Shown: piece by piece, positions 1 through 58,954 of the stretch | Layout of the letters: each line of letters starts with the position of its first letter | Numbering within the stretch: the stretch's first letter is position 1 | Source of the DNA: a virus | Taxonomy: Duplodnaviria; Caudoviricetes | Direction: 5' to 3' (one strand) | Virus record (IMG/VR): IMGVR_UViG_3300022413_000001 | Span: 1-58,954 of that record | Length of the DNA: 58,954 nt | Program-made: the position numbers and the translations under genes | The notes under the pieces: generated by a model | What the model saw: the letters and a program-made list of their open reading frames with translations, nothing else | What the model was told of the DNA's origin: nothing | The model's database searches: none

Positions 1-38
1 TATGGACAGCTCAACGCCCAGCGTTGATAGCATCCTGG
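1..38. repeat. Terminal overlap, identical to 58917-58954 (circular assembly junction); also present at 53281-53318
   Basis: TATGGACAGCTCAACGCCCAGCGTTGATAGCATCCTGG occurs at both ends, and the reading frame continues across the junction. Confidence 0.9.
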
Positions 39-787
39 ACAGAGAGCTATCTCTGAGTATGGCGCTTGCAAGTTTTACTCCCGATATCGACATTGACCTG
101 AGCGGGTCCAGGTTGCTGGCTATGCCTCTATCCATTGCCTCACTCACACCAGACGTAGATGCTGTGCTTCAAAGAGCCTTATCTTTGCAATCGAATGCGG
201 GCAGTTCCACTCCGGCCGTAGATAGCCTGTTGAGTAGGGCCTTGTCTTTAAACATCACCATCCCGAGTGTGACGCCAAATATTGATATTGACCTCTCTGG
301 GGCGAGATTACTGGCCATGTCTCTATCCATGCTCAGCTCTACGCCAGATATCGATGCCCTGCTCGATCGTGAGTTGGGGTTGCAGGCAGGCATCACGAGT
401 ACTACGCCCAGCATTGACCACGTCTTGGAACGGGCTCTTACGCTATCGGCGTCCGTGGCATCCGTGACCCCGGACATTGATGCCCTGCTCACCAACCTGC
501 GTGCGTTGTCGATGGCGATATCGGCTGATAGTGTAACTCCTGATGTGGACAACATTTTGGTCCGTGAACTGGAGTTGGGCATATCGGGCAACAGTTTGAC
601 GCCAGATGTGGACCTGATTCTCTCTCGTGCCCTGGCCATGAGCCTTGGCATTGCCAGCTTGACGCCAGATAACTTGTCGATGGTATTGGCTGGACTTGGG
701 GTAGTCCTTGATCCAGGGGTGGTATCCTTGACTCGCCGCAAAGGTCTGGTTTCTTTAACTCGAAGCAAAAGTATTGTATCGTTATAA
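2..787 (+). CDS. C-terminal half of a ~501 aa repeat fibre/appendage protein that starts at 58198 and wraps the junction
   Basis: ~21 aa repeats (RxLSxxxxxxSxTPxxDxxL); the ATG at 2 equals the ATG at 58918, which is in frame with 58198. Confidence 0.75.
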   Translation: MDSSTPSVDSILDRELSLSMALASFTPDIDIDLSGSRLLAMPLSIASLTPDVDAVLQRALSLQSNAGSSTPAVDSLLSRALSLNITIPSVTPNIDIDLSGARLLAMSLSMLSSTPDIDALLDRELGLQAGITSTTPSIDHVLERALTLSASVASVTPDIDALLTNLRALSMAISADSVTPDVDNILVRELELGISGNSLTPDVDLILSRALAMSLGIASLTPDNLSMVLAGLGVVLDPGVVSLTRRKGLVSLTRSKSIVSL

Positions 788-802
788 GTAAAGGAGACAA
801 GT

Positions 803-1657
803 ATGGGCTCATTGTCTAATTTTGCAGAAAATTCCTGGCTGGATCACTTGATCAATACGGCCTACACGCCTGCCGCAACGTTGTATTTGGCTTTCGCGAC
901 AGCAGATCCAACTGACGTTGGCACGGGGGCAGCGATGAACGAAACGGCGGATGCACAAGCCTATGCCAGGACCGCGATAACGTTTGGTGCGGCTACAACG
1001 AGGCGGGTGACACAAAACGCAGACGTGAGCTTTCCTCAAGCCACAGGCAACTATGCCTCCCCGATTACTCACTGGGGAATTGTCGATAGCCCCACTTATG
1101 GGGCCGGCAACATGCTGGCTCATGGCGCATTTTCCAGTAGTTTTCAGCCCGTGACGGGCAACAGGCCGAAAGTGATTACGGCATTGCAGGAGGTCTACAT
1201 CGAAATTACAGCGGGGGCAGGTGACGGCATTTCCGACTATGCCGTGCACGCCATGCTGGATTTGATGTTCCGCAATGTGGCATTTACCTCCCCTTCAGGG
1301 GCTAATTATGTGGCCCTGTCTCAAACTGTGCTCGACGATCAGGATGTTGCACTCGGCGACTTCACCGAGGTCACAGGCACAGGCTATGCTCGCAAGTTGC
1401 TTGATGCCAACGGTGGCTCATCGCCTACCTGGACGACAGTCAGTGGAGGGATTGCAAGCAACGCGGATATTGTCGATTTTGGTACAGTAGGGGCGGGAGG
1501 ATGGAGTAACATCGTTGCAGGTCTCATCATTGACAGTGCTTCGGGGGCGGGTAACATTTTGTTTTACAATTCCGCTGGTCTTGTTGATCAAAGCAATGTG
1601 GTCGAAAATGATGAGGTCAATTTCCCAGTGGGATCGATTATTGCAGCCGTAACATAA
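803..1657 (+). CDS. Virion minor tail/structural protein with two tandem homologous domains
   Basis: Repeated motif set LYLA..T..P / YAR / N...F..A / W..I...I.D...GN in both halves; AAGGAG RBS. Confidence 0.65.
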   Translation: MGSLSNFAENSWLDHLINTAYTPAATLYLAFATADPTDVGTGAAMNETADAQAYARTAITFGAATTRRVTQNADVSFPQATGNYASPITHWGIVDSPTYGAGNMLAHGAFSSSFQPVTGNRPKVITALQEVYIEITAGAGDGISDYAVHAMLDLMFRNVAFTSPSGANYVALSQTVLDDQDVALGDFTEVTGTGYARKLLDANGGSSPTWTTVSGGIASNADIVDFGTVGAGGWSNIVAGLIIDSASGAGNILFYNSAGLVDQSNVVENDEVNFPVGSIIAAVT

Positions 1658-1668
1658 GGGCGAGCTTG

Positions 1669-2004
1669 ATGGCGGGGAATCAAGAAGAAGTTGTCTATGT
1701 GGGGGACTATGACAATACGAATGATTTTCGTCTGGAATCCGATGGCGTAGCTCTCCCGCTCGATGATGTCATACAAATCGACGCAAACGTCAGTGGGCTT
1801 GATATCTCGTCAACGAATCAGCCCGCTGACTTGATTCGTTGGAATGTTCTGGGCTTTGAGGTGGGGGAAATACATTGCAGACTTGGAGCGATACCCAGCC
1901 TATCAGGAGGCATCAAGAATTGCTGGTTCATTGTGTTCGATCCGACGAACCCTAACGGTGTCGTCTTTGGGCCTATTGATCTGGTGGCCATTGAGTTGCC
2001 ATAG
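1669..2004 (+). CDS. Hypothetical beta-rich structural protein
   Basis: Follows the previous structural gene in the same operon. Confidence 0.5.
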   Translation: MAGNQEEVVYVGDYDNTNDFRLESDGVALPLDDVIQIDANVSGLDISSTNQPADLIRWNVLGFEVGEIHCRLGAIPSLSGGIKNCWFIVFDPTNPNGVVFGPIDLVAIELP

Positions 2005-2123
2005 GGGAGGACCGCAAGCACTTATAGAACAAACCTTAAACAGACGTCGATTTTGTGTTTTTTTTATTTTCTGCATAAGCTTGAGCTAAGCCTAACCCCT
2101 TCACCCTACATAAGGAGTTACCC

Positions 2124-2495
2124 ATGCTTAGCCAAAGCGAAGAGGACAGAATGTATGAGGAAGCAGGAAAATATGTGTCGCAAAAATGGGTGCTGACGAC
2201 GATTGTCAGCCTTTTGATAATCATCTTATCAGGAATTGGAGCCTTTTATCACAATATGATCATGTCGAATGACAGGGAAATTGTGATTCTGATGAATAAG
2301 GTGGCTAACCTAGACTATATAATCAAGGATTCAGAATCAAGGCACAAAGGCTTACACCAGGAGCAATTGTTAGAAATTCGTGCAAACAGAGAAAACCTTT
2401 TGAAGCAGATAGAATTCCTAAATACCAAACAGACTCAGATTGAGTGGCAAGTGAACCGCATAAAAAATATAGACTGTCATGGAGGCGCTCCATGA
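2124..2495 (+). CDS. Membrane-anchored coiled-coil protein (possible lysis accessory)
   Basis: One TM segment (WVLTTIVSLLIIILSGIGAFY) followed by a heptad-rich region; AAGGAG RBS. Confidence 0.55.
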   Translation: MLSQSEEDRMYEEAGKYVSQKWVLTTIVSLLIIILSGIGAFYHNMIMSNDREIVILMNKVANLDYIIKDSESRHKGLHQEQLLEIRANRENLLKQIEFLNTKQTQIEWQVNRIKNIDCHGGAP

Positions 2496-2962
2496 CAAGC
2501 ATCACCGGGCAACTCTTTGCGAACGAGAAAGCCTTCGGCTTGGAGTTGGAGAAACTCTACCGCAAACTGGGCTGGCTCGTGGGGCATACGTTCGACAGCC
2601 GACACTCTGCGGCGGGGGAGTCCGATTACCGGCTTGCTCACGAGACGCGCGGTGAGTTTTTGATGGCAGAGTTAAAGATGCCAGGCAAGGAGCCAACCTG
2701 GCCACAGGTGGAGTGGCTGAACGCGATGACGGCGTCAAGGGTCGAATGCCATATCTGGTATCCGGAGGACTGGGATATTGTCGTTCAGCGGTCTCAGGGA
2801 CGCGCAGGAATGGGGTGGTCAACCGAATGGTACTGGCGCCGGGGGAGTTTTGATCTTGCTGCAATCCGCGAGACGTGGGAGCGGGAACAGCTACGGAAGC
2901 AGGGGATCAAGGTGGCGCCAAGGAATCGGCGGGCGGGGGGACGAACAAGGAGGAAGAATTGA
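2492..2962 (+). CDS. VRR-NUC (PD-(D/E)xK) nuclease / Holliday junction resolvase-like
   Basis: E..F, G..D, AELK..G...T..Q..W motifs; GGAGG RBS and ATGA overlap at 2492. Confidence 0.75.
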   Translation: MTSITGQLFANEKAFGLELEKLYRKLGWLVGHTFDSRHSAAGESDYRLAHETRGEFLMAELKMPGKEPTWPQVEWLNAMTASRVECHIWYPEDWDIVVQRSQGRAGMGWSTEWYWRRGSFDLAAIRETWEREQLRKQGIKVAPRNRRAGGRTRRKN

Positions 2963-3162
2963 GTACCAGGGATGAATTGACGATAAGTGTAAAGCTTAGA
3001 GTTGACGATACCAAAATGAGAGAATTTGCGCAGGTATTGGGAAAGATAAAATATTTTGCAGACAGGTGCGAGCCTGAGATTCAAAAGGGCATATTGGATG
3101 GATTGGAAAAAATAGCAGATATTGTTTTATCCTCATCATTTAGGACATTAGCTGAAAACTAG
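2959..3162 (+). CDS. Hypothetical protein
   Basis: AGGAGG RBS with a TTG start overlapping the previous stop. Confidence 0.45.
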   Translation: MSTRDELTISVKLRVDDTKMREFAQVLGKIKYFADRCEPEIQKGILDGLEKIADIVLSSSFRTLAEN

Positions 3163-3190
3163 CGGGGGAAGAGGGAAGTGAGGTCATGTA

Positions 3191-3769
3191 ATGCCTGAGA
3201 ATGCCTGGAAAAACCGCATCACAGAATTGCGCTCTATCAATGCGTCTGAATTAATGGGGCATGATGGGAATTGGCGTGTGCATCCTCAACATCAAGTCGA
3301 TGCGATGGCTGGTGTGCTTGGAGAAGTCGGCATTGTGGATGCCTTGCTGGTCTATGACAGTGAGCGCCAAGGCGGGCTGACAATCATTGATGGGCATCTG
3401 CGCCGAGACCTGAGAGCGGATGCGGAATGGCCATGTCTCATGACAAACCTTGATGATACGGAAGCGGATTATGTGCTCGCGACGTTTGATTGGCTGACAT
3501 ACCAGGCGCAGGCGGACCGGAAGGCGTTGGATGCCCTCTTGAGGGACATGGCGACGCAGGACGCGGCTGTACAGGCGCTCTTAGATAAGATGCAATCTCA
3601 GTTTTTATCTGAAATTAAGCTACCTGACGAAAACATACATGATGAAACCGTACAGAAATCAGAATCTTTGATTGAGATTCGATGCAGTCAGGCTACGTTT
3701 CAAAAGATCCACGCGACCTTGTCTGAATGGGATTTATTGTATGACGACTTCGAGATTGACATTTCGTGA
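3191..3769 (+). CDS. ParB/Srx N-terminal domain protein (typical partner of DNA-modification genes)
   Basis: NWRVHP and IIDGHLR motifs. Confidence 0.75.
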   Translation: MPENAWKNRITELRSINASELMGHDGNWRVHPQHQVDAMAGVLGEVGIVDALLVYDSERQGGLTIIDGHLRRDLRADAEWPCLMTNLDDTEADYVLATFDWLTYQAQADRKALDALLRDMATQDAAVQALLDKMQSQFLSEIKLPDENIHDETVQKSESLIEIRCSQATFQKIHATLSEWDLLYDDFEIDIS

Positions 3770-4514
3770 GCAGACAGAAATAAGCTGGCAGAAGATACTG
3801 CGGGATCAATTTAATGATGAAGGCGTGCCACCTGTTCCGCATCTTTCTCTGAAGAAGGCAGTTGTAAAAGCGGTCTCATATCGTTTTGCCAAACAAATTA
3901 TTCTAAAATACGAATGGCTAGGCACGATGGGACCATCAACTTATCATTACGGAATTTTCTTTGGGCCGTATTGTGCTGGTGTTTGTTGCTTTGCAATCGG
4001 CGGCGGGACGGGTGGTGCATATGTACATAAGCCATTTTTAATAGAATATGATGAATTGGCAATTTTGATAAGAGGGGCTTGTGTACATTGGGCACCCCCT
4101 GGATCAAACTCCAAGCTTGTATCATTGTCAACTAAAATGCTACTTAAGAGCACTAAAGCATTGTTAGTGTTGGCTTACTCTGATTCAGATGCTGGAGAGA
4201 TTGGAACTATATATCAGGCTTGCAACTGGGTCTATATTGGGAAAGGAGGATCAACAACGCAATATGTTTCAAGAAAAAACAGAGTTATGGATCAGAAGAT
4301 TGTCCATGATGTTTCAAAACAAAATAATGTATCAAGAAAGGAAGTGGAAGATGCATTATTGAAGTCAGGATGGAGAAAACAAAAAAGCAATCCAAAGGGA
4401 AGGTATGCCTTTACACTGAATGTAGATTTAAAGAATCGCCTTGAGCAGATGCGGAAGCCGTATCCGAAACGCCCCACAAGCATAGACAGCGATGCGTTAG
4501 CTATCCCAGGCTAA
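3741..4514 (+). CDS. Mom-like (GNAT-fold) DNA adenine modification enzyme
   Basis: AYSD..AGEIGTIYQACNWVYIG and C-terminal PYPKR motifs typical of Mom-family proteins; start probably ATG 3741. Confidence 0.8.
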   Translation: MTTSRLTFREQTEISWQKILRDQFNDEGVPPVPHLSLKKAVVKAVSYRFAKQIILKYEWLGTMGPSTYHYGIFFGPYCAGVCCFAIGGGTGGAYVHKPFLIEYDELAILIRGACVHWAPPGSNSKLVSLSTKMLLKSTKALLVLAYSDSDAGEIGTIYQACNWVYIGKGGSTTQYVSRKNRVMDQKIVHDVSKQNNVSRKEVEDALLKSGWRKQKSNPKGRYAFTLNVDLKNRLEQMRKPYPKRPTSIDSDALAIPG

Positions 4515-4544
4515 AGAGGGCAGTGCAACTCTGACCGTGGGGCT
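4471..4544 (+). ncRNA. tRNA-Gly-like cloverleaf overlapping the 3' end of the Mom-like gene
   Basis: Acceptor GCCCCAC/GTGGGGC plus U discriminator; D arm GCAT/ATGC; anticodon arm TTAGC/GCTAA with loop TATCCCAG; T-like arm with loop TGCAACT; no encoded CCA. Confidence 0.7.
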
Positions 4545-4635
4545 TGAGCCAAAACGGCTACAGAATATAGATATAGACGCATAGTTAGATAGCTATGCGT
4601 CTCCACAGATTCCATGTTGGTTAAGTGGTGAGTTT

Positions 4636-5052
4636 ATGGCAATCAACAGGCAGCGCTACACTGCTAAACAGGTCATACAGGCTTTAAAGGTCACACGTGG
4701 CATGGTCTATATGGCGGCGGAACGCTTGGGGTGTGATCCGAAAACAGTCTACAACTATATTGACCGATACCCCTCTGTCAAAGAAGCGCTGGACGATACG
4801 ACAGGGCGCTCACTCGACATGAGTGAGACGATGCTCATGCAGCAGATCATGAAGGGCAATATCGTTGCCATCAAATACCACTTGAGCACCAAGGGCAAGC
4901 ATCGGGGATATACGGCAGAAATCGAAGTGGGCGTTACGCACCGTATGGATGACGAGATCTCTCAAGCACGCGAAGCCCTGAGTGATATCCTCGCGGTAAC
5001 AGGAGAGCGACTCAAAAATGCCGGCCTTAATGGAGATGGCCAAGCTTACTGA
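4636..5052 (+). CDS. terS: Terminase small subunit
   Basis: N-terminal HTH (AAERLGCDPKTVYNY) and AIKYHL..KGK.RGY; lies directly upstream of TerL. Confidence 0.8.
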   Translation: MAINRQRYTAKQVIQALKVTRGMVYMAAERLGCDPKTVYNYIDRYPSVKEALDDTTGRSLDMSETMLMQQIMKGNIVAIKYHLSTKGKHRGYTAEIEVGVTHRMDDEISQAREALSDILAVTGERLKNAGLNGDGQAY

Positions 5053-6361
5053 TCTTTCAGCAGCGGAAGAATTCTCCATGCTGGACGAGAGGGAGCGAAA
5101 CCGCGTTCTGGATAAGATGCCCGATAAGCAGATCTATGCCCTGATGCATGACTGGGCGTTTTGGGCACGCCCGGAGCAGTTGTTGCCGGAGCATGATGAC
5201 TGGGATGTGATGTTCTGGTGCGCGGGCAGGGGGAGTGGGAAAACGAGACCAGCAGCGGAGACTGTTAACCAATGGGCTGAGAACAAAAATTGGCACCTCT
5301 CGCTTGTGGGAGAGACGGCAGCAGAAGTCAGAGATGTCATGATCGAGGGACCCAGTGGACTGATTGCGACAGCGAAGCCCTGGAACCCTGCTGTGTACGA
5401 ACCCTCGAAACGGCGTGTGACATGGCCTGCTACGGGGACTTGGGCAACCACATACAGCGGGGACAAGCCGGATCAGTTGCGTGGACCTAATTCGAATGGG
5501 TGCTGGGTCGACGAGTTGGCCAAATTTCGGTATCCGGAAAAAGTCTGGGAAAACCTGGAAATGCTTAACCGTGTTGGGCGCCACCCACGGTTTTTAATTT
5601 CCTCTACGCCTCGCCCGATCCCAATTATAAAAGAAAAAATTGAAGAGTCCTTAAAGCCCAATTCAACGACTATCGTTCGCACCTGGAATACCTACCGAAA
5701 CCTGGCAAACCTGGCTGAATCGACCATTCAGCGGTTGCTGAACCGGTACGAAGGAACCCGGATTGGGCGCCAGGAATTGCATGCGGAGCTGCTCAGTGAT
5801 ACGCCGGGGGCACTGTGGACACTGTCAGGGATTGACGAGCACCGGGTTACCCAGCATAATGCCTTGAAAATCATTGTCGTAGGTGTAGATCCTCCCATAA
5901 CTGAGGGGGGTGAATGCGGAATCATAGTGCAAGGACTGGCTCCAAACGACCACATTTACACACTGGACGATATGAGCATGAGTGGCAAGCCGCACGAATG
6001 GGGAGCCCAAGTCATTGCGGCTTATCACAAGTGGGGAGCCAATTATATCGCACCTGAGATCAATCAGGGCGGAGATATGGTGTCGTCAGTTTTGCATACA
6101 ATCGATCCCGGTGTACCGATCACTCCAGTTTGGGCGTCAAGAGGAAAGTGGTTACGGGCAGAGCCCATATCGAGTTTTCACGAAAAGGGCCGTATGCATC
6201 ATGTCGGCACTTTTGCTGCTCTCGAAGATGAGCAAAGCACCTACGTACCCGGCAATCCCAGCCCTAACAGATTGGATGCGTATGTTCATGCGGCAACTAA
6301 ATTACTCTCTTACACGGAATTTGACGCCGGCAGTACGAGAGCGGGTGTGTGGGGAGAATGA
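5018..6361 (+). CDS. terL: Terminase large subunit
   Basis: Walker A AGRGSGKT, Walker B WVDE, STP coupling motif, nuclease GVDP ... SPNRLDA. Confidence 0.95.
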   Translation: MPALMEMAKLTDLSAAEEFSMLDERERNRVLDKMPDKQIYALMHDWAFWARPEQLLPEHDDWDVMFWCAGRGSGKTRPAAETVNQWAENKNWHLSLVGETAAEVRDVMIEGPSGLIATAKPWNPAVYEPSKRRVTWPATGTWATTYSGDKPDQLRGPNSNGCWVDELAKFRYPEKVWENLEMLNRVGRHPRFLISSTPRPIPIIKEKIEESLKPNSTTIVRTWNTYRNLANLAESTIQRLLNRYEGTRIGRQELHAELLSDTPGALWTLSGIDEHRVTQHNALKIIVVGVDPPITEGGECGIIVQGLAPNDHIYTLDDMSMSGKPHEWGAQVIAAYHKWGANYIAPEINQGGDMVSSVLHTIDPGVPITPVWASRGKWLRAEPISSFHEKGRMHHVGTFAALEDEQSTYVPGNPSPNRLDAYVHAATKLLSYTEFDAGSTRAGVWGE

Positions 6362-6364
6362 CCG

Positions 6365-7771
6365 ATGAGCGAAGTTTCAAACGGGCATGATGTAGCGGAT
6401 GTCCTTCGGACAGCCCAATCGATTATCCAATCCCGTGCGGCGCTATCCGCGCACCTTGGAAAGGCATTTGGAGGGGTACGGGATTACTATGATATTTTGG
6501 GGTACAAACTCAACCTTCAACCCCTAGACTGGATTGCAAAATACGACCGTCAGGATATTGCGAGCCGCATCGTAAATGCCTACCCGGATGATACGTGGCG
6601 CATCTCCCCTTTGGTGTGGGAAAACCAGGATGAAATTGACACTGAATTTGAAGTGGCATGGACACGTCTGGTTGAAAGGCTGCGGATCTATCACTATTTC
6701 CACCGGTTGGACCGGTTGGCTGGGCTTGGCCGTTATGCCATTATGATTATGGGCGTTGCGGACGGGAAATCCCTTGCTGATCCCATTAACCGGACTGTAG
6801 CTCCTGCCTTGCAGTATCTGTCTTTGTACAGCGAAGAACACGCGGACATCCAGGCGATTGATGAAAATACGAATTCGCCCAGATTCGGACTCCCCCTTAC
6901 CTATAAGGTTGACTTATCAAGGTCGACAACAGTCGTGGGATCCACGCAATCTACCCGCGAGAATAAACAAAAAGACAACCAAATTGTGCATTTCGAACGA
7001 GTTATTCATTTTGCGGATGGTGTGCTGGAAGATGATGTCTATGGAACGCCCAGACTTCGGCCTGTTTACAACCTGTTGGATGACTTGCAAAAAGTGGTCG
7101 GTGGATCAGCCGAAGTATTTTGGCGCAACGCCTCACGGGATCTGATTGCAGCGGTGAGGGATGGGGCGCACCTAACGCCTGAAAGTTCGACTGCGATCAG
7201 CGAACATATTGATGAGTTTATCCACGGACTGCGCCGAGTGCTTCGGGTAGAGGGGGTAGACATCAATGCCTTGCCAGCAGAGATTGCGTCTCCACGGGAT
7301 ACGGTGGATGTAATCATGGATATGGTTTCAGGCACAACGGGCATTCCCAAACGCATCCTGCTGGGCTCAGAACGAGGAGAGTTGGCGAGTTCACAAGATG
7401 AGGGGAATTGGGTCTCCCGCATAGAGCAGCGGCAAATACAAGTCATCAACGATGTTATTCTGCGCAACTTTATTGATAGGATGATCTCAATCCGCATACT
7501 CCCAACCCCTCCCGATGGGTATACAATCGAATGGCCACCGCTAATAACTGAGGATCCCAAGGAGCGGACAGAGAGAATAGAACGCTTGGCGAACGCCTTG
7601 GCTACGATTGCAGGTCCAGGGCAGGTTTTGAGTGTATTCCCACTTCCTGAAGTGCGGGAAACGGTGCTGGAATGGGATGCAGAGAGTCCTTTTGAGACGG
7701 ACGAATCCCTCGCAGCCATCGAGGAAGAGGATGACGATGATTTCGAGGTGGACGACGATGTTGCTGAATAA
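6365..7771 (+). CDS. Portal protein (DUF1073-like)
   Basis: Follows TerL; ERVIHF, GIPKRILLGSE.G.LAS..D..NW motifs. Confidence 0.88.
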   Translation: MSEVSNGHDVADVLRTAQSIIQSRAALSAHLGKAFGGVRDYYDILGYKLNLQPLDWIAKYDRQDIASRIVNAYPDDTWRISPLVWENQDEIDTEFEVAWTRLVERLRIYHYFHRLDRLAGLGRYAIMIMGVADGKSLADPINRTVAPALQYLSLYSEEHADIQAIDENTNSPRFGLPLTYKVDLSRSTTVVGSTQSTRENKQKDNQIVHFERVIHFADGVLEDDVYGTPRLRPVYNLLDDLQKVVGGSAEVFWRNASRDLIAAVRDGAHLTPESSTAISEHIDEFIHGLRRVLRVEGVDINALPAEIASPRDTVDVIMDMVSGTTGIPKRILLGSERGELASSQDEGNWVSRIEQRQIQVINDVILRNFIDRMISIRILPTPPDGYTIEWPPLITEDPKERTERIERLANALATIAGPGQVLSVFPLPEVRETVLEWDAESPFETDESLAAIEEEDDDDFEVDDDVAE

Positions 7772-7788
7772 GCATAGGCTCATTAAAA

Positions 7789-8643
7789 ATGCCATCTGCT
7801 GATCCGTCACACACAGCCACACTTAGGCGCCGATACAGCGGCGCGATGAATCGTCGTTTCCGTACACTCGCAAGTGATGTGCGCAAGTCCATTGTGGACA
7901 ATGACGGATTGGGGTTTCGTGCGAATACGCCCGCACCCCATCGCGCCTTTGACTTTCCCAGGTCAGCAGAGAAGGTAGACGCATTCATTCGGTGGTTGCA
8001 ACGCGAGGTTGACCGGGGCATCCTCGAAGTCGTCTTGCGCAATGGTTCTGAAATCGTACTACATCGTGAGTGGCAGAATCGGTTCATCCGTAACGCCTAT
8101 ATTCGCGCGGTGACGGATGCTGAGACATCCTTAAAGCGCCAAGGTGCACTGATAGCACCACTCGATTTCACGATCGGACTTGAAGCCGGGGTGCATATTG
8201 AAACGCTGGAGTTGATGTATACGCGGGTATTTGAGGGATTACGCGGAATAACGGGGTCAATGAGTGGCCAGCTTTCACAGATTTTGTCGCAAGGCTTAAT
8301 TGATGGAGTAGGGCCGCGCGTGCTTGCCAAGCGCATCACGGACCAGATTGCGAGTATTTCACGCACGCGAGCCATGGTCATCGCAAGAACGGAGATCATC
8401 AATACCTATGCGGAGGGCACACTCAATATTTTTGAGCAAAACGGCGTCTCAGGGGTAACGGCAGAGGTTGAGTTTTTAACGGCAAAAGATAATCGGGTCT
8501 GTCAACGATGCCGTTTTCTGAACGGCAAAGTTTTTACTATCCAACAGGCTAGAGGCATCATTACTGTCCACCCACGTTGACGTTGCGTTTGGCTCGCGGT
8601 CGTGAGCAGCGAAGGAATCGGAGGCTCATCACAAGCGGCATGA
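7789..8643 (+). CDS. MuF / SPP1 gp7-like head morphogenesis protein, extended through the in-frame UGA at 8578-8580 (candidate selenoprotein, 284 aa)
   Basis: RA..IARTE and D.RVC..C motifs; terminal HPR-[TGA]-RC matches the conserved HPxCRC; the next in-frame stop (8641-8643) overlaps the next gene's ATG. Confidence 0.8.
8581..8611 (+). promoter_or_regulatory. Bacterial SECIS-like hairpin
   Basis: 11 nt after the UGA: GCTCGC-GGTC-GTGAGC (8592-8607); possible lower pairing CGTT/AGCG. Confidence 0.65.
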
Positions 8644-8819
8644 TGGATAAGCAGCGCTACCCTCTAACACTGCCCGAAGTCCGTTGCGCGTACTGTGGCG
8701 TATTGTTCCTCAAGGGAGGATATTGGGGGGAATACAAATGCAGATCCTGCAAAAAGATCAATGTGCAAAGTGTTCAGTTGCAAAAAGATGTAGACACAGA
8801 TTATAATTCGGAGAGCTGA
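8640..8819 (+). CDS. Com-family C4 zinc-finger RNA-binding regulator
   Basis: EVRCAYCG.LF ... KCRSCKKIN, the Mu Com-like pattern; ATG overlaps the true MuF stop (ATGA). Confidence 0.7.
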   Translation: MMDKQRYPLTLPEVRCAYCGVLFLKGGYWGEYKCRSCKKINVQSVQLQKDVDTDYNSES

Positions 8820-8858
8820 CGCAATTTTAAAACCAATCGTTTATTTTTTTTCGCTCTG

Positions 8859-8899
8859 AGCCCTGAGAGGTCCGTAGGGAACCTCTCAGGGCTTTTTTT
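8859..8899 (+). terminator. Intrinsic terminator / regulatory hairpin upstream of the capsid genes
   Basis: 13 bp stem AGCCCTGAGAGGT/ACCTCTCAGGGCT followed by a T run. Confidence 0.75.
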
Positions 8900-8913
8900 A
8901 TTGAGGATTGACA

Positions 8914-10266
8914 ATGAAAAATCGGCGTCAGAGTTTTACTGCGCAATTTCAATCCGACCTCATTGAATTCAAAACGCACGAGGGGGCAGAGTACATTGTA
9001 GCGCCCTGCGTGGCGATTGTAGCCGGTGTGCTCAACGAGGCGTTGGTCCCTATGCATGCAATCGAAAGCACATTTCGTGCCTGGAATGGACGGCCAATCG
9101 TAGTTGATCATCCAATGGGAGAAGACGGAGAGCCCATCTCAGCAAACGAGCCAGGGGTCATTGAATCCGCTGCAATCGGGCAAATCTGGCACGCACAGAC
9201 AGATGAAAAACGATTGCAAGTGGAAGCCTGGGTGAACGTTGCAAAAGCTGAGCAATTGGGTGGCGACGCACTTCTGCTCATGCAACGTTTGAAAAACAAG
9301 GAACCCATTGAGGTCTCAACCGGCTATTGGGGCGTTTTTCACGATCAACAAGGAAAATTTCAAGACCAAGAATACAAGGAGGTCACGGATTTGATCATTC
9401 CGGACCACCTTGCGTTTTTGCCGCATGCAATCGGAGCTTGCAACTGGGGAGACGGATGCGGGGTCCCCAGGTTTAATGAAGCAGAAACCTCCCACCAAAG
9501 CCTATACGAAACGGTCAAACGCGCCGTAACCCATGTGCTCTCCAAGTCAGCTCCCCTTGCTGATGTCCAAATCACCTCAAACATGACCGTAAGTGATCAA
9601 TTCGCGATTTTGTCAAGCCTGCTGTTTAAGGAAGCGGAAGAGATGGGCGTCGATATGTGGCGGTGGCATATTGTAGATATCGAAGATCAAACGGTTATTG
9701 TGCAATGGGATGGGGCGTTATGGCGCCGTGGATTCACAATCAATGAGTTCGATGATATTGAGTTGTCCGGAGACTGGGAAGAAGTCAATCGGAAAACCAC
9801 GTTTACGCCGGCAATAGACATGCTGTGTGAGTGTCAAAAACTTAAAACGGAAGGATCTTCTAACGTGAACGAAACACTCAAGGTAGAAGAGCAGCATCCC
9901 GACACACTGGCGGCCTTCTTGGCTGAACGGCAGTTGACGGAAGCGGACGTCCTTGCAGCACTCGAAACGCGGCAAAATACCAGAACCGAAGCGATCGCGA
10001 AAATCAAGGAACATGTCGAAATCCCTGAGGCCGAACTTATCGCCATGTCAGATAAAGCCCTTAAAGCACTTGCAGATTCCTATCTTGTTGCCATCACAAC
10101 AGAAAACGAGACCAGGATTGAAGGTCCTGGGTTGGCGGACTTTTCAGGTAGGGGCGCTCCAGTGGTGAAATCCCTACCTGATGACGGTGTGCCGACGAGC
10201 CCTCGTGTGCTGCGCACGATTTCGAATCGTCCGAATCAAGACCAACTGCTCAAAGATAGCGCATAG
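8914..10266 (+). CDS. Prohead protease-scaffold (DUF2213-like)
   Basis: WNGRPIVVDHP, EVSTGY and PDHLAFLP...GAC...GCG motifs; acidic helical C-terminus. Confidence 0.85.
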   Translation: MKNRRQSFTAQFQSDLIEFKTHEGAEYIVAPCVAIVAGVLNEALVPMHAIESTFRAWNGRPIVVDHPMGEDGEPISANEPGVIESAAIGQIWHAQTDEKRLQVEAWVNVAKAEQLGGDALLLMQRLKNKEPIEVSTGYWGVFHDQQGKFQDQEYKEVTDLIIPDHLAFLPHAIGACNWGDGCGVPRFNEAETSHQSLYETVKRAVTHVLSKSAPLADVQITSNMTVSDQFAILSSLLFKEAEEMGVDMWRWHIVDIEDQTVIVQWDGALWRRGFTINEFDDIELSGDWEEVNRKTTFTPAIDMLCECQKLKTEGSSNVNETLKVEEQHPDTLAAFLAERQLTEADVLAALETRQNTRTEAIAKIKEHVEIPEAELIAMSDKALKALADSYLVAITTENETRIEGPGLADFSGRGAPVVKSLPDDGVPTSPRVLRTISNRPNQDQLLKDSA

Positions 10267-10278
10267 GAGACAATCCTA

Positions 10279-10716
10279 ATGGTTGCAACCATTACGTTGA
10301 GTACACTTCCGCATTATTTAATGGACGAAGGCATTGCTTCCGCCGCTATCACGCCAGGGGATCTCATCGAGCGCGTACCGAGTGGTGGAGACACAGGGCA
10401 ACTCCGCGTGCATGCTACGGCTGCTGGAGCTGTCGCCCAAAAATCTTGGGCGGTCGAAAATGAACTCATTGGTAGTGATATTGACGTCGCCTATGCGGAT
10501 GGAGACACCGTGAAGTTTGTCTACGCTCATGCTGGCGCCATGATATATGCCTGGCTAGAGGCCGCAGGCGACGTCGAACGGGGAGCCGCACTGGAGAGTA
10601 ATGGCGCGGGTAAACTACAGGCCAGGACAACGGGCGAAACCGTCGCTTACGCGGAAGAAGCAGTAGACAACAGTGGTGGAGGCAGTCCAGTGCGCATCAA
10701 AGTGCGCTCAGCCTAA
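10279..10716 (+). CDS. Capsid decoration/cement protein
   Basis: ITPGDLIE and LESNG.G.L motifs; lies between protease and capsid genes. Confidence 0.7.
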   Translation: MVATITLSTLPHYLMDEGIASAAITPGDLIERVPSGGDTGQLRVHATAAGAVAQKSWAVENELIGSDIDVAYADGDTVKFVYAHAGAMIYAWLEAAGDVERGAALESNGAGKLQARTTGETVAYAEEAVDNSGGGSPVRIKVRSA

Positions 10717-10728
10717 ACTCTCCAATTT

Positions 10729-11712
10729 GTGAAGGATAAAGATATGCTAATGGGTGAAGATGTTCAAGCTCTGAGTTATCATACCCTGCCGCGCCGGCTG
10801 CTCGATAGTGGATTAAATCTCAATGCGTTGCGCACCAATGCCTTGCTCCGCAGAGACGAATGGGAATTGCTTGATGAACGCCTCGTCATGACCTTCAATG
10901 AAGTGCTCATGGGCATCGAGGATTTGCGGTCACGAGGGCTCACGGTCGATCTGGGCGGGATGCAGACCATTTTATCTCAGTACGAAAAGCTGAGTGACAT
11001 GGATCCTGCGGAGGTCCGCATGGCAGCAGCCGCAGAGGATACGCAAGACCGAAGCCAATTTTCACTCGTGAGTGTCCCTGTCCCGGTCATCAGTAAGGGG
11101 TTTCAATTCGATATCCGTCACCTTTCCGCTTCACGCAGGTTGGGGCAATCACTAGATACGACACAATTGGAAGTGGCTGCCCGCAAGGTGGCTGAGCAAC
11201 TCGAAAGCATTCTTTTCAACGGCAATACGACGGCCATGGGTAGTAACCCGATTTACGGTTACCGCACACACCCACACCGAAACACGTATTCGGGTAGCGA
11301 CTGGGGAGATACAACGAATATCTATACTGACATTCTCGGCATGGTGTCAGCTTTGTCTGCTGACCGTGCCTATACAGGTCCATATATCCTTTATCTCAAC
11401 CCAGTGCAGTACGTGCAGACGCTCGCCATCTCTGACACCACACGGGTACGTAGTGAATTGCAGGTCGCAGTCGACTCGATCCCGCAACTTGAAGCGATCA
11501 AGCAAACGGATGAAGTCCCTGCAGGTGAGGGTGTCATGGTATCCATGACGAGAGACACGACAGAACTTGCGATTGGTGAGGACGTCACGAATATTGAGTG
11601 GGAAAGCCAGGGCGGCATGGTCAGTCATTTTCGCGTGATGATGGTGGCTGTTCCCCGTGTCAAATCGGACTATGCCCAACGCTGTGGCATTGTCCATGCA
11701 ACAGGGATTTAG
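10729..11712 (+). CDS. Major capsid protein (HK97 fold, Linocin M18/encapsulin-like family)
   Basis: LRRDEW..LD, VPVP.I.K.F....R.L.ASR, YG..THP.R motifs; position in the head operon. Confidence 0.85.
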   Translation: MKDKDMLMGEDVQALSYHTLPRRLLDSGLNLNALRTNALLRRDEWELLDERLVMTFNEVLMGIEDLRSRGLTVDLGGMQTILSQYEKLSDMDPAEVRMAAAAEDTQDRSQFSLVSVPVPVISKGFQFDIRHLSASRRLGQSLDTTQLEVAARKVAEQLESILFNGNTTAMGSNPIYGYRTHPHRNTYSGSDWGDTTNIYTDILGMVSALSADRAYTGPYILYLNPVQYVQTLAISDTTRVRSELQVAVDSIPQLEAIKQTDEVPAGEGVMVSMTRDTTELAIGEDVTNIEWESQGGMVSHFRVMMVAVPRVKSDYAQRCGIVHATGI

Positions 11713-11714
11713 CG

Positions 11715-11897
11715 ATGGCGCATCAGGTTAAAGAAAAGCAGCACAGAAGGGGTGAGGTCATATTCGGAGTAGGGAAATCCATCGAACCCACTGAGGACGA
11801 ATTAAAAGCGTTTCCAGACCGATTTGAAGAGGTAGCGCCTCGGAGGGGCAGACCTCCCCGGTCAGAAAGCGCAGCATCAGAAGAGACAGAAGGGTAG
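11715..11897 (+). CDS. Small post-capsid protein
   Basis: AFPDRFE followed by a basic RGRP tail; typical position after the capsid gene. Confidence 0.55.
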   Translation: MAHQVKEKQHRRGEVIFGVGKSIEPTEDELKAFPDRFEEVAPRRGRPPRSESAASEETEG

Positions 11898-11906
11898 GTT
11901 GTTGAC

Positions 11907-12263
11907 ATGGCACTTAGGATTGCGCCCTTCGAGGTACAAGCCCTTTTAGGCTTGGCAAGGACAGTGCCTGTCCATGCTGCGATGGCGCCAGCCTCAACGA
12001 TTGTTGATGAATTGTTGAGCACAAGTGGCTTGTCTGCGTCTCTTCTCAAGCAAATTGAACTGAATTTGGCTGCCCATTTTTACCGCATGGCTAATCCTGA
12101 GATTGCACAGGAAGCGTATAAGGATGCCAAATTTCAGTACGCCATGGGAAAACGGGAATCTGGGTTCGCTTCGACCGCGTGGGGGCAAGTGGCTCTCGCA
12201 CTGGACACCTCGGGTAGGCTAAAAGGGTTGTCTAAGACCCATGCCGATATTGCAGTATTGTAA
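11907..12263 (+). CDS. Head-tail adaptor
   Basis: IE..LAAHF and ST.WGQ.A..LD.SG.L motifs. Confidence 0.75.
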   Translation: MALRIAPFEVQALLGLARTVPVHAAMAPASTIVDELLSTSGLSASLLKQIELNLAAHFYRMANPEIAQEAYKDAKFQYAMGKRESGFASTAWGQVALALDTSGRLKGLSKTHADIAVL

Positions 12264-12272
12264 GGTGTCATC

Positions 12273-12653
12273 ATGGAGGATCGTATCCTCACACAAAGCG
12301 ATGAAATCCTGCGAAAGTGGGATTGCCGCATTGGGAAATCAGCCCAATATATTCAGGTGGGTGATGCAACTCTGGATTTGGAAACAGGTATTTCGACGCC
12401 AAACAACACGCTTGTACCGGATGTCGTTGTGAGAGAAAGCGAAATTACAGAGGAAGACGCGGTTGCTTTTTCGGCCGCAGGACTGACCAACGTTGAGACT
12501 CGATTCAACATGCGGTCGGCCTATGTGAATCCATGCATCATCAATGACCAGATACAGATAACTGACACGGGCGCGGCGTATTTGATTCTCAAAGCAACGC
12601 TGGATACTCTTGGTGTTGATTGGACGCTTTTAACGCGCCGCATGAGGACCTAA
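12273..12653 (+). CDS. Head closure protein
   Basis: Synteny and size. Confidence 0.55.
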   Translation: MEDRILTQSDEILRKWDCRIGKSAQYIQVGDATLDLETGISTPNNTLVPDVVVRESEITEEDAVAFSAAGLTNVETRFNMRSAYVNPCIINDQIQITDTGAAYLILKATLDTLGVDWTLLTRRMRT

Positions 12654-12655
12654 CC

Positions 12656-13084
12656 ATGGTTGCGATCAGCCATAACCTGGATCAGCTTGGCGAAGATTTG
12701 GGCCGACTCCTCCAGCGCTATGCCCGTACTGTAGAGGCGGACATAGATGTAGTGCTACGGGAGCACAGCACCGTACTGCGCAACGATATCGTGACGAATT
12801 GGCCTGTTGATACAGGGGCGTCGCGGGCAGGCTGGCAGGGACCGATTCGGGTTGCGTATGCCCACTACGAGGTGGTCAACAACTTTGACTACGCGCCAAT
12901 CATTGAATTCGGTGGCTACCCAGGGGTTGGACCTAAAACGGTGCTGATTACGGCTACCACACTTCCGGGAGGCATTCCTGTCGCAGGGGGGATTTTTCCG
13001 TCACAGGTGGCCCATGCGCCTGTGCGCCGTGCGATATCGGCTGCAAATGTTAATGTACGCCTAGCTTTATCAAGGGTGCTCTGA
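12656..13084 (+). CDS. HK97 gp10-like tail completion protein
   Basis: PVDTG..R..W and N..YAP.IEFG motifs. Confidence 0.8.
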   Translation: MVAISHNLDQLGEDLGRLLQRYARTVEADIDVVLREHSTVLRNDIVTNWPVDTGASRAGWQGPIRVAYAHYEVVNNFDYAPIIEFGGYPGVGPKTVLITATTLPGGIPVAGGIFPSQVAHAPVRRAISAANVNVRLALSRVL

Positions 13085-13599
13085 TGCCGACGATTGCGGC
13101 TGAGTCACGAACTGACAATATCGTTCAATCGATATATGCCTATGTCGATACAAATCTAGCAACCGGGCTAGGCTTGACGGTTTATTACGATCTGGCAGAG
13201 CCGTTAGACTTGGAAACCAAGCCTCCGCAGTGGGTTGAGGTATCGGTAATTGAGGGGAGTCCACAGAGCGGCGTACGGCTAACGGGTTCAGGTCGCCATG
13301 GGTATCTCGCTGAAGTCATCGTCAATATCAATGGCTTCGAGAAAAACGATGCCCGCAAGAGCGGGAATGCCACCATCTATTCGCTGTGGACCGTTATGAC
13401 GAATATCAAAGCGTTCTTTGAGCCACCCGATGCCTATATACCGATCCGTGATTATAATACCGCAGGGAATCCGGTCCTGTCTGCGTTACTCAGTTTACGG
13501 CCTCCAGTGCTAACGAACCTGTCCCCTCAGTCAGGGTTGGGGATCACACAGAAAAACCTATCTGCCACAATGCGACATGTGGCGGAGACAATTGACTAG
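13084..13599 (+). CDS. Tail terminator-like protein
   Basis: Synteny and size. Confidence 0.55.
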   Translation: MPTIAAESRTDNIVQSIYAYVDTNLATGLGLTVYYDLAEPLDLETKPPQWVEVSVIEGSPQSGVRLTGSGRHGYLAEVIVNINGFEKNDARKSGNATIYSLWTVMTNIKAFFEPPDAYIPIRDYNTAGNPVLSALLSLRPPVLTNLSPQSGLGITQKNLSATMRHVAETID

Positions 13600-13608
13600 G
13601 AGTAACCA

Positions 13609-14232
13609 ATGGCGTCTGAAAATCAACAAAGCCATTTTTCAGCGCGTATACAGGACGGTTCCACCCCTCCATTCTACGTGCGGCTGACTCTGCTGGATCC
13701 CCCTACCATTTCTCTTGCTCCTCCGCGTCCAGAAAACCGGACAAAATTAGGAGGGGAACGGGCAGAGGCTGGCAATGTCGTTCAATTAATCACGAATGAG
13801 GTCCGTATTTTCGAGCCGATTACCTTTACATTGCGATTTGGATTGCAATCAGAACGCCTTGGGTTAATTCACGCCATTGGAAATCCGCTTAATCTCTCTC
13901 CATGGGATGTGTTTGGAGACACATGGACCCCAGTGGCCGCTGCCAATATCGGCAACCGGATCCCCTCGCAAGGAGCTGGGATCCTGGGGCAATTGCCAGC
14001 CGATCAGGTTAAGCTGGCTGGAGTCTTCAATTTCGTTTTCGTGAACGATGTCCCCCTCAATGCACCCGCAGGCGTTGTTTTTGCGGCTGAACTCAAGGGC
14101 TGTACATTTGGAGGAGAACTTTCACAAGTGGTAGAGCAGGACGAGGTCTTTATCGAGGCCAATGTGGAGTGCTGGGGTGCCGTCGATGCGACGATCACGC
14201 AGTATGATGCAACCGCCGTCGAAAGCACATAA
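13609..14232 (+). CDS. Probable major tail tube protein
   Basis: Lies between the tail terminator and the frameshifted chaperone. Confidence 0.55.
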   Translation: MASENQQSHFSARIQDGSTPPFYVRLTLLDPPTISLAPPRPENRTKLGGERAEAGNVVQLITNEVRIFEPITFTLRFGLQSERLGLIHAIGNPLNLSPWDVFGDTWTPVAAANIGNRIPSQGAGILGQLPADQVKLAGVFNFVFVNDVPLNAPAGVVFAAELKGCTFGGELSQVVEQDEVFIEANVECWGAVDATITQYDATAVEST

Positions 14233-14255
14233 ACGTTTCATTGAAAGGAACCGAG

Positions 14256-14879
14256 ATGGTTAAGATCGCAGAACCGACGAATAGCGTGATAAGCCCTGAA
14301 GAGGCCCTCCCGCGCATGCGGAATGACACACCCGATCAGCTCCTCGCCCGGCAGGTCTACGGGCAGGAAGTGAAGCAACGCATTCGATTGAATCCTAAAG
14401 TTCAGGATTTTTCTAGCCGTGACACGATCGAAATCGTATTTAGACAAGGGGGCGAATGGCAGGCTTGCAAAATTGATGTCCGCTCCTTAACGAGCGAAGA
14501 AAACAACGAGATTTTGAAACGCAATCTCGTTGAGCAAGTGAACGTCCCAAGGCTTTGGGATGAACATACACAACAGTATGTGAGAGACGAGGAATCGCCT
14601 GAATTTATGGAATTTATCAAGGCGAATGCAATTCAGATGACGAACATGCTTTATGACAAGCTGCTCACCGCTTTTCTGGGTGAGATTGAATCAACTGAAA
14701 CTGACGAAGTCGTGTGGGACAGTAATGATCCCGCATGCCGGAATCGCGAAGCGGCCATCGCATCCTTGAGAGCATTGAAATTCGACAGCGAACAATTGAG
14801 AGAGATCGGGAAAAAGATAGATGAACTCTCCATCGAAACAGAGACACGGAAAGCGGAGGATTTCCGGGGAAAGTTCTAG
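14256..14879 (+). CDS. Tail assembly chaperone (gpG-like)
   Basis: Upstream of the tape measure; ends with slippery G GGA AAG. Confidence 0.7.
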   Translation: MVKIAEPTNSVISPEEALPRMRNDTPDQLLARQVYGQEVKQRIRLNPKVQDFSSRDTIEIVFRQGGEWQACKIDVRSLTSEENNEILKRNLVEQVNVPRLWDEHTQQYVRDEESPEFMEFIKANAIQMTNMLYDKLLTAFLGEIESTETDEVVWDSNDPACRNREAAIASLRALKFDSEQLREIGKKIDELSIETETRKAEDFRGKF

Positions 14880-15160
14880 CTGCACTCGGTGCGCCATGGT
14901 CGAATCTTCACAAGGATCAGTCTCCGAGTTCGGCCAACTTTGGATGGCAAGGGCACCCGCTGGAGCGGGATACCCCTCTTTTTGCCGAGATGACGTTTGT
15001 CATCACCATGCTCCACAAATCATTCGATGAATGGCTAGAAGGACGCAGTGAAGAGTCAAGGACTCTACATATCGAATGGTACAACCTGTACAGGCAGAAA
15101 GAAAACTATTGGAATACACCAAAAGAAAAGCGCTTTTCTTTTGGCATGAAGAAAATTTGA
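14867..15160 (+). CDS. -1 frameshift extension of the tail chaperone (gpGT-like)
   Basis: GGGAAAG at 14867-14873, the same heptamer as lambda G/T; the -1 frame is open (GKVLAALGAPW...FGMKKI) to TGA 15158-15160. Confidence 0.8.
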   Translation, partial: GKVLAALGAPWSNLHKDQSPSSANFGWQGHPLERDTPLFAEMTFVITMLHKSFDEWLEGRSEESRTLHIEWYNLYRQKENYWNTPKEKRFSFGMKKI

Positions 15161-15165
15161 AGGCA

Positions 15166-15396
15166 TTACCCCTTTAGCATGTCCAGAACGCCGAGCCATA
15201 AGAATAGGGCAATGGCGATCAGGATCACAGCAGCCGGAATAGAGCAGAGAGCGATCTGCACCATGAGCGAAATCATCGCTCTTGGTTTCATGCGGATGTC
15301 TTTTATAACGACGTCAACGGGTGAGGCACATCCAATTGAATTTGTCGGTTCAAATCCTGCGTAGCTTGTTTCTTCGTAGTTGGGTGTCGTCTTCAT
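15166..15396 (-). CDS. Small membrane protein (moron)
   Basis: VVIKDIRM followed by a long hydrophobic segment; AAGGAG RBS. Confidence 0.6.
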   Translation of the reverse strand: MKTTPNYEETSYAGFEPTNSIGCASPVDVVIKDIRMKPRAMISLMVQIALCSIPAAVILIAIALFLWLGVLDMLKG

Positions 15397-15532
15397 TGTG
15401 TTTCTCCTTTTCCTCGAACCAGGCATCTATCGCCTGGCGAATGAGTTCAGATCGCCTGAACCGGCTGGACTGAACGATACAGTCCAGCATGTAAAGCTGA
15501 TCTTCAGTCAGCCAGATATTGACCTTCTTCAT
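15350..15532 (-). CDS. Ribbon-helix-helix (CopG-like) regulator
   Basis: MKKVNIWL strand followed by RSELIRQAID; GGAGG RBS. Confidence 0.75.
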   Translation of the reverse strand: MKKVNIWLTEDQLYMLDCIVQSSRFRRSELIRQAIDAWFEEKEKHNEDDTQLRRNKLRRI

Positions 15533-15551
15533 ATTTTAACCTCCAACCTTT

Positions 15552-15580
15552 ATTATACGCCCAATAGGCGTACATGTCAA
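15552..15580 (-). promoter_or_regulatory. Consensus sigma70 promoter with a palindromic operator
   Basis: TTGACA-17-TATAAT on the minus strand; inverted repeat TACGCC..GGCGTA in the spacer. Confidence 0.85.
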
Positions 15581-15588
15581 GGTGGCCG

Positions 15589-18500
15589 ATGGCTGAAACC
15601 CAACAAGCCCTGATTGCTTCCCTTCGAGCCGACATCTCAGGGTTTCGCCGCGACCTCCAGGAAGCCACGCGCGTGGCTCAAGATTTTGGGCAACGGGCAA
15701 GTCGATCCCTCGACAATCTGGACCAATCGAACAGGCGAGTTGCTACCAGTACGCGATCCATGGCGTCAAGCTTTGGCCAACTGCGCAATGTCCTGATTGG
15801 CCTTGGCCTGGGAAAGGTTGTCAGAGATAGCCTGACACTGGGCACACAACTCATCTCGGTTGACCGGACGCTGCGAGCCACCACCGGCAGCGTCCAAGCT
15901 GCCGGTGAAGCCTATCAATTTGTGCGCCAGCAATCCCTACGGCTTGGCACAGACATTATCAGCGGTGCCCGCGCATTTGGGCAGATGACGGAAAGCACAA
16001 GAGACACTAGGCTTGAAGGGCAATTCACTCGTGATATTTTTACCGGGCTTGGAGAGACCATAAGCGCACTTGGTCTTGACCAGGAGCAATATAAAAGGGC
16101 TCTCGTTGCGACGAACCAGGTGCTAGCTGGCAGTACCATTAAAACGGAGGAACTAAATCAATTTCGAGAAGCGGGGATCCCCATTCTACGCGAACTTGCC
16201 GCCGCAACAGGGCAAACAGGCACGGAATTGCGCAAGAGTCTCGAAAAAGGACTTGTTCCAGCCGAAGCGCTTGTGCTGGTCTTTCGAAGGCTGCGGGATC
16301 GATTTGCGGATGTCGCGCAAGAAGCATCACAAACTACGCCTATTGCCTTTTCAGCACTGATCAGCGTGCTCAAAGAAACCTCCGGTCAATTTGGCGTAGG
16401 CGCACTCGCCTCAACGCGGCTCAACGAGTCGATCCGGAATTTAACGGCTTCGGTCTCGCAACTCGCGTCACCCCAAGCCGTTCAGAACGTCACCGATTTT
16501 GTTGACCAACTCGTAAGCCTTGGTACGGGCATCATCCCCCTACTTGACACGGCCAGTGCTGCTGTCACCAAACTTCAGAACTCGCTTCAGCTTTTGAATT
16601 TAAGGCCATTTCTTGAGCAACTTCAATCTCGAATTATTCCCAACTTTGTCGAAAACTTAGGGTTATCCCGAAAAGCAGCCGAGGCATTTTCACAGCTTGT
16701 AGTTGGCATCAGCCGAGAGCAAGAGAATGCAGGAGCCGGGTTTCTACAACAATTAAAAAATGTAAATAATGTTATAGATGATATTATAGGGCGGAATGAA
16801 GAATTAAATGACGTATTTCGGAACCTTGGCAAAAGTTCGACATTCATAACGGACGATTTTGAAGAAGCAATAGAATCTAGCACGGATCGTGTAAAGAAAG
16901 AATATGAAGAGCTTGCTACATTCATTAAGGATAGTGTCAAAAACGCTGGAGCAGGAAAAGAACTAGAGAAACAAGCTGAGGAAGATGCAAGAACTCGGAT
17001 AGATATATTCAAAAAGGCGATTGCGGACCAGGAGAAACTGGAAAAAGAGCGCCTAAAGCGCGTTGGCGAGATACGGGCAAAAGCGAACGAAGAGCAAGCA
17101 GACTTAGAGATTCGCCGAGCCACTGCAAAATTCCGTGATCTGGGGGAAATTGAGTTACGGGAATTTATCAATGCGCAGCGCAAACTGATTGAACTCAGGC
17201 AAAACCTGCTCGCGGCTGGTACTGATGGACGGTCCGAGTCTGAAATTGCCAGAGAAGAACAACTCCAGGCGGATCGCTTGCGGATCATCGAACAAGCGGA
17301 AAAGGAACTGACTCGAATCCAGTTTCGGCTGATTGATGCCCGAACGAAGAAGACGATTGAGGAAGCCAAAAAATCAGCCGACGCGATGGCCCGCCCCTTT
17401 ATCCGTGCTTCACAGAATATTCAGGACGCGATTGCTAACTCGATTGCAGATGCGCTCTCTGGGCAATTGGATGACGTTGGCGATATCGCCGATGAAATGG
17501 TAAATATTTTCAATCGGGCGGCGGCTGAAATCACCACTGCATTGTTTATTCAGCCTGCGGTTGAGAACCTGGCCAATTCCTTGCGCGAATCTCTTGGGCT
17601 TGCGGTTTCTGATGTTAACAATGAAATCAAAAAAACCAAAGAAGAGCTGGACAGTGCGGCCAAGTCAAGCCGCAACGCTGCTCTGGCGTTGGGTGGCATT
17701 CTCCTTGCCTCTAATCTGCTCAGGGGGCAGGAAATTCCTGCCGTTGCAAGCAATATCATCTCGGGAGCAATCACGGGCGGCACGCTGGGATTCCAGGCAG
17801 GTGGTGGACCAGTAGGTGCAGCAGGCGGCGCGGCGATTGGAGGACTTGCAGCGTCGGGCTTCTTTGATCTGGTGCGGTCAACTGTGATCGATCTTTTTGG
17901 CGGGGGTGTTGGTGGGCGTGTGGCATCAGGGATCATTGATCCTGTACAGGGCTTGCAAGATCTGATTGGCGTGCTGAGTGGTGGCCCTAGACAAAGCAGA
18001 TTCGCCGTACAGACCACCGCAGCACCTCCCGCAGCGAGACCCTCCGACGACGCCCTTGTTCGGGGCGCCTTTGGTTTTGTTAGCCTTATCGACCAACAAT
18101 CAAAACGTGCAAATGCTGGCGAAGTCGCCGGCATCATCGCAGAATTGGACAGCACGATTTCATCGGCGATCACAGAACGTCAACGGCAGATTGTTGCGGC
18201 CAGCCTCCAAAACCCCGTCAACGCGGTCATCGTTGGCGAAGCGAACGCGGAGACTGACCAAGCGCTCTCGGAAGTCATCGTGCAGCGCCTGCGCAGCATC
18301 GTCGGCGCGCTCGCGGGCGGAGACGTGGCCGCAACCGTAGTCCCCACCACAGAGGGCGACCAATCGGCAGCGGGGGTCCAGGCACTCCAACGGCGGGTGA
18401 ATGACGCCTTGGCCATCTTGCGCACGATCGACGAGATTGAGCAGGGACCACAGACCCAGTCGGCGGAGGCTATTGCACGTCTCAAAGACGAATTCGGCGC

Positions 18501-20274
18501 CATGATTACCCGCGCGGAAGAATTCGGCATTGCGACCGGGGCACTCAGTGGAGAACTCGCGCGGCAAATTGCCCAGATCGGTGAGGCGATTGACAAGAAC
18601 GTGGAGCAGCGCATCCTGGAAATCGAAGATCCCGCAGAGGCTGCCCGCGCCGCACTTCGTGAGAGGCAACGTGTTGAGATCGAGGAGGCGCGGGACGCAA
18701 ACGTCAATCTCACCCGGATCGAGCGGCTGCATGTATTGGAGCGCAAGCAACTCGCTCAGCAGTTAGCCGATGCCAACGCGGGGATAGATGCCCAGAGCGC
18801 CTCGTTATTTGACCGCGTCTTAAATGTGATCCAGGGGACGCTGGACAGAAGTCCTTTGGCTGAAATCGAATCGTTTTTTACCGCTTTTACGGATTCTGCA
18901 CGAGACATCAGCCCGGCTCGCCGAGAATATGAGGCTCTGCGGGCTGAGTTTCTTCGGCTCCGCGAAGCTGCCATTTTGTTGGGACGGAGTACAGCGGACC
19001 TCGACGCCGCATTTGAAATCCGCAACCGCGCTATCAATGATGCAGCAAGGGCTCAGGCACGTGCACAGAGACAAGCGGAAGCTCAACAGAGACAGGCAGA
19101 GCTAGCCCGGAGGCAGGCGGAAATACAGCAGAGGCAGGCAGCGCGTGATCAAGCCAGGGCACAAAGGCAAGCGGCTGAGCGCAGTTTTCAGTCATTTATT
19201 TTATCGTCTCGCGATGTGTCACCGCTGAAGGTAGAGTTTGAAGCATTGAAAGTCACCTTCCGGGATTTGCGTAATGAAGCCGTGGCCCTAAACCGGGGGA
19301 CGGGCGACTTACTGACTGCTTTTGCGAACAGCCAGGAGCGCATTCGGCAGACCGCAAGAGCAAGCCTGGTCAACGCAGTCGCCGACCTAAAAGACCCGTT
19401 GGAGGCCAGCCGCAGAGCCGTTGCGGAGCAGATTGATACGTTTCGGCAGTTATTGATTGACGGCTTTATCTCTCCAAAGAATTTTTCGGTCATTGAGCAG
19501 TTGGCTCTGGCCAACCAGGCCGCAGTCGAGGCGCTCTCACTGATTTCGGGTGGTCCTCGCACTCCAATCCAAGATGTTGCCGATGCGTTCGATGCCTTTA
19601 TCGGCGCCGGCAATCCATTATCTGCTGCGGGTCAGGAGTTGTTCGATCTTACCGAGACGTTTCTGAATTTGGCAGATGCAGCGAAACTCCTGGGATTCTC
19701 AACTCACGATCTCGAAGACTCCTATGCCGCGCAGGCCAAAGTCATCAGAGAACGCCTGGTCGAAGATATCGACCGGCAACTCGCCAGCCAGATCCAGGGT
19801 ATCGAGTCGATTGACCGGCTGCTGGGGAGTTTTCGGACTGCGCCAGAGCAGCCGGGTAGAGTCCGGCTTAGTGCGGCTGAGGAACAGTTTCAGTCTGCAA
19901 TTGCCAGTGGCCAGATACAAGATATTCTCGCCGCAGCTACCCAGTTTCGGACGATTGGGCGCGGGGAATTCGGCAGCGGCGCCGGATTCTTTGACATTGA
20001 AAACCGCATCGAGGCTGCCTTGATCGGTGTCAGGGATCAGCAACAACAAGCGGTGGAAAACGAACGCCGCCGCCTTGAGGCTCAGGCAGCCCGCGAAGAG
20101 AGGCAGTTGTTGTTAGGCGAAAGTTCACTACGGTCGCTGCTCCGGGTCGAGGGGTTTGGCGAAGATACAGCCGAGGGGATTGATGCGTTGATCAGGCTGG
20201 GCGTGCAGCAGGACCAACGCAGCCAGCGGATTCAGAATCTGCTGGAGAATTTGTTGGGTAGGCAGGTGGTGTAA
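15589..20274 (+). CDS. Tape measure protein
   Basis: ~1560 aa, Ala-rich and helical; N-terminal tape-measure motif (Q...K...EELNQ..E); Gly-rich TM-like stretch. Confidence 0.9.
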   Translation: MAETQQALIASLRADISGFRRDLQEATRVAQDFGQRASRSLDNLDQSNRRVATSTRSMASSFGQLRNVLIGLGLGKVVRDSLTLGTQLISVDRTLRATTGSVQAAGEAYQFVRQQSLRLGTDIISGARAFGQMTESTRDTRLEGQFTRDIFTGLGETISALGLDQEQYKRALVATNQVLAGSTIKTEELNQFREAGIPILRELAAATGQTGTELRKSLEKGLVPAEALVLVFRRLRDRFADVAQEASQTTPIAFSALISVLKETSGQFGVGALASTRLNESIRNLTASVSQLASPQAVQNVTDFVDQLVSLGTGIIPLLDTASAAVTKLQNSLQLLNLRPFLEQLQSRIIPNFVENLGLSRKAAEAFSQLVVGISREQENAGAGFLQQLKNVNNVIDDIIGRNEELNDVFRNLGKSSTFITDDFEEAIESSTDRVKKEYEELATFIKDSVKNAGAGKELEKQAEEDARTRIDIFKKAIADQEKLEKERLKRVGEIRAKANEEQADLEIRRATAKFRDLGEIELREFINAQRKLIELRQNLLAAGTDGRSESEIAREEQLQADRLRIIEQAEKELTRIQFRLIDARTKKTIEEAKKSADAMARPFIRASQNIQDAIANSIADALSGQLDDVGDIADEMVNIFNRAAAEITTALFIQPAVENLANSLRESLGLAVSDVNNEIKKTKEELDSAAKSSRNAALALGGILLASNLLRGQEIPAVASNIISGAITGGTLGFQAGGGPVGAAGGAAIGGLAASGFFDLVRSTVIDLFGGGVGGRVASGIIDPVQGLQDLIGVLSGGPRQSRFAVQTTAAPPAARPSDDALVRGAFGFVSLIDQQSKRANAGEVAGIIAELDSTISSAITERQRQIVAASLQNPVNAVIVGEANAETDQALSEVIVQRLRSIVGALAGGDVAATVVPTTEGDQSAAGVQALQRRVNDALAILRTIDEIEQGPQTQSAEAIARLKDEFGAMITRAEEFGIATGALSGELARQIAQIGEAIDKNVEQRILEIEDPAEAARAALRERQRVEIEEARDANVNLTRIERLHVLERKQLAQQLADANAGIDAQSASLFDRVLNVIQGTLDRSPLAEIESFFTAFTDSARDISPARREYEALRAEFLRLREAAILLGRSTADLDAAFEIRNRAINDAARAQARAQRQAEAQQRQAELARRQAEIQQRQAARDQARAQRQAAERSFQSFILSSRDVSPLKVEFEALKVTFRDLRNEAVALNRGTGDLLTAFANSQERIRQTARASLVNAVADLKDPLEASRRAVAEQIDTFRQLLIDGFISPKNFSVIEQLALANQAAVEALSLISGGPRTPIQDVADAFDAFIGAGNPLSAAGQELFDLTETFLNLADAAKLLGFSTHDLEDSYAAQAKVIRERLVEDIDRQLASQIQGIESIDRLLGSFRTAPEQPGRVRLSAAEEQFQSAIASGQIQDILAAATQFRTIGRGEFGSGAGFFDIENRIEAALIGVRDQQQQAVENERRRLEAQAAREERQLLLGESSLRSLLRVEGFGEDTAEGIDALIRLGVQQDQRSQRIQNLLENLLGRQVV

Positions 20275-22286
20275 TGGCAATCAACCCATTCTCCGAAGAC
20301 ATTTTTCTGCACAATGTGTTTGGGGATCCGGAATTTGATTTCCGCAACCCATTGGCCGATCAGCGTCAAGCGATCTTGATGGAGATCGATCCGGTTCTGC
20401 AAGCGACTCGTCTGGTGTTCTCGCGGGTCAGCCCTGCTGCGTTTGCAATCGAATTGGCTTATTACTATGTCGATGATGTTGGCTTATTGGCTGGGTATAT
20501 CGATGCCAATCTTTTCACACCATCGCCACCTCCCCCTCCTAGTCCAACGGGTATTCGGTGGTTGGATATCGGTGGAGCACCAGCCCCTACTTATCTCATC
20601 ATGGAAGATGAGAATGGGGATGCCCGGTATATCACATCAACATTTGACGAAACGCCGGTACTGACTGCGTCTGGGTCCGAGCCTGTCTTGGGCACTGAGT
20701 TTGCCTGGGATGTTGGCCCTTATATCGAAATGATCGGGGAGGACGGGCATAGCATCTACCGGCTAACGGTCAATTCCAGCAATGTCATTAGCGTTACCCT
20801 TGATCGGGACGAACTGGAGAGGGCGCAAAGTATTACCATCTCGAACGGGCATCCCTGGGCGTTTTACAACGGGCGTACTTACATTTCCGATTTCATCGAG
20901 ATGGGAGACGTCGAGACGCAGGCGCCCCTTACAGAAATTGGATTCGGCGGATTGGTTGAGCCAACAATAGGGGTTATCAAAATCTCAATTCATGACGGCG
21001 AGCTCGATTTTCTCGCTGACCAGGATTGGGATTCGAGACCATTTACGGTCAGGATTGGCTCCACCGATGCGGAACCGGCCATTTATCCATTTGCCGTTCG
21101 GGGCGAGATCGAGTCCGCGTCATGGGACGAAGATTTTATCTCGTTGCGGATTCGAGATGCCGGCATTGGATTCAAACAATCCATTCAGCCGAATCATTAT
21201 GGCGGCACAGGTGGATTGGATGGGGACAGCGAAGTTGAGGGCCAACCCAAACCGTTGTGTTTAGGCTTTCCGATTGCCGTGGAACCGAAACTGATTGACC
21301 GCAGTCTCTTGCTGTATCAGGTGCATGACGGCGATATGAGGGACATGACCGCCATTGCACAGGGAGGAGTTTTTTTGCTCGGCGGAACCTCCTTCCCTGG
21401 TGACATTTTGGACTGGGTGCCTACACAGCAAGAGATTGACGACGGCGCAGTACTCTCTGACCGGTCAAGGGGTGTTTTTCGGCTCGCTGCACCGCCCGGT
21501 GGCAGGGTGATGGCATTTACCACAAGGGGCGAATCGGGAATAGCGGGACAGGAAACGGTCAGCGACATTTGCCGGTGGATTGTTGAGCAGCGTCTGCCGG
21601 ATACCGATTTGGACTTGGACTCATTTAACACTCACAAAGCATTTTATCCCGGCAAGGCCGGTATTTACATCACGGAAGAACGCACCATCGGGGACGTCAT
21701 TACCGAACTGGTATCTCCTGTTGGCGTCATCGGAATCAACCGGCTCAATCGCATTTTCATGAGGACCTTGGCGCGTGAAGCGCCTGTGATGACACTCACT
21801 GATGACGATATCCAGGACAATAGCTTACAAAGGCAGCCTCCGCCCAAGCCAGGCAGTCAGCACCGGGTCGGGCACAGCCATGCGAATACGGTGCTCACCG
21901 AATCTGACTTTTTGGGCGCAGCCGATCCCATCGCGAAAACATTGAGTGCGCAGGAGTATCGTTACCGGGTTCTTGGCCCATACGTGGCTGCCATCAATGA
22001 CAGATTCAGAAGCGCCAAGACGAAAACGATCAACACCAATTACCTGCAAGAGGCAGATGGGCGTTACGTGGGTGATCTGATTCGGCACCAGGAGCAGGCA
22101 TTCCGGGACGTCTACTCGATGATTGTGCTTGACCACTCGTGGGAATTTCGGATTGGCGATACGTTTATGTTTCAGTTCCCACGGTTTCGGTTCCAGACGC
22201 CAAGGGTCTGCGTGATCATCGGCATCACCGAAATCAGCCCTACTTCGACAACCGAAAACATTACAAGCATAAGATTTAGGTGTTGA
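20274..22286 (+). CDS. Tail tip/hub protein
   Basis: Follows the tape measure; Y.G.GG.DG....G.PKPL..G and YQV.DG motifs. Confidence 0.65.
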   Translation: MAINPFSEDIFLHNVFGDPEFDFRNPLADQRQAILMEIDPVLQATRLVFSRVSPAAFAIELAYYYVDDVGLLAGYIDANLFTPSPPPPPSPTGIRWLDIGGAPAPTYLIMEDENGDARYITSTFDETPVLTASGSEPVLGTEFAWDVGPYIEMIGEDGHSIYRLTVNSSNVISVTLDRDELERAQSITISNGHPWAFYNGRTYISDFIEMGDVETQAPLTEIGFGGLVEPTIGVIKISIHDGELDFLADQDWDSRPFTVRIGSTDAEPAIYPFAVRGEIESASWDEDFISLRIRDAGIGFKQSIQPNHYGGTGGLDGDSEVEGQPKPLCLGFPIAVEPKLIDRSLLLYQVHDGDMRDMTAIAQGGVFLLGGTSFPGDILDWVPTQQEIDDGAVLSDRSRGVFRLAAPPGGRVMAFTTRGESGIAGQETVSDICRWIVEQRLPDTDLDLDSFNTHKAFYPGKAGIYITEERTIGDVITELVSPVGVIGINRLNRIFMRTLAREAPVMTLTDDDIQDNSLQRQPPPKPGSQHRVGHSHANTVLTESDFLGAADPIAKTLSAQEYRYRVLGPYVAAINDRFRSAKTKTINTNYLQEADGRYVGDLIRHQEQAFRDVYSMIVLDHSWEFRIGDTFMFQFPRFRFQTPRVCVIIGITEISPTSTTENITSIRFRC

Positions 22287-22287
22287 G

Positions 22288-23088
22288 ATGGCCAAAGCAC
22301 ACATTTTGCTTAACAGTTGGTCTCTGGACGCGATTGCGACCTCAACAAATGAGGTTTCCGACATTCGGGCTCGTGCTAGCGCCATGCTGAATTACAGCCC
22401 GTCGAGGCGTTGGAAAACCAATGATCTGACCGCCATGCAAGCCATATTGGACACGGGATCTCCCAAACCATGGGACACTCTTTTTCTGGGTTACACCAAT
22501 GCCACAGCCGCAGCAACCTTGCGGATCACGTCCGATAACAACTCAGGTGTCTTGTTCACAAGCCCGGCTTATGACCCAGGCGCAGCCACGCTGAGAATGC
22601 CCGCCAACGGGGAGTTTATCAGTTGGTTTGCCTTACACCAGGCATCGAGCACGCAAACGTATCAATATATCGGGATCGAAGTGGTGGACGGGGCCAACCC
22701 TGACGGCTTTTTCACCGCAGGGATCGCTTACGTCGGCAACCGATTTACGCCATCTTTGCATGCAAATCTGGGAGCAGATGACGGGCACGAGGATTTGAGT
22801 ATTCCGATTCGGTTGTCCAACGGGGAGACCAGAGTACGGCGCAGGGTGCGAAAGGGTGGGCAGGGGTTCCAATGGGAATTCCTACCCGAAATGGACACGA
22901 TGTTTTTTAGAAATCTATTCCGGACCTACGGGAAATCCACGCCAGTAGTGCTATGGCGGGAACCGGAAGAGACTGGGAATGAGCATAATCTCATCAATTA
23001 TGGGTTCTTGGATTTCCCCCGCCGACCAGTGAAGGAGCAGGCGCCCTACGGCAGGCACTCGGTATCGTTGGAGATCAATGAGATTTAG
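22288..23088 (+). CDS. Tail/distal-tail-associated structural protein
   Basis: S.RW.T and I..D..NPDG motifs; last gene of the tail operon. Confidence 0.55.
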   Translation: MAKAHILLNSWSLDAIATSTNEVSDIRARASAMLNYSPSRRWKTNDLTAMQAILDTGSPKPWDTLFLGYTNATAAATLRITSDNNSGVLFTSPAYDPGAATLRMPANGEFISWFALHQASSTQTYQYIGIEVVDGANPDGFFTAGIAYVGNRFTPSLHANLGADDGHEDLSIPIRLSNGETRVRRRVRKGGQGFQWEFLPEMDTMFFRNLFRTYGKSTPVVLWREPEETGNEHNLINYGFLDFPRRPVKEQAPYGRHSVSLEINEI

Positions 23089-23148
23089 TCGGGGTTATAA
23101 ACAATTTTCGCATCCCAATCCCAGAATAGGTGATTAATTTGGAACAAC

Positions 23149-24804
23149 CTATGGACACCCCGACTCTGCGCCGTTCACATATGCCTCAATGACATCGTCC
23201 GGGGGTATGTTCGGGTCGATATCCCTAAATGACGGCGGGACTGGAGCCAGCCCAAGGAGTGTCCGTGAGATGTAGACCACATCCGTGGCCACGTTGAGTA
23301 CATCGTGTTTATCCACGTTGTACTCAAGGAGGTGATCGTTGATGAACGCCTCAATGATCTCATCGGCGGGTATCGTGGGGTCGATGATCCGGAACGATGG
23401 CGGCACGGCTGAGAGGCCCAGCAGCGTCCGTGAAATATAGACCACGTCAGTCGCTACATCCACCGTATCGTTGCCGTCCACATCCAGCGCACAGACGTCT
23501 GAGGTGCGCTCGTAAGCACCCATGTCGACCTCGGCACCCTGCGGCCTGGCCGTGCCGGTAAAATCAAACCATGGAACAGCAATAAGCAGTCCCGCATCAA
23601 TGGCGGGGCTCGCCGAACCGAGCCGAAAATCGTTATTACCCGCGTCGAGGTATTCAGGATCCACGGCCCGGCTATTTGTGCCCCCTCCTGCCGATTCCCA
23701 TGTGCCATCCTCGATGTCGTTTCCGTCATAGCGGGTAGTCGTCGTGGTGGTTGAGCATCCAGTTTGAATGATGATGTGGTCGGCTGTCGTAGGCGTGCGG
23801 AAATAGAGATTGTAATCCTCCTCCAGGGTCACGCAGGTAGGTGCCTCCAAAGGTTTTGTTCCCGTGACGATGTTGTTCTGCATCATTACGGTATACGGAT
23901 CATTGGCGTTAGCCAGAATGCCCCGCACGCTCTCATCAATCGTGTTGTGGTGCAGAGTGATGGTGTTATCGTTGCCCGACAAATTCGTCAGGGTTATACC
24001 GACGTTTGTGTTGCCGTGCACGAGGGAGTTTGTGAGAGTCCCATTCTCCCAGAACCGGGTACCCCGGCAGTTGCCGTAGGACTCAGTACGGTCCAGTGAG
24101 GCGTTGTTAGCTTTCAGGTCAAAGCCATCCTCCCCGTTGTTGTACGCTTTCACATCAATAAACGTGAGGTCCGAGGTCCCCGCCGTAGCCGAAAATCCAT
24201 CAGCATCCCCGCTGCATCCCAGCCCGTCATCGTTGCTGTAGCTGTCCGTTTCCTTCACCACGATATCATGAGTGCCACTTGTGAAAGATACACCGTTCTG
24301 GCTGTTATCGTGGATCATGCACCCATCTACGACGCTATCGAAGCTTCCGCCGAACAGGATACCCGTTTTGTTATCATGGATGTTGCAATCCTTAATGAGC
24401 ACGTCATGTGCACCTGCCCGTACAAAGATCGTCTCGTCATACCCGCCGCGTAGCTCGAAGCCGACAATGTGTATATAGGCAACGCCTGCCTTGACATCAA
24501 ATGCTTCGAGGCTCGCCCCTGGGTCTGGGCTTTCCATGACCGCTCCTGTCGTACCATCAAACGTAATGACGCTACCGCTGCTCCCCGACACCGTGATATC
24601 TACCGCTTCCGTGTACGTGCCAGCCGCTACGATGACGCTATCTCCAGCCACCATGGTGTTGGCAGCCTTTTGGACGGTGCTCCAGGGCTCCTCCTGCGTG
24701 CCTGGGTTGGCGTCATCTCCGGTTGTGGCCACATAGTAAGTCGCCGCATGAGCCGAAGCTACCAAGGCCAGACACATCACAAAAATGCTCATCAATCGAA
24801 TCAT
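23149..24804 (-). CDS. Secreted right-handed beta-helix (DUF1565/pectate lyase-like) protein with a C-terminal dockerin-like duplicated domain
   Basis: Signal peptide ending AHA; YYVA..G.D.NPGT...PW.T.Q.A; SPAIDAG...DMGAYE; two copies of DVD....VATDVVYISRTLLGL. Confidence 0.8.
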   Translation of the reverse strand: MIRLMSIFVMCLALVASAHAATYYVATTGDDANPGTQEEPWSTVQKAANTMVAGDSVIVAAGTYTEAVDITVSGSSGSVITFDGTTGAVMESPDPGASLEAFDVKAGVAYIHIVGFELRGGYDETIFVRAGAHDVLIKDCNIHDNKTGILFGGSFDSVVDGCMIHDNSQNGVSFTSGTHDIVVKETDSYSNDDGLGCSGDADGFSATAGTSDLTFIDVKAYNNGEDGFDLKANNASLDRTESYGNCRGTRFWENGTLTNSLVHGNTNVGITLTNLSGNDNTITLHHNTIDESVRGILANANDPYTVMMQNNIVTGTKPLEAPTCVTLEEDYNLYFRTPTTADHIIIQTGCSTTTTTTRYDGNDIEDGTWESAGGGTNSRAVDPEYLDAGNNDFRLGSASPAIDAGLLIAVPWFDFTGTARPQGAEVDMGAYERTSDVCALDVDGNDTVDVATDVVYISRTLLGLSAVPPSFRIIDPTIPADEIIEAFINDHLLEYNVDKHDVLNVATDVVYISRTLLGLAPVPPSFRDIDPNIPPDDVIEAYVNGAESGCP

Positions 24805-24826
24805 CTGTCAGTCCCTCGTCTTCATA

Positions 24827-25138
24827 TTATCCATCGTGGCTAATCGTAATGGTGATATTGCCAGAATGAGTCTGTGGAAATACCACGGAGCGAGAACTGC
24901 GAGGCAACCCCTCTAACGGACCCCATTTGGGGCCAAGCGCGAGGCCCTCGCACCAAATTCGGCGTCCGTGCCCTTGAGTCGGGACCACCTCAAATCTGTA
25001 GACCTTGTCTCCTTTCTCCATGACGGTGACGGCATCTGGGATCTCGATTTTTGCCTCTGCCCGATATTGCATGAGGCCCAACTCAATCCATGCAAAGACA
25101 AGAGTTGTCAGCAGTATGAGTCCAGTTATGATTTTCAT
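24827..25138 (-). CDS. N-terminal TM/secreted hypothetical protein
   Basis: Hydrophobic N-terminus; coupled to neighbouring genes. Confidence 0.5.
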   Translation of the reverse strand: MKIITGLILLTTLVFAWIELGLMQYRAEAKIEIPDAVTVMEKGDKVYRFEVVPTQGHGRRIWCEGLALGPKWGPLEGLPRSSRSVVFPQTHSGNITITISHDG

Positions 25139-25389
25139 CTTTCCTCCTCAATTTCGTAAATGTTTTTCAACTGACCCTTCATTAATTGGCAGTTCATCGA
25201 CATCGTAGCAAGGATGCGGCCCAACTCCGCGTCCTGCTCACTACTGGGAAATGAGTCAATGGCATCAATTCGGTGCCTCACCGAACTAATCAATTCATCC
25301 AATGATCTCAGTTCCCGCAAGGCGTTCTGCCACTTAAAGAATGCAGGGTCCTTACCAACCGATGCGTAGTGGCTTTGTTCCTGTTTCAT
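25135..25389 (-). CDS. Hypothetical protein
   Basis: Overlap-coupled ORF. Confidence 0.5.
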   Translation of the reverse strand: MKQEQSHYASVGKDPAFFKWQNALRELRSLDELISSVRHRIDAIDSFPSSEQDAELGRILATMSMNCQLMKGQLKNIYEIEEER

Positions 25390-25586
25390 TCATCATCCTC
25401 CTTGACAATGAAGGTGGGGAGTTCCACACATCGAAGGCTCAATCTGAGTGGCCATTGGACGGCCCATTTAAACTCCGGAAATTCTGTGTTCATGAGCCTG
25501 ACCCAATCATCTGGGTCCATATCGCTATCAGGCAAAAAATCGCCTATAACCGAACAGATTTTGTGCGCGTCTTCAAGTGTCATCAT
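25386..25586 (-). CDS. Hypothetical protein, paralog of 25963-26145
   Basis: MTLEDAHKIC...PDDW...FPEFKW. Confidence 0.55.
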   Translation of the reverse strand: MMTLEDAHKICSVIGDFLPDSDMDPDDWVRLMNTEFPEFKWAVQWPLRLSLRCVELPTFIVKEDDE

Positions 25587-25966
25587 CTTTCCTCCAAGAA
25601 AGGACCACTAACGTCCCCTACATATTCAAATCGAGTAATCGGACATAGGCAGTCGCCATCCGTAATTAATTGGTTTAGCTCGTCGATTGCATTATCAGAG
25701 CACCATGCACTATGATGGCGGTAGAATAAAATTTGGTCCTCGGTCCAATTGAAAGGCACATTCACATCGTACTCAACGATCATTCGGATCTTAATCGTCT
25801 TGTTGACTAAGGCGCAAGTATGGTTGTCATGGAATGTGCCAACTGGGGCCTCACAATAAAAACATACGGCATCTGGATTCACTGGCCGCATCGCCTCAGT
25901 TGTAACTCGAAAGCGAAGTTCCGTCTCAGTCTGTGTTTGCGATTCAGGTTCGTGGTTTTTGCTCAT
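25583..25966 (-). CDS. Cys/His-rich hypothetical phage protein
   Basis: CFYC...H....C and WC...CLC motifs. Confidence 0.55.
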   Translation of the reverse strand: MSKNHEPESQTQTETELRFRVTTEAMRPVNPDAVCFYCEAPVGTFHDNHTCALVNKTIKIRMIVEYDVNVPFNWTEDQILFYRHHSAWCSDNAIDELNQLITDGDCLCPITRFEYVGDVSGPFLEER

Positions 25967-26145
25967 GAGTGCTCATTCCTCTTCTCAGCACAGTAAAAAT
26001 AGGGGAAGTCAGGCCACCAGCTAAACCAGGCGAATTCCGGAAAGGTTTCTCCCATGTCCTCCAGCCATTCGTCAGGCTGCACTGGAGACTCATGTACATG
26101 CTGAGACATAATTTTACAAATCTTTTGCGCGTCATCTAGAGTCAT
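25963..26145 (-). CDS. Hypothetical protein, paralog of 25386-25586
   Basis: MTLDDAQKIC...PDEW...FPEFAW. Confidence 0.55.
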   Translation of the reverse strand: MTLDDAQKICKIMSQHVHESPVQPDEWLEDMGETFPEFAWFSWWPDFPYFYCAEKRNEHS

Positions 26146-26158
26146 GATTGTTTCCTTT

Positions 26159-26659
26159 CTATTCTTCTGCCCATCCAAAAAAATCCTTTGCCCACATGAA
26201 ATCGATATCCGCAGCCTCTGCTGCCTCCTGATCTGTTTTCCAGTCTCCTACATAGAGACAGGTGTGCGGAGCATGCAGGACTCCACGTGAATGCCAAAAC
26301 ATTTCGGCATCCAGGAGCATCTTAGGCTTGGGTTTGCGGCATTCACATTCCTCAGCAGGGGCATGAGTGCAAATGAATAGGCTGAGCTCACGTGGGAACC
26401 TGCCAGTTGCCTCAATAACCATGTCAGCAATAAGTTGATAAGCCATCACTTCTGTCAGGTATCCTAGTCCGACTCCCCCCTGGTTAGAGATGACGGACAG
26501 CCCTACCTTGTCCCAATCATAGAGCGCCAATGTTTCTCTCACATTCTCCTTTAATCTCCATTCTCCTGTTTTATTGGGGCATGGCTGACCAGGGACTGTA
26601 CATTCCCGCAAAGTTCCATCGGCATCAAAAAACAAGGCATCGTAAGGTAATGGGTGCAT
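26159..26659 (-). CDS. HAD-IIIA phosphatase (GmhB / histidinol phosphatase / PNKP-like)
   Basis: DADGTL, SNQGG, C.H....CECRKP.P.ML and VGD...D..AA motifs. Confidence 0.85.
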   Translation of the reverse strand: MHPLPYDALFFDADGTLRECTVPGQPCPNKTGEWRLKENVRETLALYDWDKVGLSVISNQGGVGLGYLTEVMAYQLIADMVIEATGRFPRELSLFICTHAPAEECECRKPKPKMLLDAEMFWHSRGVLHAPHTCLYVGDWKTDQEAAEAADIDFMWAKDFFGWAEE

Positions 26660-26752
26660 GTAATTTTTCCTTCCAGGCTCCCAAAACGAAAAGTGCGGCC
26701 ACAAGGGTCAGTATGCCCGCTGCGAATCCGATCAGAAAGGGCAACACAATGC

Positions 26753-26992
26753 TCATAGTGTATTCTTCTCACTCATCCCGGCGATCCATTCCTCTTTTCC
26801 TCCCAATAACTCGTCTACTGGAATGCCAAGCCGGTAGTGTAGTTTTGCCAAAGTATGACGGCGCGGATTCAAGAATTTTCCGCTCGCCAAATTCAGCAGC
26901 TCTTGGTATTCCAGCCCTGCTTCACGCGCGGCCTGCGCCTTGGATATGCCTAACTCATTGATTTTATTTAGTAAACTTTCGGCAACAGTCAT
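26753..26992 (-). CDS. Cro/CI-type HTH regulator
   Basis: GISKAQAAREAG ... NPR..TL.KL...L; AGGAGGTG RBS. Confidence 0.8.
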   Translation of the reverse strand: MTVAESLLNKINELGISKAQAAREAGLEYQELLNLASGKFLNPRRHTLAKLHYRLGIPVDELLGGKEEWIAGMSEKNTL

Positions 26993-27014
26993 TTTTGCTC
27001 ACCTCCTATTTGTA

Positions 27015-27090
27015 AAAATAACACAATGTTAAAAAATATGCAAGATTTTTACATTTATCCATTGACAAGCATGTTTTAACATAGTATAGT
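27015..27090. promoter_or_regulatory. Divergent promoter pair (switch-like region)
   Basis: Plus strand TTGACA(27062)-17-TATAGT; minus strand TTGCAT-17-TATTTT; ATGTT..AACAT palindrome in the plus-strand spacer. Confidence 0.7.
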
Positions 27091-27283
27091 TATGTCAGAA
27101 GTTAGGAACAAAGAGCGGACGGGAGGCCAGCAAAAAGGGTAGAGGAGCTGGCGAGAAACCCACCAACCAAACCAACCGCTCCTCCCAGCCAGGGAGACAT
27201 ACAGAGGTCCACGAGAGCCTAAATCTCAGCCACCGTTAGCCTTGGCAAGGCGGCGCAGGGGAGGCCCGGATGGCAACCGATAC

Positions 27284-27333
27284 ATAGTGTCCACGCAAGA
27301 GCGTGCTGACGAGCCTGGGAGGCGAAACACTAT
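27284..27333 (+). ncRNA. Type III hammerhead ribozyme
   Basis: ATAGTG-TC^-CACGC AAGA GCGTG-CTGACGA-GCCT GGG AGGC-GAAA-CACTAT: complete core and three stems, with GUC cleavage after 27291. Confidence 0.9.
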
Positions 27334-27349
27334 ATATAAGGAGAGAGTC

Positions 27350-27628
27350 ATGAAATACACAGGAATCGAAATTGACCTGGTCTTTGATCTCAAGACAGGA
27401 AGGCCCAATTATGTGGTCACGGGAAATACCTATCCCGTGAAAGAGGATTTGAAAGGCTTGGGTTTTGTCTACGCAAAGACCAATGAGTACCCAAATGACG
27501 TTCCTCATTGGGTGGCGCCCGAAACGGAGGAACGCACGGAAGCGCTCCGCGCTGCTGCCCCTTGGGCGACACATCTTGACGAGAATGGTGATTGGTGGCG
27601 GATGAAGCACGCTACCCCCGCATTCTGA
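27350..27628 (+). CDS. Hypothetical early protein
   Basis: AAGGAG RBS; GNTYPVKEDLK.LGF motif common in small phage proteins. Confidence 0.65.
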   Translation: MKYTGIEIDLVFDLKTGRPNYVVTGNTYPVKEDLKGLGFVYAKTNEYPNDVPHWVAPETEERTEALRAAAPWATHLDENGDWWRMKHATPAF

Positions 27629-27666
27629 CACACAGCGGGCTACGGCCCGCACAGAAGGAGATCATC

Positions 27667-27849
27667 ATGGCATACGCAATTGAACTAGTCGATGCTTCCC
27701 GGAATGGCGCATTAGAACTCTATCACGATACTGAAACAGGGTTTTTTATCATCAGAGACTATCTCTATAATCAGACCACTCTTTTTCAGTTGGAGTCGGA
27801 AGCTCTCAATCAATTTGAAGCATGGATAGATGAATTGCATTTGGATTAA
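27667..27849 (+). CDS. Hypothetical early protein
   Basis: AAGGAG RBS. Confidence 0.55.
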   Translation: MAYAIELVDASRNGALELYHDTETGFFIIRDYLYNQTTLFQLESEALNQFEAWIDELHLD

Positions 27850-27947
27850 TTCGTACAGAGATACGGCCCGCATAAAGAAGAGAGGCTGGCAGGCTAAGCA
27901 GTTATGGTGACGGCAAGCCTGCCAGCCCAATCACGAAGGAGAAGATC

Positions 27948-28256
27948 ATGTTAGCACAGCAGCCCGCGACTCACAACCGGAAACGGAACACGCACAAACG
28001 GCGCAATGCCTATCACGCGCCGGCAGACATGACGGCGTTGCAGCAAAACATTGCAGCGGTAACACTCAACCACATTAGGCAGGGAAAAGCGGTAGACTAC
28101 CGCAATCTGGCGATAACCTATCCGCTAGCATTTGACCTGGTGTATGTTGCCCTGGGAGAGACGGAGAAGGTGGAGACGGGCATGGTCTGCAACGAAGCAT
28201 CGTTGAGGCGACGCCTCAACGAGCGGGAACGGGAGCGGTTCGAGGCGTTACGATAA
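27948..28256 (+). CDS. Hypothetical early protein
   Basis: AAGGAG RBS. Confidence 0.55.
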   Translation: MLAQQPATHNRKRNTHKRRNAYHAPADMTALQQNIAAVTLNHIRQGKAVDYRNLAITYPLAFDLVYVALGETEKVETGMVCNEASLRRRLNERERERFEALR

Positions 28257-28286
28257 CACCACATGTGCGGGCGAAAGGGTTAATCT

Positions 28287-28484
28287 ATGAATTTCAAAGA
28301 CCTATTCAGAGACCTACCCGAATACAACGAGAATGAGCACGCCGAAGTTGAGTGGAGATGGGATGAGCCATGGGAGCAACTTCTCCTCCGCATTAGGGAA
28401 GGGCTGGAGGACTGCGCCGAATGCGGAGAGCTCGCTACCGATGTGCAGTTTGGCCAGGCGGTATGCGAGGCATGCAAGATTTAA
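28287..28484 (+). CDS. Small C4 Zn-finger protein
   Basis: CAECG...CEAC. Confidence 0.55.
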   Translation: MNFKDLFRDLPEYNENEHAEVEWRWDEPWEQLLLRIREGLEDCAECGELATDVQFGQAVCEACKI

Positions 28485-28503
28485 TGCCATATGGAGGGAA
28501 ACA

Positions 28504-29043
28504 ATGAATCAAGAAAAGATCGTTGAGTTGTTAACAAATATCAAAAATTTTAACCAATGGAGAGAGGAGCAACCAGATAGCGATATCAATCTCAGTGGGG
28601 CGGACCTCCGTGGGGCGGACCTCAGAGGGGCGAAGCTCAGTTGGGCGGACCTCAGAGGGGCGAAGCTCAGTTGGGCGGACCTCAGAGGGGCGAAGCTCAG
28701 TTGGGCGGACCTCAGTGGGGCGGACCTCAGAGGGGCGTGGCTCAGTTGGGCGGACCTCAGTGGGGCGGACCTCAGTGGGGCGGACCTCAGTTGGGCGAAG
28801 CTCAGTGGGGTTGCCTTCTGTGGAACAATAGGGGTTCTGATCGCGCAATTCGATCCTCGCAACTACACCTTGGTTGTGTGGAAGTGTCAGGGGAAACCGC
28901 GAGTAAAGGCAGGATGCAGGGACTTCAGCTTCGAGGAAGCCCTGGCTCACTGGGGCTCTTCTGACTATCCTGATGCAGCAAGAGGTCAGATGTATGTGCA
29001 AATGATAAAGTTGCTGAGTGCGTCATTCGAGGAGGGCGTATGA
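28504..29043 (+). CDS. Pentapeptide repeat protein
   Basis: ~15 A(D/K)L(S/R)(G/W) repeats encoded by 15/30 bp tandem DNA repeats; C-terminal ..AGCR.F...EA..HW domain. Confidence 0.9.
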   Translation: MNQEKIVELLTNIKNFNQWREEQPDSDINLSGADLRGADLRGAKLSWADLRGAKLSWADLRGAKLSWADLSGADLRGAWLSWADLSGADLSGADLSWAKLSGVAFCGTIGVLIAQFDPRNYTLVVWKCQGKPRVKAGCRDFSFEEALAHWGSSDYPDAARGQMYVQMIKLLSASFEEGV

Positions 29044-29252
29044 TCTATCTCATTTGGCTGGGTCTGCCCATAGTCTGTGCCTTCATTCTGTGGCCATGGC
29101 TCATCTTCTGGGTCATGGCTTATCTTCTGGGTAGCATCATCTTGCTCGTGGCGGTTGGCAGGCATTTTGCGGGATGGTTCCCCGAGCACCAGCCGCTGCT
29201 GGAAAGCAGCACGCTGGAAGAAATTGAACAAACTGTGGAGCAAGGGAGGTAA
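29040..29252 (+). CDS. Small two-TM membrane protein
   Basis: Hydrophobic; ATGA-coupled to the previous gene. Confidence 0.55.
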   Translation: MIYLIWLGLPIVCAFILWPWLIFWVMAYLLGSIILLVAVGRHFAGWFPEHQPLLESSTLEEIEQTVEQGR

Positions 29253-29254
29253 GA

Positions 29255-29513
29255 ATGGGGAAAATGGCATTTTAACCGATCAGTATGATTACTTTGTAAA
29301 CGCTTTGGTAGGTGTCCTGCAAAACATACCAGAAGGACAAGATCTTCACACCAGCGCTTTTATAAATGCTCTCGCCTTGGTTGTTGCCGCTACAATTCAG
29401 AGCCTCTTCCAGGGCGAGGAGGATAGAATTGGCAAACAAGTTGAGTTCTTGGAAATTTGGAAATGTGGAAGCGGGAAGTGGTGGCAAAGCTTCTGGAATA
29501 CAGCGGCAAATAA
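29255..29513 (+). pseudogene. Doubly frameshifted paralog of 30471-30683
   Basis: GGAGG-ATG is out of frame at the T4 run 29270-29273; 8 bp tandem duplication TTGGAAAT at 29449-29464; shares QYDYFV.A with the minus-strand gene. Confidence 0.55.
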
Positions 29514-29523
29514 GGAAGAAACT

Positions 29524-29976
29524 ATGTTCAAACCCCTCGTCTTGGGTTCGCTCGCCCTTTTGGCGATGTCCGTTAATGCCAACGCCCACATGGGGCGATA
29601 CCCTTGTGACTTTGACGAAGCGTTCGTCGCCAAGATCCGGAAACTCTCTAAAGACGAACGCCCTCAAAATTTTCAACTTAGAGCAGTTCTCGACTTGGCC
29701 GTGGACGCCGCAGAGCATTGCCGTGAAGAGGCATTGGTGGAAGTCATGAATTCCTTCATGACGAAGGGATTGACCGGCAATGAAAAGGAGAAAACGCCAG
29801 ACCGTCCTCCTGAACAGGATTGCGAAAACTGGAGGCGAAGCGATGGATTAATGACATGGGAATGTCCATTGGGTTCAATGTCAGAGGGAACAAACTGTCC
29901 TTCAGTAGATGACGATATGGCTGGCACAACTATATGGACATGCCCAAGCGATGTTTCTTCGCCATGGGCAAAATAA
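29524..29976 (+). CDS. Secreted Cys-rich hypothetical protein
   Basis: Signal peptide MFKPLVLGSLALLAMSVNANA; six Cys. Confidence 0.6.
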   Translation: MFKPLVLGSLALLAMSVNANAHMGRYPCDFDEAFVAKIRKLSKDERPQNFQLRAVLDLAVDAAEHCREEALVEVMNSFMTKGLTGNEKEKTPDRPPEQDCENWRRSDGLMTWECPLGSMSEGTNCPSVDDDMAGTTIWTCPSDVSSPWAK

Positions 29977-29986
29977 GAGGGTTGAC

Positions 29987-30130
29987 ATGAGTGAGGGATA
30001 TAGCACAGCGTTGGTGGAAAAGAAGATAACGGAAGCCATCTACATCCTGGAGAAGGGTTCTGAGACGGACAAGGCTTTCGGGAGGATGTTCCTAGAATTG
30101 CTGGAATTGTGGAAGGGGAAAAAAGCATAA
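29987..30130 (+). CDS. Hypothetical protein
   Basis: GAGG RBS; last gene of the operon. Confidence 0.4.
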   Translation: MSEGYSTALVEKKITEAIYILEKGSETDKAFGRMFLELLELWKGKKA

Positions 30131-30137
30131 CACTACG

Positions 30138-30180
30138 CAACAAGGCAGCAGGCAATGGTATTCTTTCTGCTGCCTTGTTG
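30138..30180. terminator. Hairpin between convergent operons
   Basis: 14 bp inverted repeat CAACAAGGCAGCAG/CTGCTGCCTTGTTG. Confidence 0.6.
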
Positions 30181-30273
30181 GCTCAGAAGTTGAAGATCAC
30201 ATAGAGAGAGTAAAGTATCCCTACAATCAATCCCCCTGCGATTAGCCCACTCATGTTTGTATTCATGTCTCAC

Positions 30274-30474
30274 CTACGCGCCTTCCAGAGCGGCCCTCTC
30301 CAACTCAGCCCGCCCCCTTGCCACCTTGATGGCGGCAATGACCAAATCGAGAGATGCCATGTGTAACTGCATCCTTTTCTCACAGCATTCCACGCACAAT
30401 ATATATTCCTCGTTCGGCTTCGGTTGATAGACACGTATTCCATTGGTGATCTTCCCACAGTCCTGGCAACTCAT
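30274..30474 (-). CDS. Small Zn-finger protein
   Basis: CQDCG...CVEC. Confidence 0.5.
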   Translation of the reverse strand: MSCQDCGKITNGIRVYQPKPNEEYILCVECCEKRMQLHMASLDLVIAAIKVARGRAELERAALEGA

Positions 30475-30683
30475 GCTAACTCCTGTACCGCGATATATTT
30501 GCACATGCCAGCAAAGTATCGCTCTAGCGTGGCTATCGGATTATCGGTGCACAAGACTATCCAAATCATCATAAATGACACGGCTTCTAGAAACGCCTCA
30601 ATGTCAAATTCGCTATCATCCGGCATAGCATTCAGGGCTTGTCTGATCGCATCGACGAAATAATCATACTGTTCGTCGTCCAT
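30471..30683 (-). CDS. Hypothetical protein
   Basis: AAGGAG RBS; MDDEQYDYFVDA. Confidence 0.55.
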   Translation of the reverse strand: MDDEQYDYFVDAIRQALNAMPDDSEFDIEAFLEAVSFMMIWIVLCTDNPIATLERYFAGMCKYIAVQELA

Positions 30684-30694
30684 ATCCCACTCCT

Positions 30695-30907
30695 TTACCG
30701 CTGTTGTGGCTGCTTGAGGGCAGCTCTCTCGCCAAAGACATGCCCGATGATCGTGGTGAAGGCCCCTGCAACAAACTCGTAGGGCATGGCGCCCTGAATC
30801 GAGAGGGTCACCACGCCAATCGTCAATACCGTGGTAATAAATGGCCGATTCAGGGCACGAATGGTCTCTACCCATGGGGGTAGAGTGGTTTCCGGTGGGG
30901 TAGCCAT
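30695..30907 (-). CDS. Holin-like two-TM protein
   Basis: RP..T motif, two TM segments, FGER plus basic tail. Confidence 0.55.
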   Translation of the reverse strand: MATPPETTLPPWVETIRALNRPFITTVLTIGVVTLSIQGAMPYEFVAGAFTTIIGHVFGERAALKQPQQR

Positions 30908-30923
30908 ATCACTCCTTTTAATC

Positions 30924-31214
30924 TCATATCAATCCATGTTTTCGTGCCATGATCACCCATGCCCCCACTAGCATGCCAGCTAAATCTTTATCCGGGAGCT
31001 TGAGCAGCTCATGGTAGTTGTACTCTCCTTTGGCAAACAAATCCGCTTCCCATGCAATGTTTTCCCGCTCTGCCTGGGTAAACGGCGGAACATCAACATC
31101 ATATAAACGAGCCCTGACGAGGCGTTCCTCGTCACCACAGAGGCAATCCAAATCGGCTGGTAATTGGCAGACACATCCCGTTGGGTAATCTTTTAGTTCG
31201 AGTCTATGTGTCAT
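30924..31214 (-). CDS. Hypothetical Cys-containing protein
   Basis: CVC...DCLCG; coupled ORF. Confidence 0.5.
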   Translation of the reverse strand: MTHRLELKDYPTGCVCQLPADLDCLCGDEERLVRARLYDVDVPPFTQAERENIAWEADLFAKGEYNYHELLKLPDKDLAGMLVGAWVIMARKHGLI

Positions 31215-31342
31215 GACGTTCTCCTTCTCTGCCGCCATCTGCGAACCCAGATAGCAGCGCTACTGAGCATCAGTAGGATGCTATACCCGGCCACCGCACA
31301 GGCCAGAACGAACACGGTTGCGTAAGTTTCATTGCTGCTCAT
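31211..31342 (-). CDS. 43 aa single-TM peptide (not in the ORF track)
   Basis: MSSNETYATVFVLACAVAGYSILLMLSSAAIWVRRWRQRRRTS; ATGA overlaps at both ends. Confidence 0.55.
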   Translation of the reverse strand: MSSNETYATVFVLACAVAGYSILLMLSSAAIWVRRWRQRRRTS

Positions 31343-31719
31343 CGTTCCCCCCATAACCTTTCTGACATCATCTCATCCCAGCAAGGCTTGTGGTAGACAC
31401 CATCGGAGTAAAACACATCAATGCTTTGCGCTGGGATGATCTGTTTACATCGCGGACACCTGTCTTCCTCTTTCTCTTTGCGCAACATCGTCCCTTCTCT
31501 CTCAAAAAGTTCTTGAAACCCCCGATTATCAATCCCCCGATTATCTTCCTCGTCGAGGGTCATGTCCTGAATCCAAGCACGCGCTTGGCCATCAATCCAC
31601 TCATTCCAGCTTTGCCCTTTAGCGAGCAAGGACTCCTCTAGTTTTCTCCATAGAAACACGTCCATGTGGATCTGGACGCTGATCGTACCAGGGGGCTCAA
31701 ACTGCTTAACAATTCTCAT
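31339..31719 (-). CDS. Hypothetical protein with a C-terminal Zn finger
   Basis: CPRC...H..C. Confidence 0.55.
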   Translation of the reverse strand: MRIVKQFEPPGTISVQIHMDVFLWRKLEESLLAKGQSWNEWIDGQARAWIQDMTLDEEDNRGIDNRGFQELFEREGTMLRKEKEEDRCPRCKQIIPAQSIDVFYSDGVYHKPCWDEMMSERLWGER

Positions 31720-32055
31720 TTATAGGGCCTCCCTGCTCTCATCTTTCATAACGTGGCTCGGTGAAGTTTCAGCAAACAGCGTATAATTACAAAAATCTCC
31801 GTTTCTGTAACAATAGACATAGAGCACTCTTGAATGCCCACTCCCAAGTAATATAGTTCCAATCAGACTTTTAAACTCCTCGTTCCATGTCTGCGGATCC
31901 TCTGAATGAGACTGCATCACGTTAAGGATGCCGTCCATCATTTCCATGTCGGTTGTGGTCGGAATGGGTGCTTGGTTCTTGTAGTACTTGTGATATCCAA
32001 GGACGCACGTCGTGAAACCAATAACAAAGAAAATATGGTAAAAAATCATTTTCAT
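31720..32055 (-). CDS. N-terminal TM hypothetical protein
   Basis: Hydrophobic N-terminus. Confidence 0.5.
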   Translation of the reverse strand: MKMIFYHIFFVIGFTTCVLGYHKYYKNQAPIPTTTDMEMMDGILNVMQSHSEDPQTWNEEFKSLIGTILLGSGHSRVLYVYCYRNGDFCNYTLFAETSPSHVMKDESREAL

Positions 32056-32056
32056 C

Positions 32057-32416
32057 TCATTTCCCTCCCTTTTCCAAGCCTGTTTTTCCTTCGCTCCTCT
32101 TTCGCTCTCCAATACTTATCACGAATTCGTTCCAGCCTTCGACTCCCCCAACGCAATCCAAATGGTAGTAAAGGCGCTCATGTCCTTGAATGATATAAGT
32201 TGACTTGTCCATTGCTGTGATTTCCTCGCAGCAACTCTCGCACATTCGTTCGCGCGTTACCCCTCCCAACTCTTTCCGCTCCAGGAGTTCCTTGATGGCG
32301 AGGCGAACCAAACTCGCCACAGTCCTTTCCTCTTCTTCAGCTACTTTTTGGAGCTGAAGCAGGGTGTCTAATTTTAACCGTACCGTCATCGCAGTGGTCT
32401 GATTTGACGTCTCCAT
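32057..32416 (-). CDS. RHH regulator fused to a Zn finger
   Basis: MTVRL...L..VA.EEERTVASLVRLAI followed by CESC...H..C. Confidence 0.7.
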   Translation of the reverse strand: METSNQTTAMTVRLKLDTLLQLQKVAEEEERTVASLVRLAIKELLERKELGGVTRERMCESCCEEITAMDKSTYIIQGHERLYYHLDCVGGVEGWNEFVISIGERKRSEGKTGLEKGGK

Positions 32417-32516
32417 GATTTTTCTCCCTCTTTTTATGCTCACCCTGTGCGACTACATAAGATTACATTAGAACACAATAAATGTCAATAGAGGCGAGTA
32501 ATAATTCGGCGATTCC

Positions 32517-32738
32517 TCAGAACAACTTGATGTGATTTGACTCAAGTCGCTGCTTTTGGCACCGCGTGTGCGGCAACCGATGATAATCGATTCTCCAAAA
32601 TATTCTCCAAAATCTAGGCTCGAATTCGATCCCACTGAGCCCCTCGCGCGTGACGAGGGTATCGTATTCCTCGGTTGTCTCCAGCCTCCAGCCCTCGCCG
32701 TCAATCCAGACATCAGGTTTTTGATTGTCTCGTTTCAT
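32517..32738 (-). CDS. Hypothetical protein
   Basis: ATGA-coupled to the methylase stop. Confidence 0.4.
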   Translation of the reverse strand: MKRDNQKPDVWIDGEGWRLETTEEYDTLVTREGLSGIEFEPRFWRIFWRIDYHRLPHTRCQKQRLESNHIKLF

Positions 32739-33460
32739 GCGTCCTGCGCTCCGTGCGTGTTCAACCATTGCGTACCTACATATTGCGTGTAGGCTGGGGG
32801 AATGGCCTGACAAAGTTCCACTCCTGTCATCCAATCTATTTGCATCGCAATCCGCGTAACCGCAACACCAGGACTCATCTTGTTTTCCCAGTATTCAGGA
32901 TGCACAAAGTCTTTTGACGATGTGCGTTTAGGCAAAGGTTTGTATCCACTATGGACAATATCCCTGGATCTCGACCCCAATTTCCTGCCTCTGCGTATTG
33001 AATGAACATGCGGCGGGTGATCAGGTGCAAACCATAGAAAATTGGATTCGAAATAACGATGCCGGTACATCGGCAAATCAAACATACCCCCGCACAACCA
33101 ATTCGCGTCCAACTTCGCTCCCATTACATTCTCTATCACATAATGCCTACCCGTTGCCTGCAACAAGATACGCAATGGGTCAATGAGCAATGGATACTCT
33201 TTTTCTGCAAGCGAGGGAAGGTGTCTCATGACACTGTATCCCTGGCAAGGGGGGCTGGCGTGAATGAAGTCAAATCCCCTCCCATGCTCAGCCAAAAACT
33301 CCAGCGCATCGCCCTGCACGAATTCAAACGGGTAGCGCGGTTGTGGAGCGATATCCACGCCCGTAATGTTCTCAAACCCAGCCCAGCAATAACCCATGGC
33401 AGCGCCACCTGCTCAAGCGCCGCAGAATAAATCGAGTAATCTCAATTTATGCGTTGGCAT
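32735..33460 (-). CDS. C5 DNA cytosine methyltransferase with an in-frame TGA in motif I (pseudogene or recoded)
   Basis: AGGAGG RBS, then MPTHKLRLLDLFCGA*AGGAAMG; also SPPCQ, IENV and RHRYFE motifs; TGA at 33413-33415. Confidence 0.75.
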
Positions 33461-33631
33461 ATTGACACCTCCTTTCCATTACGCCACACCCGTTTCTACT
33501 CCGATCCCTCATCGGTCAAACCAACGGCTGAACAACGTGCCCAACTCCAACTCGATCTCTGCCCACCAGCGGGCGCAGCACTTGCGTAAGCGTATCCACA
33601 TGTTAGACCTCTTTCTTGACTGACCGGTTTA

Positions 33632-33886
33632 CTATAGCGAGATATTACCATCGTATTTTTTTTCAATCGCCAGCCTTTCAGCCTTATAGAGGCGCTCAAT
33701 GCCCTTGGTGTCCATCCCTAACATGCGGGCAGCCTCGATGAGTCTTTTATGTTTTGACACTAATGCTCTTAGCGCTTCCTCCTTCGTCGCTGGGATCTTT
33801 TGAATTTGGGAACCGATTTCCCGCTCAACAAGCCGCCGCGCTATCCAAGACAAGTATTCATCAGGATTGTCAAGTGAGAATTTCAT
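33632..33886 (-). CDS. Hypothetical protein
   Basis: AGGAG RBS. Confidence 0.5.
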   Translation of the reverse strand: MKFSLDNPDEYLSWIARRLVEREIGSQIQKIPATKEEALRALVSKHKRLIEAARMLGMDTKGIERLYKAERLAIEKKYDGNISL

Positions 33887-33888
33887 AA

Positions 33889-34131
33889 CTACTCTCCTTT
33901 CTTAACTGACCGGTGCATCCTGTAATAATCCAGAATAGCCGGTAAAGTTTCTTGTCTTGAATCCAGTTCATCGAGTTTGCTTTCGATGGAAGCTGACAAG
34001 ATATCCATGGTCTGCTGTCTTTGTGTCTCAGACATTCCGCTCCATATCTCCTTGAAATGAGGGACAATCTTGGTGAAATATTGCACCTCTGAGCATGCAA
34101 TCAAATACGCCCATGGATCCCGCTTTTTCAT
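33889..34131 (-). CDS. Hypothetical protein
   Basis: Coupled ORF. Confidence 0.5.
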   Translation of the reverse strand: MKKRDPWAYLIACSEVQYFTKIVPHFKEIWSGMSETQRQQTMDILSASIESKLDELDSRQETLPAILDYYRMHRSVKKGE

Positions 34132-34382
34132 CGCTTAGCCCCTTGCTTGTGTTTCGCGGCAGACTTTGCATGGCTGATGCATTTCCCTAGCGCCCACTCC
34201 CATGCTTCGTCCCCCTGCTCCTCCCGGATTTGCCGCATCAGGGTTAAAAAGTACCGCCATGGGGCCTGCCCACCTGGTCGCCATTTGCCAGATTGCTGAC
34301 ACGTGCGGCAGACGCCCATCTCGGCCTGCTGTGGCGTAAAATATTTTGTTTTCCCGCAGGCTGAACACTTTATGACAATCAT
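34128..34382 (-). CDS. Zn-ribbon protein
   Basis: CSACG...CRTC. Confidence 0.5.
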   Translation of the reverse strand: MIVIKCSACGKTKYFTPQQAEMGVCRTCQQSGKWRPGGQAPWRYFLTLMRQIREEQGDEAWEWALGKCISHAKSAAKHKQGAKR

Positions 34383-34400
34383 TACCCCCCCCCTTTTTTT

Positions 34401-35948
34401 CTACTCAAAATATTCCATCTTGATCCGATCCCATCCGCCCTCCCGTGCACAGAGAATGGCATGCGGCTGCGGTGCCGCATTGGCCACGCCAATCGCGGCC
34501 TCGGCATGGGGAGGCATCGGCAGACCACGGCGGGAAAACCACGCCTGCGCCTGCTTGCGTGGCCAGCCGGTGTATTCCGGGCAGAGCCAATCATTGACCC
34601 AGACCTTTTGGCCGTGCTCGTCCATGCATAGGTACTGCACGCGCAGATTGGTGCATTCCTTGCGTTTTTTGCTCGGGGATAGTCTCACCTTTACGGTTAA
34701 CACTTTGAGCATCCTGGGGGGTACAGCTTGCGCGTAGCGGGGATCCAGAGTCGAGGCGTGGGCGCCGTGTCTGGCCATGCGCTCCCGCTCGATGCGCTCG
34801 GCTGCCTCTTTGCGCTCCTCCTGCTTCGCCCGCTCTGGACTTCTGAGGTACTGCGGGATGCCGTCAAGGGGGACATGGCGCTCCAGGTTTCCGGCCATGT
34901 CCAGAACCAGGCAATTGTCTTTTTCAGGAAATAGCCGAGTTCCGCGTCCGATCATTTGCACGGCGAGAGATTTACTCATGGTTGGCCGGAACATCGCCAC
35001 GCAATCCACACGCGGGATATCAAAGCCTTCGGTCCCCACCTGGCAATTGACGAGTGCCCGCAACCCGCCCGCGCGGAACGCCTCCAGCGTCTCTGCCCGC
35101 TCCTCGCTTGGGGTTGAACCCACAATCATTTTCGCGTGGATGCCCTTGTCACAGAGCAGCCCGGTGATCAGTTCGGTGTGTGCCACATCGACGCAGAAGA
35201 CCAGCCAGGATTTTCGGTTTGCTGCAAGACGACACAATTCATCCACAGCCTGTTTCGCCACTGATTCCTCCGATGCCGACTGCGACAGATCACTCAGGAC
35301 AAACTCACCGGCCTGCTTACGCACGCCATCGAGGGGGACATCGGCTGCGGTGAGCAGGCCAACAAGTGGCGAGAGATAGCCCATCTCGGTGAGGGTCTCA
35401 ACGCCAATGTGAGACGAGAGAAACGTGAACCAACTGTCGGCATCGCCGTAAATCGGGCCGTTGTCCATCCGGTAGGGCGTGGCACTGAAGCCGATTCGCG
35501 TCGCATTGGGGCAGGCTTCAAATACCGTTTTGTACATCGAGTCTCGGCTGGGGGGAGGACAACGGTGCGACTCGTCGCAGATAACCGCACCGAATTCCCC
35601 CGCCCGTTGCAACTCCTCCATGCGGCGGTAGATGGACTGCACACCGCCGAAGATGACGCGGCTATCCGTCTCCCGCTGCTCCAGCCCAGCCGAGTAGATG
35701 CCGTAATCGGTACCGGGTAAAAAGCGTTGCAGGGTCTCGCTGTTTTGCTCGAGCAACTCTTTGCGGTGCGTGGCGACGAGGACGCGGGTGCCGAGCTCTG
35801 CGCACAGGGCGGCAATCACTATGCTCTTCCCGGATCCGGTAGCCATGGCGCATACGGGGTCAGATCCCTCCTTGATTGCGGCCAAGAGATCACGGAGCGC
35901 TTCCTCTTGGTATGGCCGCAAGGTTAATGTTTCGGCAATCAGTGACAT
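34401..35948 (-). CDS. SF2 DEAD/DEAH helicase (RadD/YejH-like)
   Basis: LRPYQ, ATGSGKS, DESH, SATP, EGFDIP and QMIGRG.R motifs. Confidence 0.92.
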   Translation of the reverse strand: MSLIAETLTLRPYQEEALRDLLAAIKEGSDPVCAMATGSGKSIVIAALCAELGTRVLVATHRKELLEQNSETLQRFLPGTDYGIYSAGLEQRETDSRVIFGGVQSIYRRMEELQRAGEFGAVICDESHRCPPPSRDSMYKTVFEACPNATRIGFSATPYRMDNGPIYGDADSWFTFLSSHIGVETLTEMGYLSPLVGLLTAADVPLDGVRKQAGEFVLSDLSQSASEESVAKQAVDELCRLAANRKSWLVFCVDVAHTELITGLLCDKGIHAKMIVGSTPSEERAETLEAFRAGGLRALVNCQVGTEGFDIPRVDCVAMFRPTMSKSLAVQMIGRGTRLFPEKDNCLVLDMAGNLERHVPLDGIPQYLRSPERAKQEERKEAAERIERERMARHGAHASTLDPRYAQAVPPRMLKVLTVKVRLSPSKKRKECTNLRVQYLCMDEHGQKVWVNDWLCPEYTGWPRKQAQAWFSRRGLPMPPHAEAAIGVANAAPQPHAILCAREGGWDRIKMEYFE

Positions 35949-36405
35949 GATTCAATCGGCTCCTTCCATCAGCAAAAATTAAGGATTCCCAGCATCCTTA
36001 ATAGGTTATTCTTGTCATCAATTGTCAGTCAATTCATTTGCTTGCCGCCTAAAGCGAAGAAAGAGGCCGATACTTAACCGGAAGACGCCTCCCACCGAGG
36101 AGTTCCATCAAGTCCTCCGGATTGAACTCCTGACCCAACGCCTCCTCCTCTCGGTTCAACCGGCCAGCAGATTCAGTAGCATGCTGTGCACACCATGGCC
36201 CATAATGCGCATTTTTTCTCTTGCACTGGCGCCATCTAGTGCCAATGGGTTGCCAGGGATCCAACAAAATCCCATATCCTGCTTGTTTTACGTCACAATC
36301 AGGCCATCCACAGGACGCTTTTTGATTAACCATAATTAACCTCATTTCATTAAAATAGTTAAGGATGTCTAACTTTTTGGGTATTCGTGTAAAACGTAAC
36401 AACTC

Positions 36406-36609
36406 TGACAACTTGACAACTTTCCTCTATTTACTTCCGTATAAATACCTCATATTATAGTGTTTATCCCATTTTTTATGCCGAAAATAGGGATGACAAC
36501 TTAATGACAACCCATGACAACTTTTTTAACCGAAAATACCCATATTTGGTTAAGTGGTTGTCACATTTGTCAAAGTTGTCAGAGTTGTCACCGGTTGTCA
36601 GGGTTGTCA
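36406..36609. repeat. Iteron cluster, probable replication origin
   Basis: TGACAAC five times direct (36406, 36414, 36494, 36505, 36515) and GTTGTCA five times plus one variant inverted (36557-36609); AT-rich spacer; lies at the 3' end of the helicase gene. Confidence 0.75.
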
Positions 36610-36620
36610 AGAATGGAAAA

Positions 36621-38252
36621 TTAGAAATCATCATCGGTCTGGTCCTGCCAGGGCTCTCCATCCGAGAATTGACCTTCGATTTCCTCCGGGAATTTCTCAG
36701 CAGGCCGATGCGGTTCGCGTTCATTTTTCGCTAAGATTTCGGCATGCTTTGCACCAAGCGTCGTGAGCAGAATCCCTTTGCGGTTTATGAGAAGCAAGCC
36801 CTTCCCTTCCATGCGTTTTAGGTCGCGGTAGAAATTTGACTTGTCCATCTCAGGTTTTACTGTTTCACGAAGCTCCGTTTGCGTCGGATTATGTCCTGAC
36901 CACGTATACAACCCCAAAAGCACCACATGCTCAAAGTCACTCCGTATGACCTCATCAATCTCACCCAGCGCCTTCCAGTCGAGATGCCCGGCGAGGTCGA
37001 TCCGCTTGAGTGCGCAATCCCATGTGGGGATGTCCTTGCCTGTTATCCGAAGCGCAGCATCCGCAATCTCATCACTCTGGTTTCGGAGTACCCAAATCCC
37101 ACCCGCCCCTCCCGTAATGGCCGTGCTGTTCATGACTGTATCCACAACGTCCTCAGCCGCTGCATAATTTTTATTGAGATGCGTGACGAGGAGGATCTGA
37201 AGGTCGTGGGCATGCGCAAACTTGTTCAGTAATGCCATGTCCGCGTATTCCGTATCATAGAGGGTCCCCGACTTGCTCCGCCCATCCCCCTGGATATACC
37301 GTAAGACATCGATCACGATTAGCCTCGGTTCTTTGATCTCCTTTTTTGCAACCCATTCTTCGAGTTCCGTGACAAGCTGCCCGTCATCGAGAGTTGGCGC
37401 TGCGTAGTCGAAATATAATCGGCTCGGGAGAGAATCCACTTGAACTGCAAGCGCCTGCACACGGCTCCACATCCGGCTTGCATCATCTTCCAACGCCAGA
37501 TACAAAACATCGCCTGGGGTGGATATCTCAAATTGAGACGCGAATACGCCTCCCCCCGCGATAGCTAATGCCAGATTCAGCGCCAGATAGGATTTTCCCA
37601 TCTTGGGTCTGCCCGCAAGCACCGTGACACCGGATAGCGCCAAAACCTTCTCATGCTGATATGCTTTTTTTGGAGGAGGGTTTTTGAGGTAATGCGTGAC
37701 AGGCATGCTGCGGCTGGCAATGGTCCCTTCCTTTGCCCGCAGCACAGAAACAACGCTTTTCCGTATCTCCTCGACGGCTGACCTGGAATATCTCGCTTTA
37801 TGAAAAAATTCATCGACGACGACTCGGTATTGCCGGTAGCCAGGCTCCGCAAAGGCAGCCAGCCGCTCAGCCACTTCTGGGGCCACCCAATCATGGCCGG
37901 GTGGCTTTTTGAGTCCCAGCAGCCTCTCAATGCCGGCAGGGGCAAGCTTGGGTGTCAGGATCTCAGCCAAGGATTTCTGCTCTGCTAGATCCGCATACAT
38001 CTCGTCAGCTATTTGCTGGCTGGGCTTTTGCTCCACTGGAATGTTCTGGAATGGGGCAGAATTGAGACCAAGCCGTGCCCGTATGTCGCGAATCTCACAC
38101 CCGCCAAAACAGTGGACCCTTATTCCTCCATCTTCCTCCCATATATGGAGAGAGGTTTGGGATTTCCCTTGATGTACCGGGCAACGCGCCCGGTACCCAT
38201 CCTTGACCTGTTGTGCACCTTCCAATTGTTGGGCAACATCAGCAAGCGTCAT
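36621..38252 (-). CDS. Primase-type Zn finger + RepA/AAA_25 replicative helicase + C-terminal wHTH
   Basis: ARCPVH...SL...HCFGGC; GRPKMGKS; YLALED; LIVID; LVTH.NK. Confidence 0.85.
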   Translation of the reverse strand: MTLADVAQQLEGAQQVKDGYRARCPVHQGKSQTSLHIWEEDGGIRVHCFGGCEIRDIRARLGLNSAPFQNIPVEQKPSQQIADEMYADLAEQKSLAEILTPKLAPAGIERLLGLKKPPGHDWVAPEVAERLAAFAEPGYRQYRVVVDEFFHKARYSRSAVEEIRKSVVSVLRAKEGTIASRSMPVTHYLKNPPPKKAYQHEKVLALSGVTVLAGRPKMGKSYLALNLALAIAGGGVFASQFEISTPGDVLYLALEDDASRMWSRVQALAVQVDSLPSRLYFDYAAPTLDDGQLVTELEEWVAKKEIKEPRLIVIDVLRYIQGDGRSKSGTLYDTEYADMALLNKFAHAHDLQILLVTHLNKNYAAAEDVVDTVMNSTAITGGAGGIWVLRNQSDEIADAALRITGKDIPTWDCALKRIDLAGHLDWKALGEIDEVIRSDFEHVVLLGLYTWSGHNPTQTELRETVKPEMDKSNFYRDLKRMEGKGLLLINRKGILLTTLGAKHAEILAKNEREPHRPAEKFPEEIEGQFSDGEPWQDQTDDDF

Positions 38253-38509
38253 GTGCTGTCCTCTTCAGGCCATGTAGACAAAAATGGAACCTCTCCCATG
38301 AGGTGAGCCGTCGTCACTCCCAGTGCACTCGCGATTCGGCCAAGCGTGACGGGAGTGGGTTGATGGACACCGTTCTCAATTTGGCTGATCTGAGGCGGAG
38401 AGAGAGACACTCTTTCGGCTAAGTCTCGCTGGCTTAATCCCTGGTAGGTCCTGTACTTACGGATAATCTCACCGTAGTAGACACCTCTTAATTGCACTGC
38501 TGTCTCCAT
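38249..38509 (-). CDS. XRE-family HTH regulator
   Basis: GLSQRDLAERV...ISQIENG..P...L.RIA.ALGV. Confidence 0.9.
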   Translation of the reverse strand: METAVQLRGVYYGEIIRKYRTYQGLSQRDLAERVSLSPPQISQIENGVHQPTPVTLGRIASALGVTTAHLMGEVPFLSTWPEEDST

Positions 38510-38584
38510 GCGTTCTCCTTACTTTAGTTAAATATGTTATATTATTACTTAGCAATACTTATCTGTCAACCAAAAAAAACGCCC

Positions 38585-38712
38585 TTGCATTCAGGCGCCA
38601 TTGTGGTAATCTGGTCCTGTCCGCAGGGGACCATAGGTGTTTCCTGTTCGTTTCTTAGCCACCCGCGCAGTGCGGAGTTTGCCCCTCCCCTGCATGGGTG
38701 GCTTTGTTTTTT
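38585..38712 (+). ncRNA. Candidate small RNA with its own promoter and terminator
   Basis: TTGCAT-16-TAATCT with extended TG; hairpin TGGTCC..GGACCA; terminator stem AGCCACC/GGTGGCT followed by a T tract; no plausible ORF. Confidence 0.45.
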
Positions 38713-38749
38713 GCGTGGAGTAGGTTGAACGGGAACAGGAAGGAGTAGG

Positions 38750-38992
38750 TCACTTATCCCAAATCGCCAGTCGCCAAGTATCACTGCCTTCTTCAGATAT
38801 GAAGTGCCTTTTTTCTTGGAGAATTCTTCTAACATATAGTCTGCCGAATCCAAAATATGTCCTCTTTAATGCAAAATAAATCTCATCAAGTGTCATTGGA
38901 TGCCCATTTTGTTTGAGAATTTGATATATCCTATGGGGGATACATCCCCGATAAAGGCTTTCTTCTGTGATGCTAGGATCAAACTTTTTCAT
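38750..38992 (-). CDS. Small winged-helix-like protein
   Basis: IYQILK..GHPMTLDEIY...W.L; AGGAGG RBS. Confidence 0.55.
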   Translation of the reverse strand: MKKFDPSITEESLYRGCIPHRIYQILKQNGHPMTLDEIYFALKRTYFGFGRLYVRRILQEKRHFISEEGSDTWRLAIWDK

Positions 38993-39115
38993 TGTGAAAC
39001 TCCTCCTTGAAAATTGAGACGATACGGAGTAGGATTGCGAAGATGGACCGTAAGGAGTGAGGGAGTGCCTGCCCGTGTTGCATACCCACGGGCAGGCTGA
39101 GGCTTTACCTACCAG

Positions 39116-39571
39116 TCATCCCCAGATCGTAAATTTTGCGTCCGGATACTGCCGGCATGCGTGAAGTGTCTTTTCGACAAACCTGACTAACCCCTCGTAG
39201 TCACCCAATCCATTCGCCGGATTGAATGTTCTAAAGTAATCGGGGTCCGATTTGAGCTTCCCGATCCCTTCTGCGAGAAAAGGAATCAAATCTTTTGCAC
39301 ACTTAATGCCAAGGTCTTCCGGACTCCAAAGGGCCTGATAGAGTCCTACTTTCTTTGCCATCTCCCCCAAATTGTGGGTAATATTTGCAGAGAAGACACA
39401 ATGGTTTTCCTCACTCCCCCTGCCCTTCACCACGTAGGGCTCACGACTGGGGAAACGCCTATCCCACTCTTCTCGTGTGATCTCGATGGTTCTGCCGTTT
39501 TCGTGTATAAAAACGCCGTTTTTATTTTTCTGAACCTCTTTTTCATGCGTTAAATAAATATCTAGCTGCAT
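39116..39571 (-). CDS. Conserved phage hypothetical protein
   Basis: ANITHNL..MA ... FNP.NG.G.YEGL motif. Confidence 0.6.
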   Translation of the reverse strand: MQLDIYLTHEKEVQKNKNGVFIHENGRTIEITREEWDRRFPSREPYVVKGRGSEENHCVFSANITHNLGEMAKKVGLYQALWSPEDLGIKCAKDLIPFLAEGIGKLKSDPDYFRTFNPANGLGDYEGLVRFVEKTLHACRQYPDAKFTIWG

Positions 39572-39912
39572 TTTCGCTCCTCCTCTTCGGCGTATGGCGC
39601 GACAAAGCTGAGCAATTCCTGCTTTGAGATAGGCCCCTCATGCCCAAAATCGTGCAGATCAAAATCGCAGTAAAAATCGGATAGGCAGTCCCCCAAATCA
39701 AAGTAGTCAGAACGACTTCGGAGCGCGTGACCCTGAATTAAATAGCACTCATTACGCTTGCTCTGCGCCTGAAAATATTTGGCCAGAGGGCAATGAAACA
39801 CAGTAGACTGGAAAGCAATAAAATCATCGGGTTGAGCTTCCAGCCAATCATAGAGTTTGCGAAAATGGAAATTCCCGACAAGAGTTTCCATTTCCCGTTG
39901 AATGTCAGTCAT
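39562..39912 (-). CDS. Hypothetical protein
   Basis: CPLA.Y motif; coupled ORF. Confidence 0.5.
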   Translation of the reverse strand: MTDIQREMETLVGNFHFRKLYDWLEAQPDDFIAFQSTVFHCPLAKYFQAQSKRNECYLIQGHALRSRSDYFDLGDCLSDFYCDFDLHDFGHEGPISKQELLSFVAPYAEEEERKCS

Positions 39913-41017
39913 GTTTGCCCTCCTCTACTCTTGGCTTTTGGTGCACGGCAAAATCCTCTACGGCTTCTGACACCATCACTAATATTTTTGGCTCCCGAAT
40001 GTCCTGTAGCGGCGTTGAACCGCCTCCGCATCCCTCCACGATCTTAGCCACCTGCTTCTGCGTCATCTTCAGCTCGCGGACTCTCTCCACGAGTTGCCCG
40101 CAAAATGCCTCGTGGCACTCTTCGTCTGTAAGCTGCACCTCACTCGCCTCGGGCTCTGCGGCGGAGAGGGCTGATTGAGATTCTAGCGCCTCGCCTACCT
40201 CGATGAGTTCTCCAACCAGTTCCCTGCCACGTGTCAGTGTTTCGGTGCGGTCCCCAAACAGATCAGCAACAGCCTGGTTGTAGGCGTCTTCTGAGCCGGC
40301 TGAATTGACGTAGTCAAATTCCTGTGATGACTCCTCGGACGCAAGTGCATCGCGGGCAATCAGATTGATTAACCCCCGGTGCTGGTTCGCAAATGACTGT
40401 AGGGCAGACTTTTTGCACATTTGCGATCTGTGGTCATTCCATGGCCCTGTTACCCCACCGTTGCGGGCAGACCGTTGGTGGCGCTCCAAATCGTCCTGAT
40501 CGAGTACCTGTACCAGTCTCTCCCCATTATTGAGGATCACCATGCAGTAGGCCGCGACAATCTCGCCTCGCCTGGGGATGTTCGGAACGACATGCCGGTA
40601 CTCATCATTCATTCTATCTTGGTAAAATTCATCCTTCTCGCGGACCACATCGCAAACAATTTTTTTTATGCGAGGGGAGTCGGCGAGCAATCGATACCAA
40701 CCCTGGTACTCGACCATCTTGTTAATCAAATAACGATTTTGTTTGTTACTCTTGAAAACGACCAGGCTTACTTCCGTGCCTGGTTCGAGCCCAAGCGATA
40801 CGATATCAATGAGAATCGAGGCGACCTCAACGGGGTCACATTCCTCGATATGCTCAGTGTTCCGCATCACTAATTGGAGACGAGTCAGAAATTTCTGAGG
40901 ATCCAAGGACGGTGGTGCCAGGTCCGGGATAAAAGGGATGATCGTCTCGACAGCATCCGAGACTGTCTGGGGGACATGTGATGTCCACTTTGCAAGTGCG
41001 GTGGTTTGCTCACTCAT
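39905..41017 (-). CDS. recT: RecT/Redbeta-family ssDNA annealing protein
   Basis: LGLEPG, YQG...L, V.E.DEF, G....AY and PW....M..KS motifs. Confidence 0.8.
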   Translation of the reverse strand: MSEQTTALAKWTSHVPQTVSDAVETIIPFIPDLAPPSLDPQKFLTRLQLVMRNTEHIEECDPVEVASILIDIVSLGLEPGTEVSLVVFKSNKQNRYLINKMVEYQGWYRLLADSPRIKKIVCDVVREKDEFYQDRMNDEYRHVVPNIPRRGEIVAAYCMVILNNGERLVQVLDQDDLERHQRSARNGGVTGPWNDHRSQMCKKSALQSFANQHRGLINLIARDALASEESSQEFDYVNSAGSEDAYNQAVADLFGDRTETLTRGRELVGELIEVGEALESQSALSAAEPEASEVQLTDEECHEAFCGQLVERVRELKMTQKQVAKIVEGCGGGSTPLQDIREPKILVMVSEAVEDFAVHQKPRVEEGKHD

Positions 41018-41050
41018 GATGCATCTCCTGCGGTAGCGATTCTTTTTTTG

Positions 41051-41103
41051 TTGACACATATCAATCTTGTATGTATCATACACATATACAACTTGTGTGT
41101 CAA
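41051..41103. promoter_or_regulatory. Overlapping divergent sigma70 promoters sharing the -10 region
   Basis: Plus strand TTGACA-17-TATCAT; minus strand TTGACA-17-TATGAT. Confidence 0.75.
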
Positions 41104-41117
41104 GGGGAGAGAACGAC

Positions 41118-41330
41118 ATGTTTAGCGTCATTGTGGATGGCCTTCCAAGCGCAAGGGAGGAGTGGGGCAAGTCAGAAAACCGCTACCGTACCTTGCACCT
41201 CGATCCAGAAGCATTGCGTATTATCTCTGAATGGTGCAACGGGCGAAATCTTCAGATTTCACCGCAAGTGAACCAATTTCTGCGTGCGTTTGCGCGTAAA
41301 ATCACAGAAGAAAAAGGAGGCATGGAATGA
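41118..41330 (+). CDS. Small probable RHH-like regulator
   Basis: RTLHLD.EA...I...S..VN.FLR pattern. Confidence 0.45.
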   Translation: MFSVIVDGLPSAREEWGKSENRYRTLHLDPEALRIISEWCNGRNLQISPQVNQFLRAFARKITEEKGGME

Positions 41331-41803
41331 GTGACTTGGTGTCCCAAACGGCTCTGATCGTGGCCAGCCAGGCGTCCGCGCAAGAAATGGACGCAGGCGA
41401 TATTGTCGATTCCATCAGAGTGGTGCATGCTGCGTTGATGGCGTGCGAGACGGGGAGGGAAACCCAAGAGGCGTTCCTTGAGCGGTTGGGGGAGACGCCA
41501 ATGGCTTCCATTAAAAAGGATGAAATCATCTGCTTGGAGTGTGGACAGCCCTTTAAGCTTCTTGCCAATCGACACTTGGCGTTGCATGGGTTAACGCCGA
41601 GTCAGTACAAAGCAAAATGGCGCATGCGCAAGGGCACCCCCCTGAGTTGTATTGACCTGACAAAAAAACGGCGAGCCTATGCTAAAAAAGCCGAAATGGG
41701 ATGGGCATTGGAGCGCTATCGGAAGGTAAACGGGATCAAGGCAAAACCCAAGGCGGTGACGACGGCAGCCAAAAAGAAGCATGCCAAAAAGAAGCATGCC
41801 TAA
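41327..41803 (+). CDS. Ros/MucR-family zinc-finger regulator
   Basis: SI..D.IICLECG..FK.L..RHL..HGLTP..Y..KW motif; Lys-rich tail. Confidence 0.9.
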   Translation: MSDLVSQTALIVASQASAQEMDAGDIVDSIRVVHAALMACETGRETQEAFLERLGETPMASIKKDEIICLECGQPFKLLANRHLALHGLTPSQYKAKWRMRKGTPLSCIDLTKKRRAYAKKAEMGWALERYRKVNGIKAKPKAVTTAAKKKHAKKKHA

Positions 41804-41833
41804 AGGAGGCCGTCAAGCAGAAAGGATGTCACA

Positions 41834-41992
41834 ATGAAAACCTGGCCAATAATCAGGCATATCCGATATTTCATTTTGCAAGACAGGGTCTTCAGGCATG
41901 CACGCAAATGGTCTCTGCTTGGGCTGGGATTGGGCTACCCGAATCCATCTGACATCGAGCACCTCAACCGCATTTGGGAGGGGTTGGAATGA
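41834..41992 (+). CDS. Small hypothetical protein (not in the ORF track)
   Basis: MKTWPIIRHIRYF...; AAGGA RBS; ATGA-coupled to the next gene. Confidence 0.5.
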   Translation: MKTWPIIRHIRYFILQDRVFRHARKWSLLGLGLGYPNPSDIEHLNRIWEGLE

Positions 41993-42231
41993 GCAAATGG
42001 CGAAATTACAACAGCATAGAAATAGTTGAGATGCGCCCCTATCAGTTTGGTGAGAATATGGATGAAATCAGAGTCAATTGGGATTGCGATCATCCACCAA
42101 CTGACCTAGGGATGATCGCACGGAACCCAGAGAACCATAAAGAGCAGTGGTATATTCCGCGTGCACACTTTGAGACAAACTTTGTTCCAGCCAGAATCAT
42201 TCTCGATGCCGAGGAAAGCATCGGGCCGTGA
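41989..42231 (+). CDS. Conserved phage hypothetical protein
   Basis: EMRPY..GE ... MIARNP.NH..QW motif. Confidence 0.6.
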   Translation: MSKWRNYNSIEIVEMRPYQFGENMDEIRVNWDCDHPPTDLGMIARNPENHKEQWYIPRAHFETNFVPARIILDAEESIGP

Positions 42232-42334
42232 AAACACTCATCTGGATAGGGATTGGGGTAGTGGGTGTGTCGTGGGTCATTCTTACGCTCATGGCTGTCC
42301 TTTTAGATGGGCCATTGCCCATAGAGGGGTCAAA

Positions 42335-42547
42335 ATGAAACTCATTTCGAAAGAACGGCAGATGCTATTGTTGGATGAATATAATCGACTCGTTTCGGAA
42401 GAACGGCAGATGCTATTGTTGGATGAATACAATCGACTCGTTTCGGAAGAACGGCAGATGCTATTGTTGGATGAATACAATCGACTGGTGAGGTTGATCC
42501 CACAGCCCTGTAGGTGCTGTGGGTATAGAGTTTGTGTTGCGAAGTAG
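42335..42547 (+). CDS. Small protein built from three 16 aa repeats plus a Cys cluster
   Basis: 48 bp tandem repeat (units start at 42353, 42401, 42449) encoding ERQMLLLDEYNRLVSE. Confidence 0.5.
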   Translation: MKLISKERQMLLLDEYNRLVSEERQMLLLDEYNRLVSEERQMLLLDEYNRLVRLIPQPCRCCGYRVCVAK

Positions 42548-42627
42548 GCGTCAGACAGAGAGGGATAGATAATGGGTAACGCCCCACCCACAAAACGGGG
42601 CAACATGCTGACAATCAAAGGAGAGTT

Positions 42628-42831
42628 ATGCGACGATTTTTGGTTGTGATGATGATTTTATCTTTTTTGGCAATTGGTGCACACCTGATGACGGCGCCAT
42701 ACCTCTCGCCACCTGACGTAGCGGCGTGGGGTTCTGCCGGAGATGATGGTGATGAGATGGGCGACGGCGGCGACGATAGTGATGGAGATGATGGCGGTGA
42801 CGATGGGGGCGGTGATGACGGAGAGGACTAG
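42628..42831 (+). CDS. Secreted/anchored Asp-Gly-rich peptide
   Basis: Signal-like N-terminus, D/G low-complexity tail, AAGGAG RBS. Confidence 0.55.
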   Translation: MRRFLVVMMILSFLAIGAHLMTAPYLSPPDVAAWGSAGDDGDEMGDGGDDSDGDDGGDDGGGDDGED

Positions 42832-42988
42832 TCTCTAGGCAAAGGATAGGGCAGTAAGGAAAGGAGGTGAGCACCATGCAAACGCCATGAGGAAACTCAT
42901 GGATCGCCGAATCAAGGGGAAATGAGTGAGGAAGGGTGTCTGCCCACGGATACCCTTCTGCGAATGAAGTAAATGAGGATACCTTGAA

Positions 42989-44614
42989 GTGAAAACCATC
43001 ATTTTTGCTATAATCGTGCTACTCGGTGCGCTTGGCAGCCAATCACTCCCGGTGATGGCTTCCGTTCTGCATGTCTCGCTAACGGGCACTGGCGTGGCAT
43101 GTACATCCGAAGAGCCTTGCACGGTCTCCGCTGCCGTGCGCCAGGCGCGCCGGGGCGACGTAATCCTGTTCCCTCCTGGTGATTTCAAAACCCCATTCGA
43201 CACCCAACATCCAGGCGTGACCTTTGCGGGTGCGCCAAACTTCGGTACTCGCCTGCTCTGGTCAAGTGGCTCGACAGGCAAGCATATTATTGGCATCAAA
43301 CACGACGATACGGTCATCATGGGTCTTGTGGTGGACGGCGAAGGCCGAAGCAACTCGGGTCATGGACTTGTTCGGATTGGTAGTTCCGAAGGCGTACATA
43401 TCCTCGCGAATAAGGTCCTTAACAGTGGTGCTTCACTGATTAACGCAGGGGGTTCATGGAAGGATTCCACCATCCGAAACTTGAAGATTGAGGGAAATTA
43501 TCTCTGCCATTCTGGGCTCGATCGGGATTATGAATATGGTGAAGCGATTTACATCAGCGATTTCGAAAACACTGGCAAAACGAAAGGGGTGGAGATTTTC
43601 TTCAACGAGATTTGTCAATTTGCCGACAATGGTATTGATTTGAAGCCACCCTCTCAAGACGTTAATATTCACGACAACTATTTCCATGACCAGGTCAGGC
43701 GGCCTGGTAAAGAGGGTAATCAGGGGACTCTTGTCTTGCAGGGAAAGGGGCACCGTGTTGAGCGGAACTTGTTTTCGAACGTGGAGGGTGGATCGAGTAT
43801 TCTCAATGTGGCGACAAAAGCAAATATCCGCATCGAAAATAATGTGATCTCGAATGCCAGAGTGGATCTGAAGTTAGAGAAGCCAGCTATCATTCGGGAA
43901 CGGACGGTTGGGAGCGGAACAGATACGATTATAGAAAATAATATTTTCTGCGGCCTGAACTCGAAAAAGGTGGAGCAAAAGCCTGGCCTTGTGGTCCGAG
44001 ACAATCTGGGACTCGGTACGGAAGTGCCAAACTGTACAGCCCGCGCTGAACTGATCAGAGAGACAGTCAAACGCGGCATGGCAGAGGCCCGTGCCCGGGC
44101 GGTTGTACTACCCCAACCCCTGCCTGCTCTCAAAGCCCCTTGGGCGACGTGGGCAGAGCTCGGGGAGAACGTGGTTCGTGTATATATCCAGGCTGAGGGC
44201 GGTGAAAATCCCGAAATGCAACGGCGAACGTATAGAGAAGGATCAGTGAGGTTTGAGCTTGTTGACGGCTCGCCTGTGCCACTCGACCGGGAGAAGCGGG
44301 CGAAGGATGATCATTTGCCGGGTTGGGTCTTCTACCTCAGCCCGCCGTTTCCCAGGCAGCCCATCAAACTGATTGCAGAGGAAGGCTGGATTACAGGACT
44401 CCCCAAGATGGAGCTGATGCTGCCGTTTGCGGGTAAATTGCCTGAACCCGAACCTGTGCCAGAACCTGACCCGGAGCCTGAACCTCGTCCAGAGCCTGTC
44501 CCTGTGCCAGTTCCAGTGGAATTAGAGGGCGGGCAAACGGCCACGTGTACGGGGCGTGTGGACGTGGTCACGATGGAGAATGGGACTACCTTTGTGATGT
44601 GTTTGCCAAACTGA
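42989..44614 (+). CDS. Secreted right-handed beta-helix protein with a PE-rich linker
   Basis: Signal peptide; G.G..C....PC.V..A; Asn-ladder repeats; PEPEP linker. Confidence 0.75.
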   Translation: MKTIIFAIIVLLGALGSQSLPVMASVLHVSLTGTGVACTSEEPCTVSAAVRQARRGDVILFPPGDFKTPFDTQHPGVTFAGAPNFGTRLLWSSGSTGKHIIGIKHDDTVIMGLVVDGEGRSNSGHGLVRIGSSEGVHILANKVLNSGASLINAGGSWKDSTIRNLKIEGNYLCHSGLDRDYEYGEAIYISDFENTGKTKGVEIFFNEICQFADNGIDLKPPSQDVNIHDNYFHDQVRRPGKEGNQGTLVLQGKGHRVERNLFSNVEGGSSILNVATKANIRIENNVISNARVDLKLEKPAIIRERTVGSGTDTIIENNIFCGLNSKKVEQKPGLVVRDNLGLGTEVPNCTARAELIRETVKRGMAEARARAVVLPQPLPALKAPWATWAELGENVVRVYIQAEGGENPEMQRRTYREGSVRFELVDGSPVPLDREKRAKDDHLPGWVFYLSPPFPRQPIKLIAEEGWITGLPKMELMLPFAGKLPEPEPVPEPDPEPEPRPEPVPVPVPVELEGGQTATCTGRVDVVTMENGTTFVMCLPN

Positions 44615-44634
44615 CGAGAACAATCCACCCGATC

Positions 44635-44664
44635 TTGATTAATTTGCGGTTCCTGGCTTATACT
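44635..44664 (+). promoter_or_regulatory. Sigma70-like promoter upstream of the omega-RNA pair
   Basis: TTGATT-18-TATACT. Confidence 0.5.
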
Positions 44665-44704
44665 GACGGTAGGTTGTCCACCTTATCCACGTATCATGTC
44701 CCTT

Positions 44705-44806
44705 GCGGTGGCAACGCCGCCTACGGTCGGGCAGACCGAACGTCAAGCTTTCCCCAACCCACGCGGTTGGGTAAGAATCCCCTTCCTTCAGGGAGGGGAG
44801 TGTCAA
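44705..44806 (+). mobile_element. Orphan IS200/IS605 right end / TnpB omega-RNA-like unit 1
   Basis: CGGTCGG..GACCG hairpin; terminal GAATCCCCTTCCTTCAGGGAGGGGAGTGTCAA hairpin ending in TCAA. Confidence 0.7.
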
Positions 44807-44965
44807 CGCCTGCGGGCATACCGATCACGCCGATGTGAACGCGGCCCGCGTCATTCTCGCGGTCGGACTGACCGAGAGTCTAGTCCCCGTGCGCCAGCAG
44901 GGACTCGCCTGCGGACCCGAACGGTCTTCAGGAATCCCCGTCCTAAAGGACGGGGAGGATGTCAA
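44807..44965 (+). mobile_element. tnpB: tnpB 3' remnant plus omega-RNA-like unit 2 / right end
   Basis: Encodes ACGHTDHADVNAARVIL...GIPVLKDGEDVK (TnpB ZnF/RuvC-III tail); ends GGAATCCCCGTCCTAAAGGACGGGGAGGATGTCAA. Confidence 0.8.
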
Positions 44966-44976
44966 GGGAGCAGTAT

Positions 44977-46284
44977 ATGCCGCGCCAACGAATGGCAGTT
45001 GCCATTTGCTCATTGACGATTTGGCTTTGCTCGATGGCCCTCCTCTCTGCACAGCCACCCCTGACGGATCAGGAGTGGCATCACAATGTTGCCCTCTCGT
45101 CTGATACCCTTACCATTGCTTGCGCGGCATTTACTCTGCCCGTCGATATCGGTCAAGTCGTCAGTGATGCAGACCCGTTTGTTACCAAGGGGACCGCATC
45201 GCTTACCCTCTCCTCTGCTCACTTTAACAAAATCACGCTACAACCCGAGGCTGGCACGTCCGACACACTCAGCACCATTAGCGGATGTGCGGTGGATGGC
45301 GCTCTCGTGATGCTGACGACAGAGGACTTGGGGGATACGATCACCATTACCGATTCTGGCAATATCAATACCCCTGGTGCGGACGTGGTCATTGATAACC
45401 CAGAGAAGGTTCGTATTCTGGTTTTGATTGACGGAGAGTGGCGCTTTGCGGCGGGAACGGGGTCAGGTGGAGGCGTCGAGGTGGACACTCTGGCCAGCGT
45501 GTTTCTGCGCGGCAATACGGCCTCCCCTGCTCCCTGTGCCACCTACCCTCTCACCATTGACAATGCAGGCGATGACAGCATTAATCTTTGCATTTCGGCT
45601 ACTGAGCAGCCCTCATTTTTGACGACATGCGACGGTGGGCCGTGCAGCTATTTTTTTGATATTCCCAGTGGTGAAATTATGCAATTTTTATACGCTGGTA
45701 CGGTGGGCCAGACGATCGATTCCAGCGGAAATATGACATTGGCTGGCAACATGAAGCGCAGACGGGCACCATGGATTGGGGCCGGTGCCTGGTCCTCGGA
45801 CGGTACGCAGTGTCTCGAATGGGCTGACACGAGCTTTAACGGCGCCCCTCTACGCCCTGCCATCACATGTGCAGACAACGATGCTTCGACGATAACCACC
45901 TCGGCTGTACTCGATAGTAGCTGGGATGCTGGGACATTTGAGGTGCGGGCGTGGATTATTGCCACGGCGGGAACGCCTGCTGGCATTTACCACTTTGATT
46001 GGGCGATCCAATGCCGGGGATCAGGTGAGGTCGCAGATAATACGTGGGGAACGGAACAGTCGACGGTGTGGAATTTGGACGCGGGGGGTGATTGCGGTGG
46101 ATCAGCTTGTCCGCAGTGGGCGGAGCTTCGACAGGTGTCCGCAGCCATTACCGCAGCAGGGGGATGTCAAAAAAATGACCGGATTTCGGTTCGTGGACAA
46201 ATTAACGCAGCAGCGACCACGGCGCCGAATGTCTCTTTTTTGGGTATTAATCTTGGGTTTCTTACTGATAACGTCAGCGATTAA
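44977..46284 (+). CDS. Signal-peptide-bearing, Cys-rich, fibre-like structural protein
   Basis: Signal peptide; D.L.TI.G motif, GSGGG linker, paired Cys. Confidence 0.6.
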   Translation: MPRQRMAVAICSLTIWLCSMALLSAQPPLTDQEWHHNVALSSDTLTIACAAFTLPVDIGQVVSDADPFVTKGTASLTLSSAHFNKITLQPEAGTSDTLSTISGCAVDGALVMLTTEDLGDTITITDSGNINTPGADVVIDNPEKVRILVLIDGEWRFAAGTGSGGGVEVDTLASVFLRGNTASPAPCATYPLTIDNAGDDSINLCISATEQPSFLTTCDGGPCSYFFDIPSGEIMQFLYAGTVGQTIDSSGNMTLAGNMKRRRAPWIGAGAWSSDGTQCLEWADTSFNGAPLRPAITCADNDASTITTSAVLDSSWDAGTFEVRAWIIATAGTPAGIYHFDWAIQCRGSGEVADNTWGTEQSTVWNLDAGGDCGGSACPQWAELRQVSAAITAAGGCQKNDRISVRGQINAAATTAPNVSFLGINLGFLTDNVSD

Positions 46285-46672
46285 CGCCCAGACGGGGACG
46301 CCGCCAACTGAGGTTGAGCCTCCTCAGCGAACCTATGTGCACGGTTCGCTGGAGAATGAGCAGATCATCATCTATGCCATCTATGATCCGACAACCTATC
46401 AGATTCAGTCATACGTGCTGTGGAATAATACGCAGCAGCGCGCCTCCGCAGATTTGGACATGGCTACGATCCCGGATCTGTCCTTTACTGCCCAGCCAAA
46501 AAAAGGGAAGAGCCGGAATGTAAGGGGAAAAGATTTGTATATGACGCTTCACCCGGAAACGGGGACCACCTACCAGGATCTCAACGTGGTAGGCGTGACG
46601 ATGAAACAAATCGATCCCCGCAGCCGATTCCGCCTCGTACCGGCTCCGTTTCCCTTGCCCAGCCGCCAGTGA
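46229..46672 (+). CDS. Secreted hypothetical protein
   Basis: Signal peptide MSLFWVLILGFLLITSAINA. Confidence 0.5.
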   Translation: MSLFWVLILGFLLITSAINAQTGTPPTEVEPPQRTYVHGSLENEQIIIYAIYDPTTYQIQSYVLWNNTQQRASADLDMATIPDLSFTAQPKKGKSRNVRGKDLYMTLHPETGTTYQDLNVVGVTMKQIDPRSRFRLVPAPFPLPSRQ

Positions 46673-46682
46673 GGAAACTAAA

Positions 46683-47444
46683 ATGCTCAGTGGATGGCTC
46701 ATTGGATATGTGTTGATGCTCTTGGCGACGGTCGCGTTTGCCCAGCCTGCCGTCGAATCGGTCATTACCTATAAGCAGGATGCCCTACAGACGGCACATA
46801 CCACAGGGACGATTCTGCCAGGAGGTACGGACCGGTCATTAGTGGTGTGCATCACGGCAGAGCTCTCTGGAGGCGTGGACCTGACCGTAAGCTCCATGGC
46901 CTTCAACACCTCCGAAAATTGCTCTCATATCCAAACCTCCCGCACTCAGCCCGGAAGCGCCTTTTTCGCCAGCCATTGGTATTGTCCCGCCGTGAGCGCG
47001 GTTACGGCAGCCGTAGACTATACGCATGCGGAGGCGACAACCTCTACCGCCACGGTGATCGCCCTATCCAATGCCTCGCAAACCAACCCCACGGTTGGGG
47101 ACAATGCTGACTGCCTGGACTGTGCGAATGATGAGATATCGATCGTTCTCACCTCAACCCTGGACAACACGCTAATGCTGACGTGCGCCCACTCGGACAA
47201 CGATAATCACGTACACGCCCAAGGGGCAGGACAAACAGAACATTCCGAGCTCGTGGGCGGCGGTAATGGCCATAAGCACTCGACGAGCTCAGAGCTGAAA
47301 GCTGTAGCTGGTGCGGAAACGTTGGTCACAACGATGACCGCAGGGGCGTTGCCTGCTCGAATGTCCTACACCGCTATCGGTGTGACCGAGGCGGGCGCGG
47401 TGCCTGCTCCGAAGAATAGGAGGCATTCATGGCTGTGGTACTGA
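46683..47444 (+). CDS. Secreted beta-sandwich protein with a short C-terminal tail
   Basis: Signal peptide ending AFA; Thr/Ser-rich. Confidence 0.6.
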   Translation: MLSGWLIGYVLMLLATVAFAQPAVESVITYKQDALQTAHTTGTILPGGTDRSLVVCITAELSGGVDLTVSSMAFNTSENCSHIQTSRTQPGSAFFASHWYCPAVSAVTAAVDYTHAEATTSTATVIALSNASQTNPTVGDNADCLDCANDEISIVLTSTLDNTLMLTCAHSDNDNHVHAQGAGQTEHSELVGGGNGHKHSTSSELKAVAGAETLVTTMTAGALPARMSYTAIGVTEAGAVPAPKNRRHSWLWY

Positions 47445-50400
47445 GCCTACTGCTCCTGATTCTGTCGGCAGTGACCAGCTACGCGGCGACTGGTGCCCCT
47501 GCCCCGCCCCTATTTGATGGAGGAACCGGGTCTGCCGCGACGCACTGGGCGACGCCAGGAGGCCCGAACGGGGCAGGAGAGGCGTGCACCGAGGGGGACC
47601 CATGTGGCCTCGATGAAGCGACCAGCCGCGCGTTCGCGAATCACACTGTCATGCTCAAGGACGGCGATTATAATAACGAAGAAATCCGCACTGTCCGCGA
47701 CGGCACAGCAGGCAATCACATCATTTTCAAAGCCGAGAACTCCCGGCTTGCCCGCATCATCACGAACGATCAAAACCCGGTCCTCATCTCTCACGACTAT
47801 ATTACTATCCAGGGCCTCTACATCACCGATAATGCCAATGGTGATGAGGCCGACGCGGGGATTCGCCTCGCGTTTCAGGGCGGGAATCATCATATCATCA
47901 TTGACGACGTCCATATCTTTCACACCGGCGATGTCAATATCCGGGCCACGGGAAACACCACTCAGGACAATGACATTATCATCCGCAACTCCTTATTGGA
48001 CGGATGCGGGTACAACACGACGCAAAACCCGGATCCCAAAAATGACGTAGACGGTGAATGTATCTATATGGGCGGCGGTGGCGCGGGCGGCGTCGACAAC
48101 GTCATGATTTATGACAATGAAATTCGGGATTGGACCTCAAACTCAATCGACATGAAGGCGAATGTTACCGATGTTTGGATCTACGGCAATATCATCCACA
48201 GCTCCGTTGATCATGCGGTCCATGGGGCGCCGTCCGTGGTCGAGGATGGAGCGGTTCATCTCATCGGTTCTGATGTCTATTTTTACAACAATATACTCTT
48301 TAATCTCGATGGCGGTAACCGAGTCTTCCGGACGCGGGCACCAAACAACGGGCAAGTTTATGTTTATAACAACGTCATTTATGATGCCCCAAACGTCAAC
48401 GAGTTTTTCGAAGCCGACTCGGGTAACGGCGATGGGTTCTTGTTTAACAACACGTTGTGGGATTTGAATTCTTACGCGGTTGACGGTACTGGGTATAACC
48501 TCACCGTTAACAACAATCTGGGGGTTGGGACGGGAGATGGTCTGACGATCGCGCAGATGAATGCCAATTGGTTCGTCAACGCGGCGGCTGGGCAGTTTCA
48601 GCTCACGGCCAACGCCACGTTGGCGATCGATGCGGCTGATACTGACCCCTTTTCCGCCACTGATCATGATGGAGCGGCAATCAGTGGAGCAGAGAGGGAT
48701 GTGGGCGCCTACGAGTTCTCTGGGGCGATCACCATGGCTGCACTAAACGCAGCCATTGATGCGGCTGGCCCTGGTGCAGTTATTACGGTTGCCGACAACA
48801 CCTACAACAATCCCGGTGAAATCCTGATTGACCATGACGATAATTGCACGCAGGCGGCACCGTGTACCATCATGGCCGAAACCACAGGGCAGTGGATTAT
48901 CACCGGGAACACGTCCGGATTTAAAGTGAATGGCGATTGGTGGATCATCAAGGGCTTTGTGGTGCAAAACCAAACAGGACATCTCAACAGCGGCTGGATG
49001 GAGATGTACAGCGCCCAAAACGTCGTGGTAGAGGATTGCCGGTTTACGGGTCAGACTGGAGGGTGGGATTTTGCCTTTACCTTCGGCAACGAACCCGACG
49101 TCGAGCAGGGTTTGAACATCACAGTTCAGGACTGCGAGTTTGACAACTGGGCTGGGGCCGACAATTGGATTTTTGACTGGAACGTGCGGAGCAACAACCA
49201 TATCCATACTGGACTCATATGGCGCCGCAATCATATGCACGATCTGAACTTTGACGCCGGGTCTGCCCTGGGTGCGAACAACCTGGGGAATTTCGTAGGC
49301 CGCGCAGGTACAGACTGCGATGGCCTGTTCGAGGATAATATTTGGGAACGCATCTCGGCAGACAACCCTCAAGACAATTGTTTCTTCCACCCGAAGTGCT
49401 CCGGGCTCACCTTTAAAAATGAGATCTTTCGGGACTCTCCAGAATGTGCCATTCGCCTGCGCCAAGGTTATGGTAATGTGCTCGATGGGAACCTGTTCGA
49501 AAACCTCGACGTGGATTTCAACACGGCTCAGGTCTGGGTGTCAGGTGGCGAGCACAAAATCATCAACAACGTATTTAATCCCAAAGGGGGATCGAAGGCG
49601 TGCTTGGAACTGACGGAGGGCTGCATCCTGGCCAGCGCGACAGACGCGGAGTGTTCCACGGAGGCCGATCCAGATAACGACTGTCATTATATTGCGTCAA
49701 GCGGCACGATCATCGCTAACAATACGTTTATCGGCTGCGATACCGAGTCAGTCGATCTCAATGAGGGCGCCAGCTCCAACCAGTGCGATCCAGTCAATGT
49801 CTGCCCACAGCAGAACATCCTGGAAAACAATATCTTGTATCACAACAACGGCGGCGTTGCCTTTCGGGATGCAGGGTGCACTCAGCAAACGGTGGACGAC
49901 AATTTATTTCATCTGGCGGGTGGCGCAACAGTCGGCTTACAGGGTACACGCGCCGACTTTGACAACCCGGATTTTGTCGATGTCGGGGGAGATAATTTCA
50001 ATCTCACCGGGACGTCACCGGCCATTGATGCCGGTCATAATGTAGCGGGAACCACCCTCGATGCGTTCGATATTCTCGGCGTCGCACGACCGCAGGGAGG
50101 AGAGTACGATTTCGGGGCGTATGAGTTCGATGGCGCGGACATGACGCCTCCCTGTGTGCCTCAAAACCTGGTTGCGATGGCGGTTTCCTCGACTCAGATT
50201 GATCTGACCTGGGACGCTTGCCCGGAACCGGATTTACAAGATTATATAGTGCAGAGATGCATCGGATCTGGATGTAGCGATTGGGCAACGGTTGCGGTTC
50301 GGATTCCCCCCTCGTTCAGCAACACCAGCCTGACGCCCGGGCTGGTGCATGTCTACCGGGTGCAGTCACGGGATACGACTGGCAACCTGTCCGCATTCTC

Positions 50401-52069
50401 GGCTACGGCAGAGGCCACCCCGAGCACTTTTTATTATCTTGACCCGGTGTCAGGGGTTGATCAGGCAGGGTGCGGACTGGGTATTGGGGCAGCCGCATGC
50501 GCGACATGGGCGACACTCAATACAGAGGTGACGCCAGCGGCTGGCGATATCGTCTGCCTGCTCAATCCCAGCGGGACGGGCGAGTTGAACGAAAAAATCG
50601 ATCTCACTGCGGCCAATTCTGGCACGTCTGGTAATCCGCTTGTTCTGGATGGGCAATGTGGAGGTCAGTCCGCCAAAGGCATTGTTGATGGAACGGGGGT
50701 CACCATACCGGCATTTGAAGGATTAGTTTTTCTGGCCACGAACACAAATTATGTGCATCTCAAAAACCTGGAAATTCGAGATTCGGATGACGAGCACTGT
50801 GTCCTAGCCTGGGGTATCGGGACGGTAATGGACAATCTGACGGTACATGATTGCGGCGGTCCAACGCAGGGAAGCGGCATCCTTTTCGAAGTTGCCACAT
50901 CACCCACGTTTAACGTGGTGCGAAATTCTGAGATATATAACACATATAAAGGGGGCATTGTTTGCTGGCAGGTTTCAGGTGGGTACTTCTTGTTTGAAAA
51001 GAATGTGGTGCACGATATTGGAGGGAACAGCAATTTTGATGGAATCGAGACAGTAGATTGTGACTACGTGGTGGTGCAGGACAATACGGTTTACTCGGTA
51101 GGGCCATCGGGGGACCTGATCGATATTGGTGGGAATCTTGCGAGTCCTGTTAACCATGTTGTGGTGCAACGCAATCTGGCTTATCGTGGCCCGGTACTCA
51201 CCAATGCGACTGATTTGAAAGTCAACCGAGAACCCGAATTTGTGATTGTGCGGCATAACCGATTCCGGTATGCAGGCATGGAATTTTATGAGCCTGCCTT
51301 AGCAGGTGCAGCAAACAAATTTAAGATGTATCATAACACCATCACCGAGACCGGAATGGACCTTGTCAATCAGAACGGCAGGACTCTGAGGTGGTGGAAC
51401 GGTGACGGGCAGTTTTTCGGCGTCGAGGCCAAAAATAATGCGTTTATTCTATCAGATAATTATCTGATAGAGTTTCAACCCAACAATGACGATGGCAGTT
51501 TTTCGATTATCAAAATGGTCGGGAATGCCTACAAGTTTGGCTTTCGGGGATTTCTCTGGCACGATCCCAGTGGACCCAAGGAATATGCTCCTAATGCGGC
51601 AGGATATGCCGCATGGCGGAGCGAACAGGGGCAGGAACCGGGAGGCGGAGTACTCACCACGCAGACCCTCTCGCAATTATTCGTCAATGTTGCCACTTAC
51701 GATTTTACCCCTACTGCGGTTAGTGATCTGATTGACGCAGGGGTCCCGCTCACTACGACCACTAGTGCGGGAACGGGGACGGATGTCACTGTTGTTGACA
51801 GCACCTATTTTTTTGATGGCTATGGACTCACTCAGGGCGATAGTGTTCAAATCGGTAGCAACCCTCCGGTTCAGATCTCATCAATTAACGAGGGGGCACA
51901 CACCCTGACCCTCGCAACGTCTATCTCGTGGTCAACAGGTGACAGTGTAAATCTGCCGTTCTCTGGTGCTGCTCCGGATATCGGAGCGATTGAGTTTGTG
52001 GGAACCCCTGCACTGCCCGCTGGGGTGGTGATACAGCCAGGCACGTTTAATGGCGGAACATTCAGGTAA
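47429..52069 (+). CDS. Large secreted multi-beta-helix (lyase/chondroitinase-B-like) protein with an FN3 domain
   Basis: Signal peptide; three beta-helix units ending in AIDAG...D.GA.EF; FN3 motif P.NL.A...SSTQIDLTW...YRVQSRD..GN.S. Confidence 0.8.
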   Translation: MAVVLSLLLLILSAVTSYAATGAPAPPLFDGGTGSAATHWATPGGPNGAGEACTEGDPCGLDEATSRAFANHTVMLKDGDYNNEEIRTVRDGTAGNHIIFKAENSRLARIITNDQNPVLISHDYITIQGLYITDNANGDEADAGIRLAFQGGNHHIIIDDVHIFHTGDVNIRATGNTTQDNDIIIRNSLLDGCGYNTTQNPDPKNDVDGECIYMGGGGAGGVDNVMIYDNEIRDWTSNSIDMKANVTDVWIYGNIIHSSVDHAVHGAPSVVEDGAVHLIGSDVYFYNNILFNLDGGNRVFRTRAPNNGQVYVYNNVIYDAPNVNEFFEADSGNGDGFLFNNTLWDLNSYAVDGTGYNLTVNNNLGVGTGDGLTIAQMNANWFVNAAAGQFQLTANATLAIDAADTDPFSATDHDGAAISGAERDVGAYEFSGAITMAALNAAIDAAGPGAVITVADNTYNNPGEILIDHDDNCTQAAPCTIMAETTGQWIITGNTSGFKVNGDWWIIKGFVVQNQTGHLNSGWMEMYSAQNVVVEDCRFTGQTGGWDFAFTFGNEPDVEQGLNITVQDCEFDNWAGADNWIFDWNVRSNNHIHTGLIWRRNHMHDLNFDAGSALGANNLGNFVGRAGTDCDGLFEDNIWERISADNPQDNCFFHPKCSGLTFKNEIFRDSPECAIRLRQGYGNVLDGNLFENLDVDFNTAQVWVSGGEHKIINNVFNPKGGSKACLELTEGCILASATDAECSTEADPDNDCHYIASSGTIIANNTFIGCDTESVDLNEGASSNQCDPVNVCPQQNILENNILYHNNGGVAFRDAGCTQQTVDDNLFHLAGGATVGLQGTRADFDNPDFVDVGGDNFNLTGTSPAIDAGHNVAGTTLDAFDILGVARPQGGEYDFGAYEFDGADMTPPCVPQNLVAMAVSSTQIDLTWDACPEPDLQDYIVQRCIGSGCSDWATVAVRIPPSFSNTSLTPGLVHVYRVQSRDTTGNLSAFSATAEATPSTFYYLDPVSGVDQAGCGLGIGAAACATWATLNTEVTPAAGDIVCLLNPSGTGELNEKIDLTAANSGTSGNPLVLDGQCGGQSAKGIVDGTGVTIPAFEGLVFLATNTNYVHLKNLEIRDSDDEHCVLAWGIGTVMDNLTVHDCGGPTQGSGILFEVATSPTFNVVRNSEIYNTYKGGIVCWQVSGGYFLFEKNVVHDIGGNSNFDGIETVDCDYVVVQDNTVYSVGPSGDLIDIGGNLASPVNHVVVQRNLAYRGPVLTNATDLKVNREPEFVIVRHNRFRYAGMEFYEPALAGAANKFKMYHNTITETGMDLVNQNGRTLRWWNGDGQFFGVEAKNNAFILSDNYLIEFQPNNDDGSFSIIKMVGNAYKFGFRGFLWHDPSGPKEYAPNAAGYAAWRSEQGQEPGGGVLTTQTLSQLFVNVATYDFTPTAVSDLIDAGVPLTTTTSAGTGTDVTVVDSTYFFDGYGLTQGDSVQIGSNPPVQISSINEGAHTLTLATSISWSTGDSVNLPFSGAAPDIGAIEFVGTPALPAGVVIQPGTFNGGTFR

Positions 52070-52076
52070 AGGAAAT

Positions 52077-52523
52077 ATGGAGCGGATTTACTTAACACGG
52101 ATGATTGCTCCTGGTGAGAACCCGCTATCCCTAGGTCCAGAGTTTTATTTTCTTATAGAGAGCAGACGCTGCTTGCTGATGGATTATCAGGCTCAAAATG
52201 GCGGGGATTACGGAATTACATCATTTGATGCTGACAATGGTGAACCTGTTCTTGCCGTTGCGGATTGGCAGGGAAGAGAGCCAAACATTACGCACGAGAG
52301 TATTGTTCCATTACCCACGACAAATGGCAAGGAAATACTCACTGCGGCAAAAATCAATGAGTTTCATACTAAGATATCTGGCAGATTCAGCCTACCTTTG
52401 GATTTAGAGCCAAAGGCAGGAGATGAGATGGAAACATGGCTTTCTTATCTTGTCAGGCTATGCCCCTCGCACGAGGCTGGGAAGGATTTTTCCCTTGGGA
52501 ACTACAGGGTTAGGGCACGTTAA
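52077..52523 (+). CDS. Hypothetical protein (possible fibre chaperone)
   Basis: AAGGA RBS; coupled to the next gene. Confidence 0.5.
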   Translation: MERIYLTRMIAPGENPLSLGPEFYFLIESRRCLLMDYQAQNGGDYGITSFDADNGEPVLAVADWQGREPNITHESIVPLPTTNGKEILTAAKINEFHTKISGRFSLPLDLEPKAGDEMETWLSYLVRLCPSHEAGKDFSLGNYRVRAR

Positions 52524-54844
52524 TGGCTGTCCAAGCAGACAATTTTGACGGCACACTATCAAATTGGACCATCATTGCAGGCAGTTGGTCTACCAGTTCG
52601 GGTAAGGCTGTCCTTTCTGCATCAGAAGGACGATGCCGCTATTCCAACACATCATTGGCCTCGAATAACTATTTCTCAGAGGTGGAATGGGACTTTGCAA
52701 ACGTGGTCAATAACCAGGGGGGTGGCGCAGCAGCCCGCATCAACACAGGGGGCGCAGACACATTTTATGTGGCAGAGTGGCGATTTCAGTCTGGTGGAAA
52801 CAAACGGTATCTAAGCAAGTTTGTAAATGGGACACGCACGATATTCCACACGTCTGATCAAAATATGTCAACAGGCGATCTGCAGCGTGTTATTTGTAAT
52901 GGGACGACAATTAGCGCACAGTGGAATGGATCACAATATGCCAGCGTAACCGATAGCGCTATTGCTTCTGGCGCAGCGGGTATGTATGGCGTAGCCCCAA
53001 GCGGGGGGCGCTTTATCAGATTCGAGAGGTGGAATGCTGCCGACCTTGCGGCTCCCCCGACAGTGCGTACCCTTTCCATGCCTATCACGATTTCCAGCGT
53101 GACGCCAGCCGTCGATTCGATTCTGGACCGCAACCTTTCTATGATTTTTTTGTCTCAAATTTCCGCCACTCCTAGCGTAGACGCTTTGCTCGAGCGTGGC
53201 CTGTCTGCTCCCTTTACCATTGACAGTACCACACCTGCCATAGACGCGGTATTGTTACGAGGATTGTCCATGTCCTTGACTATGGACAGCTCAACGCCCA
53301 GCGTTGATAGCATCCTGGACAGAGAGCTATCTCTGAGTATGGCGCTTGCAAGTTTTACTCCCGATATCGACATTGACCTGAGCGGGTCCAGGTTGCTGGC
53401 TATGCCTATCACGATTTCCAGCGTGACGCCAGCCGTCGATTCGATTCTGGACCGCAACCTTTCCATGGTCTTTTTGTCTCAAATTTCCGCCACTCCTGTT
53501 GTCGACATTACACTGACTCGCAGCTTATCGGCGCCCTTTACCATCTCAAGCACCACACCTGCCATAGATGCGGTATTGGAGGGTAGCCAAACGGGTATTT
53601 GGGTTAGAACCGTTCAGATGGCCGCAAGAACCACAGTCGGCACACAAGATTTTACCGTTCCAGGGGTTGGAACGCCGAAGGGCTATCTTGCGTTTGCGAC
53701 ATTTGGAGTGAGCAATGGAAGCGTGGTGCCACATGCTATGCTCGCCATTGGAGCAGGTGATGGAACTCGACAATGGGCGTGCCATGGGATAACTGAGCAC
53801 GGACAGATTCTCTCCGATAGTTACCGATGGGGAACGCGGGATGCGTCGATTATCATACCGGACCTCGATGGGTTGGTAGAAGGCAAAGCGAATTTTGTTT
53901 CATTTATCCCAGATGGCATCCAGTTCAATTGGGGACAAGCTCCCACTTCTGCCGTATTGGTGACAATCGTATTGTTTGGAGGTGATAACCTCAGTGTCTA
54001 TGCAGCCGACGATAGCCATACCGGTGCACAAGATGCGTCACAAAGCTATAATGCACCCGGATTTGAGCCTGATTTGCTGATTGTGTCTGGGAATACGTCA
54101 GATTTTGACAATACAGGCACCAATGATTACCGAATAAATCTGGGCTTTAGTTCAAATACGAATCCGATCAGACAAGGTTGCGTGTTTGTAATGGACGACT
54201 CGTCGATAAGCCCTACGGAGTCTTTCGTTCATGCCCACAACAATCGGGTCTATGAAAGCGAATATGATACTGGCTCACGATCGTTGGAAGTCACTGCTTA
54301 CGGGGCAAGTGGTTTTGACTTGACGAAAAGAGGGACATCGATAGCCCGTTTTTTCGGTTATTTAGCGTTAAATATGGGCGGCACTGTGGGGGTTGATGTT
54401 CGAGCATTCACCTCTCCAATTAGCCCGGGTAATTTCTCTAGAACGGATTTTGGTTTCAAGCCTCAATTTGTGATGATCATACCGAGCTTTGTCGATACCC
54501 TGAATAGCATTTTGACTACTGAGGCAGCGGGAGCAGGATCACACGCTGTAGCGGTCGGTGATGCCACCAATCAATACTGTATGAGTATAGCGACAGAAGA
54601 TGATCAGCCTACATCGGATACTCAATCCTTAACTGACAACCAATTAATTAACGTGGCGAGAGGTGATGGGAGCCAGGTGTTTGATGCGTCTCTCAGCACA
54701 TTTGATGCCGCAGGTTATACCCTGAATTTTGCAGTTACGGACGGGACTGCGCGTCATTGGTTTGAATTGGGAATTGAGGAGGATACGGCACCCGTTGTTG
54801 GACCTCATGTCGGATCACTGAGCACAACCGGAGTGGGTCGGTAA
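52523..54844 (+). CDS. Modular fibre protein: lectin-like N-terminal domain, ~21 aa repeats, C-terminal beta domain
   Basis: The repeat block is nearly identical at DNA level to 58714-58954/1-128; GF.P.L motifs. Confidence 0.65.
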   Translation: MAVQADNFDGTLSNWTIIAGSWSTSSGKAVLSASEGRCRYSNTSLASNNYFSEVEWDFANVVNNQGGGAAARINTGGADTFYVAEWRFQSGGNKRYLSKFVNGTRTIFHTSDQNMSTGDLQRVICNGTTISAQWNGSQYASVTDSAIASGAAGMYGVAPSGGRFIRFERWNAADLAAPPTVRTLSMPITISSVTPAVDSILDRNLSMIFLSQISATPSVDALLERGLSAPFTIDSTTPAIDAVLLRGLSMSLTMDSSTPSVDSILDRELSLSMALASFTPDIDIDLSGSRLLAMPITISSVTPAVDSILDRNLSMVFLSQISATPVVDITLTRSLSAPFTISSTTPAIDAVLEGSQTGIWVRTVQMAARTTVGTQDFTVPGVGTPKGYLAFATFGVSNGSVVPHAMLAIGAGDGTRQWACHGITEHGQILSDSYRWGTRDASIIIPDLDGLVEGKANFVSFIPDGIQFNWGQAPTSAVLVTIVLFGGDNLSVYAADDSHTGAQDASQSYNAPGFEPDLLIVSGNTSDFDNTGTNDYRINLGFSSNTNPIRQGCVFVMDDSSISPTESFVHAHNNRVYESEYDTGSRSLEVTAYGASGFDLTKRGTSIARFFGYLALNMGGTVGVDVRAFTSPISPGNFSRTDFGFKPQFVMIIPSFVDTLNSILTTEAAGAGSHAVAVGDATNQYCMSIATEDDQPTSDTQSLTDNQLINVARGDGSQVFDASLSTFDAAGYTLNFAVTDGTARHWFELGIEEDTAPVVGPHVGSLSTTGVGR
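53078..53497 (+). repeat. Near-identical repeat modules shared with the junction-spanning gene
   Basis: 53078-53408 matches 58714-58954 plus 39-128 with few substitutions; 53402-53497 repeats 53078-53173. Confidence 0.85.
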
Positions 54845-56433
54845 TGGCAATATTTCAGAAGTTTTTGCTTCCCATGTTGATTGTGCTAGTAGTCACTCTC
54901 CCTCGCTGGGTGGAGGCACAATCCTGTACCCATTACGCAGCAGACAGCCCACAAGGAGTGGGTGACCATACGAGTGAGGCCAATGCTGGAGATGTCAGCA
55001 CGGCATGGGCGAAACTTTCGGCGGGTGATACGCTATGCTTAGTAGATGGGACGTATACGGGTGCGAATTCGATGATTGAGCCGCCCAATGGCATGAGCGG
55101 AACAGCGGGGAATCCTATTACGGTGAAAGCACTGAATGATGGTGGGGCAACACTGAATGGCCAGTTTGCACGTCAACCAGTTGCACTCTATCAAAATGAT
55201 TGGTTTGTTCTAGAGGGATTCAATGCCCATAGCTCAAATAATTCCGTAGTACATATTGCTGGTCCAAGCGGAGGAGGCAATGGATCTGATAATGTGATAG
55301 TTCGTCGTGTAGTGGCGTGGGATGCGCCCTTTGATAGCAACTCTCAAGTATTTGATGTCGATAACAGTCAGGGTGTACTTCTTGAAGATGTAGCTGGGTT
55401 TGGTAGTGGAAGAAAGACATTTGTAGTATATAGATCTGACGATGTAATACTTAGGCGTGCATGGGGTCGCTGGGAGGGATCAAATAGGTCCGGTCCCAAG
55501 GAGGCATTTAGCTTAAGTTACCGATCCTATGATGTTATAGGGGAAAACCTTATTGCGTTTTGGACAGGCGGTTTGGGCGGCGTAACGGATCAACTTTATG
55601 GTGCATTGTCAAGAGATCGATTGGAAGCAAACGATGATCCGTGGGAAGACCCAGATCGTAATTTTGCCGGCAATGTCAAGTTACTCGGAAGCATCGCGTA
55701 TGTTCCTGCAACTGCTTCTCCAAGCCCTGGTTCAGATTTTGGAGGCGTGTTTCTTGGTGGTATGGATTTCCTTGAACTTATTGACGTTGTTTCTTATGTA
55801 AACAAGGCGACTACTAATACTTTTTCATTAGTTAATTGTGGAAGCTGTACCGGCCCGGTGGATAATTTAACCGCTTCTAATCTTACGGCGATTGGAGGAG
55901 ACGGAAGTGCACGTATTGAATCTCAATGGGCGATAAACAACATAGATGAGCGTGCGACAGTAGCACAAGCTGCAAATATATATACCAATCCAACAGGATC
56001 ACGAATATGCTACAATTTTGTTGACGGCACGCTTACCTCCGAACCCCTATGGCCCTGGCCGATGAATCAGCGTATTATTGACGCCATGACTGATGCAGGT
56101 GTGACACCGGTCGATGTGACGGCGACGATTGAGAGTATTTTTGGAACGATTCCAGCAGAATGCCGAAGTGATGCGCAGGGCATGAATCCGGGTTTTGCTG
56201 GCCCTGCAACAGGTCTGGGATTGGCGGGAGCAGGGACGCCTGCCTTTCCTGGGATCTCTACAGGGGTCGGATTGACGGGAGCAGGGACGCCTGCTTTCCC
56301 TGGGCCGTCCACGGGCATCAGCCTGACGGCCTCCGCCACACCTCCCGCGCCTGGGAATTCGACAGGATTAAGCTTGACCGGGAATGCAACCCCGCCGTTT
56401 CCAGGCATACCAACAGGATTGGGTTTCCCATGA
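54844..56433 (+). CDS. Secreted beta-helix protein with C-terminal 17 aa P.FPG..TG..L repeats
   Basis: Signal peptide ending VEA; AGDTLCL.DGTY, SGT.GNPIT..A.N.G and LWPWP motifs. Confidence 0.75.
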   Translation: MAIFQKFLLPMLIVLVVTLPRWVEAQSCTHYAADSPQGVGDHTSEANAGDVSTAWAKLSAGDTLCLVDGTYTGANSMIEPPNGMSGTAGNPITVKALNDGGATLNGQFARQPVALYQNDWFVLEGFNAHSSNNSVVHIAGPSGGGNGSDNVIVRRVVAWDAPFDSNSQVFDVDNSQGVLLEDVAGFGSGRKTFVVYRSDDVILRRAWGRWEGSNRSGPKEAFSLSYRSYDVIGENLIAFWTGGLGGVTDQLYGALSRDRLEANDDPWEDPDRNFAGNVKLLGSIAYVPATASPSPGSDFGGVFLGGMDFLELIDVVSYVNKATTNTFSLVNCGSCTGPVDNLTASNLTAIGGDGSARIESQWAINNIDERATVAQAANIYTNPTGSRICYNFVDGTLTSEPLWPWPMNQRIIDAMTDAGVTPVDVTATIESIFGTIPAECRSDAQGMNPGFAGPATGLGLAGAGTPAFPGISTGVGLTGAGTPAFPGPSTGISLTASATPPAPGNSTGLSLTGNATPPFPGIPTGLGFP

Positions 56434-56789
56434 GAAAACTTTTTTGGGTGTTATTGTGCCTCCTTCCATCCCTTGCGTGGGCGGAACCTCTGACGGTTAA
56501 TTACACGGAGCCGGCAGCTCAAGCCGGTGCGCTAGCCAGCACTAAGATTTATTGGTGTATCGGATCGTCATGCACCAATTTTGTACTGGCGCGTAAGACA
56601 GATAATACGTTTGCCATCCAAGCCAGCGATGACGGCAACGGGGGGGATGCAAAAAGCATTGATATTTCCATTCCGCTCAATGAAGCCGACTTGCCTATCA
56701 CGGTAAGAATTGCCGTTACATCAGTCAACACGAGTGGAAATGAGACGGATAAGACGGCGGTTACCGCTACGCATACCTTTAGCCCATAG
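56430..56789 (+). CDS. Small secreted FN3-like protein
   Basis: Signal peptide ending AWA; VTSVNTSGNE motif; CIGSSC. Confidence 0.6.
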   Translation: MRKLFWVLLCLLPSLAWAEPLTVNYTEPAAQAGALASTKIYWCIGSSCTNFVLARKTDNTFAIQASDDGNGGDAKSIDISIPLNEADLPITVRIAVTSVNTSGNETDKTAVTATHTFSP

Positions 56790-56800
56790 AGGAGTGGGGG

Positions 56801-58033
56801 ATGCCGATTACACTTAGCCTCGGAACACTAGACGGCGCCGACCTCGAAACGGAACAGCTCCCAGGTGGAGTGCATACACAAAGCACATTTCTCCGTCTTG
56901 GCCCAAGCAATGGGCTGGCTGAAGTTAGCACAGCCGATCCTTTGCCTGTGTCCGGAACCGTTACAGCCAACGCTGGTACGGATCTCAATACGTCGACCCT
57001 GGCGTTGGAGACGGGCGGCAATCTAGCTACCATTGCTGGCGCAGTCGCAGCAGGTGAGATGCAGGTGGATGTGGTGACCCTGCCCGTTCTGCCAAGTGGA
57101 GACAATAATATAGGCAACGTGGATATCGTCTCTTTGCCCAATGAGGGGCAACAGACGATGGCGAATTCAATTAGTGTTGCAGTGGCGTCAGACCAGGGCG
57201 CCGTGCCTGTTTCCGGAACGATTACGGCGGATGCGGGAACAAATCTGAACACCTCTGCCCTTGCGTTAGAGACGGGCGGCAATCTCGCCACGCTTGCCGG
57301 TGCAGTGTCAGGAAGCGAGATGCAGGTGGATGTGGTGACCTTGCCATCACTGCCGAGCGGGACCAATAATATAGGTGATGTCGACATTGTGACGCTGCCA
57401 CCTATTTCCGGAACGATCACCGCGAATGCGGGGACGGATCTCAATACGTCGGCACTGGCGTTAGAGACGGGCGGCAATCTCGCCACGATTGCCGGGTCAG
57501 TGTCAGGTAATGAGATGCAGGTGGATGTGGTGACCTTGCCATCACTGCCGAGCGGGACCAATAATATAGGTGATGTCGACATTGTGACGCTGCCGGTTGG
57601 GGCTCGCACATTGGGATACGACGCCCATCCGACCCCCGTCAGCAACGGCAATCCGAGCGATGCCTTTGCCGATTTACTGGGCCGTCATTGCGTGCAACCC
57701 TATGTGCCCCGAGAACTCAAGGTGCAAAATACGGTTGTACTGACGACCACCAGTGAAATCACCCTTATTGCTGCGGCGGCCTCGACTTTCCATGATTTAG
57801 TGCTGATCCTGATAGGGAATTCGTCTGGAACATTGGTAACTGTCGATTTCAGAGACGCTACGGCAGGCACGGTCAGGCATACTGCTGTGGCTGCTGCGAA
57901 CGGCGGCGGTGCGGTTGTCGCGCTACCAGTCCAGCTTAATCAGGCAGTGGCAAACAACAATTGGACGGTGCAATTATCTACCGCCGTGAGTAGCGTCTAC
58001 ATCACAGCTATCGCTATCAAACATCCGGGGTAA
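56801..58033 (+). CDS. Fibre-like repeat structural protein
   Basis: Three ~60 aa repeats SGT.TA.AGT.LNTS.LALETGGNLAT..G.V...EMQVDVVTLP. Confidence 0.7.
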   Translation: MPITLSLGTLDGADLETEQLPGGVHTQSTFLRLGPSNGLAEVSTADPLPVSGTVTANAGTDLNTSTLALETGGNLATIAGAVAAGEMQVDVVTLPVLPSGDNNIGNVDIVSLPNEGQQTMANSISVAVASDQGAVPVSGTITADAGTNLNTSALALETGGNLATLAGAVSGSEMQVDVVTLPSLPSGTNNIGDVDIVTLPPISGTITANAGTDLNTSALALETGGNLATIAGSVSGNEMQVDVVTLPSLPSGTNNIGDVDIVTLPVGARTLGYDAHPTPVSNGNPSDAFADLLGRHCVQPYVPRELKVQNTVVLTTTSEITLIAAAASTFHDLVLILIGNSSGTLVTVDFRDATAGTVRHTAVAAANGGGAVVALPVQLNQAVANNNWTVQLSTAVSSVYITAIAIKHPG

Positions 58034-58035
58034 TC

Positions 58036-58194
58036 ATGCAAGTAACCATTGAAGAAATTGAGATGTTGTCATCTATGCTAGCGCGTGCCATGTCGGAAGT
58101 TGGAAGACTGACGGTTGAGAGAGATGAATTAAGGCGCATGTATGAAGCGCAAATACACTCGCATGTGGACTACTCGACAAATCACACAGAGTAA
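58036..58194 (+). CDS. 52 aa coiled-coil peptide (not in the ORF track)
   Basis: MQVTIEEIEML...; fills the gap between flanking genes. Confidence 0.45.
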   Translation: MQVTIEEIEMLSSMLARAMSEVGRLTVERDELRRMYEAQIHSHVDYSTNHTE

Positions 58195-58197
58195 ATT

Positions 58198-58954
58198 ATG
58201 CCAGCCGCTGCATGGTTACAAAATTTACAGTTGTCTGTCTCGGCTGTGCGTACCCTTTCCATGTCAATTACGATCACCAGCGTGACGCCAGCCGTCGATT
58301 CGATTCTGGAACGCAGGCTCTCGGCGTCCTTTTCTGCTCCTAGCGTAACGCCCAGTGTTGACAGTATCGTTGATAGGGCCTTGTCTTTAAACATTACCAT
58401 CCCGAGTCTTACCCCAGATATTGATATTTCTATCTCCGGCCTTCGCGAGCTGACCCTTTCACTATCCATTTCCAGCGTGACTCCAGATACAGATGCCATT
58501 CTCGAACGCGCCTTGTCCGGTTCGTTTTCCATCTCCAGCGTGACTCCAGATGTTGACCAGATATTGGAACGCGCTCTTGCCTTGGCCCTTAATACGATAA
58601 GTACCACGCCATCCGTATCTGCTATTCTGGACCGTGCCTTGTCGGCGACGGTGTCTATTGCAAGTTTTACTCCCGATATCGACATTGATTTGAGTGGGTC
58701 CAGGTTGCTGGCTATGCCTATCACGATTTCCAGCGTGACGCCAGTCGTCGATTCGATTCTGGACCGCAACCTTTCCATGGTCTTTTTGTCTCAAATTTCC
58801 GCCACTCCTAGCGTAGACGCTTTGCTCGAGCGTGACCTGTCTGCTCCCTTTACCATTGACAGTACCACACCTGCCATAGACGCGGTATTGTTACGAGGAT
58901 TGTCCATGTCCTTGACTATGGACAGCTCAACGCCCAGCGTTGATAGCATCCTGG
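58198..58954 (+). CDS. N-terminal half of the junction-spanning repeat fibre protein
   Basis: Open from ATG 58198 (MPAAAWLQNL...) to the window end, in frame with 2..787. Confidence 0.75.
   Translation, partial: MPAAAWLQNLQLSVSAVRTLSMSITITSVTPAVDSILERRLSASFSAPSVTPSVDSIVDRALSLNITIPSLTPDIDISISGLRELTLSLSISSVTPDTDAILERALSGSFSISSVTPDVDQILERALALALNTISTTPSVSAILDRALSATVSIASFTPDIDIDLSGSRLLAMPITISSVTPVVDSILDRNLSMVFLSQISATPSVDALLERDLSAPFTIDSTTPAIDAVLLRGLSMSLTMDSSTPSVDSIL

What the first reader, a model, noticed from the sequence alone, without database searches (positions are those of the whole stretch)
4471..4544. tRNA-Gly mimic encoded in the 3' end of the Mom-like gene
Seen: a 74 nt cloverleaf overlaps the last codons and stop. 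It has G1-C72 and C2-G71 pairs, a U discriminator, TCC/CCC in the anticodon loop (both Gly anticodons), an 8 nt anticodon loop and a non-canonical T loop (TGCAACT). Established: U73 and C2-G71 are bacterial tRNA-Gly identity elements, and Mom-type modification has been reported to draw on glycyl-tRNA. Inference: the enzyme is co-encoded with a dedicated, translation-incompetent glycine-donor RNA, or a tRNA decoy that autoregulates the mRNA. Either would be a two-component RNA/protein DNA-modification system.
Basis: partly seen in the sequence, partly recalled or inferred. Interest (0 to 1): 0.82.

Follow-up and report, generated by a model that had tools for sequence, protein, structure and literature searches.

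The report
tRNA-Gly-like RNA gene coupled to Mom
A small transfer-RNA-like gene sits on the tail of a phage DNA-modification gene (Mom), and the same pairing recurs in more than a hundred other phages, which suggests that these viruses bring their own glycine-carrier RNA for chemically disguising their DNA.

Summary
The cloverleaf at 4471-4544 (+) is real. It covers the last 14 codons and the stop of a Pfam Mom gene. ARAGORN and Rfam's tRNA model miss it. It belongs to a large conserved family.

- Every close Mom homologue in viral contigs (13 of 13 unique loci) has the same element at the same place.
- A scan for its unusual T arm (5 bp with a bulged A) gave 119 viral stretches. Of these, 113 close with a perfect 7-bp acceptor stem and 104 have a Mom ORF beside them on the same strand.
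- Mom lies either upstream, usually overlapping the element, or 8-35 nt downstream.
- Covariation is strong: 96% of cells pair, against 40-44% with slid partners.
- A model built without the window scores it 73 bits; the next best hit in the window is 12 bits.
- G1-C72, C2-G71, U73 and an NCC loop, the bacterial GlyRS determinants, are conserved. Anticodon-loop length is not.

Mu Mom is known to take glycine from Gly-tRNAGly. My best reading (about 0.6) is a phage-supplied glycine-donor tRNA dedicated to Mom. Charging and use were not tested.

No paper I could search reports the linkage. Cultured phages that carry it: Salinibacter B2_17, Arthrobacter TaeYoung, Microbacterium Appa, Pseudanabaena Pan3.

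The parts
3741..4514 (+). Mom-family GNAT gene (257 aa from the ATG at 3741; the open frame also allows a TTG start at 3672). The Pfam domain ends at residue 243, which is nt 4469, directly before the RNA element.
   Evidence: PF25680 Mom, E 4.5e-24, 85.7 bits against a cut-off of 27.1. Weak direct match to the Mu Mom crystal chain 8bv8_A, E 0.0055. ORF table.
4471..4544 (+). tRNA-Gly-like RNA element, 73-nt body plus discriminator U. No CCA is encoded; TGA follows.
   Evidence: Cloverleaf minimum-energy fold. Leave-one-out covariance model: 73.0 bits, E 2.9e-15. Family covariation.
4471..4477 (+). Acceptor stem 5' strand. It pairs 7 of 7 with 4537-4543. G1-C72 and C2-G71 are present. The third pair is C3-G70 here, whereas most of the family has G3-C70.
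   Evidence: Pairs 1 and 2 are invariant in 89 of 89 rows with letters. Pair 3 is GC 80, GU 6, CG 3.
4480..4495 (+). D arm: 4-bp stem (4480-4483 with 4492-4495) and an 8-nt loop without the usual GG.
   Evidence: D stem 95.4% paired, all 4 pairs with double changes. D-loop GG covaries with T-loop position 55.
4497..4514 (+). Anticodon-like arm: 5-bp stem and an 8-nt loop (4502-4509) carrying the conserved (N)CC-A. The Mom stop codon TAA (4512-4514) lies in its 3' strand.
4519..4536 (+). T arm: 5-bp stem with a bulged A at 4534 between pairs 51-63 and 50-64, and a 7-nt loop TGCAACT with G at position 55.
   Evidence: The window's A52-U62 pair compensates for the family's G-C. The bulged A is kept in protein-first loci whose T stems covary: L009, L013 and L005.
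4537..4544 (+). Acceptor stem 3' strand (4537-4543) and discriminator U73 (4544).
   Evidence: The discriminator is T in 89 of 93 aligned members.
4636..5052 (+). Context only: a small HTH protein in the position of a small terminase subunit, followed by the large terminase (5018-6361) and portal (6365-7771).
   Evidence: HTH families below their cut-offs. Terminase_6N/6C and Phage_portal_3.

Best explanation
The element is a phage-encoded, structurally deviant tRNA-Gly, co-transcribed with the Mom-family gene it overlaps.

Proposed mechanism (all steps inferred):
1. The RNA is cut out of the transcript. RNase P would cut at 4471. 3' trimming and CCA addition would follow, because this copy encodes no CCA.
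2. The host glycyl-tRNA synthetase charges it with glycine, through G1-C72, C2-G71, U73 and the two Cs of its NCC loop.
3. The Mom enzyme uses it as the activated-glycine donor to modify adenine N6 in double-stranded phage DNA before packaging.

Its odd features are the bulged A inside the first three T-stem pairs, the 8-nt anticodon loop, A8, the missing D-loop GG, and G55. I expect these to keep it away from EF-Tu and the ribosome. The phage would then have a private glycine-donor pool that does not compete with translation.

Shown here: the structure, its conservation, and its physical coupling to Mom genes. Inferred: expression, processing, charging, exclusion from translation, and use by Mom.
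For: (1) Family and structure. All 13 unique close Mom homologues in viral contigs (L001-L017) carry the element exactly where the Mom domain ends. In an alignment of 93 full-length members, 96.2% of cells pair, against 40-44% with slid partners. 18 of 21 pairs show double changes, there are 509 compensatory cells, and 0 of 500 shuffles reach this. RNAalifold independently returns the cloverleaf with the bulged T stem. The D and anticodon stems were not used to select sequences, and they pair at 95% and 86-88%.

(2) Coupling seen from the RNA side. The T-arm pattern gave 119 viral stretches. 113 close with a 7/7 acceptor stem and 104 have a Mom-HMM ORF within 1.5 kb on the same strand.

(3) Natural control in bacterial genomes. 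Of 120 pattern hits, 95 lack cloverleaf closure and 0 of those 95 have a Mom neighbour. 25 close, and 14 of those have one.

(4) Two gene orders. Mom is upstream in 86 loci and downstream in 33. 10 of 10 sampled downstream ORFs are PF25680 above the cut-off, and the gene starts 8-35 nt after the element in 5 of them.

(5) Not a peptide. Where the element is overlapped by the ORF it is read in all three frames, so conservation is at the RNA level.

(6) Glycine identity. G1-C72 and C2-G71 are invariant. The discriminator is U in 89 of 93. C35 is present in 90 of 93 and C36 in 84 of 93, while position 34 is free: U 61, A 18, C 13, G 1. Loop length varies: 7 nt in 46, 8 nt in 41, other in 6. This fits synthetase recognition better than decoding. 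The determinant set is from PMC10464925.

(7) Biochemical premise. Mu Mom transfers glycine from Gly-tRNAGly and rejects Gly-tRNAAla (PMC13219725).

(8) EF-Tu logic. EF-Tu affinity for the tRNA body is set by the first three T-stem pairs, and S. aureus cell-wall tRNAGly weakens exactly these (PMC7826273, passages). The bulged A lies between pairs 50-64 and 51-63.

(9) It is the only tRNA-like gene in the window. In Microbacterium phage Appa the tRNA-Gly next to the Mom-like gene is the only tRNA over the cut-off in the genome.

(10) CCA is encoded in 86 of 132 members.

(11) T-loop position 55 (U or G) covaries with D-loop GG (38/5 against 3/47), as expected for a conserved tRNA elbow.
Against: - Nothing here shows expression, processing, charging or use by Mom.
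- The RNA is not needed for Mom chemistry in general. Mu has no such element or tRNA, and Mu Mom works with all three host isoacceptors. Only 4 of 38 more distant Mom loci in viral contigs have the element (some of those loci lack downstream flank). Only 4 of 16 sampled cultured phage lineages with a Mom-like gene have one beside it.
- Verrucomicrobia phage P8625 has a good copy (67.7 bits) but no Mom anywhere in its 32.9-kb genome.
- The window's copy departs from the family: C3-G70, no encoded CCA, an 8-nt loop.
- GlyRS is reported to need the arms and the L shape, so the 64-68-nt forms without a D arm may be poor substrates.
- The bulge is not universal. It is absent from TaeYoung, Appa, Pan3 and L033. 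Five of 16 members tested pass Rfam's tRNA threshold. So 'translation-incompetent' cannot hold for the whole family.
- In Mom-upstream loci the next gene is often a terminase subunit, so a packaging-linked role is not excluded.
- The Mom frame stays open through the element more often than the other frames do (63 of 73 against 66 of 146). That is an extra constraint at the level of translation, and the donor model does not explain it.
- The window Mom has D where Mu has the essential R151, in a weak pairwise alignment.
Confidence: 0.6

Rival explanations
1. An ordinary phage tRNA-Gly that works in translation. It would top up the Gly-tRNA pool that Mom drains, or serve GGA/GGG codons, and it sits next to Mom only because that arrangement co-regulates the two.
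For: Some members look nearly canonical. ARAGORN of 118 unique cores tRNA-Gly. Five of 16 tested pass Rfam RF00005. Appa's copy is a canonical tRNA-Gly(CCC) on the opposite strand. UCC is the commonest 'anticodon' (61 of 93), as in many phage tRNA-Gly genes (recalled).
Against: 47 of 93 have an anticodon loop that is not 7 nt, and 24 unique forms lack a D arm. ARAGORN fails on 92 of 118. In the bulged subfamily the A interrupts the first three T-stem pairs, which set EF-Tu affinity. Position 34 is A in 18 of 93 and G in only 1; that this is unlike bacterial decoding sets is recalled. The window's copy has an 8-nt loop, A8, no GG and G55, and is invisible to both tRNA finders.
Confidence: 0.15
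2. A tRNA-shaped regulatory element or decoy. One version acts in cis on the Mom mRNA: RNase P cleavage would remove the stop codon and send the protein to tmRNA-mediated decay, or the structure would stabilise the 3' end. The other version acts in trans, as an uncharged mimic that binds and restrains Mom.
For: The element overlaps the coding end in 77 of 86 Mom-upstream loci. The Mom frame is kept open through it in 63 of 73, against 66 of 146 for the other frames, which hints at interplay with translation. Mom is tightly controlled in Mu: the Com translational regulator is annotated next to it. That Mom is toxic when overexpressed is recalled.
Against: In 33 loci the element lies upstream of Mom, with the gene starting 8-35 nt later in sampled cases. 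In Appa it is on the other strand. A role confined to the 3' end therefore cannot be general. Conservation of the full GlyRS determinant set, and of an encoded CCA in 86 of 132, is what a chargeable RNA needs and more than a cleavage or stability signal needs.
Confidence: 0.15
3. An element of the packaging module (for example part of a pac region or a terminase-linked RNA), or a relic of a tRNA-targeted integration site. Mom would be only a frequent neighbour.
For: In the window, B2_17 and P8625 the element is directly upstream of the terminase genes. P8625 keeps it without any Mom. Of 10 first downstream ORFs in Mom-upstream loci, 1 is Terminase_4 and 1 is TerL.
Against: 120 of 132 elements have a Mom neighbour, including gene orders and genomic regions that are not next to terminase: Appa sits between ParB/SSB/DnaB genes and TaeYoung next to a sliding-clamp gene. 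A complete cloverleaf with compensatory changes in all four stems is not what an attP remnant looks like. No integrase was seen among the 10 large window ORFs scanned.
Confidence: 0.05
4. Not an RNA at all: a conserved C-terminal peptide of Mom (tails such as GG..PT.PL), or a chance fold.
For: In many loci the ORF reads through the element, and same-frame relatives share tail motifs. For the window alone the fold energy is only z = -2.18.
Against: The same nucleotides are read in three different frames, lie after the stop in 9 loci, and lie upstream of the gene in 33. Compensatory base changes keep the pairing while changing the codons. The leave-one-out model gives 73 bits against 12 for the next best hit.
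Confidence: 0.02

Closest known systems
Non-proteogenic tRNAGly isoacceptors (NP1-NP3) of Staphylococcus aureus, which feed FmhB/FemA/FemB (PMC7826273; abstract and passages read)
   Same: They are tRNAGly species set aside as glycine donors for a transferase outside translation; Mom and Fem enzymes are both placed in the GNAT superfamily in PMC13219725. [quoted passage not shown] They are partitioned away from EF-Tu through the first three T-stem pairs.
   Different: Those are cellular genes of one bacterial lineage, not linked to the enzyme gene, and they keep a normal cloverleaf. Here the RNA is virus-encoded and fused to or abutting its presumed partner gene. It uses a bulged nucleotide rather than weak pairs, often has a 6- or 8-nt 'anticodon' loop or no D arm, and the acceptor substrate would be DNA.
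Phage Mu Mom with host Gly-tRNAGly (PMC13219725; PDB 8bv8)
   Same: Same enzyme family (PF25680). The equivalents of S124, D149 and Y159 are conserved in the window protein, and R111 is one alignment column away. The presumed chemistry is the same: glycyl transfer from tRNA to N6 of adenine.
   Different: Mu carries no tRNA or tRNA-like gene and relies on any host isoacceptor. Mu regulates mom through Com. The window's clade has the RNA element instead, and D at the position of Mu R151.
Ordinary phage-encoded tRNA genes
   Same: A tRNA-derived gene in a phage genome. A few family members are annotated or detected as tRNA-Gly (B2_17 and Appa records; ARAGORN).
   Different: It is a single gene, always glycine-type, locked to one enzyme gene, overlapping its coding sequence, and mostly not recognised by tRNA finders.
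Aminoacylatable tRNA-like structures at the 3' ends of plant RNA virus genomes (recalled; listing only)
   Same: A viral tRNA mimic placed at the 3' end of a protein-coding RNA, with synthetase identity elements.
   Different: Those belong to RNA genomes, use pseudoknotted acceptor arms and act in replication or translation. This one is a true cloverleaf in a DNA phage, and in a third of loci it lies 5' of the gene.
tRNASec and the tmRNA tRNA-like domain (recalled)
   Same: tRNA-shaped aminoacyl carriers whose altered acceptor and T-arm geometry keeps them off EF-Tu.
   Different: Different amino acids, different partners (SelB, SmpB) and different architecture. No sequence relationship was tested.

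Membership tests
Mom protein family (PF25680) - the gene 3741-4514 | Match to the family profile above its curated cut-off | tested here: met
   85.7 bits against 27.1, E 4.5e-24, profile positions 3-202 of 202.
Mom protein family (PF25680) - the gene 3741-4514 | Residues shown to matter in Mu Mom: R111, S124, D149, R151, Y159 (PMC13219725, section 13) | tested here: inconclusive
   In the pairwise alignment to 8bv8_A (E 0.0055), S124 aligns to S, D149 to D, Y159 to Y, R111 to an R one column away, and R151 to D. The numbering offset (chain position + 9) is my inference from H58/Y59. The alignment is weak.
Canonical elongator tRNA (Rfam RF00005 / ARAGORN) | Detection by the curated model or by a tRNA finder | tested here: not met
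   ARAGORN finds 0 tRNAs in the window. RF00005 gives no hit at E <= 10 locally and none at the gathering score. In the family, ARAGORN of 118 and RF00005 passes 5 of 16.
Canonical elongator tRNA (Rfam RF00005 / ARAGORN) | Cloverleaf with a 7-bp acceptor, 4-bp D, 5-bp anticodon and 5-bp T stem | tested here: met
   But the T stem carries a bulged A at 4534.
Canonical elongator tRNA (Rfam RF00005 / ARAGORN) | 7-nt anticodon loop, U8, G18-G19, and T54-Psi55-C56 (this list is recalled) | tested here: not met
   The window has an 8-nt loop, A8, no GG in the D loop and G at position 55.
Eubacterial tRNAGly identity set (PMC10464925) | G1-C72, C2-G71, U73 | tested here: met
   Present in the window. 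In the family, pairs 1 and 2 are invariant and U73 is present in 89 of 93.
Eubacterial tRNAGly identity set (PMC10464925) | C35 and C36 in the anticodon loop | tested here: met
   The window loop has CCC followed by A. The aligned family columns are C in 90 of 93 and 84 of 93. In the window they sit in an 8-nt loop, so the geometry is uncertain.
Eubacterial tRNAGly identity set (PMC10464925) | Actual glycylation by GlyRS | not testable with these tools
   Needs an aminoacylation assay.
Mom-linked tRNA-Gly-like family defined here (models R1 and R2) | Full-length match to a model built without the window | tested here: met
   73.0 bits, E 2.9e-15, model positions 1-73 of 73.
Mom-linked tRNA-Gly-like family defined here (models R1 and R2) | Mom-family gene directly adjacent | tested here: met
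   Overlaps the last 44 nt of the Mom ORF. 120 of 132 family members have a Mom neighbour.
S. aureus-type non-proteogenic tRNAGly | Member of the staphylococcal NP lineage with weak 49-65, 50-64 and 51-63 pairs | tested here: not met
   Its T-stem pairs are G-C, G-C and C-G with a bulge, and it is in a phage. It may work like that lineage but is not a member.

The most novel reading that the evidence does not exclude
A widespread, previously unrecognised class of virus-encoded aminoacyl-carrier RNAs. These are slimmed or distorted tRNAGly derivatives: some have a bulged T stem, some lack a D arm, and many have an anticodon loop of the wrong size. They would be charged by the host GlyRS, hidden from EF-Tu and the ribosome, and serve a single enzyme, Mom, as a private glycine donor for DNA hypermodification. 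The RNA gene is written inside or against the enzyme's own reading frame, so translation of Mom and maturation of its cofactor RNA would be mechanically coupled. The result would be a self-contained two-part 'DNA glycylation cassette' that moves between phages as a unit.
Probability: 0.4. Interest if true: 0.9.

Novelty: new variant of a known kind. Interest (0 to 1): 0.85.

Why it matters
Mom's use of charged tRNA to modify DNA was established only recently, and the authors describe it as scavenging a host resource. If many phages instead bring a dedicated carrier RNA, several things follow.

- **A second known case of a tRNAGly reserved for a non-ribosomal transferase**, after the staphylococcal cell-wall tRNAs. 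It would be the first encoded by a virus, and the first physically fused to its enzyme gene.
- **A natural series of minimal GlyRS substrates**, with and without a D arm, with 6-, 7- and 8-nt loops, and with and without the T-stem bulge. These could be used to dissect what GlyRS, EF-Tu and Mom each recognise.
- **An annotation problem.** Gene callers extend Mom ORFs through the RNA or call spurious ORFs on it. P8625 gp04 is one example, and TaeYoung's copy is not annotated at all.
- **A caveat for heterologous tests.** ORF-based cloning of Mom homologues may or may not carry the RNA along, which could affect such tests.
- **Directly testable.** Four cultured phages on non-pathogenic hosts carry the pairing.

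Tried and rejected
**Searches and tests that gave nothing usable**
- Rfam on 4300-4700 at E <= 10 gave only a chance sRNA hit (RF02856, E 2.5).
- blastn of window 3000-6500 against cultured phages found no match.
- tblastn of the window Mom against cultured phages found only relatives at or below 31% identity.
- Expression: the look-up of sequencing runs listed four DNA runs (sediment and estuary metagenomes) and no RNA holder, so expression could not be examined.
- Read laying used contigs only. One run is identical over the element and shows no informative variants inside it.
- blastn of a near-canonical member (L090) against E. coli genomes gave only weak tRNA-Val hits (E 2). This says nothing about ancestry.
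- A crude tblastn for TerL near the elements found 8 of 132. It is too insensitive to use.
- The promoter and terminator scan of 3000-5200 found nothing above the shuffle expectation near the element.
- A Mantel test of Mom divergence against element divergence gave r = 0.10 (0 of 500 permutations as high). It is too weak to argue co-evolution.
- My first cloverleaf script required an uninterrupted T stem, so it missed the window and most of the family. The bulge was recognised afterwards.

**Readings considered and rejected**: a C-terminal peptide motif, a chance fold, and an attP remnant (see the rival explanations).

- Complex prediction, structure prediction, the search for homologous proteins, the search of protein representatives and the metagenome scan were not used.
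- Supplementary files of PMC13219725 could not be read. They may show genome neighbourhoods of the mined homologues, so they may bear on whether the linkage was noticed.

**Literature.** The claim that the linkage is not in print rests on six searches:
- Mom + glycyl-tRNA + bacteriophage Mu: 3 papers.
- Mom / tRNA-like / DNA hypermodification.
- Mom-like + tRNA-Gly: 0 papers.
- momylation: 4 papers.
- Mom / phage-encoded tRNA / glycine / DNA modification.
- In-paper term searches.
Full report
**The observation.**
Positions 4471-4544 on the plus strand fold into a cloverleaf by minimum free energy (-27.1 kcal/mol). It has:
- a perfect 7-bp acceptor stem;
- a 4-bp D stem;
- a 5-bp anticodon-like stem with an 8-nt loop containing UCC and CCC;
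- a 7-nt T loop, TGCAACT;
- a U discriminator.

The ORF 3741-4514 is a Mom-family GNAT (PF25680, 85.7 bits). Its Pfam domain ends at nt 4469. The last 14 codons and the TAA stop (4512-4514) are therefore written in the 5' half of the RNA element. Energy alone is unimpressive (z = -2.18). ARAGORN and Rfam's tRNA model do not see the element. The window has no other tRNA.

**Relatives, starting from the protein.**
A search of viral contigs with the Mom protein gave 55 loci at 31-56% identity.
- ARAGORN called a tRNA-Gly(UCC) directly after the Mom match in two identical loci, L014 and L016.
- Reading the 3' ends showed a shared motif: GGCGG, seven bases, then CCG-A-CC. Seven further bases follow it, and these pair perfectly with a heptamer 64-73 nt upstream. 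The heptamer differs from locus to locus.
- All 13 unique close homologues (L001-L017) have the element. Of the 38 more distant loci, only L033, L049, L050 and L053 do. Some of those 38 lack downstream flank.

**Relatives, starting from the RNA.**
- 113 close with a 7/7 acceptor stem. Chance would give about 4% per hit.
- 104 have an ORF matching a local Mom HMM within 1.5 kb, always on the same strand.

The same pattern in bacterial and archaeal genomes acts as a control, because there most hits are chance matches.
- 95 of 120 do not close, and none of those 95 has a Mom neighbour.
- 25 close, and 14 of those do have one.

The hosts span many phyla. They include Anaerococcus, Clostridium, Faecalibacterium, Pseudolabrys, Chloroflexota, Acidobacteriota and Actinomycetota MAGs.

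**Structure and covariation.**
The 127 elements reduce to 118 unique cores of 64-75 nt. The 72-nt form is the commonest, with 61 cores.
- In an alignment of 93 full-length members including the window (A1), 96.2% of cells pair, against 40-44% when partners are slid. 18 of 21 pairs show double changes, and 0 of 500 shuffles reach the observed values.
- RNAalifold independently predicts the same cloverleaf with the bulged T stem.
- Two caveats apply. The T arm was fixed by the search pattern for 79 rows, and I required 7/7 acceptor pairing. The D and anticodon stems were not selected, and they pair at 95% and 86-88%, with every pair covarying.
- In protein-first loci the T stem itself covaries while the bulged A stays. 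This holds for L009, L013, L005 and the window, whose A-U pair replaces a G-C.
- A model built from 101 elements without the window (A2 and R2) scores the window element 73.0 bits with filters off. The runner-up scores 12.1 bits.
- In 751,894 nt of 100 loci, model R1 found one hit per locus plus one extra.

**Forms of the element.**
There are two main flavours.
- One has U8, GG in the D loop and U55. It is often called a tRNA by the finders and is mostly found upstream of Mom.
- The other has A8, no GG and G55. The finders do not see it, it is mostly found at the 3' end of Mom, and the window belongs to it.

D-loop GG and base 55 covary: 38 and 5 against 3 and 47. This is what a conserved D/T elbow would produce. 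Twenty-four unique cores are 64-68 nt and lack a D arm. Forms without the bulge exist: L033, TaeYoung, Appa and Pan3.

**Gene arrangement.**
Of 132 elements, 120 have a Mom neighbour.
- In 86 loci Mom is upstream. The in-frame stop falls after the element in 66, inside it in 11 (the window among them) and before it in 9.
- In 33 loci Mom is downstream. Ten of 10 sampled downstream ORFs are PF25680 above the cut-off, and the gene starts 8-35 nt after the element in five of them.
- Where the ORF overlaps the element, it is read in all three frames. The conservation is therefore not that of a peptide.
- One point is unexplained. The Mom frame is stop-free through the element in 63 of 73 unique loci, against 66 of 146 for the other two frames.

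**Why glycine, and why not decoding.**
- Pairs 1-72 and 2-71 are invariant G-C and C-G. Pair 3-70 is G-C in 80 of 89.
- The discriminator is U in 89 of 93.
- The loop always carries NCC, usually followed by A. Position 34 is free: U 61, A 18, C 13, G 1.
- Loop length is 7 nt in only 46 of 93.
- G1-C72, C2-G71, U73, C35 and C36 are the determinants of eubacterial GlyRS (PMC10464925, passages read).
- CCA is encoded in 86 of 132, but not in the window.

**Link to function.**
Silva et al. (Nat Commun 2026, PMC13219725; abstract and sections 10, 13 and 14 read) show that Mu Mom moves glycine from Gly-tRNAGly to N6 of adenine in dsDNA. It accepts all three E. coli isoacceptors and rejects Gly-tRNAAla, and the glycyl-dA then rearranges. 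They describe this as use of a host resource. Their main text has no occurrence of 'tRNA-like', 'cloverleaf', 'phage-encoded tRNA', 'encoded tRNA', 'neighbor' or 'co-occur'. The 2023 preprint likewise has no occurrence of 'tRNA gene'.

For EF-Tu, Rietmeyer et al. (PMC7826273; passages read) state that affinity for the tRNA body is set almost wholly by the first three T-stem pairs, and that the S. aureus cell-wall tRNAGly species weaken them. The family's bulged A sits inside that segment. That it lowers EF-Tu binding is my inference.

**Cultured phages.**

| Phage | What was found |
|---|---|
| Salinibacter phage B2_17 | Same order as the window: ParB_N gene, Mom, element (annotated tRNA-Gly), HTH protein, next gene. 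Mom is split over two frames in the record. |
| Arthrobacter phage TaeYoung | Unannotated 54.8-bit copy overlapping the end of its 'acetyltransferase'. |
| Microbacterium phage Appa | Canonical tRNA-Gly(CCC) 33 nt after the Mom-like gene, on the opposite strand. It is the only tRNA over the cut-off in the genome. |
| Pseudanabaena phage Pan3 | Reduced copy overlapping the Mom-like gene's end. |
| Verrucomicrobia phage P8625 | A good copy inside a predicted 'hypothetical protein', but no Mom in the genome. |

Twelve other lineages had nothing adjacent: Mu, f2b1, SerPounce, P12002L, HGTV-1, CRP-902, Vibrio 501E54-1, Vibrio 1.187.O, Listeria LP-031, Listeria A511, Geobacillus PK3.6 and Enterococcus PMBT2.

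**Conclusion.**
I give 0.6 to a dedicated glycine-donor role. The alternatives are a translational tRNA (0.15), a regulator or decoy (0.15), a packaging-linked element or relic (0.05), and a peptide or chance fold (0.02). Expression, charging and use by Mom remain to be shown. I found no report of the linkage in five literature searches and four in-paper term searches. The supplements of the key paper could not be read.

Noticed in passing
window 4575-4602: A strong hairpin of about 12 bp lies between the element and the HTH/terminase genes. The 96-nt region 4545-4640 folds with z = -3.63 and 0 of 200 shuffles as stable. No U tract follows, so it is not a classic terminator.
   Followed up: partly
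window 4550 (runs X3): One contig of a diverged relative (33 differences in 166 nt) matches 4550-4715 and is unrelated upstream of 4550, which is 6 nt after the element's end. This hints that Mom plus element is a mosaic cassette. It is a single low-depth contig. The Mom gene also has lower G+C (36-44%) than its flanks (50-58%).
   Followed up: partly
Mom-upstream loci: The Mom reading frame stays open through the whole RNA element far more often (63 of 73) than the other two frames do (66 of 146), even though the frame used differs between lineages. No explanation so far.
   Followed up: partly
alignment A1, D loop and T loop: T-loop position 55 (U or G) covaries with the presence of GG in the D loop: 38 and 5 against 3 and 47. 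This suggests an alternative elbow contact in the G55 subfamily.
   Followed up: partly
L176 (Verrucomicrobia phage P8625, NC_029047) 1952-2024: A good family member (67.7 bits) lies inside the annotated 'hypothetical protein' gp04, between a ParB_N-type methyltransferase and gp05. The whole genome has no Mom match.
   Followed up: yes
L175 / OR896349.1 19156-19745: The Mom gene of Salinibacter phage B2_17 matches the Pfam profile in two pieces in different frames (profile positions 2-132 and 128-202). This is a frameshift in the record: a sequencing error, a pseudogene or recoding.
   Followed up: partly
L001 1807-1882: Rfam calls a tmRNA (RF00023, 49.3 bits against 47) on a 76-nt tRNA-like sequence ending in ACCA, about 1.2 kb upstream of the Mom gene. 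ARAGORN does not call it.
   Followed up: no
L175 1373-1894; L304 888-1421; Microbacterium phage records: A ParB_N / ParB-like gene sits directly upstream of the Mom-like gene in several phages. The window's ORF in that position (3191-3769) has no Pfam match.
   Followed up: partly
L068 476-544: A second, weaker tRNA-like hit (37.3 bits) with a canonical-looking D arm lies 1.9 kb upstream of that locus's Mom-linked element.
   Followed up: no
L306 (Pseudanabaena phage Pan3) 3201-3265: A further tRNA (RF00005, 34.9 bits) lies about 1.2 kb downstream of the Mom-like gene, in addition to the reduced element that overlaps the gene's end.
   Followed up: no
L062, L112, L129: Three pattern hits with a different acceptor stem and a canonical D arm have no Mom neighbour. 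They look like another kind of tRNA that shares the T-arm string.
   Followed up: no

What the first reader, a model, noticed from the sequence alone, without database searches (positions are those of the whole stretch)
7789..8643. Candidate phage selenoprotein: MuF head protein with UGA at a conserved Cys and a SECIS-like hairpin
Seen: the ORF reads HPR-TGA-RC-VWL, so the UGA sits exactly on the first Cys of the conserved HPxCRC motif, which is complemented by an upstream CQRC. Exactly 11 nt downstream is a 6 bp stem with a GGUC loop. Readthrough ends at a TGA that overlaps the next ATG. Established: the E. coli fdhF SECIS has an 11 nt spacer and a GGUC-containing apical loop. Inference: the host SelB/tRNA-Sec machinery inserts Sec into a virion Zn-binding site. 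No sel genes are visible in the phage, so the host would have to use Sec.
Basis: partly seen in the sequence, partly recalled or inferred. Interest (0 to 1): 0.92.

Follow-up and report, generated by a model that had tools for sequence, protein, structure and literature searches.

The report
Probable selenocysteine codon in phage MuF
A complete 59-kb sediment phage, like several other phage lineages, writes a UGA "stop" exactly where its only MuF head-assembly protein has a nearly invariant cysteine and keeps coding after it, so the codon is most likely read as selenocysteine by the host.

Summary
The ORF 7789-8580 ends at TGA 8578-8580. This is the first Cys of the nearly invariant HPxCRC motif of the phage's only MuF/SPP1-gp7 gene. 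The frame runs on (RCVWL...QAA) to a TGA that overlaps the next ATG. A 6-bp/GGUC hairpin starts 11 nt downstream. A contig of a second sediment run carries the same letters.

The decisive evidence is comparative. A stop falls at this same column in about eight lineages. TGA is shown in five of them: the window, L069, L112, L177 and L198. A tree needs at least 6-7 independent changes. Matched scans found no TGA at the second Cys, and I found no stop elsewhere in the gene. In L177, 96 codons after the TGA align to the conserved C-terminus of Cys homologues. Four of the five TGA lineages have a bSECIS-type hairpin whose loop starts 17-18 nt after the UGA. One lineage lies in a MAG that has SelA and SelB.

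Weak points remain. The window's host is unknown. Its hairpin alone is not significant. One lineage has no hairpin. Nothing shows selenium itself.

My verdict is a probable SelB-dependent Sec codon, with confidence about 0.7. It is a new variant of a known kind. This scan reached the same reading on other phage genomes before.

The parts
7789..8577 (+). MuF / SPP1 gp7-like head-morphogenesis gene, the part before the UGA (263 codons). It is the only MuF gene of the phage.
   Evidence: Pfam PF04233 at 53.5 bits against a cut-off of 29.6, residues 164-267 of the read-through product. Single match in the genome. It lies directly after the terminase (5018-6361) and portal (6365-7771) genes.
8578..8580 (+). 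In-frame TGA at the first Cys of HPxCRC; candidate selenocysteine codon.
   Evidence: The same letters stand in a contig of a second run. Among 80 IMG/VR relatives this column reads TGC 42, TGT 36, TGA 1, and one has an intein there.
8581..8643 (+). Read-through extension: 20 codons (RCVWLAVVSSEGIGGSSQAA) plus stop TGA 8641-8643.
   Evidence: It keeps the conserved R-C-x-W-L. It also ends in 'AA' like the Cys homologues P0007-P0010, P0012 and P0016. The stop overlaps the next ATG.
8588..8613 (+). SECIS-like hairpin: lower stem 8588-8591/8610-8613, 2-nt bulge 8608-8609, upper stem 8592-8597/8602-8607, loop GGUC 8598-8601.
   Evidence: It meets the published bSECIS model: 4-nt loop starting with G, 6-bp upper stem, 17 nt from the UGA to the loop, -11.7 kcal/mol (model taken from PMC13188914). 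On its own it is not significant.
8640..8819 (+). Small downstream ORF (59 aa, CxxC...CxxC). Its ATG overlaps the stop of the read-through frame (ATGA).
   Evidence: No Pfam family at E <= 0.01. Translational coupling to read-through ribosomes is an inference.

Best explanation
The gene encodes a MuF/SPP1-gp7-type head-morphogenesis protein of 284 residues. In it UGA 8578-8580 is read as selenocysteine, in place of the first Cys of the C-terminal HPxCxC motif. Inferred mechanism: during late gene expression in a Sec-decoding host, the host's SelB with Sec-tRNA(Sec) binds the hairpin that starts 11 nt after the UGA (loop GGUC, 17 nt from the codon). It delivers Sec to the ribosome, which then translates the last 20 codons and stops at the TGA that overlaps the start of the next gene. 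Ribosomes that fail to recode release a 263-residue protein without the CxC half of the probable metal-binding or redox site. Shown: the UGA, its position, the hairpin, the recurrence of the same substitution in other phage lineages, and coding conservation downstream. Inferred: SelB dependence, the identity of the inserted residue, the Zn or redox role of the site, and the coupling to the next gene.
For: (1) Site-specific recurrence. TGA sits at this column in L069/L105/L136, L112, L177 and L198. Proteins end exactly before this Cys in P0011/P0196/P0197, P0047, P0189/P0199 and P0194.
(2) Independent origins. A tree of 117 rows (10 with the stop) needs 7 changes of state, and starred branches force at least 6.
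(3) Controls. The matched scans for TGA at the first Cys found MuF genes in 3 of 32 and 5 of 31 hits. The same scans for TGA at the second Cys found MuF genes in 0 of 23 and 0 of 18 hits. There were 0 stops in 16,240 codons upstream of the column in 80 relatives.
(4) Coding continues. In L177, 96 codons after the TGA align with the conserved C-terminal extension of the Cys homologues P0188, P0190-P0193 and P0195. The window keeps RC-x-WL and the terminal AA.
(5) Persistence. Sequence variants keep the stop (P0197 against P0011; P0189/P0199 at 96% and P0194 at 65% to L177) on several contigs.
(6) Hairpins. The window, L069 and L177 pass the bSECIS model, and L112 passes through an isoenergetic alternative. 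The loop lies 17-18 nt from the UGA in all four. Among Cys homologues 1 of 70 passes at that spacing and 15 of 70 pass at any allowed spacing. Synonymous recodings pass in 37, 16, 17 and 72 of 150, which gives a joint chance of about 0.001.
(7) TGA is an ordinary stop in this phage (13 of 35 long ORFs), so there is no genome-wide recoding.
(8) This is the only MuF gene of a complete phage with terminal repeats.
(9) The L069-type phage contig lies in a Deltaproteobacteria MAG with SelB (366 bits against a cut-off of 242) and SelA (647 against 268).
(10) The TGA is confirmed in a second run.
Against: The window's host is unknown, and the phage has no sel genes.
The window's hairpin is not significant alone: z = 0.6; 214 of 1000 synonymous recodings fold as well; 37 of 150 pass the strict test. 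The loose model also passes 4 of 13 TGA-ending ORFs of the window.
The hairpin has no bulged U as in E. coli fdhF (one search gives that definition), and there is no Rfam SECIS match.
L198 has TGA but no hairpin (MFE -3.9).
A consensus fold of the four hairpins is weak (-1.59).
The MAG link rests on binning only, because contig C20 carries phage genes throughout. In that MAG I found no SelD over the cut-off, no UCA tRNA-Sec and no FDH with an in-frame TGA.
P0032 has Gly at this column, so the Cys is not indispensable everywhere.
The window's extension is only 20 codons.
Sec at a presumably structural Cys site has no obvious catalytic rationale.
Confidence: 0.7

Rival explanations
1. SelB-independent leaky read-through. 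UGA (followed by C, a context I recall as weak for termination) is occasionally read by a near-cognate tRNA (Trp, Cys or Arg). This would give mostly a 263-residue product and a little full-length protein, as in other phage read-through genes.
For: The frame stays open and conserved after the UGA. The window's hairpin is not significant alone. L198 has no hairpin. No host Sec machinery can be shown for the window.
Against: General read-through gives no reason for the UGA to sit on a nearly invariant Cys in about eight lineages and never on the neighbouring Cys or elsewhere. Trp or Arg at that column is not seen in any homologue aligned. Hairpins at 17-18 nt in 4 of 5 lineages fit the SelB geometry.
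Confidence: 0.13
2. True termination. The TGA is a nonsense mutation at a mutable TGY codon, and the phage makes only the truncated protein, which is either tolerated or defective (a pseudogene in a decaying or defective phage).
For: TGY to TGA is a single transversion. P0032 carries Gly at this column, so the Cys can be lost. The window's extension is short. A second in-frame TGA lies in the phage's C5 methyltransferase, which may hint at decay.
Against: This is the only MuF gene of a complete phage. The stop recurs at one column only, with at least 6-7 independent changes, against 0 at the second Cys and 0 in 16,240 other codons. Downstream coding is conserved over 96 codons in L177. The stop persists in relatives at 96% and 65% identity and in variant sequences on several contigs. 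The same TGA stands in a second run.
Confidence: 0.12
3. Artefact or alternative code: a sequencing or assembly error, or a host that reads TGA as Trp or Gly throughout.
For: Depth in the runs is low (2.6 to 6.6).
Against: A contig of a second run has identical letters. The L069-type TGA is seen in three assemblies. TGA ends 13 of 35 long ORFs of the window, and no other structural gene is interrupted. There is no suppressor tRNA.
Confidence: 0.02

Closest known systems
Bacterial selenoprotein genes with an in-ORF SECIS read by SelB (prototype E. coli fdhF; consensus bSECIS model of Zhang and Gladyshev as restated in PMC13188914)
   Same: An in-frame UGA aligned with Cys in homologues. Patchy Sec/Cys alternation across the family. 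A hairpin just downstream inside the coding frame, with a small loop starting with G, 17 nt from the UGA, and an 11-nt spacer as in fdhF.
   Different: It is encoded by a phage that has no sel genes, so it would depend wholly on the host. The protein is a virion-assembly protein, not a redox enzyme. The hairpin has no bulged U. Sec replaces a Cys of a CxxC...HxxCxC cluster that looks like a metal site. The main texts I searched (BSepDB paper, 2026 review, deep-Sep paper) hold no mention of phage.
Phage Mu F / SPP1 gp7 head-morphogenesis (minor capsid) proteins, Pfam PF04233
   Same: Pfam match over the cut-off, position right after terminase and portal, and the conserved CxxC and HPxCRC motifs.
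   Different: TGA stands in place of the first Cys codon of CRC. The closest relatives (P0003 at 73%, P0004 at 71%) have Cys.
Poxvirus selenoproteins (molluscum contagiosum and fowlpox glutathione peroxidases)
   Same: A virus gene whose UGA is read as Sec by the host machinery. In fowlpox the SECIS also lies in the coding region (passages of PMC8310308).
   Different: Those are captured cellular redox enzymes of eukaryotic viruses with eukaryotic SECIS elements. Here it would be a native phage structural gene with a bacterial-type hairpin.

Membership tests
Phage_Mu_F / SPP1 gp7 (PF04233) | Profile match over Pfam's gathering score | tested here: met
   53.5 bits against 29.6, E = 4.7e-14, profile positions 5-110 of 112. 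Without read-through: 49 bits.
Phage_Mu_F / SPP1 gp7 (PF04233) | Gene lies in the head module next to the portal gene | tested here: met
   Terminase 5018-6361, portal 6365-7771 (PF06381, 119 bits), then MuF 7789 onward.
Phage_Mu_F / SPP1 gp7 (PF04233) | Protein is a portal-associated component of the head | not testable with these tools
   Needs virion proteomics or cryo-EM.
Bacterial SelB-dependent selenoprotein gene | In-frame UGA aligned with Cys in homologues (Sec/Cys pairs) | tested here: met
   Column C264 is nearly invariant. Of 80 relatives, 78 have TGY and 1 has TGA. Further TGA or stop lineages.
Bacterial SelB-dependent selenoprotein gene | Conserved coding sequence continues after the UGA | tested here: met
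   Window: RC-x-WL and the terminal AA are kept over 20 codons. L177: 96 codons align to the Cys homologues' C-terminus.
Bacterial SelB-dependent selenoprotein gene | [quoted passage not shown] 2 legend) | tested here: met
   Window: loop GGUC, 6 bp, 17 nt, -11.7 kcal/mol. Caveat: the model is loose. It also passes 15 of 70 Cys homologues and 4 of 13 TGA-ending ORFs of the window.
Bacterial SelB-dependent selenoprotein gene | Organism that translates it has selA, selB, selC and selD | tested here: inconclusive
   The window's host is unknown, and the phage has none of them. The MAG that holds the L069-type phage has SelB and SelA over their cut-offs. I found no SelD or UCA tRNA-Sec there, and the link is by binning only.
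Bacterial SelB-dependent selenoprotein gene | Selenium is incorporated at the UGA | not testable with these tools
   Needs 75Se labelling or mass spectrometry.
E. coli fdhF-type SECIS | Upper stem-loop placed 11 nt after the UGA | tested here: met
   Spacer 8581-8591 is 11 nt. Definition from passages of PMC8659212.
E. coli fdhF-type SECIS | Bulged U (U17) on the 5' side of the upper stem | tested here: not met
   The stem 8592-8597/8602-8607 is continuous. The only bulge is AG on the 3' side, below the upper stem.
E. coli fdhF-type SECIS | G followed by U in the apical loop (G23, U24) | tested here: met
   The loop GGUC contains GU. That the fdhF loop itself reads GGUC is recalled, not taken from a call.
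Genome-wide TGA reassignment (tables 4 and 25) | TGA in frame within many conserved genes and rarely used as a stop | tested here: not met
   13 of 35 long ORFs end in TGA. Terminase, portal and capsid genes are intact under table 11.

The most novel reading that the evidence does not exclude
Head assembly of this phage, and of a scattered set of MuF-bearing phages in anoxic sediments, is conditional on the host's selenocysteine machinery and selenium supply. Only ribosomes that insert Sec complete the CxC half of MuF's metal or redox site. Only those ribosomes reach the ATGA overlap that starts the small zinc-finger ORF before the capsid genes. Sec decoding would then act as a host-range and selenium-status gate on virion production.
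Probability: 0.15. Interest if true: 0.9.

Novelty: new variant of a known kind. Interest (0 to 1): 0.8.

Why it matters
Known viral selenoproteins are two captured glutathione peroxidases of poxviruses (PMC8310308, passages). In four literature searches, and in the main texts of a 2026 review, the BSepDB paper and the deep-Sep paper, I found no phage selenoprotein.

A structural phage protein that needs host SelB, tRNA-Sec and selenium would have several consequences:
- It would tie phage host range and productivity to a patchy host trait and to a trace element.
- It would add a non-enzyme family, and a probable metal-site Sec, to the bacterial selenoproteome.
- Gene callers systematically truncate this gene. 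The database proteins P0002, P0011, P0047, P0189 and P0194 all end at this codon.

The idea can be tested directly with a UGA-hairpin reporter in selB+ and selB-deleted strains.

Tried and rejected
The DNA behind P0011, P0047, P0189, P0194 and the closest Cys relatives P0003/P0004 could therefore not be read, and their stop codons and hairpins are unknown.

Searches and folds that led nowhere:
- A viral-contig search with the single protein found no relative.
- A profile search of the word-indexed protein collection added little (27 proteins).
- Rfam gave nothing near the UGA at E <= 10 except two chance matches, and nothing at gathering score in the whole window.
- The PDB gave nothing by sequence (best E = 0.81) and nothing by fold (0 matches at E <= 0.001). 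The Zn-site reading therefore rests on the motif and on the AF2 secondary structure only.
- The consensus fold of the four hairpins was weak (-1.59 kcal/mol), and MAFFT put L069 out of register. I treat the hairpins as separate, lineage-specific elements, not as one homologous RNA.
- The 45-nt MFE does not discriminate. The Cys relative L001 folds at -14.2, and synonymous recodings reach the window's value in 214 of 1000.

Host and Sec machinery:
- In 401 genomes of the MAG's phylum, 9 had a MuF match at E <= 1e-10, and only the MAG itself had a TGA inside.
- In that MAG I found no SelD over the cut-off and no formate dehydrogenase with an in-frame TGA. The one Rfam tRNA-Sec match over threshold has a GCA anticodon.
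- Host of the window: terminase relatives in named phages are all under 60% identical and infect many phyla, so I make no host call.

Sequencing runs: no RNA holder was listed. Runs X2 and X4 do not cover the TGA.

Rejected readings: sequencing error, genome-wide recoding, a phage suppressor tRNA and a second intact MuF copy.

Full report
WHAT IS THERE. The window is a complete virus record of 58,954 bases with direct terminal repeats. The head module reads terminase (5018-6361), portal (6365-7771, PF06381), then an ORF 7789-8580 that matches Pfam Phage_Mu_F. That ORF ends ...VHPR-TGA (8578-8580). The same frame goes on RCVWLAVVSSEGIGGSSQAA to a TGA at 8641-8643, which overlaps the ATG (8640) of a 59-residue CxxC...CxxC ORF. 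It is the only MuF gene of the phage. In an alignment with 30 homologues the TGA falls on C264, the first Cys of HPxCRC. C264 is nearly invariant, together with C238, C241, H261 and C266. Eleven nt after the TGA lies a 6-bp stem with loop GGUC. A 4-bp lower stem across a 2-nt bulge extends it. A 287-nt contig from a second sediment run covers 8550-8836 with no difference, so the TGA is not an assembly slip.

IS THE TGA POSITION MORE THAN CHANCE? Among the 80 best IMG/VR relatives, the codon at this column is TGC in 42, TGT in 36 and TGA in 1 (L069). One more (L056) has an intein inserted at this Cys. The same 80 genes have no stop in the 16,240 codons upstream of the column.
- A pattern scan of IMG/VR for H-x-x-TGA-R-C gave 32 hits. 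Three of them are MuF genes: L083 (the same contig as L069), L105 and L112.
- The same pattern with the TGA moved to the second Cys gave 23 hits and no MuF gene.
- A second pattern gave 31 hits with five MuF contigs, adding L177 and L198. Its control gave 18 hits and no MuF gene.
- A longer pattern found the L069-type gene once more in a genome collection: L136, titled a Deltaproteobacteria MAG. In JGI metagenomes it found only the contigs already known.
- Of the 187 proteins held (the 150 best representatives among them), 166 have the full motif. Three end exactly at the residue before this Cys: the window's own protein, P0011 and P0047. Eleven carry an intein at this Cys. None ends before the second Cys.
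- In the L177 subfamily, P0189/P0199 (96% identical) and P0194 (65%) also end exactly there. Variants P0196 and P0197 of P0011 do the same.
- I built a FastTree of 117 rows, cutting every row before the column. I left out P0001, P0002, P0196, P0198 and P0199, proteins outside 200-420 residues, and rows without the motif that are not truncated at the column. The tree needs 7 changes of state for the 10 stop rows, and well-supported branches force at least 6.
So the same substitution arose or reverted many times, at one codon only.

IS THE UGA READ THROUGH? In L177 the frame stays open for 96 codons after the TGA. That stretch aligns along its length with the conserved C-terminal extension of the Cys-bearing homologues P0188, P0190-P0193 and P0195. 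In the window the extension is short. It still keeps R-C-x-W-L and ends in AA like P0007-P0010, P0012 and P0016. Its stop overlaps the next start codon, as it does in L069. TGA is a normal stop in this phage: 13 of 35 non-overlapping ORFs of 150 or more codons end in it. There is no tRNA. Genome-wide recoding and a phage suppressor tRNA are therefore excluded.

THE HAIRPIN. I took the published bacterial SECIS model from the Fig. 2 legend of PMC13188914 and coded it.
- The window passes: loop GGUC, 6 bp, 17 nt from the UGA, -11.7 kcal/mol.
- L069 passes: loop CGGG, 7 bp, 18 nt, -10.9 kcal/mol.
- L177 passes strongly: loop GUUA, 7 bp, 18 nt, 45-nt MFE of -23 kcal/mol. It has the same lower-stem and bulge architecture as the window.
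- L112 passes only through an isoenergetic shifted-bulge structure (-8.6 kcal/mol, 17 nt).
- L198 has no hairpin.
Of 70 distinct Cys homologues, 15 pass the loose model and 1 passes with a 17-18 nt spacing.
The negative results need stating as fully. The window's region does not fold better than shuffles (z = 0.6). Synonymous recodings reach its 45-nt energy in 214 of 1000 trials. They give a passing hairpin at 17-18 nt in 37 of 150 trials for the window, 16 for L069, 17 for L112 and 72 for L177. Only the joint result, about 0.001, is notable. The loose model passes 4 of the window's 13 TGA-ending ORFs, though only MuF passes at 17-18 nt. The hairpin lacks the bulged U that defines the E. coli element (passages of PMC8659212). 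Rfam finds nothing. A joint fold of the four hairpins is weak. The hairpin is consistent with a SECIS, and the common spacing is suggestive. The case rests mainly on the codon's position and on the downstream coding.

HOST MACHINERY. The phage has no selA, selB or selD. Its host is unknown. Terminase relatives in named phages are under 60% identical and infect many phyla. The runs that hold the DNA are sediment metagenomes. The MAG that contains the L069-type contig has SelB (365.8 bits against a cut-off of 242) and SelA (647.2 against 268). I found no SelD over the cut-off there, no tRNA with a UCA anticodon and no formate dehydrogenase with an in-frame TGA. The MAG has 2.4 Mb in many contigs, and the phage contig carries phage genes only. 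The link is therefore by binning. This is partial support for one lineage and none for the window itself.

WHAT THE SITE DOES. The AlphaFold2 model (pLDDT 82.7) is a helical bundle followed by a small module. In that module CxxC opens a short helix and HPxCxC precedes a strand. No solved relative was found by sequence or by fold. A Cys4 or Cys3His metal or redox cluster is a reasonable inference, not a result. Inteins repeatedly sit at this very Cys, which marks it as a conserved and important residue.

COMPARISON AND NOVELTY. The arrangement works like a bacterial selenoprotein gene with an in-ORF SECIS. It meets the comparative criteria used to call such genes. It fails one defining feature of the E. 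coli fdhF element, and its host requirement could not be tested. The known viral selenoproteins named in the review I read are two poxvirus glutathione peroxidases. Four full-text searches and term searches in three selenoproteome papers gave no phage selenoprotein. This scan's earlier notes report the same reading for MuF genes of at least eight other phage genomes. Those are unchecked AI notes, not independent evidence. My counts above were made afresh.

VERDICT. The most likely reading (about 0.7) is that host SelB inserts selenocysteine at UGA 8578-8580. The rivals are SelB-independent leaky read-through (about 0.13), true truncation or a pseudogene (about 0.12), and an artefact or alternative code (about 0.02).

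Noticed in passing
L056:3001-4050; proteins P0042, P0043, P0044, P0064, P0078, P0090, P0092, P0097, P0111, P0112, P0161: Many MuF homologues carry an intein inserted exactly at the Cys that is TGA in the window (HPx-C-[intein]...). The same residue is thus a hotspot for two different kinds of recoding or insertion.
   Followed up: partly
L150:155-247 (MAG G001, contig C6): The only Rfam tRNA-Sec match over threshold in the MAG (52.6 bits) is a 93-nt tRNA with a long variable arm and anticodon GCA (Cys), not UCA. From memory, it resembles the tRNA-Sec-like tRNA-Cys described in Deltaproteobacteria.
   Followed up: partly
window 33413-33415, minus strand (context 33395-33440): A second in-frame TGA lies just upstream of the ATG of the C5 methyltransferase ORF (32735-33397, minus strand). 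The frame reads LLDLFCGA*AGGAAMGY, that is motif I with two extra codons, one of them the stop. I did not test whether this is decay, an insertion or another recoding site.
   Followed up: partly
window 8851-8891: A long perfect inverted repeat followed by a run of T lies after the small ORF and before the next head gene (8908 onward). The terminator scan did not list it, probably because its loop is 9 nt.
   Followed up: no
L198 (minus strand, TGA at position 6284 of the reverse complement): A MuF gene with TGA at the same Cys (HYG*RCVCLPVRKDK*) has no downstream hairpin and an AT-rich tail. It is either an atypical SECIS or a true nonsense allele.
   Followed up: partly
P0032; P0071: Rare MuF variants at the motif: P0032 has Gly instead of the first Cys (HPRGRC), and P0071 has HPNCRRCC.
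   Followed up: no

Follow-up and report, generated by a model that had tools for sequence, protein, structure and literature searches.

A hammerhead ribozyme placed shortly ahead of an early phage gene has been described previously. In haloviruses HF1 and HF2, a hammerhead ("HHphage") lies 13 nt upstream of the start codon of the first early gene, and the 5′ end of the mRNA was mapped to within 3 nt of the hammerhead cleavage site (PMC3088659). As described in the same source, prophage hammerheads flank single genes, have been proposed to process long phage transcripts and, in one case, have ardA directly downstream. The biological role of the phage and prophage hammerheads, which number in the hundreds, is treated as an open question in accounts of these elements (PMC6155905; Weinberg et al. 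2019, PMC6765202). Outside DNA phages, initiation of translation in RNA mycoviruses is reported to require hammerheads in the 5′ UTR (Lopez-Galiano et al. 2026, PMC13725137), and the VIPR systems are described as containing hammerhead-interspersed vrRNA arrays with 9-16 tandem YNNGG units (bioRxiv 10.64898/2026.04.26.720920).

The window, by which we mean the whole 58,954-nt stretch of DNA that was analysed, is the complete genome of an uncultured phage from sediment, present in IMG/VR as a 58,954-bp record with direct terminal repeats and an estimated completeness of 100%. The arrangement of a hammerhead before an early gene, and the link of such hammerheads to phages, are already published (PMC3088659), and as a sequence find the copy in the window adds little. 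Its unusual features are that it is a single ribozyme, that it lies near a promoter, that its stem III is long and that the gene downstream of it is an orphan.

Identification of a type III hammerhead ribozyme

A preliminary description of this DNA had placed a type III hammerhead core with three intact stems at positions 27284-27333 of the plus strand, and our analysis with Rfam family RF00008 (Hammerhead_3, clan CL00010) and with a covariance model of our own (R1) bears this out. The stretch reads AUAGUG-U-C, CACGC-AAGA-GCGUG, CUGACGA, GCCU-GGG-AGGC, GAAA and CACUAU. In particular, the stem I hairpin (27292-27305; 5 pairs and a 4-nt loop) is followed by the core strand CUGACGA (27306-27312; C3 to A9, with position 7 free), by the stem II hairpin (27313-27323; 4 pairs and a 3-nt loop, or 3 pairs and a 5-nt loop) and by the core GAAA (27324-27327; G12, A13, A14 and A15.1, as assigned from the sequence and the Rfam alignment). 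The invariant core (C3, U4, G5, A6, N7, G8 and A9 together with G12, A13 and A14) is complete. A27327 and U27290 form the A15.1-U16.1 pair, and the cleavage triplet, G27289-U27290-C27291, is of the NUH type. Self-cleavage is predicted after C17, that is, after C27291 (27291..27292, plus strand), as judged from where the GUC triplet stands with respect to the core and in agreement with the site given in the preliminary description; the 3′ product would then begin flush with the stem I hairpin.

The pairs that flank the core are likewise intact (C27292-G27305 as N1.1-N2.1 and G27313-C27323 as G10.1-C11.1), and the stems are perfectly paired. Standard core-flanking pairs in the three helices are the criterion described by Perreault et al. 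2011 (PMC3088659), and all of them are found in 27284-27333. Both the Rfam alignment and the minimum free energy (MFE) fold give a type III topology, in which loops cap stems I and II and stem III is open. The window copy thus shares with RF00008 the CUGANGA/GAAA core, the GUC triplet, the A15.1-U16.1 and G10.1-C11.1 pairs, the capped stems I and II and the open stem III. Stem III comprises 7 pairs, including A15.1-U16.1, and 3 further pairs lie beyond one mismatch (27280-27290 with 27327-27337), which makes it longer than the stem III of 3-5 pairs in 65 aligned phage hammerheads. Note that loop I (AAGA, 4 nt) and loop II (GGG, 3 nt) are both short and unlike the conserved loops of the main phage hammerhead group, so that fast cleavage at cellular Mg, of the kind that a tertiary contact between loops I and II allows when Mg is low, is at most a possibility here.

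When a 221-nt segment (27200-27420) was compared with Rfam by cmscan, RF00008 was matched at exactly 27284-27333 over its full length (model positions 1-54 of 54; 45.9 bits, E 2.6e-9). A search of the entire genome with hammerhead models, which the preliminary description had put forward as a check, returned a single RF00008 match at the same coordinates (E 1.7e-10 per genome), and none of 14 control genomes contained one. Because the score lies 2.6 bits beneath the curated gathering score (45.9 vs 48.5), which is a database cut-off and not a structural feature, a default Rfam scan comes back blank. (Note that a whole-window Rfam scan in E-value mode also misses the hammerhead, evidently as a result of speed filters, and that for other ribozymes it produced only two weak, unrelated matches.) The genome contains no hammerhead of type I or type II, which, together with the single type III match, indicates that the phage carries exactly one hammerhead.

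Model R1 was built from 65 distinct phage hammerheads with the window left out, although it is not fully independent, because the patterns that yielded its training set were derived from the 27284-27333 motif. Run with filters off, it identified 27284-27333 at 41.7 bits (E 1.6e-9), whereas the next best position in the genome scored 9.1 bits. The window copy ranks 114th of the 116 R1 matches and is therefore an outlying member of the class. The structure of the class is supported by covariation: in the 116 aligned R1 matches (83 distinct), 96.9% of cells are paired and compensatory changes occur in 12 of 15 pairs, a result reached by none of 500 shuffles.

The MFE fold of 27280-27340 is a three-way junction of -16.3 kcal/mol (z -1.91), and 11 of 200 shuffles folded as well. 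Within the full leader the exact hammerhead fold has P = 0.29, which exceeds the value for 88 of 100 shuffled leaders; the MFE fold of the whole leader breaks the hammerhead and the centroid retains it. The local MFE fold, taken together with the P of 0.29 in the full leader, suggests that folding is likely to be constitutive. On these findings, 27284-27333 is almost certainly a genuine type III hammerhead ribozyme.

Placement of hammerheads in other phages

A survey of IMG/VR phage hammerheads with two patterns gave 16 and 87 stretches, which reduced to 75 unique sites, and 65 distinct sequences were aligned. The loci fell into 43 groups, no two of which had a 60-mer in common. An ATG that opens an ORF lies at most 40 nt after GAAAC in 37 of the 43 groups, at a median distance of 23 nt, and for the window copy this distance is 21 nt. 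Counted over unique sites, an ATG occurs within 40 nt in 54 of 71 cases, compared with 22% of random positions, a lenient control because in-frame internal ATGs count as starts; the median distance for the family is 23-25 nt. Upstream, the adjoining 40 nt fold stably in 33 of 43 groups, and an ORF on the same strand ends shortly before the hammerhead at 71 of 75 sites (median 37 nt).

We consider it very unlikely that the window element resembles a hammerhead by chance or is a relic without activity. A score below the Rfam gathering threshold, minimal loops and a single copy without relatives would all be in keeping with a relic, but neither decay nor chance sits well with an E value of 1.7e-10 per genome, the absence of matches from all 14 controls, the 32-bit gap to the next match in the genome, the intact invariant core positions and core-flanking pairs, and a distance of 21 nt to the start codon that fits the family norm.

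At 20 of 92 loci, the same strand carries two or three type III hammerheads with 300-1500 nt between them. On the contigs with several hammerheads, which include L008, L039, L016/L082 and 13 more, a stable hairpin stands before each ribozyme and a small ORF follows about 23 nt after it. Most of the downstream ORFs (65 of 71) have no PHROG family at E 1e-5; three are anti-restriction ORFs (phrog_7245; loci L035, L071 and L073) and one encodes an endonuclease. A tblastn comparison of the window ORFs with all of the fetched hammerhead loci gave no match.

The window copy resembles the phage hammerheads described by Perreault et al. 2011 in that it occupies a non-coding spacer of a phage genome and is followed at about 20 nt by a gene start, those described by de la Pena 2017 (PMC6155905) in that the downstream gene is small and non-conserved, and HHphage in that it precedes the first gene of an early-looking transcript. 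Unlike the clusters of Perreault et al. 2011, it is solitary in its genome, and in contrast to the layout described there, in which hammerheads lie between co-directional genes of a polycistronic transcript, a promoter and a divergent gene lie upstream of it and a same-strand ORF does not. It also differs from the hammerheads of our survey in that no hairpin abuts its stem III and its neighbouring genes are unrelated to theirs.

Promoter, regulator and leader

A 357-nt spacer separates gene 1, downstream of the hammerhead, from a divergent gene on the minus strand (26753-26992; RBS GGAGGTG) that encodes a 79-aa HTH regulator (phrog_8, E 1.1e-5; Pfam HTH_19, E 7.2e-5, which is under the family cut-off; coding score +0.14). 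On the plus strand, the spacer contains a sigma-70-like promoter, TTGACA-17-TATAGT (27062-27090), which is a consensus match only (11 of 12 positions) and from which a transcription start near 27097 is implied. Sites with at least 11 of 12 sigma-70 matches number 6 in the genome, compared with 0.83 +/- 0.82 in shuffles. An operator-like inverted repeat of 15 nt (27023-27037 / 27071-27085; 87% complementary) has its right arm in the promoter spacer and may function as an operator. If the promoter at 27062-27090 is used, the hammerhead begins 187 nt into a predicted leader of 253 nt, and the predicted 5′ cleavage product, as judged from the promoter and the cleavage site, would be a leader fragment of ~195 nt (27097-27291, plus strand).

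This upstream product might itself be the point, with the hammerhead forming the 3′ end of a ~195-nt leader sRNA or decoy while transcription continues into the operon. We regard such a role as quite unlikely. The leader is long and G+C-rich beside an A+T-rich promoter region, it holds two copies of GC..GGGAGGCC, and a 15-nt stretch of it matches the RBS and start region of the regulator gene at 13 of 15 positions, all of which would suit a leader RNA; on the other hand, nothing credible from Rfam was found in the leader, its fold is no better than that of shuffles (z -0.27), homologues of it were not found, and at 71 of the 75 other phage sites a same-strand ORF, and not a non-coding leader, lies next to the hammerhead on its upstream side.

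Several repeats were observed in this region. An inverted repeat of 15 nt (26992-27006 / 27122-27136; 13 of 15 paired) brackets the whole promoter and operator segment, with one arm in the RBS and start region of the regulator gene (26992-27006) and the other in the leader (27122-27136). By a rough estimate, ~0.09 inverted-repeat pairs of 13/15 would be expected by chance in the region, and an inverted form of the 26992-27136 segment was found in none of three DNA runs. Three copies of the string GGGAGGC fall within 200 nt, two of them in the leader, where they belong to a 14-nt direct repeat (27115-27128 and 27253-27266), and the third in stem II (27317-27323). A single CCUCCCAG in the leader (27181-27188) is complementary to all three copies, so that competing pairings are possible. 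The leader also contains a mini-ORF of five codons on the plus strand (ATG 27270, stop TAG 27285-27287) with GGAGG 5 nt upstream. The stop codon sits in the 5′ strand of stem III, so that the cleavage site would be covered by a ribosome terminating there. The leader is rich in purines and GGAGG is common in it, which makes a nearby ATG unsurprising, and the mini-ORF may well be due to chance.

With these elements in mind, cleavage could be conditional, in that leader sequences or ribosomes on the mini-ORF would compete with folding of the hammerhead and the cut would report on translation or on another signal. We think this highly improbable, even though regulated cleavage of phage hammerheads has been raised by Perreault et al. 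2011 (PMC3088659). The mini-ORF does have a GGAGG Shine-Dalgarno (SD) sequence and a stop codon within stem III, and CCUCCCAG (27181-27188) is complementary to CUGGGAGG of stem II (27314-27321), pairings of a kind that the full-leader MFE fold uses. However, the native leader favours the hammerhead fold more than 88 of 100 shuffles do, and the frequency of SD-like GGAGG in the leader weakens the case for the mini-ORF.

The downstream operon

Four nucleotides (AUAU) separate the end of the hammerhead from the Shine-Dalgarno sequence AAGGAG (27338-27343, plus strand), which lies 6 nt ahead of ATG 27350; the preliminary description was correct in putting the ribozyme a few nucleotides before these two elements and in the position it gave for the ATG. 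On the plus strand, gene 1 (27350-27628; 92 aa; coding score +0.25 per codon), an orphan, is followed by gene 2 (27667-27849) and gene 3 (27948-28256), both of which are supported by coding score and have AAGGAG ahead of their start codons (ATG 27667 and ATG 27948, respectively), and, in the same rightward operon, by a gene for a pentapeptide-repeat protein (28333-29043; Pfam Pentapeptide, E 2.7e-28). (Note that an ORF on the minus strand that spans the hammerhead, 27236-27652, was rejected as a gene; its coding score is -0.23 and it is without an RBS.)

Gene 1 had been referred to as the first early gene. It is the first gene of the rightward operon, and we infer that the operon is early from its near-consensus sigma-70 promoter, the operator-like inverted repeats and the divergent gene for an HTH regulator, features of the sequence that would suit early expression.

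Gene 1 has no Pfam or PHROG family, retrieved only itself from 5.8 billion protein clusters, and had no relatives in viral contigs or, by tblastn, in phage records. Searches of viral contigs for related loci by means of the pentapeptide protein or a nearby HAD hydrolase gave none, megablast of 26000-30000 against phage records gave no relative, and a pattern scan of metagenomes that retained stem I of the window copy gave 0 matches. No relative of the locus was thus present in any of the collections searched.

Phage genome and possible host

The plus strand of the genome encodes terminase, portal, capsid, tape-measure and tail genes, and the minus strand encodes replication genes; no tRNA genes were found in the genome. 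Contigs from the three sediment DNA runs that contain the locus match the window without any difference, showing neither variants nor joints, and no RNA runs containing 26700-28300 are listed.

The best identities of the terminase, 41.9-42.7%, are to mixed phages that include a Desulfofustis phage. The phage also encodes a Ros/MucR-type regulator (41327-41803, plus strand; Pfam E 7.9e-33), whose sole genome match is a contig of a Syntrophobacteraceae MAG (43% identity). These two proteins are weak hints that point towards a host among sediment Desulfobacterota. Near-consensus sigma-70 sites at 41051 and 41103, on both strands, lie in a divergent region that adjoins the MucR-type gene.

Other genes include one for a Mom-family protein (3672-4514, plus strand; Pfam E 5.9e-24) and two for beta-helix proteins. 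One of the latter is of 551 aa (23149-24804, minus strand), and the other is of 1546 aa with a chondroitinase-B-like beta-helix domain (47429-52069, plus strand) and is distinct from the 1566-aa tape-measure protein; they are possibly tail spikes or depolymerases. Near the hammerhead, the gene at 26159-26704 (minus strand) encodes a hydrolase of the HAD-IIIA family that is histidinol-phosphatase / GmhB-like. Given PNK3P as its best Pfam match, a connection with RNA-end repair was considered for this gene and was rejected in favour of a generic HAD-IIIA hydrolase. In NCBIfam its product scores 53.9 bits with TIGR01662 (cut-off 44.6) and 28.1 with DNA-3′-Pase (cut-off 107.65), and its relatives in the PDB are phosphatases of the HisB and GmhB kinds. 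The 70 ORFs scanned with Pfam included neither an RNA ligase nor RtcB.

Predicted consequences of self-cleavage

The reading that we consider probable, though by a long way not certain, is that an active hammerhead trims a ~250-nt leader and so gives the mRNA a fixed, leader-independent and translation-friendly 5′ end, amounting to 5′-end definition or insulation. Our computations show the motif and where it lies, how significant it is and that the layout recurs in other phages; that the promoter is used, that the RNA is cleaved in vivo and that stability or translation is affected are inferences. From the predicted promoter, transcription would start near 27097 and proceed through the hammerhead into the rightward operon. 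The 50-nt motif would fold during transcription and cut itself after C27291, releasing a leader fragment of ~195 nt that ends in a 2′,3′-cyclic phosphate. The remaining mRNA would have a 58-nt 5′ UTR, the 5′-OH of which sits exactly where the stem I hairpin begins. Since the leader would take the upstream strand of stem III with it, the A/U-rich 3′ strand ahead of AAGGAG would become single-stranded. At a computed -7.8 kcal/mol, the stem III duplex that joins the two cleavage products is weak enough that they should come apart, and in folding calculations the probability that 27326-27337 is unpaired rises from 0.35 before cleavage to 0.71 after it.

RNAs with a 5′-OH end evade 5′-end-dependent RNase E. 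Stabilisation or insulation of the mRNA by self-processing, as put forward in the preliminary description, is plausible and would depend on the host.

An active ribozyme might instead lower expression, if the 5′-OH marked the operon mRNA for rapid decay and thereby limited or timed the early cluster; we think that unlikely. The outcome would hinge on the RNases of the host, for which our hints are weak, and RNase J1 reportedly acts on the 5′-OH end after glmS cleavage, a finding ascribed to Collins and colleagues in 2007. Cleavage of glmS, followed by cellular RNases, is described as resulting in negative regulation (PMC6765202), and the window element resembles glmS in being a self-cleaving RNA that lies in a bacterial 5′ UTR and would decide, by its cut, what becomes of the downstream mRNA. 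The likeness has its bounds, in that glmS differs in fold, requires a metabolite and reduces expression (PMC6765202), whereas neither a ligand pocket nor a glmS match was seen for the phage element. Moreover, the 3′ product in the phage would start flush with a stable hairpin, and its strong SD sequence would be more exposed after cleavage, neither of which favours decay. A gene start ~23 nt after the hammerhead recurs in 37 of 43 locus groups, and it would be strange for a silencing device to stand so regularly just ahead of the gene that it silences.

A stronger form of the favoured reading is that self-cleavage is required for expression of the operon, with the long, operator-bearing leader and the extended stem III of 10 pairs closing the region 5′ of the SD sequence until the cut removes the 5′ strand of that stem. 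Cleavage would then open a single-stranded landing site for the ribosome and fix a protected 5′ end. We judge this stronger form to be rather unlikely.

Discussion

Definition of the 5′ end by a trimmed leader, the reading that we favour, has a parallel in an engineered part. RiboJ, a type III hammerhead between promoter and RBS, is said to remove the variable leader and to leave a 5′ end that is independent of upstream sequence, in work attributed to Lou and colleagues in 2012. Its parent is a ribozyme of a plant satellite RNA, which was modified and given an extra hairpin. The window element, which is natural, is placed similarly, between promoter and RBS, and might insulate in the same way.

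As in the mycoviruses, whose self-cleavage is described as linked to translation, the element of the window is a viral hammerhead in a 5′ UTR just before an ORF (PMC13725137). The mycovirus hammerheads are described as type I elements of eukaryotic RNA viruses with cap-independent translation (PMC13725137), whereas that of the window is of type III, from a DNA phage, and precedes an SD-led start. The VIPR systems, as described, share with the window a phage-encoded hammerhead beside a non-coding RNA segment of ~100-200 nt. A VIPR vrRNA array was considered for the window and rejected; of 10 YNNGG units, at most 4 are in phase at any place in the genome, and of 8 in the leader, 3 are. Pfam scans of the window ORFs gave no RAMP-like protein.

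If cleavage were required for expression, the phage hammerheads that stand ~20 nt ahead of start codons would act as processing sites that activate translation, and they would be both a bacterial counterpart of the ribozyme-dependent translation reported for mycoviruses in 2026 and a natural version of the RiboJ insulator. The window copy offers a clean test case, since it is the sole ribozyme of its genome and its predicted promoter, its leader of defined extent and its strong RBS fall within 300 nt, and it bears on whether cuts of this kind stabilise, destabilise or translationally activate phage messages.

What the first reader, a model, noticed from the sequence alone, without database searches (positions are those of the whole stretch)
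44635..44985. Promoter-driven tandem orphan TnpB omega-RNAs, with guide 1 being tnpB sequence
Seen: two different IS200/IS605 right ends (ending TCAA at 44806 and 44965) share a CGGTCGG..GACCG hairpin and lie behind a sigma70-like promoter. I found no tnpA, intact tnpB or left end in the genome. The bases after end 1 (CGCCTGCGGGCATACCG) encode the TnpB C-terminal Zn-finger region; those after end 2 (GGGAGCAGTATATGCC) are the RBS and start of the next phage gene. Established: TnpB guides are the ~16-20 nt just beyond the right end. Inference: a mini guide array that hijacks host TnpB in trans, either to cut or repress multicopy host tnpB/IS loci, or to attack related phages carrying the empty site. 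The phage's own copies would lack the TAM.
Basis: partly seen in the sequence, partly recalled or inferred. Interest (0 to 1): 0.85.

Follow-up and report, generated by a model that had tools for sequence, protein, structure and literature searches.

The report
Transposon guide-RNA remnants in a phage
Two cut-down tail ends of IS200/IS605 transposons, each about the size of the guide RNA used by the transposon nuclease TnpB, sit in tandem just upstream of a phage gene; they are most likely insertion debris, though the better-preserved one might still be able to use a host nuclease.

Summary
Window 44688-44965 (278 bp), in the only spacer between two phage genes, holds two different IS200/IS605 right-end pieces that end in TCAA at 44806 and 44965. 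Unit 2 (44807-44965) is the last ~46 codons of a tnpB gene plus its right end. It is 80% identical in protein to 391-aa TnpBs, about 90% identical in DNA to two metagenome copies, and scores 78 bits against a family covariance model. Unit 1 (44688-44806) is a more distant relative (42-48 bits) and lacks two segments that relatives keep. The complete 58,954-bp phage genome has no tnpA and no intact tnpB.

New here:
- A TTATC motif lies at the left junction. The same motif flanks the left end of three full-length relatives. The insert therefore sits like a canonical insertion between that target motif and the ribosome-binding site of the next gene.
- Both units start within about 20 nt of the start of their scaffold core.
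- The tnpB sequence matching 'guide 1' is not preceded by that motif in 3 of 3 relatives.

Best reading (0.55): rearranged insertion debris, transcribed passively in an operon leader. The rival reading, that unit 2 uses a host TnpB to cut insert-free phage alleles, is plausible but untested. I found no related phage DNA, no host and no RNA data.

The parts
44635..44664 (+). sigma-70-like promoter site (TTGATT, 18-nt spacer, TATACT); predicted start about 44671
   Evidence: 9 of 12 matches; not enriched over shuffles. Not repeated elsewhere in the window. One record of another sediment run fits only 44633-44666 at >=80% and is unlike the window on both sides. This is a weak hint that the site is conserved.
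44683..44687 (+). TTATC, a target-adjacent-motif-like pentamer at the left junction of the insert
   Evidence: The same pentamer directly precedes the left end of L041 and L042 and of the Pantoea plasmid element L044. Recognisable tnpB-derived sequence starts at 44688.
44688..44806 (+). Unit 1: degenerate tnpB 3' remnant plus right end (scaffold core 44707-44806); hairpins at 44724-44738, 44750-44774, 44778-44799; ends GGGGAGTGTCAA
   Evidence: Covariance model R1: 48.1 bits and 42 bits as a local match (both with filters off); not found with default filters. The Rfam sot0042 match is weak. The same GGGGAGTGTCAA end occurs on a Pantoea plasmid pseudo-tnpB. No protein-level TnpB match.
44807..44828 (+). 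22 nt between right end 1 and the core of scaffold 2 ('guide 1'); these are the codons of the second CxxC of the TnpB zinc finger
   Evidence: In L041/L042 the matching tnpB stretch differs at positions 1, 16 and 19 of 20 and is preceded by GTGTT.
44807..44965 (+). Unit 2: last ~46 codons of an IS605-type tnpB plus its right end (scaffold core 44829-44965); terminal hairpin 44935-44956; TCAA 44962-44965
   Evidence: 80% identity to 391-aa TnpBs. (123 of 137 aligned bases identical to L042). (R1, 78.2 bits, E 1e-19). (Rfam HgcC, 22.5 bits, below the gathering score).
44882..44902 (+). In-frame 21-nt insertion that forms its own hairpin, in a linker of scaffold 2 (placement +/-3 nt)
   Evidence: gap against L041, L042 and L002. 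(inverted repeat I7). More distant family members carry 40-50-nt insertions at the same place.
44966..44985 (+). 'Guide 2': ribosome-binding site GGGAG (44966-44970) and start codon (44977) of phage gene 44977-46284; this is the original insertion target
   Evidence: Unique in the window at up to 3 mismatches. No exact copy in IMG/VR.

Best explanation
Window 44688-44965 is what remains of IS200/IS605-family (IS605/IS608-like, TnpB-bearing) insertion at a TTAT(C) site 11 bp upstream of the start codon of phage gene 44977-46284. The site lies in the leader behind a promoter-like site.

Later rearrangement removed the left end(s), tnpA and almost all of tnpB. It left two unlike 3' pieces, each cut to about the size of the guide-RNA scaffold. 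The phage transcribes them passively as part of the operon leader.

The 'guides' are only flanks. Guide 2 is the original target site. Guide 1 is an accident of the junction between right end 1 and the tnpB fragment of unit 2. Unit 1 is probably dead. Unit 2 is young and structurally whole, so it could load a matching host TnpB if one is present, but nothing shows that the phage depends on this.

Shown: the anatomy, the homologies and the absence of the transposon genes. Inferred: the insertion site, the order of events, transcription and the lack of function.
For: Unit 2 is a bona fide tnpB 3' end:
- 22 proteins matched at E <= 0.01 among 110 candidates; 15 of the 22 are 390-395-aa proteins with all three TnpB Pfam domains.
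- 123 of 137 bases are identical to L042. All 7 differences in the first 36 nt are synonymous third-codon changes, so the sequence diverged as a working gene and was cut recently (translation by hand).

The junctions look like a transposition product:
- The right end stops exactly at TCAA, as in 8 of 8 copies of a relative.
- TTATC at the left junction equals the left flank of 3 of 3 full-length relatives.

Guide 1 has no motif-adjacent target: the motif precedes the match in 0 of 3 tnpB relatives.

Unit 1 looks degenerate:
- It lacks an 11-nt linker kept by 19 of 20 aligned relatives; the other, the RpY1 remnant, is gapped further on. It also lacks 18 nt that cover the catalytic-Asp codons and one strand of the closing helix.
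- The model finds it only with filters off.

Other points:
- The two units differ: 79 identical bases in 139 alignment columns. They are not array-like repeats.
- Another phage, Ralstonia RpY1, carries an independent tnpB-3'/right-end remnant (TnpB residues 321-391 only), so such debris recurs in phages.
- No promoter of its own is needed, and no terminator-like site lies in 44000-45600.
Against: - Both units begin only 19 and 22 nt upstream of the start of their scaffold core, at nearly the same homologous point of tnpB (the second CxxC; 12 nt apart). With deletion end points spread evenly over elements of about 1.5 kb, that is roughly a 2% coincidence for each. This is my estimate, made after the fact. 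It would be expected if whole scaffolds were retained by selection.
- Unit 2 shows no disabling change. 5 of 6 closing-helix pairs are kept, one terminal-hairpin change turns G.U into A-U, and the 21-nt insertion is in frame and in a linker of variable length.
- Unit 1 still keeps three of the model's helices with compensatory differences. It scores like some genuine full-length members, which score 32-69 bits.
- The junction between right end 1 and tnpB is exact to +/-1-2 nt but is not next to a TTAT motif in relatives. A simple nested insertion therefore does not explain it, and the history is unresolved.
Confidence: 0.55

Rival explanations
1. Protein-less homing or exclusion cassette. Scaffold 2, transcribed from the phage promoter, is bound and 5'-processed by a host-encoded TnpB of the same subfamily. 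With guide 2 it cuts phage genomes that have the uninterrupted TTATC-GGGAGCAG site. Repair from the insert-bearing genome copies the 278-bp insert (non-restorative homing), or the competitor is destroyed. Unit 1 rides along as a passenger.
For: - Scaffold 2 is whole and scores 78.2 bits.
- Its core (44829-44965) matches the conserved 115-nt core of the family. That core is the size of the 116-nt ISDra2 scaffold, whose pseudoknot pairs -5..-3 with -103..-105 (PMC10097598, passages).
- TnpB makes its guide RNA by 5' processing, does not process the 3' side, and tolerates 3' padding (PMC10278001, abstract and section 11).
- The left junction keeps the TTATC motif, so the empty allele would be a legitimate target.
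- The phage's own copy lacks the motif.
- Gene-less PATE elements that encode guide RNAs needing TnpB in trans are described (PMC10055086, passages).
- Non-restorative homing between phages or plasmids has been proposed (PMC13565253, passages).
- Both truncations lie just upstream of the scaffold cores.
Against: - There is no host, no cognate TnpB, no RNA data and no empty-site allele in hand.
- The one possible relative seen (a loose end) differs from guide 2 in the motif-proximal letters, by my reading. Positions 1-12 are needed for cutting in ISDra2.
- No related arrangement was found in IMG/VR.
- All the features follow automatically from any IS605 insertion and so do not show selection.
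Confidence: 0.25
2. This is a two-guide mini array in which both scaffolds are active. Guide 1 directs a host TnpB against host or phage tnpB/IS copies, and guide 2 against related phages.
For: - The geometry is tandem, with a 22-nt spacer between end 1 and the core of scaffold 2.
- 5' processing of scaffold 2 would create the 3' end of RNA 1.
- Guide 1 matches family tnpB genes at 17 of 20 positions (L041/L042).
Against: - 0 of 3 tnpB relatives have a TTAT-type motif before the match.
- There is a mismatch at position 1.
- Unit 1 lacks two segments that relatives keep and has a weak closing helix: 5 pairs, 3 of them G.U, with a bulge.
- The two scaffolds belong to different subfamilies and would need two different TnpBs.
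- IMG/VR has 0 hits for the guide-1 pattern and for the end/zinc-finger junction pattern.
Confidence: 0.05
3. Cis-acting leader. The two folded scaffolds in the 5' untranslated region modulate stability or translation of the downstream operon mRNA. Binding of a host TnpB to scaffold 2 could also hide the ribosome-binding site that forms its 'guide'.
For: - The insert lies between the promoter-like site and the ribosome-binding site, with no other promoter-like site before the gene.
- The RNA folds somewhat better than shuffles: z -1.9 and -2.4.
Against: - The z-scores are modest.
- The structures are inherited from the transposon.
- There are no comparative data.
- The 84% homologue's gene starts at the same Met, but its leader is unknown.
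Confidence: 0.07
4. Still-mobile composite miniature element (PATE-like). It would move as one 278-bp unit by a host TnpA that uses a cryptic left end at 44688 and right end 2.
For: - Its bounds are exact: TTATC on the left and TCAA on the right.
- A hairpin at 44705-44720 lies 17 nt from the left junction. This is close to the spacing I recall for IS608 left ends (recalled, not from a call).
Against: - That hairpin does not resemble either right-end hairpin. In L041 and L044 the left-end and right-end hairpins do resemble each other (by eye).
- 44688-44723 aligns to tnpB coding sequence, not to a left end.
- No second copy was found in the window or in the collections.
Confidence: 0.05

Closest known systems
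Right end / omega-RNA (reRNA) of IS200/IS605 elements with TnpB (ISDra2, IS608 type)
   Same: - The RNA scaffold overlaps the 3' end of tnpB.
- It has a terminal GAAT-hairpin followed by 10 nt that end in TCAA.
- A long-range helix joins about -115 to -3..-8, like the ISDra2 pseudoknot.
- The guide is the flank just after the end.
   Different: - There is no tnpB, tnpA or left end.
- Two unlike copies lie in tandem.
- It is located in a phage leader.
- Unit 1 has internal deletions.
PATEs: gene-less IS200/IS605 derivatives that often encode omega-RNAs used in trans (Meers et al. preprint, PMC10055086, passages seen)
   Same: It has no protein gene, and its guide-RNA scaffold could work only with a TnpB encoded elsewhere.
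   Different: - PATEs keep both a left and a right end and are multi-copy in bacterial genomes.
- Here no left end is recognisable and there is one copy, in a phage.
Phage-borne full-length TnpB elements and other remnants
   Same: - The same terminal hairpin lies directly after a 381-aa TnpB in Pseudomonas phage phita81A and after an annotated TnpB in Klebsiella phage FBKp34.
- Ralstonia phage RpY1 has a tnpB-3'/right-end remnant without the gene.
   Different: - Those phages carry one element each.
- RpY1's remnant is cut about 100 nt further upstream.
- None is a tandem of two subfamilies.
Prophage-encoded TldR-gRNA repressors (PMC10705468, passages seen)
   Same: A phage uses a TnpB-type guide RNA with a fixed guide and a GTTAT-type motif to act on another genome.
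   Different: - TldR phages encode the protein next to the guide RNA.
- Their guide matches a host promoter.
- Here there is no protein and no host target.
Virus-borne mini-CRISPR arrays that rely on host Cas proteins (recalled, not searched)
   Same: The idea is the same: a virus carries only the guide part and borrows the host effector to hit competitors.
   Different: - Repeats in arrays are identical and spacers are acquired.
- Here the 'repeats' are two diverged transposon ends and the 'spacers' are flanks.

Membership tests
IS200/IS605 right end with TnpB omega-RNA scaffold (unit 2) | Overlaps the 3' end of a tnpB reading frame | tested here: met
   80% identity over 46 aa to the C-termini of 391-aa TnpBs (residues 353-391).
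IS200/IS605 right end with TnpB omega-RNA scaffold (unit 2) | Matches the family's sequence-and-structure profile over the whole scaffold core | tested here: met
   R1, 78.2 bits, E 1e-19. 9 of 9 non-training full or remnant members scored 32-69 bits. Training members score 150-155 bits by construction. The Rfam HgcC match is only 22.5 bits against a gathering score of 50.
IS200/IS605 right end with TnpB omega-RNA scaffold (unit 1) | Matches the family's sequence-and-structure profile over the whole scaffold core | tested here: inconclusive
   48.1 bits over 44678-44806 and 42 bits as a local match to positions 59-142. It was missed with default filters. It lacks the 11-nt linker kept by 19 of 20 aligned relatives and 18 nt of the codons before it.
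IS200/IS605 right end (both units) | Hairpin followed by a fixed-distance cleavage motif, with similarity to relatives ending exactly there | tested here: met
   GAAT-hairpin-AGGATGTCAA in unit 2. In unit 1 the spacer is 2 nt shorter (AGTGTCAA), a variant also seen in Pantoea L044.
Working TnpB-omega-RNA system | A cognate TnpB in the same genome | tested here: not met
   on the complete phage genome. The host is unknown.
Working TnpB-omega-RNA system | The guide has a target preceded by the target-adjacent motif | tested here: inconclusive
   Guide 1: the motif precedes the match in 0 of 3 tnpB relatives. Guide 2: the motif is retained at the left junction (44683-44687), but no empty-site allele was obtained.
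Working TnpB-omega-RNA system | The RNA is expressed and bound by TnpB | not testable with these tools
   The only RNA run found held a 122-nt contig about 90% alike, from a different element that runs on unlike the window.
PATE / miniature IS200/IS605 | A left end with a hairpin like that of the right end | tested here: not met
   44688-44723 aligns to tnpB coding sequence. The hairpin at 44705-44720 is unlike the right-end hairpins (by eye).
CRISPR-like array | Near-identical direct repeats separated by spacers | tested here: not met
   The two cores share 79 identical bases in 139 alignment columns. Tandem Repeats Finder reports no array in 44600-45000.

The most novel reading that the evidence does not exclude
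A phage carries a promoter-driven, protein-less tandem of two TnpB guide-RNA scaffolds. A host TnpB processes them like a primitive two-unit array: 5' processing of scaffold 2 releases RNA 1 with a 22-nt guide. The cassette drives its own homing into insert-free phage genomes, or excludes them. This would be a natural intermediate between a single transposon guide RNA and a guide array.
Probability: 0.1. Interest if true: 0.8.

Novelty: new member of a known kind. Interest (0 to 1): 0.38.

Why it matters
If it is only debris, it is a well-resolved example of how IS200/IS605 insertions decay in a phage leader, and a caution. Right-end remnants keep a complete-looking guide RNA and a 'guide' by construction, so their presence alone says nothing about function.

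If scaffold 2 is used, it would show that a virus can keep only the RNA half of a transposon's RNA-guided nuclease and rely on the host for the protein. That would give a gene-drive-like advantage over insert-free relatives. This idea is in print for PATEs and for 'non-restorative homing', but I did not find it described for a phage in the papers I searched.

Both pieces are cut within about 20 nt of the scaffold core. That is the one feature debris does not predict, and it would be worth testing on a larger set of remnants.

Tried and rejected
Related phages
- Protein-pattern scans of IMG/VR with the upstream protein, the downstream protein and its 84% homologue P0026 gave no relative.
- P0026 lies on an 18.8-kb contig that I could not reach.
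- No cultured relative exists for the downstream protein. The best portal matches are 35-40% identical, to Halorubrum and Brevundimonas phages, so the host stays unknown.
- There are no tRNA genes.

Parent of unit 1 (not found)
- IMG/VR pattern scan: 0 hits.
- First metagenome scan: 0 hits.
- Second metagenome scan: the pattern required GGGGAG-NN-TGTCAA. That fits unit 2 but not unit 1, which has GGGGAGTGTCAA. This was my slip. The scan found only two unit-2 relatives (L041, L042).
- A phmmer search of the 37-aa remnant against 1.84 billion representatives gave one repetitive 4135-aa protein, which is irrelevant.
- The 106-aa ORF 44696-45016 has no homologue.
- Five genomes searched by DNA gave only a 20-nt match.
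- Plasmids matched only at the terminal hairpin.

Reads
- Run X2 holds identical phage contigs for 43799-44042 and 44231-44655. It holds no contig over 44676-44927. At a depth of 2-3 this lack of cover proves nothing, and I do not use it.
- The small shares in X3, X4 and X5 are terminal-hairpin matches from other elements.

History models considered and dropped
- Simple nested insertion of IS-1 into tnpB-2: no TTAT motif lies before the junction in relatives.
- Recombination at the GTCAA repeats: it would put the junction at the DVNAA codons, which is not where it is.
- Tandem duplication: the units are too unlike.

Other
- Whole-window Rfam scan at gathering thresholds: 0 matches.
- Supplementary files of the papers were not seen. 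Lists of target-adjacent motifs and PATEs in them might bear on the TTATC motif and on orphan guide RNAs.
Full report
CONTEXT

The window is a complete virus record of 58,954 bp with direct terminal repeats. It encodes terminase, portal, head and tape-measure proteins, RecT, helicases and a Ros/MucR regulator. It was assembled from a sediment metagenome.

The finding lies in the only spacer (44615-44976) between ORF 42989-44614 and ORF 44977-46284, both on the + strand. Neither flanking protein has a Pfam or PHROG match. The next large protein downstream has a Chondroitinase-B-type beta-helix. The host is unknown.

THE OBSERVATION

- Two ends finish in TCAA at 44806 and 44965, each preceded by GAAT plus a 9-10-bp hairpin.
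- The CGGTCGG..GACCG hairpin occurs in both units (D3).
- TTGATT-18 nt-TATACT lies at 44635-44664. As a bare pattern it is not above chance: 2 sites found, 0.8 +/- 1.0 expected.
- The genome has no OrfB_IS605 domain, no Y1 transposase domain and no second TnpB-like stretch.
- A covariance-model scan of both strands with filters off finds only these two scaffolds.

UNIT 2 (44807-44965)

It translates to ACGHTDHADVNAARVILAVGLTES....
- A search among longer proteins found 22 proteins at E <= 0.01 among 110 candidates. The best is 80% identical over 46 residues. 15 of the 22 are 390-395-aa proteins with the three TnpB domains.
- tblastn places the match at TnpB residues 353-391.
- The closest DNA copies are two metagenome contigs, L041 and L042, which carry a divergent Y1 tnpA and a full tnpB.
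- Against L042, 123 of 137 aligned bases are identical. The 7 differences in the first 36 nt are all synonymous third-codon changes (translation by hand). The lineage therefore diverged as a working gene, and the truncation is recent relative to that divergence.
- An in-frame 21-nt insertion forms its own hairpin in a linker where distant relatives carry longer insertions.
- In 8 of 8 copies of a relative within one MAG, similarity ends exactly after TCAA. 44965 is therefore a true right-end boundary, and 44966 onwards (GGGAG and then the ATG at 44977) is flank.
- The 84%-identical homologue P0026 starts at the Met equivalent to 44977. The database's own gene call starts at the ATG at 44959, inside the right end.

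SCAFFOLD STRUCTURE

A consensus fold of 12 family members over the last 150 nt gives 41 pairs, 15 of them with compensatory changes. It has these parts:
- a terminal hairpin;
- two internal stems;
- a six-pair long-range helix between GAYGUC at about -115 (the D-V codons of the RuvC-III motif) and GAUGUC at -8..-3.

The long-range helix never varies, so it has no covariation support. It mirrors the ISDra2 pseudoknot, in which -5..-3 pair with -103..-105 in a 116-nt scaffold. Removing everything 5' of -116 did not affect cleavage there (PMC10097598, passages).

A model built from this alignment (R1) gave these scores:

| Sequence | Score |
|---|---|
| Unit 2 | 78.2 bits (E 1e-19) |
| Nine non-training loci (9 of 9 hit) | 32-69 bits |
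| Training copies (by construction) | 150-155 bits |

Unit 2 keeps 5 of the 6 long-range pairs. Its core starts at 44829, 22 nt after right end 1.

UNIT 1 (44688-44806)

- It ends GGGGAGTGTCAA. This natural variant is also found on a frameshifted tnpB on a Pantoea plasmid, whose last codons read the same way.
- The model finds unit 1 only with filters off: 48.1 bits and 42 bits as a local match.
- It keeps the inner hairpin, the third stem (with different but pairing letters) and the terminal hairpin.
- Compared with the relatives it lacks two segments. One is 18 nt that cover the HTDHAD codons (my codon-level comparison with L041 and L044). The other is an 11-nt linker with the outer half of stem 2, kept by 19 of 20 aligned relatives. 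The second deletion breaks the reading frame.
- Its version of the long-range helix would have 5 pairs, three of them G.U, and a bulge.
- There is no protein-level TnpB match, and no parent element was found.

I read unit 1 as a degenerate right end of a second subfamily.

THE LEFT JUNCTION

- L041 and L042 become identical to each other starting at TTATC followed by AAAGACGCC.
- The Pantoea element has TTTATC followed by a closely similar left end.
- The window has TTATC at 44683-44687, and recognisable tnpB-derived sequence begins at 44688.
- Weak independent hint: one contig of another sediment run fits only 44633-44666. Behind that stretch it continues with letters that resemble 44667-44687 up to a TTTATC. 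After the TTTATC it resembles the ribosome-binding-site region (6 of 8 with one gap) more than it resembles 44688-44695 (2 of 8). This is my reading of the 30 letters shown.

I therefore take 44688-44965 as one 278-bp insert, placed like a canonical IS200/IS605 insertion between a TTAT(C) target motif and the flank GGGAGCAG. A related motif, GTTAT, is reported for TldR relatives (PMC10705468, passage).

THE GUIDES

Guide 2 is the original target, as for any copy of such an element.

Guide 1 (44807-44828) is tnpB sequence.
- In L041 and L042 the matching stretch agrees at 17 of 20 positions, with mismatches at positions 1, 16 and 19. It is preceded by GTGTT there and by GTGTG in L002. So 0 of 3 relatives have the motif.
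- For the same reason the junction between end 1 and tnpB is not explained by a canonical nested insertion, although it is exact to within 1-2 nt.
- Neither guide has another match in the window at up to 3 mismatches beyond chance.
- Neither has an exact match in IMG/VR.

WHAT IT MOST LIKELY IS

It is most likely rearranged IS200/IS605 debris in an operon leader, transcribed passively (confidence 0.55). Supporting points:
- the anatomy described above;
- the decay of unit 1;
- the lack of a motif-adjacent target for guide 1;
- the unlikeness of the two units (79 identical bases in 139 columns);
- an independent tnpB-3'/right-end remnant in Ralstonia phage RpY1.

WHAT DEBRIS DOES NOT PREDICT

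Both pieces start 19 and 22 nt upstream of their scaffold cores, at almost the same homologous point of tnpB. Unit 2 also shows no disabling change.

This keeps the rival reading alive (0.25): scaffold 2, with a host TnpB, cuts insert-free TTATC-GGGAGCAG alleles and so drives homing or exclusion. Its individual steps are in print:
- TnpB 5'-processes its own guide RNA and tolerates 3' extensions (PMC10278001).
- Gene-less PATEs encode guide RNAs that need TnpB in trans (PMC10055086).
- Non-restorative homing between phages or plasmids has been proposed (PMC13565253).

WHAT IS MISSING

No related phage DNA, host, cognate TnpB or RNA evidence could be obtained. Three literature searches did not list a paper describing protein-less guide-RNA remnants in phages. 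That covers only the held library, and supplements were closed.

VERDICT

This is a new member of a known kind (an IS200/IS605 right-end remnant, PATE-like in carrying guide RNA only). Interest is 0.38.

Noticed in passing
L039:1301-1536 (Ralstonia phage RpY1, MN996301.1, near attL): An unannotated remnant of tnpB (residues ~321-391 only) plus a complete right-end scaffold (52.4 bits with model R1). No full tnpB lies upstream. This is a second phage with a protein-less TnpB guide-RNA scaffold.
   Followed up: partly
L044:430-1735 (Pantoea sp. At-9b plasmid pPAT9B02): An unannotated IS605-type element with a frameshifted tnpB carrying an in-frame stop. Its left end is flanked by TTTATC and its right end finishes GGGGAGTGTCAA, as in unit 1.
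   Followed up: partly
L038:350-1495 (Pseudomonas phage phita81A, gene phita81A_00060): The annotated 'hypothetical protein' is a full-length TnpB (34-36% identical to P0008/P0003 over ~380 aa). The 26-nt terminal hairpin right behind it is identical to that of unit 1.
   Followed up: partly
window 44959-44979: The database's gene call for the downstream protein (P0025, 441 aa) starts at an ATG inside right end 2. The 84% homologue P0026 supports the start at 44977, so six N-terminal residues of the call are probably transposon-derived artefact.
   Followed up: partly
window 42340-42486: A 48-nt unit repeated 3.1 times at 96% identity. It reads as a repeated 16-residue peptide in overlapping ORFs on both strands. 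It lies upstream of the beta-helix gene cluster and is unexplained.
   Followed up: no
window 44440-44485: A Pro/Glu-rich (PEPEP...) linker near the C-terminus of the upstream protein, seen as a 12/18-nt repeat. It attracts low-identity matches from unrelated metagenome contigs, which inflated the depth.
   Followed up: no
L004-L010:~1340-1500 (one Proteobacteria MAG): Six copies of a related tnpB element carry a small conserved ORF just upstream of tnpB. By eye it looks like a ribbon-helix-helix protein. Two other copies (L003, L007) lack it. Not tested.
   Followed up: no
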